In this document: positions 1-32,000 of the stretch, in pieces | How positions within the stretch are numbered: position 1 is the first letter of the stretch | Layout: every line of letters begins with the position of its first letter | Source of the DNA: Erysipelothrix larvae | Lineage (GTDB): Bacteria; Bacillota_I; Bacilli_A; Erysipelotrichales; Erysipelotrichaceae | Direction: 5' to 3' | NCBI RefSeq assembly: GCF_001545095.1 | Contig: NZ_CP013213.1 | Location: 1,350,001 to 1,382,000, forward strand | DNA length: 32,000 bases | The notes under the pieces: generated by a model | Databases searched by the model: none | What the model saw: the letters and a program-made list of their open reading frames with translations, nothing else | Told to the model about the DNA's origin: nothing | Program-made: the position numbers and the translations under genes

Positions 1-1
1 T

Positions 2-562
2 ATGAAAAACAGACTCGATGATGTGCTTGACAGAGCTTCCTTGCGATTATGGTTTGAAAGCTATCATACAGAAGAAACAGAATGCTGGGTAAGAACCAGT
101 ATGAAACCAACGTCAGGAGCGCTTTACTATTTGGATGTTGTTGAAGAAGCGTTGTGTTTTGGATGGATTGATAGTACAAAAAAACGTATTGATGACGTTT
201 CGTATCAGCGGTTATCACCACGAAGAAAAAATAGTTCTTGGACACAGCTTAACATTCAGCGCGTCCTAAGACTTCAAAGAATGGGGATGATGACAGCGTT
301 TGGGTTATCTATTGTGCCACCTGAAGCACTTGATTTTAAGATTGATGCAGATATCTTGATGCGAATCAAAGAAGATCCGATTGTTTACGAAAACTTTCAA
401 AACATGCATCCTCTTTATCAAAAAGTACGACTTGACACCATTCAAAGTGTAAGAAAAGACCCCGTTCATTTCAATAAACGGCTTGATCGTTTTATCGAAC
501 AGACAAGAAACAACATAATGTATGGGCAGTGGAACGATAATGGTCGTCTTTTGGACGACTAA
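2..562 (+). CDS. YdeI/OmpD-associated family protein
   Basis: 186-aa ORF with ATG at nt 2. The block EEALCFGWIDSTKKRIDDVSYQRLSPRRKNSSW is characteristic of the YdeI family. A hairpin terminator lies downstream. Confidence 0.7.
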   Translation: MKNRLDDVLDRASLRLWFESYHTEETECWVRTSMKPTSGALYYLDVVEEALCFGWIDSTKKRIDDVSYQRLSPRRKNSSWTQLNIQRVLRLQRMGMMTAFGLSIVPPEALDFKIDADILMRIKEDPIVYENFQNMHPLYQKVRLDTIQSVRKDPVHFNKRLDRFIEQTRNNIMYGQWNDNGRLLDD

Positions 563-639
563 TTCGAACACTCAATCAAAACACAAACATTAACCTACTG
601 ATAAATCATGTGACATTTCTCTTTATGGTTCAACGTTTT

Positions 640-701
640 AAAAAATACCACTATAATGTGAGAAGCAACCCTTTGCTTACAAACACTACAGTGGTATTTT
701 T
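640..701. terminator. Compound hairpin between convergent genes (bidirectional terminator candidate)
   Basis: Outer stem AAAATACCACT (641-652) pairs with AGTGGTATTTT (690-701). Inner stem AAGCAA/TTGCTT (663-668/673-678). An A-run lies on one side and a T-run on the other. Confidence 0.5.
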
Positions 702-736
702 AATGTGTTAAATAAGAATCAAATCTAAAAGAGCGA

Positions 737-1084
737 TCAAGCACTCAGTTTTACACCCGTTTCAACCATCGCCTTGATTAAGTCATACGGAAGTGGTTTA
801 TCAAGTGGAAATTGAACGGAACCTTTTGCACTTTTATATTCCTTCAATTCATCCTTAAAGATTTCCATCACTTTAGCACCCGGATAAAATCCAATATGCT
901 TCTTAAACGCTGCAAAGTGACAGACATTCTTTTTAAGTGCGAATGTCGGGATATTGTAGCCAATACGTTCTACAAAGTTCGCATTCACGCTGTTGATTTG
1001 CGCTCTGAGTTCTTGTAAGATTGGTCGAACTGCTTCATCGCTTAGCGCGATGTACTCATCAATCGATGAAAATTTATAAGACAT
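737..1084 (-). CDS. DUF1801 (YdhG-like) domain protein
   Basis: 115-aa ORF. AAGGAG lies 4 nt before the ATG. Motifs IDEYIA...FAAFKKHIGFYPG...KGSVQFPLDKPLP are typical of the DUF1801 family. Confidence 0.7.
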   Translation of the reverse strand: MSYKFSSIDEYIALSDEAVRPILQELRAQINSVNANFVERIGYNIPTFALKKNVCHFAAFKKHIGFYPGAKVMEIFKDELKEYKSAKGSVQFPLDKPLPYDLIKAMVETGVKLSA

Positions 1085-1092
1085 ACTTCTCC

Positions 1093-2016
1093 TTAAGGTA
1101 AAATATTACCAGCTGCTTTATAAAGTTTATACCATTCTTCACGTGTAAGCACTATATTAGCGCCTTCAGCGATTTCTAATACGCGATGTGGGTTCATGGT
1201 TCCTGCTATCATTTGAATGCTTGCAGGGTGTCTTAATACCCATGCAGTTGCAATTGCGGTATTTGTGACATTGTATTTTAGTGCAAGTTCATCAAGAATT
1301 GCATTCACTTCTGGGAACTTTTCATTGCCGATATAAATGCCTTCAAAGTATCCGTAAATAAACGGTGACCAAGCTTGAAGGGTTATATCATGAAGTCTTG
1401 AGTACTCTAGGATTGCTCCATCACGATCAACTGCTGCTTCATTATAATTGTTGACATTAAAACCACTGTCAATCATTGAAGTATGCATAAGGCCAAATTG
1501 GACTTGGTTCATCAGTAAGGGTTGTGTTACTGTTTTTTTCAACATTTCGATTTGCATGGCGTTAAAATTACTCACACCAAAATGTTTAACTTTACCTGAA
1601 GCATACAGTTCGTTAAATGCTTCTGCTACTTCATCAAGATCCATCAATGTATCCGGACGATGTAACAAAAATGAATCTAAGTATCCAGTGTTTAACCGTT
1701 CTAAAGATTTGTCAACACTATTTAGGATATGTTCTTTTGAAAAATCAAACATGCCTAAGTCGGGACGAATGCCAGCTTTGGATTGAATCCATAGCGCATC
1801 GCGTGATACACCTAAGGCTTTGATGCTTTGTGCAAAGACTTCTTCCCCTTTACCACCACCATAAATATCTGCATGATCAAAGAAGTTCATGCCATGGTCT
1901 AAAGCATTTTGAATGACTTCATTCACAACTTCTAAGGGTTTGTCGCCCATTCTCATACATCCTAATATTACTGCAGGTACTTCTATCTCTGTATTGCCTA
2001 ACTTTATATATTTCAT
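1093..2016 (-). CDS. Aldo/keto reductase family oxidoreductase
   Basis: 307-aa ORF with a GGAGGAGG SD. AKR hallmarks are present: LGCMRMG, FFDHADIYGGGKGEE, LLHRPD, HFGVSNF. Confidence 0.85.
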   Translation of the reverse strand: MKYIKLGNTEIEVPAVILGCMRMGDKPLEVVNEVIQNALDHGMNFFDHADIYGGGKGEEVFAQSIKALGVSRDALWIQSKAGIRPDLGMFDFSKEHILNSVDKSLERLNTGYLDSFLLHRPDTLMDLDEVAEAFNELYASGKVKHFGVSNFNAMQIEMLKKTVTQPLLMNQVQFGLMHTSMIDSGFNVNNYNEAAVDRDGAILEYSRLHDITLQAWSPFIYGYFEGIYIGNEKFPEVNAILDELALKYNVTNTAIATAWVLRHPASIQMIAGTMNPHRVLEIAEGANIVLTREEWYKLYKAAGNILP

Positions 2017-2044
2017 AACCTCCTCCTTTCATCTTCATTTTACA

Positions 2045-3265
2045 CTAACTTTGATTATTTGTATCAAGTTTCTTTATATCTTTATTGATTAGCATGCATA
2101 TTCCAATCCCAATCACAATGATTCCTGAATATGCAAACCATTTACCGATCCCAACTTCATCAGCAAACAATGCAGAAATACCTAACCCAAGGGGTGTAGC
2201 CAGTGTTGTAATTGCTCCCACAAGACTAAATACTCGACCTAATACTTCTGCGGGTAATTTTTCTTGAAAAAACACACTGTGTAATCCAGCATAAAACGGC
2301 ATTGAAAATCCCATGACAAAGCATAGTCCAACAAACAGTGCATAGCCTTGTTTTGGAAGTAAGCCACTGAGTAATAAAGTCAGACCGCAAATCATAATTG
2401 AACTACATAGTACCATGGCACGATTCATTCGATTCCCAAGTTTGCTAAGTCCAAGCCCACCACATAACATACCCAAGGCAAACACAATTTCAACAATCGT
2501 AATTTCTTGATTGCCTCCATAAAAGTGTTGCGTACTCATCAGTGGGAATAAAGCACTAATGGGCATAAAGACTACGATGTACATGGATCCAAATAACAAT
2601 AGAGTAACCAGTTCCTTGTGCTTTAATAATGCTTTGAATCCTTCCTTAAATTCAATTAACATTGTTGAACTGACATTCACAATTGTGGGTTTTAACGATG
2701 GAATATAGGACAGAAACACTGTAAAACTCGCAAACAGTGCCCCCATCACATCCAGAAGTATTACCGCATTTAGCCTTCCATATTGGTAGACAATCATAGC
2801 CAGTACTGGACTGATTATATAACTGATTGATTCCAGTGATTGGCTGTATCCTGAGTATTGCGTTAAATGTTGTTTGGGAATGATGAGTGGGGTGATGGCA
2901 CTTAATGAAGGAGCATAAAATGCTTGTCCGATACTTCGAACCAATAGCACACCATAAATCATAAGTAGGCTTACTGGTTTTGTCTGTCCATTTAAAGGAA
3001 TCATAACTCCTGCACTTGCAATCAGTAAATCTGAAGCAATCATGATCTTTTTTCGATCATAACGATCGACAAACACACCGATAAAAGGTCCGAAAAGTGC
3101 GTATGGCAAAAAGCCTATCAGCAATGCGAGTGATAAGTCTTGAGACGTTCCGCCACGTTCAGTAATTGTGTATACAACAGCCATCTGGACCATTGCACTT
3201 GTAATCATCGACACTGCTTGTCCTGACCACAACACAAAAAAATTGGCTTTCCAATTTGATTTCAT
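2045..3265 (-). CDS. MFS transporter (EntS/macrolide-efflux-like MFS_3 type)
   Basis: 406-aa polytopic hydrophobic ORF with a TAGGAGG SD. The GVFVDRYDRKK loop motif follows TM2. Confidence 0.8.
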   Translation of the reverse strand: MKSNWKANFFVLWSGQAVSMITSAMVQMAVVYTITERGGTSQDLSLALLIGFLPYALFGPFIGVFVDRYDRKKIMIASDLLIASAGVMIPLNGQTKPVSLLMIYGVLLVRSIGQAFYAPSLSAITPLIIPKQHLTQYSGYSQSLESISYIISPVLAMIVYQYGRLNAVILLDVMGALFASFTVFLSYIPSLKPTIVNVSSTMLIEFKEGFKALLKHKELVTLLLFGSMYIVVFMPISALFPLMSTQHFYGGNQEITIVEIVFALGMLCGGLGLSKLGNRMNRAMVLCSSIMICGLTLLLSGLLPKQGYALFVGLCFVMGFSMPFYAGLHSVFFQEKLPAEVLGRVFSLVGAITTLATPLGLGISALFADEVGIGKWFAYSGIIVIGIGICMLINKDIKKLDTNNQS

Positions 3266-3412
3266 TATATTGTCCTCCTAATTTTCTTAATTTAATCCTG
3301 TTAAATCAAGAAATTAGCGTAAACGAATTGATGCTGTCATACAAACATCTCCTTTGATGGGTTCATCATAACATATTTTGATACGATTGGTGAGAATGTG
3401 CAAAAGCAAACA

Positions 3413-3440
3413 TAAAAAAAAGCACATCGACTGATGTACT
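3413..3440 (-). terminator. Rho-independent terminator after the ferredoxin-NADP reductase gene
   Basis: Minus strand has an 8-bp stem AGTACATC/GATGTGCT. It contains one G:U pair that exists only on the minus strand. It is followed by U8 (A-run 3414-3421 on plus). Confidence 0.65.
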
Positions 3441-3445
3441 TGTAC

Positions 3446-4408
3446 TTAACGGATTGGCCGATTACGTTTGCCTTCATTGACATAAAGGTTTGCGGCAGCA
3501 GATGCCATCATCCCTTCAGATAGACCTGAGATAATTTGGACCTCACGTCCTTCATAATATGTAATATCACCACAAGCAAAGATGCCTGGAATATTCGTTG
3601 TGGATTGTTGGTTAATCTTGATCTTTTTGCCTTCTAAATCAAGACCCCAAGATTGAATCGCATTGGTTGTGGAGAGTGAACCATAACTTACGATGATTTC
3701 ATCCACTTCAATTTCAACCATATCTTTCGTATTCACTTCTGAAACAAATAGTGAGGTTACTGTGTCATGATCTCCATTTAATTCTGATGGAATGTATGGT
3801 GTCATAATGTTAACGTTTGATTTTTGAAGGCGTTCTACAATACCTTCTTTGGCTCTGAATTCATTTCTACGGTGAATAAGCGTTACAGATTTCGCAACCC
3901 CTTCAAGCATTAAAGCCCAGTCAATGGCACTATCACCACCGCCTAATACGACGACGTTTTTATCTTTGTAGTTACTTTTCTTCTCTACATAGTAGTGAAT
4001 GTTTTTGTAATCATCTTCACCAAAAAGATTCATCTTACGAGGTTCAAACGAACCATTTCCCATTGCGACAATCACAGATTTTGCGAAAATAGCATCTGTT
4101 TCACTTTTCACTTCAAAGTGTTCACCATGATTGATCAAATCAACAACTTTAAAGTTTAATTTCTTTGATACATAGTCTTCGACATTTGAGATTTGTGCAT
4201 CAAGGCGCTGGATAAACTCCCCTGCTGTGATGGTTTCAAATCCCGGTAAATCATAGATTACTTTTTCAGGATATTGGTTACTGAGTTGTCCCCCAACAGT
4301 ATCCAAACTGTCACAAATAATCGTATTAAGCTTTCTTAGACCACAATAATATCCGGTGTAAAGTCCGACAGGGCCTGCCCCAATTACCACTACATCATAA
4401 ACATTCAT
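3446..4408 (-). CDS. Ferredoxin--NADP(+) reductase, YumC/TrxB-like type
   Basis: N-terminal FAD fold YDVVVIGAGPVGLY, second dinucleotide fold VVVLGGGDSAIDWA, and C-terminal FACGD. There is no CxxC redox pair, so this is not thioredoxin reductase. The start is ambiguous: ATG at 4408 (MNVYD) is preferred over GTG at 4420 because of SD spacing. Confidence 0.75.
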   Translation of the reverse strand: MNVYDVVVIGAGPVGLYTGYYCGLRKLNTIICDSLDTVGGQLSNQYPEKVIYDLPGFETITAGEFIQRLDAQISNVEDYVSKKLNFKVVDLINHGEHFEVKSETDAIFAKSVIVAMGNGSFEPRKMNLFGEDDYKNIHYYVEKKSNYKDKNVVVLGGGDSAIDWALMLEGVAKSVTLIHRRNEFRAKEGIVERLQKSNVNIMTPYIPSELNGDHDTVTSLFVSEVNTKDMVEIEVDEIIVSYGSLSTTNAIQSWGLDLEGKKIKINQQSTTNIPGIFACGDITYYEGREVQIISGLSEGMMASAAANLYVNEGKRNRPIR

Positions 4409-4502
4409 TCTTATGCTCACTTCCTTTATATTGTTACTTTAAGTCATGCGATAGAAATTATACACAACAATGCTCAAAGAAACAACATTCTTTTTTGTGA
4501 AA

Positions 4503-4928
4503 TTATTCTTTGTGTTCCTTTACGCCATGTTGATGTTCAATGTTTCGTATGATTGCACTCTTTCTTTCTTGAAATCCTAGTTTTTGATAAAAAGAGAGTA
4601 ATGCTTCATCACAACTGATATCTATCATATAGAGATGGCTTAGTGATTGGATGATTTCTCGCATCAGTTTTGTGGCGATTTGTTGCTTTTGGTATGGTTT
4701 CAAAACTTCAAGCAATGGAATTGCACTTGACAAAACACCATCACTGATTGCATTCACAAACCCAACAATTTTTTGTGTATTTTCATCAACCGCAATAAAC
4801 GCGACTGTACTGTTACTTAATATCTGGCGGTGCGTTTGTTTTGAAGGTGGATGTGGCCATCCATCAAAAAAGCCATCTTCGAGTTCATAATTGTGTTGAT
4901 TGGGATCAAACTTTAGGATTTTAATCAT
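4503..4928 (-). CDS. GNAT family N-acetyltransferase
   Basis: 141-aa ORF with the acetyl-CoA motif QKQQIATKLM...YQKLGF. Its ATG overlaps the stop of the upstream NUDIX gene (ATGA at 4925-4928). Confidence 0.7.
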   Translation of the reverse strand: MIKILKFDPNQHNYELEDGFFDGWPHPPSKQTHRQILSNSTVAFIAVDENTQKIVGFVNAISDGVLSSAIPLLEVLKPYQKQQIATKLMREIIQSLSHLYMIDISCDEALLSFYQKLGFQERKSAIIRNIEHQHGVKEHKE

Positions 4929-5428
4929 GTTAAGCTTCTTTCTACCGATTCTAAATAACGTCGGTATCGGTTTTGTTGGTGATTGATACAGGCATCACTG
5001 TGAAAGAAATCAACCAGTGCATGGGGATCAACCCATTTGTACCCGATGGTTTCTCCACTTTGTAATTGAATACTCGTTTTGTCGCAATTTACGATTGCTA
5101 CATAGGAATAAAAAATATGGGGTTCTTCAATCGCTTTATTGATGCAGGTAAGTGACTCAACCACGATGCCGGTTTCCTCATATACTTCACGTTTCGCACC
5201 ATCAAGGGGTGATTCACCTTTCAGGACACTTCCACCTGCTGAAGCTTCAAAAAACCCTGGATATCCTTCTTTGTCCCATGCGCGTTGCATAAGCAAATAG
5301 CTTGTGTCTTCATGTTGAATCAAAACCTCACATACGATATGATACATGTCTTTGGGTATGGGTTCACCCCGCACTAAGTCAAATCCTGCCAATGTCTCAT
5401 CACGATAATAAGCGTCCCATCGTTCCAT
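4925..5428 (-). CDS. NUDIX hydrolase
   Basis: Nudix box GGSVLKGESPLDGAKREVYEETGI. I place the start at ATG 5428 (MERWDAYY), 6 nt after GGAGTG. The GTG at 5437 from the ORF track lacks an SD. Confidence 0.75.
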   Translation of the reverse strand: MERWDAYYRDETLAGFDLVRGEPIPKDMYHIVCEVLIQHEDTSYLLMQRAWDKEGYPGFFEASAGGSVLKGESPLDGAKREVYEETGIVVESLTCINKAIEEPHIFYSYVAIVNCDKTSIQLQSGETIGYKWVDPHALVDFFHSDACINHQQNRYRRYLESVERSLT

Positions 5429-5562
5429 CCTGTTCACTCCATTCTTACAACATCATATCAAAGTACACATCTTAATAAAAGTCTGTAGTTTGGTTTAAGG
5501 AGAAAAGAGACTTCCATCATCAATTATTTCATCTTATAATGAAATCATGCAGGAGGTATTTT

Positions 5563-6423
5563 ATGAATCTACTTCAAAAACTCAAGACGTTAGATCAACC
5601 CACACATAATGAACAAGTCTTAATTGAATACATGCTCAATCAACCAGAAACTTTTTTGGAATTTAGAGCCAGTGAACTTACACAAGAAGTATTTGTTTCC
5701 CTTGCAACCCTGTATCGGTTATTAGACAAACTTGGTTATAATGGACTGACTCAATTTAAAATTGATTTTGCAGCTTCTTATAAAAAAGAACATTTGAATG
5801 AACCTGGAAGACCAATTGATGTTGATTACCCGATTAATCCAACGGATAGTTATCGTGAGATGAGTGAGACTTTGCTTGATATTTATAAGAGAACCGGTAC
5901 TGAGACACGACTCAACTTTGATTATGCGTCGTTCATGCGCTGTGTTGAAATGATGGATCAAGCTACTTCAGTCACGATATATACGTCTTCTTCAAATATC
6001 TATTTTGCCCGTAATTTCAAGTTTCAAATGCAAGAGATTGGGGGTTTTGTTGAAGTGCCTGAAGATGAGTTTACACAGCGGATTCATGCTGCAAATAGCA
6101 CTCAAAGCTCCGTTGCACTTGTCGTGTCTTATCAAGGACGAAGTAAAATACTTAAGGATGTCATGGCATTACTAAAGGAAAACGGTGCTTTTGTGATTCT
6201 TATCTCATCAAAATACGAGAATCCATTAACAGCCTATGCTGATACAGTGATTTATCTTGCTTCACTTGAGAATCATTACGATAAAGTATCCTCCTTTTCA
6301 TCTCGGTTTTCCTTGCTTTACATCTTTGATCTGCTTTATTCTGGAATATTTTCCCTTCATTATCAAAAGAACCTTACCTTTAAGAAAACAAACTATCAGA
6401 AAATCAACAAAGATCTGAAATAA
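5563..6423 (+). CDS. MurR/RpiR family transcriptional regulator (HTH_6 + SIS domain)
   Basis: The N-terminal HTH region resembles RpiR regulators (SELTQEVFVSLATLYRLLDKLGY), and a C-terminal SIS-like region is present. AGGAGG at 5551-5556 lies 6 nt before ATG 5563, so the track start at 5539 is probably too long. A TATAAT at 5535-5540 is a possible -10. Confidence 0.8.
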   Translation: MNLLQKLKTLDQPTHNEQVLIEYMLNQPETFLEFRASELTQEVFVSLATLYRLLDKLGYNGLTQFKIDFAASYKKEHLNEPGRPIDVDYPINPTDSYREMSETLLDIYKRTGTETRLNFDYASFMRCVEMMDQATSVTIYTSSSNIYFARNFKFQMQEIGGFVEVPEDEFTQRIHAANSTQSSVALVVSYQGRSKILKDVMALLKENGAFVILISSKYENPLTAYADTVIYLASLENHYDKVSSFSSRFSLLYIFDLLYSGIFSLHYQKNLTFKKTNYQKINKDLK

Positions 6424-6508
6424 TTGTATCATTGAGGGATAATAATTGAGGTCTTGTGAAAAACTTGTTTCAACTTTTTCATATCGAGTTTTTCCTCTGA
6501 TAAGTTCA

Positions 6509-6517
6509 TGATATAAT
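6509..6517 (+). promoter_or_regulatory. Extended -10 promoter element (TGaTATAAT) for the Cof phosphatase gene
   Basis: TG at 6509-6510 and TATAAT at 6512-6517, 21 nt upstream of ATG 6538. A GTGAGG SD lies at 6525-6530. No good -35 is visible. Confidence 0.4.
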
Positions 6518-6537
6518 GCATGAAGTGAGGTAAATTT

Positions 6538-7407
6538 ATGAAAGATATTAAAGCGATTGTACTGGATGTTGATGGTACCTTAATGACCAGCACTAAAACA
6601 ATTAGTGATAAAACAAGAAATGCCTTGATTAAGGTTCAAGAACAGGGTGTTAAAGTCATTTTGGCTTCGGGTAGACCCACACCTGGAATGACAGGTTTAG
6701 CACATACACTGAATATGGATCAACACCATGGTTTTTTGATTTCATACAATGGCGCATGTGTTACCGATTGTCAGTCTCATGAAATGATTTATGAGCAACC
6801 GATTCATCCAGACGTTTATGAGCGTTTGTGTAAACATCTTCAGTCCTTTGATGTCATTCCGATGATTGCACATGATGCCTACATGTATGTTAACGATGTA
6901 TTCAATGGCATGATTTATGTTAACCCTAACCCTGCTCCTAAAGACGCGTTATTTAACGTGATTCAATATGAATCACGGGGTGGTGGCTTCTTATTGTCTG
7001 AGTTAGATGATTTATCCACGCTCAAAGAGCATCCAATCTTTAAGGTATTGATTGCTGCACATCCAGATACATTGCAAGAGACATACAAAGACATTATGGC
7101 TCCGTTTATTGATGTAACAAATAGCGCATTTTCTGCACCTTTCTATTATGAATTTACAGACAAAGGTGTCGATAAAGCAGCAACCATTCAACGTCTAATG
7201 GAACCCCTTGGTTATGAGGCATCGAATATTATGGCGTTTGGTGATGGTCATAATGATCAATCGATGTTAGAGTATGCGGGGATTGGTGTTGCGATGGGAA
7301 ATGCCGTCGATGAAGTCAAAGCCATTGCCGATGAGATTACATTATCCAATGATGAAGATGGTATTGCGTTGTCGTTATACAAACAGTTTCCAGATATATT
7401 TGCATAA
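6538..7407 (+). CDS. Cof-type HAD-IIB sugar phosphatase
   Basis: HAD motif I is LDVDGTL, motif II is LASGR, and motif IV is FGDGHNDQSML. Length is 289 aa. Confidence 0.85.
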   Translation: MKDIKAIVLDVDGTLMTSTKTISDKTRNALIKVQEQGVKVILASGRPTPGMTGLAHTLNMDQHHGFLISYNGACVTDCQSHEMIYEQPIHPDVYERLCKHLQSFDVIPMIAHDAYMYVNDVFNGMIYVNPNPAPKDALFNVIQYESRGGGFLLSELDDLSTLKEHPIFKVLIAAHPDTLQETYKDIMAPFIDVTNSAFSAPFYYEFTDKGVDKAATIQRLMEPLGYEASNIMAFGDGHNDQSMLEYAGIGVAMGNAVDEVKAIADEITLSNDEDGIALSLYKQFPDIFA

Positions 7408-7432
7408 AAAAAGTGGCTCATGCCACTTTTTA
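7405..7432. terminator. Bidirectional rho-independent terminator
   Basis: Sequence AAAAAAGTGGC-TCAT-GCCACTTTTT. The 7-bp stem is flanked by an A-run and a T-run. It sits between the convergent Cof and GNAT genes and overlaps the GNAT stop codon. Confidence 0.75.
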
Positions 7433-7945
7433 AATTGCTTTAGACATTGAATAGGCAGTCTGTGAATCAGTAATGGTATCATAGGTAAAGGTTCCCTCTA
7501 CACGATACCCTGCTTTTTCCCAAAATGCTTTCGCGATGGTGTTGTTTTGTACAACACCTATTTTTATAGATGTTCCACCAAGATCTTTAACATAGCGTTC
7601 TACAGATTGAGAACATGCATGTCCAAGTCCTTGCTTGCGATCATCAGGATGAATCATGAGGAGCCCCAGCATCCATGTATCCTGTGTTGGATAGTCCTTA
7701 ATCAGGTCGATAATTGCAATGAGATCGTGCTCGCGATACACACCAAATACATATTTATCTTCAGCTTTTTTTCCCTTTGGCAAATCACTTAGAATTTTTA
7801 AGCCTGCATCCTCACTTGGTGCTACGCCATCAACCAGCATGCTGAAATCAGTGCAGCTGACACAGAGTGCTTGAACGTCATTTACATCCGACAGTGTTAA
7901 ACGTTTTGTGGTAAGTTTTTGTGTTAATGTGTTTATCAGTTCCAT
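7430..7945 (-). CDS. GNAT family N-acetyltransferase
   Basis: 171-aa ORF with an AAGAGG SD. Motif RKQGLGHACSQ...FWEKAGY. It starts 9 nt after the protease stop. Confidence 0.7.
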   Translation of the reverse strand: MELINTLTQKLTTKRLTLSDVNDVQALCVSCTDFSMLVDGVAPSEDAGLKILSDLPKGKKAEDKYVFGVYREHDLIAIIDLIKDYPTQDTWMLGLLMIHPDDRKQGLGHACSQSVERYVKDLGGTSIKIGVVQNNTIAKAFWEKAGYRVEGTFTYDTITDSQTAYSMSKAI

Positions 7946-7954
7946 ATATACCTC

Positions 7955-8773
7955 TTAATGATTTTCTCCATTAATTATACCTGATTTCTTGACTAAATTC
8001 ACAACTTTTTCAAGTGGAACTGCATTCCCTCTATCAAAGTAAGAGAGCTCAAAATTGAAAAGCGTCGCTTTTTGCCCTCCAATGTTAACACCGATTATTT
8101 CGAAATCTTCATTCAATAATGCACTTCCACTGCTTCCATACGATATATGTGCGGAGTGTTTGATTGCCATGACATCTTTTTCTCTATTTGAGTAATGGAT
8201 CCGTTGTGGTTTATTCGTGGTGATTTTTCCCGAAGAAACAACACCATGGCGTCCATCTGGGTTGCTAATCGTAACACATCGTTCGCCTTTTTGAGGGCCA
8301 ACTGATGCAAAAGGAAGAAGAGTTAAGTCTTGTGAAGAGACAAAGGATACAATTGCGATATCATTTTCTTTGTCGACCGCTACGATATTGAGTCGTGGGA
8401 ATTGAGCATAGTATTGGTCAACTCCCATATATTGGCCACCTTCATTCATGTATTCTCGCATACTTTTGTCATTTTCAGTGAGGACAATGTAACTGTTGCT
8501 TTTGTTTTCAGGGACAACGTGATACGCTGTCAAAGCATAATAGGTGTTCCCTGTTTTATAGAATATCGAACCACTTGAACCAGAGTCATAGGATATATGT
8601 TTGAAATCTTCGTTGCCTTTAGTGATCATTGAAACAATTCGGATGTTTGATAGTTTTGTTGTTTGGTCCACAGAATTGATATCAAATTGATCATTTGAAA
8701 TTTTCAAATATAGCACACTAAAAACACTAAATAATACTATTATCGATAATATCCAGCGTCTTTTTTTGCTCAT
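7955..8773 (-). CDS. Trypsin-like (S1 family) serine protease with N-terminal membrane anchor or signal
   Basis: A KKRRW plus hydrophobic N-terminus is present. Catalytic-triad contexts are TAYHVV (His), NDIAIV (Asp) and YGSSGSALL (Ser). SD is GAAGAGGAA. Confidence 0.7.
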   Translation of the reverse strand: MSKKRRWILSIIVLFSVFSVLYLKISNDQFDINSVDQTTKLSNIRIVSMITKGNEDFKHISYDSGSSGSIFYKTGNTYYALTAYHVVPENKSNSYIVLTENDKSMREYMNEGGQYMGVDQYYAQFPRLNIVAVDKENDIAIVSFVSSQDLTLLPFASVGPQKGERCVTISNPDGRHGVVSSGKITTNKPQRIHYSNREKDVMAIKHSAHISYGSSGSALLNEDFEIIGVNIGGQKATLFNFELSYFDRGNAVPLEKVVNLVKKSGIINGENH

Positions 8774-9070
8774 AGTGGGTTCCTCTTCACATCTATTTTA
8801 AACTATATTCTTTGATTTATTAAGTATTACACCTTTAAGATTCATACATTTTATCTGTACCAAACGATTATTTTTATTTCCGCGCGTCACTATAAAAATA
8901 TACTTGATTGTTATTTAAAATTAATACTATTTTTTTGTTGAGCTGTAAAATTATTGCAAGGATTTATAGTTTTTTCTTTTTGTTTTGCGCTTACGAATTG
9001 ATCAATCTACGATTATTAGACCACATAAACTTTAGTGATTCAAGGAAATGGGTATTGGTTTCTTGTATAC

Positions 9071-9100
9071 CAAATTAAAGGGAGATGGTAACCATCTCCC
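9071..9100 (-). terminator. Rho-independent terminator after the YfcC transporter gene
   Basis: 9-bp stem GGGAGATGG/CCATCTCCC (9080-9088/9092-9100) with a 3-nt loop. On the minus strand it is followed by TTTAATTT. Confidence 0.7.
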
Positions 9101-9116
9101 TAATGTCGTATATTGA

Positions 9117-10652
9117 TTAACTCACAATTCCAATATATGGTGCAATTGCAATGATGAGTGCAGCTGCGAAAAGGAGCATGCACAGTGTTTTCATCGCGAA
9201 TTTTAAATAGCGATCATACGGTACATTTACGAGATCTAATGTCCCCATGATCACGGCTCCTGGATAAAATGACGAGAGGAAGTTAACCCCTGCCACAAAG
9301 GCAGAAATCAATAGGATTTGACCCCCTACTTCACCAATTGCTGTTCCTAAGAAGAGTGCTGCTGCAACGGTTCCAAGAATTGGCATGGATAAGCCTGCAA
9401 CACCACTGGTTGATTGAAGGAAAATACCTATTAATGCATAGACTAAAACCGCCATTATACCAAACACCCAAAGTGGAACGCCTTCAAGCGCACTGGATAG
9501 CCAATAAATAAAGGTTACTGACATCCCTTGTGTTGATGTCCCGACCATCGTTGCAATACCCCGTGAAATTGCAAGTACCACAACCACACCCATTAAGTCT
9601 TTCATACCATCCATAAAGACATGCATGAATTCGCGTTCTGGAATCTTATTGATGAACTTAAGGACAAAAGCACCTAATAGGAAGGTAAAGGCAAATTCTG
9701 AGAATCCCCAGTCTCCTAGAAGTGTAAAGTGTCCGGCACCAAGTAAATCTCCAAGAACCGGGATTCCTGCAAGGAAGGTAATCGGTGCATTCACGGCATT
9801 CATTGCGCTTTCACCTAATAGACGTTCCCATGGGAAGTTTCCAAGGACAATCAGAATAATGACTGCAACAAGAACATATGCGGAGGCTTTGCGTTTACCT
9901 GTGAATTCAGGGGGTGTTGCTTCGACATCCATGAGGTTGTTTTTATCTTCAAGATCATAAATAATGGATTTCTTTGGATCATCTTTGACTTTTGATGCAT
10001 ATTGAATGACCATAAAGGTTCCAATAAGATAGAGCACCACAAAGATGATGCTTCTTAAAATGATTCCTGAACCAATCGTTAGGTCTGGATTTCCAATTGC
10101 AGCAACTGCTGCGCCTACCGAGAATGGATTTACAAGACTTGCCATATTCCCAATTGTTGCGCCAATAAATAGGATTGCAAGACCGGTCATAATGTCATAT
10201 CCTGCAAGGACAAACATTGGAATGATTACCACTGCAAAGGCGGTAATTTCTTCCCAAAAACCAAAAGTAGTTCCTAAAATAGCAAATACAAGCATCATTA
10301 AGGCAATGAGTACATTCCCTTTAAACTTGTTTAATAGACTGATAATTGCGGCTTCAAGGGCTTCGACGTGGTTTAATACCGCTAAAAACCCACCTGCACA
10401 TAAAATCCCAACACTAACATTACTTGAGGATTCAAATCCATGGACAATTGACATCAATACATCAAAGAGTCCAAATTGAACAAGGCCTTGTCCTTCAAGA
10501 ATATTTCCATTGGCATCAACGACAGAATTTACAATAATCTTCCCAGTTTCACTGTCAAAGTGAGATTGAGGAACGAAATAGCTCAATACTGTTGCGACAA
10601 GCAATGCGAAGAAGACAACAGTGTATGAGGTCGGCATCTTAAACTTTTTCAT
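9117..10652 (-). CDS. YfcC family (DcuC/ArsB-like) membrane transporter
   Basis: 511-aa polytopic ORF with the typical YfcC N-terminus MKKFKMPTSYTVVFF. It starts 15 nt downstream of the dipeptidase gene, a common pairing. Confidence 0.75.
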   Translation of the reverse strand: MKKFKMPTSYTVVFFALLVATVLSYFVPQSHFDSETGKIIVNSVVDANGNILEGQGLVQFGLFDVLMSIVHGFESSSNVSVGILCAGGFLAVLNHVEALEAAIISLLNKFKGNVLIALMMLVFAILGTTFGFWEEITAFAVVIIPMFVLAGYDIMTGLAILFIGATIGNMASLVNPFSVGAAVAAIGNPDLTIGSGIILRSIIFVVLYLIGTFMVIQYASKVKDDPKKSIIYDLEDKNNLMDVEATPPEFTGKRKASAYVLVAVIILIVLGNFPWERLLGESAMNAVNAPITFLAGIPVLGDLLGAGHFTLLGDWGFSEFAFTFLLGAFVLKFINKIPEREFMHVFMDGMKDLMGVVVVLAISRGIATMVGTSTQGMSVTFIYWLSSALEGVPLWVFGIMAVLVYALIGIFLQSTSGVAGLSMPILGTVAAALFLGTAIGEVGGQILLISAFVAGVNFLSSFYPGAVIMGTLDLVNVPYDRYLKFAMKTLCMLLFAAALIIAIAPYIGIVS

Positions 10653-10667
10653 GATTATGGTCCTTAT

Positions 10668-12011
10668 CTAGTTTTTACTCACAAGGAGTTTAAAGGCTTC
10701 TTTATAGATTTCAATCGCAGTTTTCATATCATCAATGTTTACACGTTCATTGACTTGGTGTTCAGTACTTTGTGCACTTGGTAATTTGGCACCAAAAGCA
10801 ACGACATTATCCAGTGCGCGGGCATAGGTTGCACCTCCGCTTGATATTGGTTGGGATAATGTATCTTGTGTCACGCTTTGGTATGCTTGCATCAATGCTT
10901 TGATCAGTGGTGTATCTTTATCAACATAGATTGATCGCAAATAATCGTATTCACTGATGGATACTTGATATTGTGCTGCGCTTTTATTGAGTGTGTCGCG
11001 AATTTTTTCAACGGGATAGGTTACTGGGAAGCGAATGTCTATCCCTATTTTAACCCCTGTATCGGTTGTCTCAATTTTCCCCACATTGAGCATGAGTTTT
11101 CCGGATACTTCATCTTCGACTGGCCCAAAGAGTTTAAGTCCATTTGGATTTGAAAGTTTTTCTGTAATAAAGCGAAGCATATTTGTGCTCACACCACCCT
11201 CAACAAGGGCTTGTACAAGATAAACAATGGCGTTTTCCCCTTTATCAGAGTCTTTAGCATGCACCGCTTTTCCGTAGACTGTAATGCGTGAATCATCATA
11301 TTTGAAATGTCGATTTTGATTTTCAAGTTGTGTTTTAATCAAATCAAGATTTGTGTCTTGAAGGGTTGCGACAGCAGGTACGGCATTGAGTGCCCCACCC
11401 CCTTGAATCTTAAAGTCCACGCTTTGAGTGTCTTCAAACTCAAATTCGATAAGACCTTTTTCAGCGTAGATCAGTGGGAAAGTACTATCTGGTGTAAATC
11501 CCATGGATGGAATTTCTTCCAGTTTTGCATATTCTTTAACACAGCGCCATAAGTTTTCTTCATCTGTTCCAAAAATGAAACGCACGCGTTGATTAAGGGT
11601 GTATCCCTCATCCAAAAGCATTTTAAGTGCAACCATGGATGCAAGCAATGGGCCTTTATCATCAGAAACTCCCCGTCCAATTAGCATTCCATCTTTTTGT
11701 GTCAGTGTAAAAGGATCCGCCTCCCAATCATCTCTATTTCCTTCTGGTACTACATCAACATGGCCTAAAACACCAAAAAGGTCTACGCCTTCGCCTATTT
11801 CAGCATACCCATAATATCCTTGTGGATTGCGGTACGTTTTAAACCCCATATCCTTTGATATGTCTAGGATTTTAGTTAATGCTTGTTGAACCGGTTCACC
11901 AAAAAGATGTTCTGAGTCATTTTCATCCAATACACTTGGAATTGAAATAAGCGATTTTAGATCTTCAAGATATTTATTGAAGACTGAATCATCAATGCTG
12001 TGATTTGCCAT
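10668..12011 (-). CDS. pepV: M20 family dipeptidase, PepV/Sapep-like
   Basis: 447 aa. Metal-ligand contexts are GHVDVVPEG, GRGVSDDKGP and GTDEE. SD is GAAGGAGGA. Confidence 0.8.
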   Translation of the reverse strand: MANHSIDDSVFNKYLEDLKSLISIPSVLDENDSEHLFGEPVQQALTKILDISKDMGFKTYRNPQGYYGYAEIGEGVDLFGVLGHVDVVPEGNRDDWEADPFTLTQKDGMLIGRGVSDDKGPLLASMVALKMLLDEGYTLNQRVRFIFGTDEENLWRCVKEYAKLEEIPSMGFTPDSTFPLIYAEKGLIEFEFEDTQSVDFKIQGGGALNAVPAVATLQDTNLDLIKTQLENQNRHFKYDDSRITVYGKAVHAKDSDKGENAIVYLVQALVEGGVSTNMLRFITEKLSNPNGLKLFGPVEDEVSGKLMLNVGKIETTDTGVKIGIDIRFPVTYPVEKIRDTLNKSAAQYQVSISEYDYLRSIYVDKDTPLIKALMQAYQSVTQDTLSQPISSGGATYARALDNVVAFGAKLPSAQSTEHQVNERVNIDDMKTAIEIYKEAFKLLVSKN

Positions 12012-12139
12012 TTTATTTCCTCCTTCTACTGAAGTTTATCATGATAAACCTATATATTAATTATAGAGCAAACCAACTCAATATTGTATAAAGAAGCATT
12101 CAAAGAGCAATCAAATGTTCTTCATTTGATAGAATTGAT

Positions 12140-12170
12140 AAAAAAAGCCAAGATCATTTTAATCTTAGCC
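12140..12170 (-). terminator. Rho-independent terminator after ywbE
   Basis: Minus strand has stem GCTAAGAT/ATCTTGGC with one G:U pair valid only on the minus strand. It is followed by U7. Confidence 0.6.
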
Positions 12171-12186
12171 TTATGTCATTAATACA

Positions 12187-12378
12187 TTATAAAATATCAC
12201 AAACTCGTCCTACTTGGCCATCTTCAAGTCTAACCTTGATGCCATGTGGATGGTTTGGTGAGTTTGTCAGTATTTTTGATACAAACCCTTCTGTTTTTTT
12301 ATGGGTGCGTTGATCTTGTTTTAAGATGACATTGACCTTTTGACCAATGGTGATATCACTTCGCTTTTTTGGATCCAT
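12187..12378 (-). CDS. ywbE: YwbE family small protein (DUF2196)
   Basis: 63 aa counted from the internal ATG at 12378. The sequence MDPKKRSDITIGQKVNVILKQDQRTHKKTEGFVSKILTNSPNHPHGIKVRLEDGQVGRV matches the conserved YwbE core as I remember it. The longer 133-aa track ORF is an out-of-frame read of the helicase tail. Confidence 0.7.
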   Translation of the reverse strand: MDPKKRSDITIGQKVNVILKQDQRTHKKTEGFVSKILTNSPNHPHGIKVRLEDGQVGRVCDIL

Positions 12379-13819
12379 AGTTACGATTTCTTCTTCCATG
12401 TGTTGATTGCTTGTTTTTGTTGGATTTGCCCTTATTACTCCAGGTCTCGTTTTTTGATGAAGCAGCATTGGATCGTGATTTCTTTTTAGGGGTTGTTTTT
12501 GATTTTGAATCACGTGGTGGTTTTGCTTCCCACTTCGATTTTGAATCACTTTTCTTACGAGTACGTTGGGGACGATCTGGCTTTTCACTGTGCTCTTGTG
12601 AAACTTTTGAGCGTGGATTGTGTTTTGGTTTCTTTTGTGCAGGTGCTTTTTTCACCCGTTGTTTTTGTTTTGGTTTCTCGCTCTTATCTTCAATTGGATA
12701 CTTTTCATTCTCTAAGACTGTTAGGTTCTTATTGATGAGTTTTTCAATATCCTTAAGAAGTGGTATTTCGCGATAATTCACATAAGAGATTGAATTCCCT
12801 GAATGCCCAGCACGTCCTGTACGTCCAATGCGGTGTACATAAGTTTCGGGAACTTCGGGCATGTCAAAATTCACAACATAGTTGAGTTCGTTAATATCAA
12901 TTCCCCGTGCTGCAATATCGGTTGCGACCAAGACTTGTGTATCGTAGTTTTTGAAGTTATCCAGTGCAAGTTGTCGTGCGGATTGGGATTTGTTGCCATG
13001 AATGGCTTGTGCTGAGATCCCTCGTCTCAATAAATCCTTAGTAACTCGGTCTGCACCGCGTTTTGTACGGGTAAAGACAAGCATCGGTTGGGGTATTTCT
13101 TTCGCAAGTTTTTCCAGTAAGTCAATTTTATGAATTTGATCAACGTATTGAACACTTTGGTTTACAGTATCAACTGTAGATGATACTGGTGCGACTGAAA
13201 CTTGAACTGGATTGCTAAGCAAACGATCAACTATTTCTGTTACTTCTTTAGGCATGGTTGCGGAAAAGAAGAGGGTTTGTTTTTGTGCAGGAAGGCTCTT
13301 TAAGATTTTTCTAATATCGTGAATAAATCCCATATCAAGCATGCGATCTGCTTCATCAAGGATAAAGATTTCTAAGTGTGATAAATCAATGTATCCTTGG
13401 TTCATTAAGTCAATAAGACGGCCTGGTGTCGCAACTAAAATATCAATGCCACTTCGAAGTGCATTAACTTGCCGACCTTGATTTACACCACCAAAGACTA
13501 CGGTTGATCGTAAAGGTAAGTAGCGTCCATAAACTCTAAAGCTATCGTTGACTTGAACACCCAGTTCACGGGTTGGTGTGAGTACAAGTGCCCGTATTTT
13601 ACGGTTTTTTCCATGCTGCAATCGTTTCGCAAGTCGTTGAAGTGTTGGCACAGCAAAAGCACAGGTTTTACCGGTTCCTGTTTGTGCTAAGCCTAGGACA
13701 TCACGTCCTTCTAAAGCTGCAGGTATTGTTTTCTCTTGGATGGGTGTTGGGGTTTCATACCCTTCTTCATCCAAAGCTTCTGTTATTTCTGGGATGATAC
13801 CCAAATCATAAAATTCCAT
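12356..13819 (-). CDS. DEAD-box ATP-dependent RNA helicase with Lys/Ser/Pro-rich basic C-terminal tail
   Basis: Q-motif TPIQ, motif I AQTGTGKT, motif II DEAD, motif III SAT and motif VI HRIGRTGRAG. The last roughly 110 aa are a low-complexity basic tail. Confidence 0.92.
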   Translation of the reverse strand: MEFYDLGIIPEITEALDEEGYETPTPIQEKTIPAALEGRDVLGLAQTGTGKTCAFAVPTLQRLAKRLQHGKNRKIRALVLTPTRELGVQVNDSFRVYGRYLPLRSTVVFGGVNQGRQVNALRSGIDILVATPGRLIDLMNQGYIDLSHLEIFILDEADRMLDMGFIHDIRKILKSLPAQKQTLFFSATMPKEVTEIVDRLLSNPVQVSVAPVSSTVDTVNQSVQYVDQIHKIDLLEKLAKEIPQPMLVFTRTKRGADRVTKDLLRRGISAQAIHGNKSQSARQLALDNFKNYDTQVLVATDIAARGIDINELNYVVNFDMPEVPETYVHRIGRTGRAGHSGNSISYVNYREIPLLKDIEKLINKNLTVLENEKYPIEDKSEKPKQKQRVKKAPAQKKPKHNPRSKVSQEHSEKPDRPQRTRKKSDSKSKWEAKPPRDSKSKTTPKKKSRSNAASSKNETWSNKGKSNKNKQSTHGRRNRNYGSKKAK

Positions 13820-13861
13820 ATTTTATATCCTCTTTTGTATGTGATAACCTTTTGATTGTCA

Positions 13862-13891
13862 CAACCAAAAGAAAAGAGTGGTGCCACTCTT
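13862..13891 (-). terminator. Terminator-like hairpin in the helicase leader or vWA 3' region
   Basis: Minus strand reads AAGAGTG-GCAC-CACTCTT followed by TTCTTTTGG. It lies 43 nt upstream of the helicase ATG and 212 nt downstream of the vWA stop. Its role is unresolved: operon terminator or leader structure. Confidence 0.45.
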
Positions 13892-14071
13892 ATTCACTTA
13901 ATCCTTATATTTTTTAAATGAATGTATCTACCTTTGCTATAATACGTTATAAACCATCAAAAGTAAATAAGAATCTCTCAATGGGGACCGACTTCCGCGA
14001 TGTACATTCATAAAAGAGAGCCGTGCGGTTTCTTGAAACAGCGAAAATCTATGGGATGTAAGCTGATGTTT

Positions 14072-14105
14072 TGATCGCGTAGTGTTAAGCTACACTACGC
14101 GATCA
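14072..14105. repeat. Perfect 14-bp inverted repeat overlapping the vWA stop codon
   Basis: TGATCGCGTAGTGT (14072-14085), loop TAAGCT, then ACACTACGCGATCA (14092-14105). No U-run follows on the minus strand. Confidence 0.8.
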
Positions 14106-14756
14106 TCTCTTTGCATTTCGTTTCGTATAATCTTCTTGAATCACTTGATTCCAATCTTCCATAATCATCTGTTTGCTTCGAACCGTTTTGAGAGCATGAC
14201 TGATGGCTTTGTAATTGAGTTGTATCCCTTCACAATCTACATTATAATTTTGCGCACGATTGGCAGGTATTCCATAGTGTTTCGCAGTTTGAACAGCATC
14301 AATGTTTGCTCCTAAGAAGATAAATTCCCATCCAAACTCCTTTTTTTGTATTTCGATTCGCCTTTTTATGTCATCAGAGGTATACTGACTGCTTGAATTC
14401 TCATAACCATCCGTTATGATTACAAAGACGACATTGTCACTTTGAAACGCAGCTTTTGTGTTTTTGGTGACATTCATGATTTTATCGATAGACCACCCAA
14501 TAGCATCAATAAGCGCTGTAGATCCTCCTACTTGGTAATCAAAAAGTGTAAGTGGTTTAACCGTCTTGATGTTTTGACGGTCATGGATGAGTTCGTGCGT
14601 GTGATTGAAAAGAAGGGTTGTCAGGATGCATTCGCCCTCACCTTCCAATTGATCATGAAGCATGGCATTATAGCCACCTAATGTATCGGATTCTAATCCT
14701 CCCATTGATCCACTTTTGTCAATGATAAAGACTAGTTCTGTATGTTTTTGTTCCAT
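14103..14756 (-). CDS. Small stand-alone von Willebrand factor A (vWA) domain protein
   Basis: 217 aa. MIDAS motif DKSGSMGG occurs in LVFIIDKSGSMGG. A second metal-site context is ITDGYEN. SD is AAGGAGG. Confidence 0.75.
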   Translation of the reverse strand: MEQKHTELVFIIDKSGSMGGLESDTLGGYNAMLHDQLEGEGECILTTLLFNHTHELIHDRQNIKTVKPLTLFDYQVGGSTALIDAIGWSIDKIMNVTKNTKAAFQSDNVVFVIITDGYENSSSQYTSDDIKRRIEIQKKEFGWEFIFLGANIDAVQTAKHYGIPANRAQNYNVDCEGIQLNYKAISHALKTVRSKQMIMEDWNQVIQEDYTKRNAKR

Positions 14757-14841
14757 ATGTTTTAGCCTCCTTATGGTGTTTACACCTTAAGGATAACCCT
14801 AAGTATGATAGATGGGGTCGCTTCATAAGCGACATCGTATC

Positions 14842-15801
14842 TTAGCGTCCAAGTAATTGCTGATCATATGAGAAAAGCGCTTCGTTGATTTCATAAATGT
14901 CGTAGTTATTGTTGTTGATAAAGAACATTAATATGACATCAAAAAGAAGACTTGATGACAAGGTGTATCCAGCCTTTTCTAAGAGTTCATTGGTTTCATC
15001 AAGGTTTAGTTCTAATGCGATGCACAAGGCACAAGCTGTGCGTTTACTTGGCATGTATCCGTTTTTTCGAAGTTTTGAAAATAACTTTCGATCGATATTC
15101 GCACGCTTATATACCGTTACATCGTCAAATCCTTTCATGTCAATGGTGCGCATCAGTGTGTCTGAAAAGGATTCATCCAGTTGAGGAATTGTCTGTTTGA
15201 GTGATGATTTTCTCAGTTGAACCGTTTCAGACATGAATGCTTGAGTTTCTAATAAATCAGACACATGCTGAGTGTGTATTAAATGTGTGGTAATGTATTC
15301 TTGAAGGTCATTGTGCTTGGGATTAAATAGTGTGTCTTTGTCAAATAAAACAAGGATGACATCCATTTCGTGTGTATAAAGGAAGTCTTGGATTGTTGTG
15401 GTAGCGACTTTAAGAGCGTCTTCTTTTGGATACCCATAGATGCCACTTGAGATGAGTGGAAAAGCAATGGTAGTACATCCTGCTTCAAGCGCACACGTGA
15501 GTGAATTTATATAGCACAATTCCAGCAATCTTTGAGCTTCTATTTTATGATGGTTTTGGTAAATGGGACCTGCAGTGTGAATAATACAGCGCGCATTTAG
15601 GTTGAATCCAGGAGTCATTACTGCTTCGCCTGTTTTAATCGGAGCCAGTGCATCACAGGCTTCTTGAAGCTGTTTCACCCCTGCTTTATTAAAGATTGCC
15701 CCACAGACACCCCTTCCCATACGTAGGTCTGTATTAGCTGCATTCACGATTGCATCACAGGCTAACTGTGTGATATCGGTTTTAAGAAATGATAAAGGCA
15801 T
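14842..15801 (-). CDS. Macro domain (ADP-ribose binding/hydrolase) protein fused to a C-terminal helix-turn-helix domain
   Basis: Macro motifs are IVNAANTDLRMGRGVCGAIF and AFPLISSGIYGYP. The C-terminal roughly 100 aa form an XRE-like HTH (VYKRANIDRKLFSKLRKNGYMPSKRTACALCIALELN). Confidence 0.8.
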   Translation of the reverse strand: MPLSFLKTDITQLACDAIVNAANTDLRMGRGVCGAIFNKAGVKQLQEACDALAPIKTGEAVMTPGFNLNARCIIHTAGPIYQNHHKIEAQRLLELCYINSLTCALEAGCTTIAFPLISSGIYGYPKEDALKVATTTIQDFLYTHEMDVILVLFDKDTLFNPKHNDLQEYITTHLIHTQHVSDLLETQAFMSETVQLRKSSLKQTIPQLDESFSDTLMRTIDMKGFDDVTVYKRANIDRKLFSKLRKNGYMPSKRTACALCIALELNLDETNELLEKAGYTLSSSLLFDVILMFFINNNNYDIYEINEALFSYDQQLLGR

Positions 15802-15823
15802 TGTTAAGGATTCCTTTCGTGTT

Positions 15824-16630
15824 TTATTTTCGTCGTTTCTTACGAAGCCTTAATAAATCATCGATAATATTATCGAGTCCTTCGTAGAAACTTTTACTTT
15901 CAAGGATTGGAAATGCTGTGAATAAACGGATAACTGTTCTGCTTTTACTGAGTTCATCAATGCGTTTCACAAAGGCTTTTGCAAGCGGTTCATCATCACT
16001 TGATTCCGCAATCATCCTGAGTCGATCGATACTGTCTCGAATGTTATCACGATCAAACCATTGATATGCTTCTTGTAATTCATCTAGGTCGGTAAGTGTT
16101 GCACGATAGGTTTCAATGCGTTTGTCAATTTTAAGTGCAGCATTGAGTGAATTAAGAGTATCCATAATGAATACCGCGACAAGGACTATAGCACTTGTTT
16201 TTTGTATGATGGGTGGCATGAGTTGGATGATGTCTTTGGTAAAGGGATGGACAGCATACACAACAACTAGTCCAAGTACTCCAAATAGAAATGAGTTTCG
16301 TAAACAAATTCTCCCCTTTAAATTAAAGGGCCGTTTTGAGTAATCCCACCATCGTGCTTTAAACAGGGTTTCCATTAGCCATCCTGTAAAGTATTCTAAA
16401 AGTGAAGTAGATACTACTGCACTTAAAAACACTAAAAACGGGTTTGACATAAAGGGTTTTGTGATAATCACGATAATAACTGAACCAAAGCCATAGATGG
16501 GACACCACGGTCCGGATAAAAATCCCCGGTTGACTATTTTTTTTGTTCCAGCCCAACACCACACCGATTCAACAATCCATCCGATTGTACTGAAGAGTGT
16601 GAATGTTAGGATCCATTGATAACCATTCAT
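15824..16630 (-). CDS. DUF1113 / putative ABC-transporter type IV (CmpB-like) membrane protein with cytoplasmic helical tail
   Basis: Motif NRGFLSGPWCPIYGFGSV. The start is set at ATG 16630 (MNGYQW), preceded by AAGGAG. It ends 22 nt before the macro gene. Confidence 0.65.
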   Translation of the reverse strand: MNGYQWILTFTLFSTIGWIVESVWCWAGTKKIVNRGFLSGPWCPIYGFGSVIIVIITKPFMSNPFLVFLSAVVSTSLLEYFTGWLMETLFKARWWDYSKRPFNLKGRICLRNSFLFGVLGLVVVYAVHPFTKDIIQLMPPIIQKTSAIVLVAVFIMDTLNSLNAALKIDKRIETYRATLTDLDELQEAYQWFDRDNIRDSIDRLRMIAESSDDEPLAKAFVKRIDELSKSRTVIRLFTAFPILESKSFYEGLDNIIDDLLRLRKKRRK

Positions 16631-16699
16631 AGTGACTCCTTTTACCTTGTTAATTGTTCTAACTATATCATAGACCATTTTTCAGTGTGTTGCATACCT

Positions 16700-16736
16700 A
16701 AAATTAAAAAGGAATAAGGTACGACACTTATTCCCT
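16700..16736 (-). terminator. Rho-independent terminator after the aldo/keto reductase gene
   Basis: 8-bp stem GGAATAAG/CTTATTCC (16711-16718/16727-16734). On the minus strand it is followed by TTTTTAATTTT. Confidence 0.65.
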
Positions 16737-16770
16737 ATTTTGAAGATGACCCGTTAATCATGCTTGTTTT

Positions 16771-17628
16771 TTATTTTTGACGATCAAAGTTTATAATTGG
16801 TAAGGTGAAAGCCACCTTTTTTATGAAGTGTGGTATTTTGAAGTATCGTTTATTCTTATTGAGTTTTTCTATTTCTTTCATGTCTTCAGGTGATAATTCA
16901 AAGTCAAAAATATCAATGTTTGAAATGATATGGCTTGGTGTTTTTGACCCTGGAATCACTATGTGATCAGCTTGTAAATGCCAGCGAAGTAGAATTTGAA
17001 CATTCGATTTATTGTATTTTTTAGAAAGTTTCGTAAATATCGGCTCATTGATGAGATTTTTATCGCCACTTCCTAATGGATACCATGCTTCAAGAAGGAT
17101 TCCCTCTTTCTTAAGAAAGTTAATGAATTCTGTTTCTTGTAGATAGGGATGGCATTCGTTTTGAACAAGTACCGGTTTGATTGTTGCGACATGAAGAAGT
17201 TTTTTAAGATTGGCTTCTCCAAAGTTGCATACGCCAATCGATTTAACTTTGCCAGAAACTACAGCTTCTTCAAGGGCTTTCCACGCACCCATTATGTCCC
17301 CTACTTCTTGGTGTAATAAGAGAAGATCCAAGTAATCTGTATCCAATCGAGAAAGTGTTTTGTCTATTGCGATTTTAGCCTTTTCATAGTTGAAATCAGC
17401 GGGCCAAATTTTAGAAGTTAAAAAGATTTCTTTTCGGGGTACTTGTGATTTTTTGAGTGCTCGACCAATGGCTTTCTCATTCAAGTAGACGTTTGCAGTA
17501 TCAATTAAGCGATACCCATTGTTGAGTGCTACTTCAATACTTTGTTCGACATCAGTTGGTGAAACACGGTATGTTCCCAGTCCAAAAGCTGGAATTTCAA
17601 GTCCATTGTTCATCATAATTGCTTCCAT
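16771..17628 (-). CDS. Aldo/keto reductase (2,5-diketo-D-gluconate reductase/YtbE-like)
   Basis: 285 aa from ATG 17628 (MEAIMMNNGLEIPAFGLGTY), 6 nt after AAGGAG. Motifs IDTANVY, LLLHQ and SIGVCNF are present. The track N-terminal extension starts at a TTG with no SD. Confidence 0.85.
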   Translation of the reverse strand: MEAIMMNNGLEIPAFGLGTYRVSPTDVEQSIEVALNNGYRLIDTANVYLNEKAIGRALKKSQVPRKEIFLTSKIWPADFNYEKAKIAIDKTLSRLDTDYLDLLLLHQEVGDIMGAWKALEEAVVSGKVKSIGVCNFGEANLKKLLHVATIKPVLVQNECHPYLQETEFINFLKKEGILLEAWYPLGSGDKNLINEPIFTKLSKKYNKSNVQILLRWHLQADHIVIPGSKTPSHIISNIDIFDFELSPEDMKEIEKLNKNKRYFKIPHFIKKVAFTLPIINFDRQK

Positions 17629-17761
17629 GTATTGCTCCTTGTATCCTTGATTCAAGAATTTTCTATAATTCAATACAATCATTATAATCCTTTTTTCGCT
17701 ATAAGTAACGGTGATATCAAAACTTTGTTTATAAAACAAACCGTGATAATACAGCAATGAG

Positions 17762-18241
17762 TCATCGTTCCTTATTAGATTGAGTCCCTATATAAACATG
17801 TTTTTTGATTTCTTGGATATCATTGTGACTACAAACCATCCCAAGGTATTCAAGACCATAAAGATGTGCGAAGCGTTTGATGGTATATTCGCCTGCTTCA
17901 AGCATCCACGGCTCAGGTGCTTCACCTTGAAATACAAAGATAAGTTTTCGACCTTTTAGCGCATCTTTTCGAACGGGTCCATAAAAGCGTTAGAATAGCG
18001 TCCGTATTGATCCACAAATGTTGTGCCAGTATACTGGTGAACCAATCACAATTGTATCGGCTTCTTTCATTTTGTTGTATACATCACTAAATTGATCACC
18101 GGATAAAGTTTGTCCATAGACACTGATGCGATAATCAGGTAACATCAATGTTTCAAACTCTATATTTTTGAGTAATAAGTGTGTGAGATAATAAGTTTGT
18201 CCGTTTTTATTGGGACTGCCATTAATGAATAGTGTTTTCAT
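17762..18241 (-). pseudogene. Flavodoxin-like / NADPH-dependent FMN reductase family gene interrupted by one in-frame TAA
   Basis: N-terminal part is MKTLFINGSPNKNGQT...IVIGSPVYWHNICGSIRTLF, ending at a stop at 17990-17992. The same frame continues RFYGPVRKDALKGRKLIFVFQGEAPEPW... to TGA at 17762-17764. Confidence 0.7.
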
Positions 18242-18393
18242 AAAAGTTCCTTTCCATAGACCACTCTTTCATTTACTTGGAAATGCTATGAGTCATTCAT
18301 CACATATCGATGTCTCCTACATCCTAAGTAACTTAAATTCACTAAATCATTTAGACTCGATTCGAAGTCACGCATTTATTGGTGATTGATTAT

Positions 18394-18423
18394 AAAAAAC
18401 AGCTCTAAGTGGGCTGTTTTTTT
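18394..18423 (-). terminator. Rho-independent terminator after patB
   Basis: AAAAAACAGCTC-TAAGT-GGGCTGTTTTTTT. On the minus strand the hairpin is followed by a U-run. It abuts the stop codon at 18422. Confidence 0.6.
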
Positions 18424-19594
18424 AGGTGTGATTACTTTGATAGTGTGTGAGTGCTTTAATAAACCGTGATATACCATCCTCTAGTATCGTTTTAGGACAG
18501 GCGTAGTTCCATCGAATGAATTGGTCGCCATTTCCCCCAAAGATGTGTCCTGCTGATAAGTAAAGTCCGGTTTCTTTTCGAATATAATCGCACAGTGCTT
18601 GTGTGTCATCTGTGATATTAGAACAATCCAACCATGCAAGATAGGTCGCTTCTGATTGTATGATTTTAAGTTCACTAAATGCGCTTGTGATTGCTTGAGT
18701 GAGTGTTTCGCGATTTTCTTGTAAGATCATTAGTAACTCATTTAACCATGGTTCACCGTGATTAAACGCTGCCTCACAGGCTTGAATCGCGAAGGTATTG
18801 GGTTCAGCAACTTCATCAGTATTAATTCCTCGATGAACCTGTTTACGAACCGTTTCATTTGCGACCACAATTGCGGATGTTTGAAGTCCAGCAAGGTTGA
18901 ATGTTTTTGTTGGTGAAATACAGGTTATGGTGTTTTGTGAAATGTCATGTGAGATTGATGCCATGGGTGTATACGTGTATTCTGGGTGTGTGAGATCACA
19001 GTGTATTTCGTCGCTGATTATTAGGACTTTATGTTTAATGCATAAATCTCCGACTTTCTTGAGTGTCTCTTTATCCCAGACTTTCCCAATTGGATTGTGT
19101 GGATTGCAAAAGATGAGCAATGTAGACTTTGGATCACTGAGTTTTGCTTCTAAGTCTTCAAAGTTAATTGAGTATGTTTCATTTTGATAATTAAGCTTGC
19201 TTTCAACAACAATGCGATTGTTGTTGATAATTGAGTTGTAGAATATATTGTAGACTGGTGAGAGTACGATGACATGTTCTTGGGGTTGTGTCATTTTTCG
19301 TACAATTGAAGAGATCGCAGGAACCACACCACTACAAAACATAACCCACTTGGGATCGATATCCCAATGGTGCCGTTTCTTCCACCACTTAGCAACACTG
19401 TCATAAAAGGATTGGGGCACAATATTATACCCAAACGCGTCTTGATGGGTACGGTTTAAAATGGCTTGTGTAATTGCGGGTGCAGTTTTAAAATCCATAT
19501 CAGCCACCCACATAGGAAGCTCATGGTCTTCAACATCCCATTTATATGAATGAGTCCCTTTACGATTAACAGGGGTTTTAAAGTCAAAGTTCAT
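18422..19594 (-). CDS. patB: MalY/PatB family PLP-dependent C-S lyase (cystathionine beta-lyase type)
   Basis: Family-typical N-terminus FDFKTPVNRKGTHSYKWD. Class I/II aminotransferase core SPTKTFNLAGL includes the PLP lysine. Its ATG overlaps the DUF3737 stop (ATGA at 19591-19594). Confidence 0.85.
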   Translation of the reverse strand: MNFDFKTPVNRKGTHSYKWDVEDHELPMWVADMDFKTAPAITQAILNRTHQDAFGYNIVPQSFYDSVAKWWKKRHHWDIDPKWVMFCSGVVPAISSIVRKMTQPQEHVIVLSPVYNIFYNSIINNNRIVVESKLNYQNETYSINFEDLEAKLSDPKSTLLIFCNPHNPIGKVWDKETLKKVGDLCIKHKVLIISDEIHCDLTHPEYTYTPMASISHDISQNTITCISPTKTFNLAGLQTSAIVVANETVRKQVHRGINTDEVAEPNTFAIQACEAAFNHGEPWLNELLMILQENRETLTQAITSAFSELKIIQSEATYLAWLDCSNITDDTQALCDYIRKETGLYLSAGHIFGGNGDQFIRWNYACPKTILEDGISRFIKALTHYQSNHT

Positions 19595-20439
19595 ATAGTT
19601 TCTCCTTGTGTTATGTATTCAGTATCGTTTGGATTCAGTGTTTCATCATCTGTAATGAGTGTATCAATTCCATAAGATCGGATGATTCCAGAAAGAGGGT
19701 TTTTAACACTGTCAACTGTGCTCTTTATCGTTGCATCGACGCGTGAGTATTCAAAGGCTAAATCAGTATGGGTTATGACACAATCAATGAGTTTAACGTT
19801 ATCCATATAACACAAGCCTTGTTCACTTTCGATAAAGCAGTTTTTGAAGGTTATGTTCTTTGAATTCCAACCTAAGTACTCTCCAATGATGGTTGAGTCT
19901 TCAACAATCACATCTTCACAGTTCCAAAATGCATCTTTTGAGATGATCTGGGCGTCTTTAATATGGACATTCTTTGCACCATCAAAGCTATAGTTCCCAT
20001 TTATTGAGAAGTTATGTACCGTCATGTTTTCGCTGTTCATTGCGAAGTAATCACCGACTGCATTAACATTGTTTAGTACAATATCTTTGCAGTGCCACAG
20101 TGTTTCTAATCCGTGAGGAATCTGCACATTGTCAAGGGTAATCTGTGATGATCGTCTGAATGTTTTAGGTGCTGCGATGATACTATCCTTGATTGATATG
20201 GTATGGGTATACCATATCCCAGAGCGTGCTGATTCAGTGAGTGTTAGATTGGATGCTTCAATGTTTTGTGCATACCAAAGCGGGTATTTCCATCTGAAGA
20301 TATCATGATTAAGTTTGATATCTTTACTTTCTTTTAGTGGCGATTCCCCCGCTTCAAATACTGATTGTGAAATGCTGATATTGCGTGCTTTGAATAAAGC
20401 CCGTTCCCCTGTAAATACCTGTTGATTGATTGTTTCCAT
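19591..20439 (-). CDS. DUF3737 family protein (predicted right-handed beta-helix)
   Basis: 282 aa with a GGAGG SD. The pattern GERALF...ESPLKESKDI...WKYPLWY...FRR plus repeated short beta-turn units matches DUF3737 as I remember it. Confidence 0.6.
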   Translation of the reverse strand: METINQQVFTGERALFKARNISISQSVFEAGESPLKESKDIKLNHDIFRWKYPLWYAQNIEASNLTLTESARSGIWYTHTISIKDSIIAAPKTFRRSSQITLDNVQIPHGLETLWHCKDIVLNNVNAVGDYFAMNSENMTVHNFSINGNYSFDGAKNVHIKDAQIISKDAFWNCEDVIVEDSTIIGEYLGWNSKNITFKNCFIESEQGLCYMDNVKLIDCVITHTDLAFEYSRVDATIKSTVDSVKNPLSGIIRSYGIDTLITDDETLNPNDTEYITQGETI

Positions 20440-20465
20440 CTTTTACCTCCAGCGATTTTGTGTAT

Positions 20466-21656
20466 TTATGCTTGTAAATCTGAAATGATTTCAGGTTTTG
20501 TGCGCGTCATTAACTTACTCCGTCCAACGATAATGAGCATCAGCGTTGCGAAGATTGTGATAAGAACTATGTTAATGATATAGGTAATACCATGGTTTGT
20601 AATAATACCGACCGATAAACTTGCACCCAATGCTGAACCAAGTTGAACCATTGACGCATTAAGTGCAAGAATAAAACTTGACTTGTTTTGCGTTGCTTGT
20701 GCAATTCCGGTATTGATTTGTAATCCAATAAACCATGATGTACCGAGCCATAAAAGGACACCTACTAAATTAAGCCATCCTAGGTTTTGGATTAATGAGA
20801 GCGCAATTACATTGATGCATTGGATTGAAACACCCATTAGCATTGATTTTTTGTAGCCGAGTTTATCAGATACTTGACCCCCAATATAATTACCCGTAAA
20901 ACATGCAACACCAATCAAAACGAGAATGAGGCTCATGGATGCTTCAATGTTGGGTACAACATCGATGAGATAAGGCGTTAAGAAGGTATTCAATGCTCCC
21001 ATTCCCACAAAGATAACAAGTGTTGAAATAAGTACCGTCAGTGTCTCCCGATCCTTCATTAAGATAAGTTCGTTTTTAAGTTTAATGCCTTCTTGCGTTT
21101 GATTTTGACTTTTTAGATACGTGATGAAATATACAAGACACAGCGTCATAATTCCTGCCATAATTGTGAATATTTCACGCCATCCTAATATTGAAGATAA
21201 CGCACGGGTTGCGGGGACACCAATTACAAGTGCAGTAGCATTCCCTGCAATTAGTAAAGCCATGGTTCGTCCTTGGCGGTTTTTATCTGAAAGTGAGACG
21301 ACTACTGATATTGCAAGGACGTTGTATGTGTTGGCACTCACCCCTGACATAAATCGGATGATTAAAAGTTGAGTAAAGTCTTGAGTTAATACAAGTCCAA
21401 GTGTGAGTAAGATTGTAGTGAGTAACATTACCTTCAGTAGTTTGACACGATCTATTTTGTGAAACAGAATGAGGGATACAGGCACTCCAAATGCACCGCC
21501 GTATGCAAACATTGTATTGAGTAGTCCTGTATTCGCAACCGATATATTTAATGAATCAGCAACTTGGTCAATGATTCCATTAAATACGGAAGCATTCATT
21601 GCGAGTATAAAACTCATGACTGCGAACATGAGTATTGTAGTTGAGCTTTTCTTCAT
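20466..21656 (-). CDS. MFS transporter
   Basis: 396-aa ORF with about 12 TM segments. AAGGAG SD. It is the first gene of the MFS-DUF3737-patB operon. Confidence 0.8.
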   Translation of the reverse strand: MKKSSTTILMFAVMSFILAMNASVFNGIIDQVADSLNISVANTGLLNTMFAYGGAFGVPVSLILFHKIDRVKLLKVMLLTTILLTLGLVLTQDFTQLLIIRFMSGVSANTYNVLAISVVVSLSDKNRQGRTMALLIAGNATALVIGVPATRALSSILGWREIFTIMAGIMTLCLVYFITYLKSQNQTQEGIKLKNELILMKDRETLTVLISTLVIFVGMGALNTFLTPYLIDVVPNIEASMSLILVLIGVACFTGNYIGGQVSDKLGYKKSMLMGVSIQCINVIALSLIQNLGWLNLVGVLLWLGTSWFIGLQINTGIAQATQNKSSFILALNASMVQLGSALGASLSVGIITNHGITYIINIVLITIFATLMLIIVGRSKLMTRTKPEIISDLQA

Positions 21657-22020
21657 GGGTTCTCCTTAGTGACTGTGCATGGTTGATTTCACATGCGTAG
21701 TGTGGTACGTCAATTTATGAATAGGGTTCCACTGATTCACAGTCTACACGATAGAGTTCGCTCTAAGTCAAGGTGTAGTAAGACAATTGAAAATTAATTT
21801 CATCGTTTACGCATAATCGTCGCTAATTATGAATTATTTTATGGATCGACCCATTTCTTCTTATCATAGGTTTTTGGAGTAATAATCATGATCAATTGGT
21901 TAGCATGACATTGTGATGCGATTGTTTACATTTTATGTGTTCAATCAATTTAGATCGCTTTTGACACATAAGGGATTTTATTTAGGATGGAAGGTTGTTG
22001 ATTACCTTTGACAGTTGGTT

Positions 22021-22046
22021 AAAAAAAAAGAGTCTTTTGGACTCTT
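22021..22046 (-). terminator. Rho-independent terminator after the DAACS symporter gene
   Basis: Minus strand reads AAGAGTC-CAAAA-GACTCTT followed by a U-run (A-run 22021-22029 on plus). It begins 2 nt after the stop codon. Confidence 0.8.
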
Positions 22047-22047
22047 C

Positions 22048-23313
22048 TTAGTGGCTCATTTGAGCATCTACAATAACGGCTGCTGTCGCAGCACCTGTAA
22101 CATTAGTTGCTGTGCGTGCCATATCAACGAGGGCTGATATTGGTGCAAGAACGACGATGATTTCAATGGGTAATCCTGCAGCTGTAAGGACTGCTGTTGC
22201 GGAAATGGTAGCAGTTCCTGGGACACCTGCTGTACCGAAGGATACGATAATTGAGTATACAATTAGCAGTACATATTGTATTGGTGTAAATGGGATGTTA
22301 AGCGCGTTGATACTAAAGATTGCTAGGAGCATTGGCCACATACCTGTACATCCTGGCATTCCAGTATTCGCACCCAATCCGGATACAAAAGATGCGACAT
22401 CTTCCTTAACATCGAGTTTATGAATCAAGCGTTCAACAGTTACGGGTACTGTACCAATACTGCTTTGGGATGTAAAAGCAACCACTTGTGCTTCAAAGAT
22501 TCCTTTGAAGAATTTGATAGGGTTCATTTTTCCAAATAGCAAAACCAGTGTTCCATGAACAAGATAGGTTTGAATCATACTGATACCATATGCAATCAAT
22601 ATAATGGAAACAAAGGTTGTGAGATCTTTAGCACTATCCCTAGTCACAACATTCGCAATAAATGCCACAACCGCATACGGTGTGAGTTTGATAATTGATT
22701 TCACAATTTGTCCGATTAAGGCATTCATTGCTTCCGCAAAATCAATCAGTATCTTCCCTTGTGTTTCGTTTTTTGTATTGATATGAACCAAAGCTATTCC
22801 AACCATGATTGCGAAGATGATGATAGGAATCACTTGATTACTTGCAGCATGTTCAACGATATTGGATGGGAAGAAGGATACCAAGGTTTCAATGATGGTT
22901 GGTACTTCTTTTGCAGTTGCATCGGTTGGTAATGTCAGATTAAATCCTGATCCAACCTTTAAAGATCCTGCAATGATTAAGGTTAAGGTACTTGCAAGAA
23001 ATGTATTAAGGAGTAACCAAAATAAACTTCTCAGTCCCAATGATTTTAAGCGTTCAAGGTTATTAAGCTTTGAAATACTGTGAATAATACTAAATAGTAG
23101 TAGTGGTACAACAATGGCACTGATAAGGCGTGTAAAGATGGTTCCAAATATTGAAACATATTCAGTATGTCCTTGGAATGCAAATCCAAGGATTAAACCA
23201 AATAGCATCGCAAAGATCGTTCTTAATCCAAAGTTAACGTGTTTCTTTTCAAATTGATATAATATCCAAAATATAGCCAGCGCAACGGCTAAAGCAATCC
23301 ATGATAAATTCAT
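22048..23313 (-). CDS. Dicarboxylate/amino acid:cation symporter (DAACS/SDF family), possibly TcyP-like L-cystine transporter
   Basis: 421-aa polytopic ORF with the SDF hallmark FTSQSSIGTVPV and C-terminal hairpin regions. The N-terminal extra TM followed by KKHVNFGLR resembles TcyP-type members from memory. No obvious SD precedes its ATG. Confidence 0.85.
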   Translation of the reverse strand: MNLSWIALAVALAIFWILYQFEKKHVNFGLRTIFAMLFGLILGFAFQGHTEYVSIFGTIFTRLISAIVVPLLLFSIIHSISKLNNLERLKSLGLRSLFWLLLNTFLASTLTLIIAGSLKVGSGFNLTLPTDATAKEVPTIIETLVSFFPSNIVEHAASNQVIPIIIFAIMVGIALVHINTKNETQGKILIDFAEAMNALIGQIVKSIIKLTPYAVVAFIANVVTRDSAKDLTTFVSIILIAYGISMIQTYLVHGTLVLLFGKMNPIKFFKGIFEAQVVAFTSQSSIGTVPVTVERLIHKLDVKEDVASFVSGLGANTGMPGCTGMWPMLLAIFSINALNIPFTPIQYVLLIVYSIIVSFGTAGVPGTATISATAVLTAAGLPIEIIVVLAPISALVDMARTATNVTGAATAAVIVDAQMSH

Positions 23314-23329
23314 TATTTTTCTTTTAATT

Positions 23330-23362
23330 GATATACAGGTTCAATAGCTTTATCTGTATATC
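23330..23362 (-). other. Perfect 9-bp hairpin in the symporter leader
   Basis: GATATACAG (23330-23338) pairs with CTGTATATC (23354-23362) around a 15-nt loop. It ends 16 nt upstream of the symporter ATG. No U-run follows. Confidence 0.5.
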
Positions 23363-23379
23363 TTCTCTCTTTCTATGTC

Positions 23380-23403
23380 AAAAAAAAAGACACAAGTCGT
23401 GTC
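23380..23403 (-). terminator. Leader terminator / attenuator hairpin with U9
   Basis: Minus strand reads GACAC-GACTT-GTGTC (23403-23389) followed by nine U (A-run 23380-23388 on plus). It lies between the Cys-rich uORF and the symporter start. The stem is short (5 bp). Confidence 0.5.
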
Positions 23404-23432
23404 AATGTGTAAAATGGTATTCATAAATGGTT

Positions 23433-23510
23433 TTACCCACAACATCGACATGATAAAAATAATTGATTTATTCTCCCCTTTTCATAACATATACAATCTA
23501 ACATTCTCAT
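23433..23510 (-). CDS. 25-codon cysteine-rich upstream ORF (candidate leader peptide) MRMLDCICYEKGRINQLFLSCRCCG
   Basis: The strongest SD in the region (AAGGGAGGA, 23516-23524) lies 5-6 nt before ATG 23510. TAA is at 23433-23435. The peptide has 5 Cys in 25 residues, and 3 of the last 5 codons are TGT. Confidence 0.45.
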   Translation of the reverse strand: MRMLDCICYEKGRINQLFLSCRCCG

Positions 23511-23523
23511 GATTGTCCTCCCT

Positions 23524-23547
23524 TAAGCATATAAACATATATGCTTA
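23524..23547. promoter_or_regulatory. Perfect 10-bp inverted repeat (operator or 5' UTR hairpin) abutting the uORF SD
   Basis: TAAGCATATA-AACA-TATATGCTTA. Its minus-strand 3' arm ends on the first A of AAGGGAGG. Confidence 0.4.
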
Positions 23548-23740
23548 CTTAGGTTAACATAAGGCATCAATGTTTTCAATGAAGATGCTCACTGATACAT
23601 TTTCATTTCTTATGGTTCATGATACTGTTGTGATCGTTTATTTTCTGGGTAGATGTTGTGAAACAGGCACAGAGTTGGTATGATTCTAATGAGAAAACAA
23701 GTAAAACTTTATCTATGGTTTCTTGAATCACGGAGGGAAT

Positions 23741-25150
23741 ATGAAAACAATGGAAAATTGCACGATGTATCTTAAGGCTGCGGTGAATCTGTATGGTCTT
23801 TTGACTTACCAACAATTTGTGGATGTTTATAATCATTATGAAAAAACATCGGTTACAATTTCTGATTTTAAAGGGTTTATACTAGAGAATCTGGCGTTTT
23901 TTGATGAGTCTAATATTCTATATCATGATTTGCTGGGTGTCCCTTGGTTTTTTAACGAGATTGATGAATCAATGATTGATGATTTTTTATCTGACCGTTC
24001 TACAATCAAGCCCTATTTGCCAGAGAAACAGGAATTCTTAAAGTATACGAGTTCTTCGTATCACCAAGAAAGCGACGCGTATCAAAATTTGAAGCATATT
24101 GTCAAGATATGTTGTTTACAATCAGAAATTGATAACCCTGATATCATTGATGATATTGTTGATGACGCATTTGCGGACATACAAGTTGGTGCCAAAATGA
24201 CCCCCTTCTTTGATTGGATTTTTGCCTGTCTTGAAGGAGTCGTTGAAGAACAGAGCATGAATGTTACTTTTGCAGCAATTCAGGTCATTGATCATGTACG
24301 GTCTTTTCACATCTTTGGTAATACCTTAGTTGAAATTGGAGGTTCTTTTATGGATTACCTAAAAGAATATCAAACCGCCCAGCAATTAGGGCCGCGTTAC
24401 CAATACATTGAGACATCGAAACCTGCACGTAAATCTGAAATTAAAATCATTGAATATGCTACAGCGGCTTCTAATTTATATGGTGTGATTAGCATTCAAG
24501 ACTTTGTTGAGTTGTATAACCATTATGAGAAAAAGCCCATTACTGTTGAGTATGCAAATTCGGTGTTTGAATCGACTGGTCCCCTAGCTTTTTACGCTCA
24601 CGAAAAAAACATCCAGAGTTATTTATTTGATCCAAAGGATGATGAGAGTTATGAGGAGGTTAAAACAATCGTAACAAATCAGTTTGGTATGTCGCGATAT
24701 GTTCCTTCAAAAAAAGAATTCTTGAAGTATGTGTCAGCGGAGTATTTAGAACCCACGCTTCCATATCAATCGTTCAAGAAATTTCTAATGGAACATAAGC
24801 TTTTGAATAAAAAGAATGAATTTTATTATGATTTATGCATTGAAGAAATTCATGAGGCTGTCTTAGTTGGCTGGTCTTTTAGCGATATTATTGACTATCT
24901 TCGTGAAAGAATTGTCCCCATTGATTCTGATGAAGTTGAATTGGAACTTTATCATCTTCTGATTAATATAATGAATAACACCCGTCTATTTTCATCCAAT
25001 GGACATACACCAAATGAACGTGGAAAAATGACGTTTAATTTAGATATTAATGAAATACAAAACGACCAGTTTGTCAATGCTTCGCGTAATAAACCCTGTC
25101 CATGTGGTAGCGGTAAAAAGTATAAGAACTGTCATGGTAAGTTGAACTAG
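23741..25150 (+). CDS. SEC-C motif protein with an internal tandem duplication
   Basis: C-terminal CPCGSGKKYKNCHG is a SEC-C metal-binding motif. Two homologous modules of about 190 aa are visible (NLYG..FV.YNHYEK, P.K.EFLKY). ATG 23741 is preceded by GGAGGG. The track start at 23723 is TTG. Confidence 0.7.
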   Translation: MKTMENCTMYLKAAVNLYGLLTYQQFVDVYNHYEKTSVTISDFKGFILENLAFFDESNILYHDLLGVPWFFNEIDESMIDDFLSDRSTIKPYLPEKQEFLKYTSSSYHQESDAYQNLKHIVKICCLQSEIDNPDIIDDIVDDAFADIQVGAKMTPFFDWIFACLEGVVEEQSMNVTFAAIQVIDHVRSFHIFGNTLVEIGGSFMDYLKEYQTAQQLGPRYQYIETSKPARKSEIKIIEYATAASNLYGVISIQDFVELYNHYEKKPITVEYANSVFESTGPLAFYAHEKNIQSYLFDPKDDESYEEVKTIVTNQFGMSRYVPSKKEFLKYVSAEYLEPTLPYQSFKKFLMEHKLLNKKNEFYYDLCIEEIHEAVLVGWSFSDIIDYLRERIVPIDSDEVELELYHLLINIMNNTRLFSSNGHTPNERGKMTFNLDINEIQNDQFVNASRNKPCPCGSGKKYKNCHGKLN

Positions 25151-25170
25151 GATAGCTAAGATAATCTAAT

Positions 25171-25228
25171 AAAAAAAACGAGTAGATCCATTGAGACGTG
25201 TTCTCATGATCTGCTCGTTTTCTTTATT
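25171..25228 (+). terminator. Long hairpin terminator between convergent genes
   Basis: 11-bp stem ACGAGTAGATC/GATCTGCTCGT with one G:U pair valid on the plus strand. It is followed by TTTCTTTATTT. The upstream A8 could also allow minus-strand function. Confidence 0.6.
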
Positions 25229-25230
25229 TG

Positions 25231-25896
25231 CTACTTATCAGTCCACTCAAAATTCGTTGTACCTGCACCCAGTTCAAAGTGATATTTCACAATCCCTAAA
25301 TCTGCTCCGGTATATACCCCATTGTCACAGGTTATGGATACCTTGTTTTCTTTTCCTGTGATGAAGAATGCTTGTTTGTTTCGGGCAGTTGGTGCAAGCA
25401 ATGCAGCTTCAATGCCTTGATTAAACCAAGCTGGTGGTTGTCCTTCATAGTGACTGATTGCTTCGGTTGGTTTTGATTTATGAGGAACCCCTTGATTCAC
25501 GCCATAACCTAAAGCAATAACACCAATAACCGTATCACCATTTACTAGGGTTGGTGTTGACTTCTTGTTGAAGGTTTCGCCAATCCACCATGTATTCAAC
25601 CCTAATGATTGCGCATAGAGGATAATATCTGCACCACTGTATCCAAGTTTTTCATCGAGATTGGATGCGTCTTTCCCTGATAAAATAATGGTGTTTTTTA
25701 CCGTCTTAGCCATCAGAAACTTTGTCACGGTTCCAAAGGCACGGGTATCATTGGTCAAGAGTTTCATTGAGAGGTTATACGTTTTGTTATGATGCTCAGT
25801 ACGGGTATTGATGGCATCAATGTGTTCTTGTGTCAGTGGTTTATCCATGTACTTACGTACAGTGTGGCGAGTGCTCATTGCTTCAAATAGTGTCAT
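25231..25896 (-). CDS. Nitroreductase family protein
   Basis: 221 aa from ATG 25896 (MTLFEAMSTRHTVRKYMDKPL), 6 nt after AAGGAG. The RHTVRKY motif is typical of the nitroreductase fold. Confidence 0.75.
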   Translation of the reverse strand: MTLFEAMSTRHTVRKYMDKPLTQEHIDAINTRTEHHNKTYNLSMKLLTNDTRAFGTVTKFLMAKTVKNTIILSGKDASNLDEKLGYSGADIILYAQSLGLNTWWIGETFNKKSTPTLVNGDTVIGVIALGYGVNQGVPHKSKPTEAISHYEGQPPAWFNQGIEAALLAPTARNKQAFFITGKENKVSITCDNGVYTGADLGIVKYHFELGAGTTNFEWTDK

Positions 25897-26068
25897 ACCC
25901 TGCTCCTTATTTCTTTCTGATACAATTTTATCGCAAAGTTGGTATGAATGCAAAAAAGTTTATGATGGACACTTAGACTATTTATACGGGATGCTTGATT
26001 AAATTGCACAATTTATGTGGGGTATGATTTCATTTGGTCAAGACAACTTTTATATACGATTTTCATTA

Positions 26069-26737
26069 TTAAACAATTTTTGAACCATGGAAGTAACATT
26101 CATAGATCTTTTGACCTTTGAAACAAATGTCTTCATATCCTTGAAACCACATCATATCGCCAGTCACGTTGCATTGATAGATAAACCCGTTTTCTTCATA
26201 ATAATGAGGGCCGCGATACGGCATGTCTTGTGTACAATGAAGGAGTGCTGCCTTAAGAAAGTCACCACTAAAATTAGGACCGATAACACGACCACTGTAA
26301 TTCATGGCATAGATTGGGGTGTCGTGGTTCCATACCACTTCTTCACCACAGAATGATTCGCCACCATAAAAGGTATCAATATAAGTGAACGGATGCTTCT
26401 TGTACTCATAGTCATGTGATCCAGATCGTATGCTTTCACATTTTGGACCTTTCCCTGCATATGTGTGTTTCTTTGCTTCAACTAGAAATTCAATGAGTCC
26501 TTCGTGTGCTATTTCTTCAGTTTTCGGGTGTATCTGACATGTTTCATCTTTTACAAGATAGTCTACACTCACATGGAATAGTTCACTAAGTTGGATTAAA
26601 TTGGTGATATCTGGGTAGGATTGTCCGCTTTCCCATTTCGCAACTGCTTGTCGTGAAACACTTAATGCATCAGCAAGACGTTCTTGAGTATATCCTTTAT
26701 TTCGACGAATGAGGGTGAGTTTTTCTGAAAATATCAT
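26069..26737 (-). CDS. XRE family HTH regulator fused to a DUF5680-like C-terminal domain
   Basis: N-terminal HTH_3 region KGYTQERLADALSVSRQAVAKWESGQSYPDITNLIQLSELFHVSVDYL. The C-terminal region YAGKGP...HDYEY...YIDTFYGGE.F.GEEVVW...MNYSGRV...PYRGP resembles DUF5680. Confidence 0.75.
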   Translation of the reverse strand: MIFSEKLTLIRRNKGYTQERLADALSVSRQAVAKWESGQSYPDITNLIQLSELFHVSVDYLVKDETCQIHPKTEEIAHEGLIEFLVEAKKHTYAGKGPKCESIRSGSHDYEYKKHPFTYIDTFYGGESFCGEEVVWNHDTPIYAMNYSGRVIGPNFSGDFLKAALLHCTQDMPYRGPHYYEENGFIYQCNVTGDMMWFQGYEDICFKGQKIYECYFHGSKIV

Positions 26738-26787
26738 GATGGTTTGCTCCTTTATGTTTATACCCTGATTTTACACCTCAATAGGGG

Positions 26788-26856
26788 TAAAAATAAATAA
26801 AGCGGTGGTTGATTTATGCACCTTGTGGTTGCATATCACTTTACCACAGCTTTATT
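26788..26856 (-). terminator. Compound hairpin downstream of the UPF0158 gene
   Basis: Minus strand has AAAGCTGTGG...CCACCGCTTT with one mismatch and an inner stem TGCAACC/GGTGCA. It is followed by ATTTATTTTT. Confidence 0.4.
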
Positions 26857-26953
26857 GTGTCTCTAAGTATTCACTAAGATTTTGAAAATACACCCTTTTA
26901 TCCTTGAGTCAATGGTGAGCATGATTGCTTCTTATATAAAGGGCTGTTTAGGA

Positions 26954-27367
26954 TTACTCGATTTCGATGTTGTTTTTTTGTGCCCACTCAATCGCAATAT
27001 TCTTATAGGTCTCATCGCGATATGCATACCATAGATGTGTGAGTCTGAGACGATCTGTTTGTGCTCGAAACTTCCTGAAGGCACCTTTTTGGCGAATTGC
27101 ACTCAATAATTGATCACGAAATGGCTCGGGTTGTTCATAGCAAAACTGTTTCATGATTCGATAATCATTGATTTCTCTGACATCTGGTAGTGAGATAAAC
27201 CGTGCTTCATCATGGGATCGTAGTGCTTCGAAATCATCAATTTCATCCCGACTGATTTGATCATAATAAATGAAAATGAAGTGATTCTCTTTTTTATCAA
27301 AATATATGGTCGTATCATGATTAATTTCTTCAATTGCATCAATTAGTTCTGAAAGTTTGATTGCCAC
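26954..27367 (-). CDS. UPF0158 family protein
   Basis: 137 aa with a GTG start 5 nt after AAGGAG. The C-terminal block KGAFRKFRAQ...WYAYRDETYKNIAIEWAQKNNIE matches the conserved UPF0158 signature as I remember it. Confidence 0.65.
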   Translation of the reverse strand: MAIKLSELIDAIEEINHDTTIYFDKKENHFIFIYYDQISRDEIDDFEALRSHDEARFISLPDVREINDYRIMKQFCYEQPEPFRDQLLSAIRQKGAFRKFRAQTDRLRLTHLWYAYRDETYKNIAIEWAQKNNIEIE

Positions 27368-27438
27368 AGTTTCTCCTTTGTTAACTCATCTTGACTGAGA
27401 TTATGTGTTGTATAGTACGATACATGTACTGTTTGGAT

Positions 27439-29091
27439 TTAGAGTTTACTGAGTTCATCCATCATGGCGGGTCTGTTTTTATAGCGAACTTGCCAGTCCC
27501 CTACAATCATGTTGACTCGATGTGGACCATTTGGATATGTTAGCATTCTTCTTAGTAGCCCCACAAGTTCTTGATAGTAGCGTCGATTCGTAGCGTGTAC
27601 CGACAGAATCATCAGCTCTCTTTCAAACATTTCTAAGCACTCCTTTGGATATAAGGGTTTTAAAACATCTTCATATATCAGGAGTTTATTGATGTTTGAA
27701 TCTTGAACGCGTGCAAGCAGGCGATCATACAGTTTGTCTTCTTTATAAAAGTCATCCAAAGCATCACTCTTACCCAGTGATTCAAAGATAATCTCACGTT
27801 TTATGTCCCATTCTTCAGGTGTACATAATGACTTGAGTTCTTTGTATAGTTTTAAATCTCCAGGCGTGTAATCTATAAGGCACTGATACAGTTCTGCTTC
27901 ATATTCAGCCTCTAGTTTTAAGTGTTTGTAGATGTGACGAAGGAGTTCACTGTATTGTTTGAGCTGTCCGTTTCGATCTTGGTCCACTATTTTTCCTTCT
28001 TTTAGCACTCGGATTGCTTCTTCATAGGCTTCATCCTTCATACATTCTTGGACATAATAGATTCGAATGGTTGGAACGTTTATGTACTCAAGGCAGTATT
28101 GTCTCATCACTTCGGGTGATTCATTATTCGCACTCATGAGTTGTATATGTCGCAATCGGTATTTTCCGTTATTGTAATATTCTAACCATGAATTATTGCC
28201 TTCAAGTGAATCTAATTGTTTTTGTACGTAATTGAGCTTTGGTTGAATGAACTCATGTTCATGGAAGTTGTCTAAGAGGAAGGTTTCAATTGATTCTTCT
28301 GCATAATCAATCATTTTACCATGACTGTATTCCATAAACCATTGAAACAGTATGCGTTTGTCTTCAAGGCTGCTTTGATTATGAATTTCCAGCCACATTG
28401 ATGTACATATTGATTCAATATCACCAAAACCACCATTAGAATCATCAAAGTCTTGATTTGCAAGCATGATATACAGATAGGTTGACAGTTCAAAAGCTTC
28501 CATGGTGTGCCCTTGTTGGATTAGCACTTCCACTTGTTCATGCAAGAAGTTTCTTAAATCCGTGATGAATGAAAATGCATTGTTATAATCAATGAAGCCG
28601 TGATTCCTTGAATAGGTTGTGAATATTCGTTTGATGTCTTTTTTGTAGCGTAAAACATCCTCAGAAGACACTTCAGCCCTAACAAAGCGTTTAAATTGAT
28701 TATACAAACCTTCGTTTGTTTTAAAAATTTCTTCTAAGAAAGCACTGAGTTCGTCGTGTGTTGCATGATCGAGCGTTTTCTTGATATTAAGTGTATGATC
28801 GTGTTGTGTTGAATTTTGATGACCACCTTGTGCATTATGATGGTCATCATAGTGATATAAAACAGCCGCCATATGTTTGCAGAGATCGTGATTCGTAGCA
28901 TAGGGACAGTCACAATATACTTCATAGTTTTGTGGATCGTATGTGTCAATCACAACATCATAATCACGGGACCCACAAACTGTAGCAGTGATGATGTTTC
29001 CTTGAACAGCAAAATCCATAACCATGCCATCTTCGTAATACTCATACCCTCCACTGAGGATCCGATTACTAAAAAACTTCTTCCATTCCAT
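27439..29091 (-). CDS. SWIM zinc-finger protein with a long all-helical C-terminal region
   Basis: SWIM CxCx(n)CxH occurs as CDCPYATNHDLCKH. The start is set at ATG 29091 (MEWKKFF), after AAGGAGG. No enzymatic motif was recognised in the remaining roughly 430 aa. Confidence 0.7.
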   Translation of the reverse strand: MEWKKFFSNRILSGGYEYYEDGMVMDFAVQGNIITATVCGSRDYDVVIDTYDPQNYEVYCDCPYATNHDLCKHMAAVLYHYDDHHNAQGGHQNSTQHDHTLNIKKTLDHATHDELSAFLEEIFKTNEGLYNQFKRFVRAEVSSEDVLRYKKDIKRIFTTYSRNHGFIDYNNAFSFITDLRNFLHEQVEVLIQQGHTMEAFELSTYLYIMLANQDFDDSNGGFGDIESICTSMWLEIHNQSSLEDKRILFQWFMEYSHGKMIDYAEESIETFLLDNFHEHEFIQPKLNYVQKQLDSLEGNNSWLEYYNNGKYRLRHIQLMSANNESPEVMRQYCLEYINVPTIRIYYVQECMKDEAYEEAIRVLKEGKIVDQDRNGQLKQYSELLRHIYKHLKLEAEYEAELYQCLIDYTPGDLKLYKELKSLCTPEEWDIKREIIFESLGKSDALDDFYKEDKLYDRLLARVQDSNINKLLIYEDVLKPLYPKECLEMFERELMILSVHATNRRYYQELVGLLRRMLTYPNGPHRVNMIVGDWQVRYKNRPAMMDELSKL

Positions 29092-29508
29092 CCTTACACC
29101 GCCTCCTTTGTGTATCAGTTCACATCGTGCCTTAATTGTATAATGCATGCATTGTTTCATAACATCATGATTGCTTGAAAGTATTAGGTTTGTGATCTGC
29201 ATCGCATCACTCATGATTAATTCCATATACTCACTTTAACACGTGGTTTAAGATGATTCAATGGTTATCTACAGTACAGAAAAAAACGTGATGAAGGTTT
29301 ACAGTGGTCAATCCATGTCACCATTAGTTGTGATATTTATAAATTTTTTTATAATTAATTTAGTTATGTGGGTAGATTCTTTATGGAGGATAATCTAAAA
29401 ATTGAGAATTTTAATTTACCCCTTACCGCTTATTAAACACCATACTTGCAATACTGTGTCCAGTTTCTTAAAGCAAACGCATATGAGCTGTATTTGTTAA
29501 TCTAAAAG

Positions 29509-29538
29509 TGGACCAATTTTCAATTGAGAATTGGTCCA
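29509..29538. repeat. 30-bp near-perfect palindrome
   Basis: TGGACCAATTTTCAA|TTGAGAATTGGTCCA has 15-bp arms with one T:G position. It lies 8 nt upstream of a perfect TTGACA hexamer (29547-29552). Confidence 0.8.
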
Positions 29539-29621
29539 TTATTCAGTTGACAAATACATGAACACACTAAAGTATGTATTGAATTTCTAATATTATGTAT
29601 TTTAATGAAAGGGGCTAATTT

Positions 29622-29729
29622 ATGAAGGGACAAAAACCTAATGGTCTTGTAATGTTGTTCTTTTGGTTTGTGTTTATGCCTGTATTTGCGATCTATACAA
29701 TTATCAAAGAACTTTTAAAACAATACTAG
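29622..29729 (+). CDS. 35-codon hydrophobic small ORF MKGQKPNGLVMLFFWFVFMPVFAIYTIIKELLKQY
   Basis: An AAAGGGG SD lies 7 nt before the ATG. The peptide has a basic N-terminus, one predicted TM helix and a charged C-terminus. A TTGACA -35 lies upstream and its own hairpin terminator downstream. Confidence 0.4.
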   Translation: MKGQKPNGLVMLFFWFVFMPVFAIYTIIKELLKQY

Positions 29730-29764
29730 TAATAACCTAAAATATTAATCATGAATAATTAAGT

Positions 29765-29810
29765 GCTAATGTATGATTTGCGAAGATCATTCATTAGCTC
29801 TTATGTTTTT
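29765..29810 (+). terminator. Hairpin terminator of the small-ORF cassette
   Basis: GCTAATG-t-ATGAT-TTGCGAAG-ATCAT-t-CATTAGC gives 7+5 bp. It is followed by TCTTATGTTTTT. Confidence 0.5.
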
Positions 29811-30308
29811 ACCGATTTCCAGATTATTCTTAAGAAATATAATATTGTTCAGAAAAATTTAATATTGGAATTTCTTTGAGATTTTTAATTAATTAATGAG
29901 ACATAATACGAGAAAATATTTGGATATGCATTATATTTCACTTTAGAATGTACAGAACAGTTTTTATAATGTAAGTTAGGGAACAGAAGTATTATACGAT
30001 TCTATACTTCGACATGACCTCCGATATACTTAACTGAACTAATTCTATAATGTTCAAAGATTTAGAACCATAAATAGATTGTGATGTTATGATAAGCTAT
30101 TTGAATATATAATAAAAAACAGTCTCATATGTCATCATCTAATAAGTAATGTTGAAGTAAAGGCTGTTTTTTGTTTCTTTAATATTTTTATGTCCAATAA
30201 TCATTTTTGTTTCAGGGCTTGTAGCTTATATCAAAAACAATCATTAACTTTTTCTTCCAAGCAAAGTAAAAACTTAGACCAATCCCAGCAATTTTTGCTG
30301 ACAAATAT

Positions 30309-31148
30309 TCACCAATTCTTCAAGAAGTTCGCATTATTACTAATTACAACTTCTTTTCCAAGGGAGCTTCGACCAGCAGTGTGCATAATACTGTATTTGA
30401 TTATTATAAACCGATTATAAATTAAATTAATTAATTCACAATCATCATAAGTAATTATCCATTGCCCATCTCCTAAATGTTGAGTAATTACATCCTTCAA
30501 TTCCACATGATCATTTTCCATAAAATAGTTTTTATATAATTGATGTCCTTTATTAACATACGGTGGATCAATATTGTAAAACAAAGTATCAATTCGTTGA
30601 TGGAGTTCATTAATTATCAAATCACTCGCATCTCTGTTAAACAATTCTATGTTTTCACTAAAGCTAGCAATTAGCTCTATCCTATTTTTTATATTTACCT
30701 TATTATAACGACAATCAACTTTATACTTACCTTTTTGGGAAACCCCCCCCATTGGTCCACCCGAAATAACACCCGAATAGTTTACTCTATTTAAATAAAA
30801 TGTAGCAAATCCATCATCTAATACAGATGTATCTTCACTTATATATATCGATTTCTGTCTTTCTCTCTCTTCAATTGTCACTGGCGTTTCATCTAAAAGT
30901 TTTAGAAAGTTTTCAGTATCATGTATTACGGAATACCAGAAATTATAGATGTGAGAATCAAAATCATTTAGAATTACATTCTGTACAACTCCTTCCACAA
31001 GTAGTGCTAAACCAATTGCGAATCCACCAGCGAAAGGCTCTACATATGTTTTGTCTTGAAGTCCGTTTTCGACAATCAGTTTTTTGACTTTATCGTAAAT
31101 TTTAAATTTACCTCCTGGATATCTCAGTGGAGAAATTGTTTGTTTCAT
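30309..31148 (-). CDS. Dam-type (D12 class) DNA N6-adenine methyltransferase
   Basis: N-terminal PLRYPGGK (compare Dam KWAGGK). The AdoMet motif is EPFAGGFAIG and the catalytic motif is NIDPPY. It starts 2 nt after the stop of the DUF1998 gene. Confidence 0.85.
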   Translation of the reverse strand: MKQTISPLRYPGGKFKIYDKVKKLIVENGLQDKTYVEPFAGGFAIGLALLVEGVVQNVILNDFDSHIYNFWYSVIHDTENFLKLLDETPVTIEERERQKSIYISEDTSVLDDGFATFYLNRVNYSGVISGGPMGGVSQKGKYKVDCRYNKVNIKNRIELIASFSENIELFNRDASDLIINELHQRIDTLFYNIDPPYVNKGHQLYKNYFMENDHVELKDVITQHLGDGQWIITYDDCELINLIYNRFIIIKYSIMHTAGRSSLGKEVVISNNANFLKNW

Positions 31149-31150
31149 AA

Positions 31151-32000
31151 TTATTTCCTCTTCTCAACGAGTTTACAATATTCTAAATAAGAATTTGGCA
31201 ACCAATCAGATAAATCTAATGGATTAAAAAATATCATATTGGAAACATTGTCACTTTTTTTCAATAATGCTGGTATAACTTCGATATTATTCAATACTTC
31301 TTTTTTGGCAATTCTTGAGTTTTCTTCGATAAGTCTGAGTAGCGGTTCTAAATAATCTTGTTGCTTGCTTTCACTGTATGGTTGAGGATAAACATCAAAC
31401 TGAGCATAATCTAGTAACTGTAACGCTAAGTCCCTATTAAACAGGTCATGATTTCTTTGGTTCCAATAATTATCTAGACAGTTTTTACATGCTCTAGAAC
31501 ATTCACACTCTGTCAAAATTCTCCTTGACTGATCTAGTACTTGATCTAATATTGAACCAATCAATGTAGAGTATCCTGCTCCACTGGATAAATTGTCATA
31601 GAAGAAAAACTCAAGCGATGAATCATCTGCTTTCCCAATTCTAGGACGCCAACCACCACTAATCTCATTATAGTCAATATCTAAAACTATTGAAATGGAT
31701 TTTTTTAAAACCTCATGTAATGAAGTAGCAGCGGATTTTAGGATTGTTTTCTCATCAATACGACCACTTCCAACAAGTTTCTTCGTATCATAAGAAATAT
31801 CGAGCATAAACATATCAGTTAGAAATTCATACCCTAAAAATATATTCGCTTCCACTGAACCGTTATGTTGACAAACGCTATAGCCATGGTAAGGTTGTGT
31901 TACAGAGAATTTATTTGTAACAAGATCATTGGAAACTTCAGCACCCCCGCATTTCTTACATACGTTAAATCCATTTTTTTGTTTTCCCATATTAACAGTT
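31151..32000 (-). CDS. DUF1998 (MrfA/DrmB-type Zn-ribbon) domain protein, 5'-partial at the window edge
   Basis: Cys pairs are CKKCGG and CECSRACKNC, with LGYEFLTDMF and FFFYDNLSSGAGYS in between, which is the DUF1998 layout. There is no SD before the ATG at 31990, and the frame stays open to nt 32000, so the gene probably continues upstream. Confidence 0.7.
   Translation of the reverse strand, partial: TVNMGKQKNGFNVCKKCGGAEVSNDLVTNKFSVTQPYHGYSVCQHNGSVEANIFLGYEFLTDMFMLDISYDTKKLVGSGRIDEKTILKSAATSLHEVLKKSISIVLDIDYNEISGGWRPRIGKADDSSLEFFFYDNLSSGAGYSTLIGSILDQVLDQSRRILTECECSRACKNCLDNYWNQRNHDLFNRDLALQLLDYAQFDVYPQPYSESKQQDYLEPLLRLIEENSRIAKKEVLNNIEVIPALLKKSDNVSNMIFFNPLDLSDWLPNSYLEYCKLVEKRK

Follow-up and report, generated by a model that had tools for sequence, protein, structure and literature searches.

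Does the short, Cys-rich ORF in front of a DAACS symporter gene of Erysipelothrix larvae belong to a leader that adjusts expression of this gene to the supply of cysteine, and if so, which of its codons would act as the sensor? The locus was analysed within a 32,000-nt stretch of E. larvae DNA (referred to here as the window), and its elements are listed in Table 1.

Organization of the leader region

The sequence-only reading of this DNA had described an SD sequence followed by a Cys-rich ORF with five Cys codons, a hairpin with nine U residues behind it, two perfect palindromes (10 and 9 bp), and a symporter start codon (ATG 23313) without a recognizable SD sequence. All of these were recovered. 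The SD sequence, the ORF and each TGT codon occupy exactly the minus-strand positions given for them, and the hairpin and its U-run are located as claimed, the hairpin (23403-23389) also being flagged as terminator-like by a consensus scan. When folded as RNA, the 10-bp palindrome (23547-23524) gave -10.5 kcal/mol (z = -3.7) and the 9-bp one (23362-23330) -9.7 kcal/mol (z = -4.8). The symporter ATG is preceded by UUAAAAGAAAAAUA, which holds no GGAGG-like SD, and an in-frame TGA lies 30 nt upstream.

Table 1. Features of the leader and symporter locus of E. larvae (window coordinates)
Feature	Position	Strand	Details
Putative leader promoter	23579-23551	minus	-35 TTGAAA (23579-23574), 17-nt spacer, -10 TAACCT (23556-23551)
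Operator-like 10-bp palindrome	23524-23547		conserved core AAGCATATATGTTT at 23546-23533
Shine-Dalgarno sequence	23524-23516	minus	AAGGGAGGA, 5 nt 5' of ATG 23510; read from sequence
Leader ORF	23510-23433	minus	MRMLDCICYEKGRINQLFLSCRCCG; 25 codons + stop TAA (23435-23433)
Five TGT codons of leader ORF	C6 23495, C8 23489, C21 23450, C23 23444, C24 23441	minus	
Early Cys codons	C6 23495-23493, C8 23489-23487	minus	proposed sensing codons
Small hairpin ending in U-run	23475-23455	minus	GAGAAUAA-AUCAA-UUAUUUUU; proposed RNA polymerase pause site
Predicted antiterminator helix	23450-23400	minus	UGUCGAUGU (23450-23442) : ACAUUGACA (23408-23400) + inner pairs
Intrinsic terminator	hairpin 23403-23389, U9 23388-23380	minus	GACAC-GACUU-GUGUC + U9; sequence, scan and fold
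9-bp inverted repeat	23330-23362		GATATACAG-N15-CTGTATATC, in the 66-nt spacer; fold
DAACS symporter gene	23313-22048	minus	421 aa; PF00375 (SDF), Pfam E = 3e-97
Terminator of the symporter gene	22047-22021	minus	GAGUC-CAAAA-GACUC + U-run; read from sequence

The early Cys codons of the E. larvae ORF are arranged as C-I-C, i.e. without an adjacent Cys pair. The stem of the terminator is weak (only 5 bp, -5.9 kcal/mol, z = -2.5), and it aligns with the terminators of orthologous loci, which have stems of 6-9 bp and U6-8. The putative leader promoter can likewise be aligned with those of the orthologous leaders, which are of the type TTGACA-17-TAT(G/T)AT; it was not listed by the consensus scan, because its -10 hexamer matches the consensus at only 3 of 6 positions. 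The symporter gene has a terminator of its own, and leader and symporter therefore constitute a monocistronic unit.

Conservation of the leader among related loci

When genome and metagenome collections were scanned with the symporter protein, the best relatives had identities of 61% and 34-36%, and the two nearest loci obtained in this way (L001 and L002) lack the upstream ORF, which at first resembled non-conservation. The informative orthologues were reached only by searching with the protein and then looking up the exact genes. The same layout was found at six other Erysipelothrix-type symporter loci (symporter protein identity 60-67%), so that seven leaders could be compared: those of E. 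larvae, L057/58/59 (sp. HDW6B type), L060 (E. inopinata), L061 (sp. HDW6C), L062 (E. urinaevulpis), L063 and L073. These share ancestry and are not independent samples.

The order of elements is the same in all seven: a promoter of the type TTGACA-17-TATxAT, an SD sequence, an ORF of 18-30 codons, a Cys run, a hairpin with a U-run, the terminator, and the symporter gene. Each 5' leader thus holds a short ORF with its own start codon and its own GGAGG-like SD, 5-7 nt upstream of the ATG, and we infer that the ORF is translated in vivo. Cysteines occur in the patterns CCC, CC, CCxC and CxC. Cys is the commonest residue of the leader peptides (23/159, 14.5%, vs 1.16% in the proteins of the window), and the enrichment in TGY codons is specific to the reading frame (23/159 vs 10/304, Fisher p = 3e-5). 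As a background, 175 kb of Erysipelothrix DNA contains approximately 59 SD-led short ORFs outside the leaders, and only 3 of them carry CC or CxC. Codons for one amino acid that are enriched and usually in tandem, amid drift of the peptide, are what is expected of an attenuator.

Of the six orthologous leaders, five have the Cys run at codons 5-8 and one, L073, at codons 13-14; in four of the six, Cys codons are absent from the region near the ORF end. The expectation, drawn from the E. larvae sequence, that an SD-led, Cys-rich short ORF would be retained upstream of orthologous symporters was thus borne out in six other loci; the accompanying expectation of Cys enrichment at the 3' end of the ORF was not, in four of them.

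A terminator lies between leader ORF and symporter gene with no promoter between them, although a weak one is possible in the longer spacers of E. larvae and L073 (57-66 nt). Five of the six orthologous leaders have a distance of only 13-22 nt between U-run and symporter ATG. This leaves no room for a separate promoter, and the symporter gene must therefore be transcribed through the terminator. Since seven diverged loci retain an SD-led ORF with a Cys run and a terminator ahead of the symporter, the idea of a cysteine attenuator, put forward from the sequence of the E. larvae locus, is strongly supported by the comparison. The specific mechanism proposed with it is not (see below).

These observations also bear on whether the short ORF might be a stand-alone gene for a Cys-rich micropeptide (e.g. 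metal- or redox-active) that is equipped with a promoter and a terminator. Expression of the symporter would then depend on leaky read-through or on a separate promoter, and the adjacency of the two would not be regulatory. The strong SD, the dedicated promoter and a terminator placed directly behind the ORF fit such a gene, as do the -35-like hexamers that follow the terminator in the long spacers of E. larvae and L073. However, the peptides differ in length (18-30 aa) and are dissimilar in sequence apart from their cysteines, and the short distances in the other leaders argue for one transcription unit. Moreover, the ORF always accompanies a single gene family, and six orthologous loci lack both the ORF and the terminator. 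Furthermore, the six leader peptides of at least 20 residues, those open to look-up, have never been called or annotated as proteins, the E. larvae peptide being absent from a collection of 15 billion proteins. We consider an independent micropeptide gene unlikely.

The six Erysipelothrix-type orthologues in which the whole leader is absent are L001, L064, L065/66, L067, L068 and L069-72. Among 40 more distant symporter loci, one Cys-containing upstream ORF was found; it lacks a terminator and is a candidate for a chance occurrence.

The upstream palindrome

The 10-bp palindrome has counterparts in orthologous leaders, which contain the motif (T)AAACATATATGTT(T)A. This motif is more widely conserved than the upstream ORF: it was also detected in L064, L067 and L068, i.e. 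in loci without ORF and terminator. The motif TAAACATATATGTTTA is a separately conserved, operator-like element, and it most likely acts as DNA, because in L073 it lies inside the spacer of the promoter. The palindrome does not belong to the RNA switch. When the window was searched for its core, 7 matches with up to 2 mismatches were obtained (4.7 expected), of which the leader copy alone was close. A literature search on the palindrome sequence retrieved nothing relevant, and the motif shows no known resemblance to the CymR box described in the literature.

It could be argued that a transcription factor bound at 23547-23524 is the main control, and that the ORF and terminator act as a constitutive damper without any sensing. 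The wide distribution of the palindrome and its position in the L073 promoter are compatible with this view. However, it leaves unexplained why every terminator-bearing leader has retained an in-frame Cys run, and why the predicted fold depends on the position of the ribosome (see below). We regard it as quite unlikely that the palindrome accounts for the control on its own; dual control, by an operator and an attenuator, is likely.

Predicted response of the leader RNA to ribosome position

In folding of the E. larvae leader, the antiterminator helix is the MFE structure (-13.7 to -15 kcal/mol vs -5.9 kcal/mol for the terminator). Its 5' strand, UGUCGAUGU, spans codons C21-R22-C23 at the 3' end of the leader ORF, and its pairing with ACAUUGACA is predicted to sequester the 5' arm of the terminator.

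The strength of such pairing was assessed with RNAduplex, using the 5' arm of the terminator against all upstream sequence, and by expected-pair counts for the leader segments R1:R2 and R2:R3. The E. larvae antiterminator duplex has an energy of -12.1 kcal/mol, which is reached by 4% of shuffles, and the expected number of R2:R3 pairs is 9.4 vs 2.8 in shuffles (p = 0.01). Among the leaders tested, R2:R3 (antiterminator) pairing was significant in E. larvae only, and R1:R2 pairing was nominally significant in L057, L058 and L060 (p = 0.02-0.05). The candidate antiterminators of L057, L060 and L063 (-8 to -9 kcal/mol) were no better than shuffles. With antiterminator pairing significant in E. 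larvae only, and a swap test that did not reach significance (see below), the antiterminators of the other leaders remain candidates, including the homologous helix of L073, UUCGAUGU:ACAUCGAA.

The ribosome was modelled in constrained folding by masking everything from the AUG to its leading edge. This replaced equilibrium folding with a 27-nt mask, under which segments on either side of the ribosome paired unrealistically and the L073 switch did not show. In E. larvae, the probability of the terminator, P(terminator), rose from 0.01 for a ribosome placed on the first Cys codon to 0.99 for one on the stop codon. The corresponding values were 0.00 vs 0.94 for L073, and partial switches were predicted for L061 (0.34 vs 0.94) and L062 (0.42 vs 0.92). 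In L057, L060 and L063 the terminator prevailed at equilibrium for any ribosome position (P of at least 0.92). Shuffling of the intervening segment gave a combined Fisher p = 9e-4 for the ribosome-position switch; the test of cognate vs swapped antiterminators was not significant (98/720).

Within the E. larvae ORF, a ribosome at C6 or C8 gave P(terminator) of 0.00-0.01, and one on the terminal Cys codons or the stop codon 0.98-0.99. These values bear directly on the mechanism suggested in the sequence-only reading, which places the sensor in the three terminal Cys codons: by stalling on them, a ribosome would mask UGUGGGUAAAA (23441-23431) and free UUUUACACA (23414-23406), whose ACACA would pair with UGUGU in the 3' arm of the terminator and cause read-through. 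The terminal CGA-UGU-UGU is indeed kept in frame in L073, and the named segments can pair on paper. The pairing of UGUGGGUAAAA with UUUUACACA exists, but merely as the inner part of the longer and stronger helix 23450-23400, and the ACACA:UGUGU alternative is not competitive and never appears in the folds. The predicted effect of stalling is the opposite of read-through: P(terminator) was 0.98-0.99 with the A site on C21, C23 or C24 (0.69-0.95 with a narrower mask), and the RNA that remains free (23430-23376) folds into the terminator only. A ribosome on the terminal CRCC favours termination, because the 3' end of the ORF is itself the 5' strand of the antiterminator; the helix between the two named segments belongs to that antiterminator, so that masking it has the same effect. 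The absence of Cys codons near the ORF end in four of the six orthologous leaders further argues against a sensor at this position. CGA-UGU-UGU is common only to E. larvae and L073, and in both it is an antiterminator strand. A terminal sensor is, in our judgement, very unlikely.

Proposed mechanism

The sequence features, their conservation and the switch observed in silico point to a response of the leader to cysteine. We consider it probable that the region is a cysteine-responsive, ribosome-mediated transcription attenuator of the leader-peptide type, controlling a monocistronic DAACS symporter gene whose product is probably a cystine/cysteine importer.

Transcription would start about 35 nt upstream of the SD-led, 25-codon leader ORF. 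RNA polymerase would then probably pause at the small hairpin with its TTATTT U-run, roughly 55 nt from the start of the ORF, which would give the ribosome time for loading. The U-run (23462-23457) is followed by a conserved C.UG at 23452-23449, and this block is the source of most of the invariant columns within the leader ORF (alignment A1). A hairpin followed by U4-7 is present at nt 52-63 of the ORF in all seven leaders, four of which match TTNTTT strictly. A pause function is proposed on account of the B. subtilis NusG pause motif (PMC9226507).

With Cys-tRNA plentiful, the ribosome would reach the end of the ORF and cover UGUCGAUGU, which would then be unable to pair with ACAUUGACA; the GACAC/GUGUC hairpin with U9 would form, and transcription would end at about 23380. 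With Cys-tRNA scarce, the ribosome would stall at the early codons C6/C8 (23495-23487). The antiterminator (approximately -14 kcal/mol) would form and sequester the 5' arm of the terminator, and the polymerase would read through into the symporter gene. The terminal CRCC codons would serve mainly as an RNA strand of the antiterminator, and not as a sensor.

Relation to known regulatory systems

Sensing of amino acids by mRNA leaders of Bacillota is normally credited to T-boxes, riboswitches and RNA-binding proteins. In this phylum, sulfur amino-acid genes are controlled by T-box, S-box (SAM-I) and CymR systems, whose purpose is that of the attenuator proposed here: to induce genes for uptake or synthesis under Cys or Met limitation. 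At the gathering score, Rfam had no match in the window, and a permissive search of 23250-23800 returned only noise (E of at least 0.84). At five orthologous loci, no T-box, S-box, SAM riboswitch or other Rfam family was detected at the leaders; a T-box found in L062 (3817-4055, 115.7 bits) belongs to the next gene. It is highly unlikely that the leader is a structured non-coding RNA (a riboswitch or protein-binding element) that controls the terminator, with the ORF and its Cys codons as by-products of UGU/UGC-rich motifs. In favour of such an RNA, the block of U-run and C.UG shows no variation as RNA and is located outside the ORF in L057, and in E. larvae and L073 the terminal UGU codons clearly form a pairing strand. 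However, no Rfam family matches, no conserved multi-helix, aptamer-like structure emerges, and 7/7 leaders retain the SD, the ATG and the Cys codons in frame, with TGY enriched in frame 0 only and the wobble base varying as UGU and UGC alternate.

The closest likeness is to the classical trp, his, leu, thr and pheA attenuators of E. coli and Salmonella, which also have an SD-led short ORF rich in the sensed codons, an intrinsic terminator between ORF and gene, a hairpin-type pause site in the leader (here putative), and mutually exclusive antiterminator and terminator helices selected by the position of the ribosome (here predicted clearly for E. larvae and L073 only). In contrast to the present leader, which belongs to a transporter gene of Bacillota (Erysipelotrichales), these systems control biosynthetic operons of proteobacteria, and the leader families of Rfam have no sequence similarity to that of E. 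larvae. A further difference concerns untranslated RNA: the classical attenuators super-attenuate, whereas the three-segment design of E. larvae and L073 is predicted to read through (P(terminator) of 0.13 and 0.00, respectively), because the end of the ORF is itself a strand of the antiterminator.

Cys-codon leader ORFs have hitherto been reported or predicted only in Actinobacteria and Rhodobacterales, and have not been described before in the group to which Erysipelothrix belongs. In mycobacteria, leaderless polycysteine sORFs (Ms5788A and others) sense the supply of Cys-tRNA through consecutive Cys codons, two of which suffice, and control cysteine-related genes; this control is translational, the poly-Cys tract pairing with a downstream SD without an intrinsic terminator (bioRxiv 10.1101/834739). 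The E. larvae ORF is SD-led and is followed by a terminator with a U-run, and no pairing of its Cys tract with the ribosome-binding site of the symporter gene was seen in the leader fold. The uORFC-8-2 motif, located upstream of cysS (cysteinyl-tRNA synthetase) in Rhodobacterales, is a predicted attenuator with tandem Cys codons and an intrinsic terminator (PMC8632094). It differs in its alpha-proteobacterial host, its unrelated sequence and the placement of its Cys codons (14-15) inside the first stem, and is itself a prediction. In vmlR/tlrB-type leaders of B. subtilis, an SD-led uORF and a TTNTTT pause hairpin are combined with an antiterminator and a terminator, and a stalled ribosome causes read-through (PMC9226507). 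In those leaders antibiotics cause the stall, at a uORF of 3 codons, and pausing has been demonstrated by experiment; for E. larvae we propose a response to amino-acid supply, and the pausing is inferred.

Tentatively, Erysipelothrix may have evolved its own leader-peptide attenuator, the first described for cysteine in Bacillota and the first governing an importer, with a three-segment, translation-dependent terminator, synchronized by a NusG-type pause and layered on a separate operator; this wider claim is possible rather than probable. If it is correct, ribosomes can direct termination by their position in the lineage represented by the model organism B. subtilis, in which transcription is considered to be uncoupled from translation, and the leader could mark a wider, unrecognized Cys regulon in Erysipelotrichales, an order whose genus Erysipelothrix includes the animal pathogen E. 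rhusiopathiae. A conserved Cys leader would add a new phylum, and a new class of regulated genes, to the known range of ribosome-mediated attenuation, and would offer a compact natural system for relating ribosome position to termination where coupling is thought to be weak. It would also provide a functional hint (cystine/cysteine uptake) for an uncharacterized DAACS subfamily. Finally, unannotated ORFs of 18-30 codons may be recognizable as regulators through the comparison of distant orthologous leaders.

The symporter gene and its surroundings

The symporter protein is 100% identical to E. larvae AMC93632.1/WP_067632590.1. Its UniRef name, 'L-cystine uptake protein TcyP', has no other source; no specific NCBIfam model passes its cut-off for this protein, and an exact-gene look-up of the E. 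larvae symporter returned no record. A role as a cystine/cysteine importer is probable: one orthologue is located directly behind a Cys/Met-metabolism gene (PF01053), and in the window an operon for a PatB C-S lyase lies 0.4 kb downstream.

Elsewhere in the window, a second SD-led ORF containing CC (17765, minus strand, MTHCCIIT...) was noted at the end of a disrupted flavodoxin-like gene, where it overlaps the leader of an aldo/keto reductase gene; it has no terminator and was rejected as a chance occurrence.

The 66-nt spacer between terminator and symporter gene in E. larvae begins, unlike most of its orthologues, with a perfect TTGACA (23382-23377), and may contain a weak internal promoter bypassing the attenuator. 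The 9-bp inverted repeat in this spacer is specific to E. larvae, being absent from the orthologues with spacers of 13-22 nt, and the 57-nt spacer of L073 carries a second copy of the operator-like motif.

Conservation of the cysteine-rich leader in Erysipelothrix spp.

The elements named in the sequence-only reading (the SD, the leader ORF, the hairpin with nine U, and both palindromes) were each found on the minus strand, and the symporter start codon, as had been stated there, is not preceded by a GGAGG-like SD. The hairpin and its U-run scored as terminator-like in a consensus scan; folded alone, the hairpin is weak (-5.9 kcal/mol). The downstream gene encodes a sodium:dicarboxylate-family symporter (E = 3e-97), 100% identical to an Erysipelothrix larvae protein and labelled 'L-cystine uptake protein TcyP' in UniRef, for which no specific NCBIfam model scored above its cut-off. 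A terminator of its own lies directly 3' of the symporter stop codon; leader and symporter thus form a monocistronic unit.

Features of the symporter locus and of orthologous loci (L numbers; positions without a locus are those of the window)
Feature	Position	Strand	Sequence or remark
Upstream palindrome	23547-23524		
Palindrome core	23546-23533	minus	AAGCATATATGTTT
SD of leader ORF	23524-23516	minus	AAGGGAGGA
Leader ORF	ATG 23510, stop TAA 23435-23433	minus	MRMLDCICYEKGRINQLFLSCRCCG
TTNTTT match	23462-23457		TTATTT
Antiterminator, 5' strand (codons C21-R22-C23)	23450-23442		UGUCGAUGU
Antiterminator, 3' strand	23408-23400		ACAUUGACA
Terminator hairpin	23403-23389	minus	GACAC-GACUU-GUGUC
Nine U	23388-23380	minus	
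Spacer, terminator to symporter start	23382-23314	minus	66 nt
TTGACA	23382-23377		
Downstream palindrome	23362-23330		9-bp inverted repeat
Symporter gene	23313-22048	minus	PF00375
Promoter of next unit	~21771-21743		TTGACT-17-TAGACT
Next unit downstream	21656-18422	minus	
Reductase frame	18240-17790	minus	MKTLFINGSPNKNG...
SD-led CC ORF	start 17765		MTHCCIIT...
Divergent gene	23723-25150	plus	475 aa
Palindrome motif, L073	82-96, ~313-330		
Palindrome motif, L064	~1420-1450		
Palindrome motif, L067	~1450-1480		
Palindrome motif, L068	~1465-1485		
Hairpin, L065 (same in L066)	1440-1485		ACACAUAC-CAGUUGA-GUAUGUGU, then AUUUUUAU
T-box, L062	3817-4055		RF00230, 115.7 bits
Leader peptides, L057/L058			MEILCCCTFSNYNGNTKV / MGIQCCCTFSNDNGNTKV
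Leader peptide, L060 (E. inopinata)			MNYFVKCCKLESQSVQFLYF
Leader peptide, L061			MNLVICCKTQPTTNTHMCSFTHVK
Leader peptide, L062 (E. urinaevulpis)			MKKSCCCKIINNKYNLTGDF
Leader peptide, L063			MIKSCCMCNKFKSNTAGVFLSL
Leader peptide, L073			METTTFNMSNKLCCTKTVLFFRCCNILNNL

Only distant relatives came out of the genome and metagenome scans; the closest two, L001 and L002, lack an upstream ORF. A protein search identified orthologues (60–67% identity) in other Erysipelothrix species, whose DNA was obtained by exact-gene look-up. The leader layout recurs in six orthologous loci: a TTGACA-17-TAT(G/T)AT promoter, an AT-rich palindrome, a GGAGG-type SD placed 5–7 nt ahead of ATG, an ORF of 18–30 codons, an intrinsic terminator (6–9 bp stem, U6–8) and, after 13–22 nt (57 nt in L073), the SD and ATG of the symporter.

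The leader peptides share little besides cysteines. Cys is their most frequent residue (23/159, 14.5%, versus 1.16% in the proteins of the window), its codons alternate between UGU and UGC, and the enrichment of TGY is confined to the reading frame (23/159 versus 10/304, p = 3e-5). In 175 kb of Erysipelothrix DNA, about 59 other short ORFs follow an SD, and just 3 of them contain CC or CxC. Among 40 symporter loci at greater distance, a single one has a Cys ORF of this kind, and there the terminator is lacking. Gene calling had passed over every leader ORF in the loci retrieved, and the six peptides of at least 20 residues that were looked up do not occur among the 15 billion predicted proteins of the collection searched (the 18-residue L057/L058 peptides fall below the length for this look-up).

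Five of the six orthologous leaders have no space for a promoter between terminator and symporter, so the terminator lies inside the symporter 5' leader and expression requires read-through. Together with the shared layout and the Cys statistics, this is the signature of a cysteine-keyed leader-peptide attenuator. We regard a Cys-responsive attenuator of this class as the probable regulator of the symporter, judging from sequence comparison and modelled folds; the leader appears to be a genuine cis-regulatory element, conserved and not annotated before, of an already known kind. It is clade-restricted: uORF and terminator are both missing in six other Erysipelothrix-type orthologues (L001, L064, L065/66, L067, L068, L069-72). 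Immediately ahead of the symporter SD in L065 and L066 there is a terminator-like hairpin with no uORF, which suggests an alternative mode of control for the same gene.

Ribosome position and the predicted antiterminator

In E. larvae, the leader's minimum free energy (MFE) fold has no terminator. In its place is an antiterminator helix that takes up the terminator 5' arm and, with its inner pairs, reaches -13.7 to -15 kcal/mol; the pairing proposed earlier between the ORF end and a segment ahead of the hairpin exists only as the inner part of this longer helix. Terminator probability was obtained by equilibrium folding of RNA masked from AUG through the ribosome leading edge. With C6 or C8 in the A site it was 0.00–0.01; with C21, C23, C24 or the stop codon there, it rose to 0.98–0.99. 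Thus, termination needs a ribosome at the ORF end, and stalling at the early Cys codons leads to read-through, which in this model is a fitting logic for an importer. The sequence-only reading was right in proposing a Cys-keyed leader-peptide attenuator, but had assigned sensing to the terminal CRCC codons, where a ribosome permits termination; in the model, sensing falls to the early Cys codons.

Similar values were obtained for L073 (0.00 at the first Cys codon, 0.94 at the stop codon), in which the in-frame CGA-UGU-UGU, common to E. larvae, forms the antiterminator strand (UUCGAUGU:ACAUCGAA). The corresponding values were 0.34 and 0.94 for L061, and 0.42 and 0.92 for L062. In L057, L060 and L063 the terminators are strong (-11 to -13 kcal/mol; probability at least 0.92 in all states at equilibrium), and an antiterminator there could work only kinetically. 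The top candidate helices of these three, situated immediately past the stop codon and maskable by a terminating ribosome, were no better than those of shuffles. When the segment between stalled ribosome and terminator was shuffled, the seven leaders gave p = 0.025, 0.129, 0.204, 0.095, 0.025, 0.83 and 0.010 (Fisher combination 9e-4, indicative only, as the leaders are related).

Most invariant alignment columns within the leader ORF cluster in a single block made up of a U-run and, after it, C.UG. This block occupies nt 52–63 of the ORF in all seven leaders and is preceded in each by a 4–8 bp hairpin ending 0–3 nt before the U-run. Four of the seven match TTNTTT, the non-template-strand motif for NusG-dependent pausing in B. 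subtilis, where, in the vmlR uORF attenuator, pausing buys the ribosome time to act (PMC9226507). By analogy, polymerase may pause at the hairpin/U-run until the ribosome has drawn level with it or come to a stop on the Cys codons. The exact helices and the pause step are less certain than the attenuator class.

Comparison with known leaders

The Cys leader would operate in the manner of the classical trp/his/leu attenuators, although it is not homologous to any Rfam leader family (no Rfam match in the window or leader). The Acholeplasma lineage is related to Erysipelotrichales. A Phe leader has been predicted in Acholeplasma, in the survey that also predicted a Cys-codon leader ORF with terminator upstream of cysS in Rhodobacterales (PMC8632094). 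Mycobacterial Cys-codon leader ORFs are leaderless and act translationally, via SD sequestration (bioRxiv 10.1101/834739), and those of other Actinobacteria are predictions (PMC1262725). Our literature search found no such element reported in Bacillota for cysteine, nor for any transporter. A T-box adjoins the L062 orthologue, hence both devices are in use in the genus. The gene behind this T-box is of the Lipoprotein_9 (MetQ/NlpA-like) type and follows the Cys-leader symporter directly, which places two different tRNA-charging sensors side by side.

Palindromes and the intergenic spacer

The upstream palindrome core, with no other close copy in the 32-kb window, is an instance of a motif, (T)AAACATATATGTT(T)A, kept upstream of the symporter. 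It is located just upstream of the uORF SD in L057-L063; the L073 promoter has it between its -35 and -10 elements, and a second L073 copy stands ahead of the symporter SD. Since the motif is also kept in orthologues without uORF or terminator (L064, L067, L068) and occupies the L073 promoter spacer, it is most likely a DNA operator, a putative second control layer outside the RNA switch.

The downstream palindrome occurs in E. larvae only. The long spacer of this species, comparable to that of L073, opens with a perfect TTGACA followed by a poor -10 candidate, and its purine tract AGAAAGAGAGAAG pairs with U9 in the MFE fold. The spacer could be an internal promoter, an operator or an ancestral SD remnant; a possible internal promoter is the chief locus-specific caveat.

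Symporter substrate and genomic surroundings

Circumstantial evidence points to import of cystine or cysteine: the Cys leader, the UniRef name, a PatB-family C-S lyase encoded by the operon that comes next in the window (TIGR04350, 415 bits; cut-off 340), and the PF01053 Cys/Met-metabolism gene directly upstream of the orthologue in L069-L072. These loci (e.g. L069 139-2823) represent one uncultured Erysipelothrix-type lineage, in which the orthologue (63% identity), without a leader of its own, lies 90 nt behind the PF01053 (PLP-dependent) gene, apparently as an operon.

The next unit downstream in the window has its own promoter and encodes an MFS transporter, a DUF3737 protein and the C-S lyase; it is possibly a sulfur amino-acid cluster. 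Beyond it, the frame of a flavodoxin-like NAD(P)H-dependent reductase stops near 17990 and resumes in another frame, which means either a pseudogene or a frameshift introduced by sequencing. The SD-led CC ORF at the end of this frame lacks a terminator and is probably due to chance. The protein encoded divergently from the leader carries, besides two internal repeats, a SEC-C metal-binding motif (PF02810) at its C terminus; this position is taken by an HI0933-like flavoprotein in most orthologous loci.
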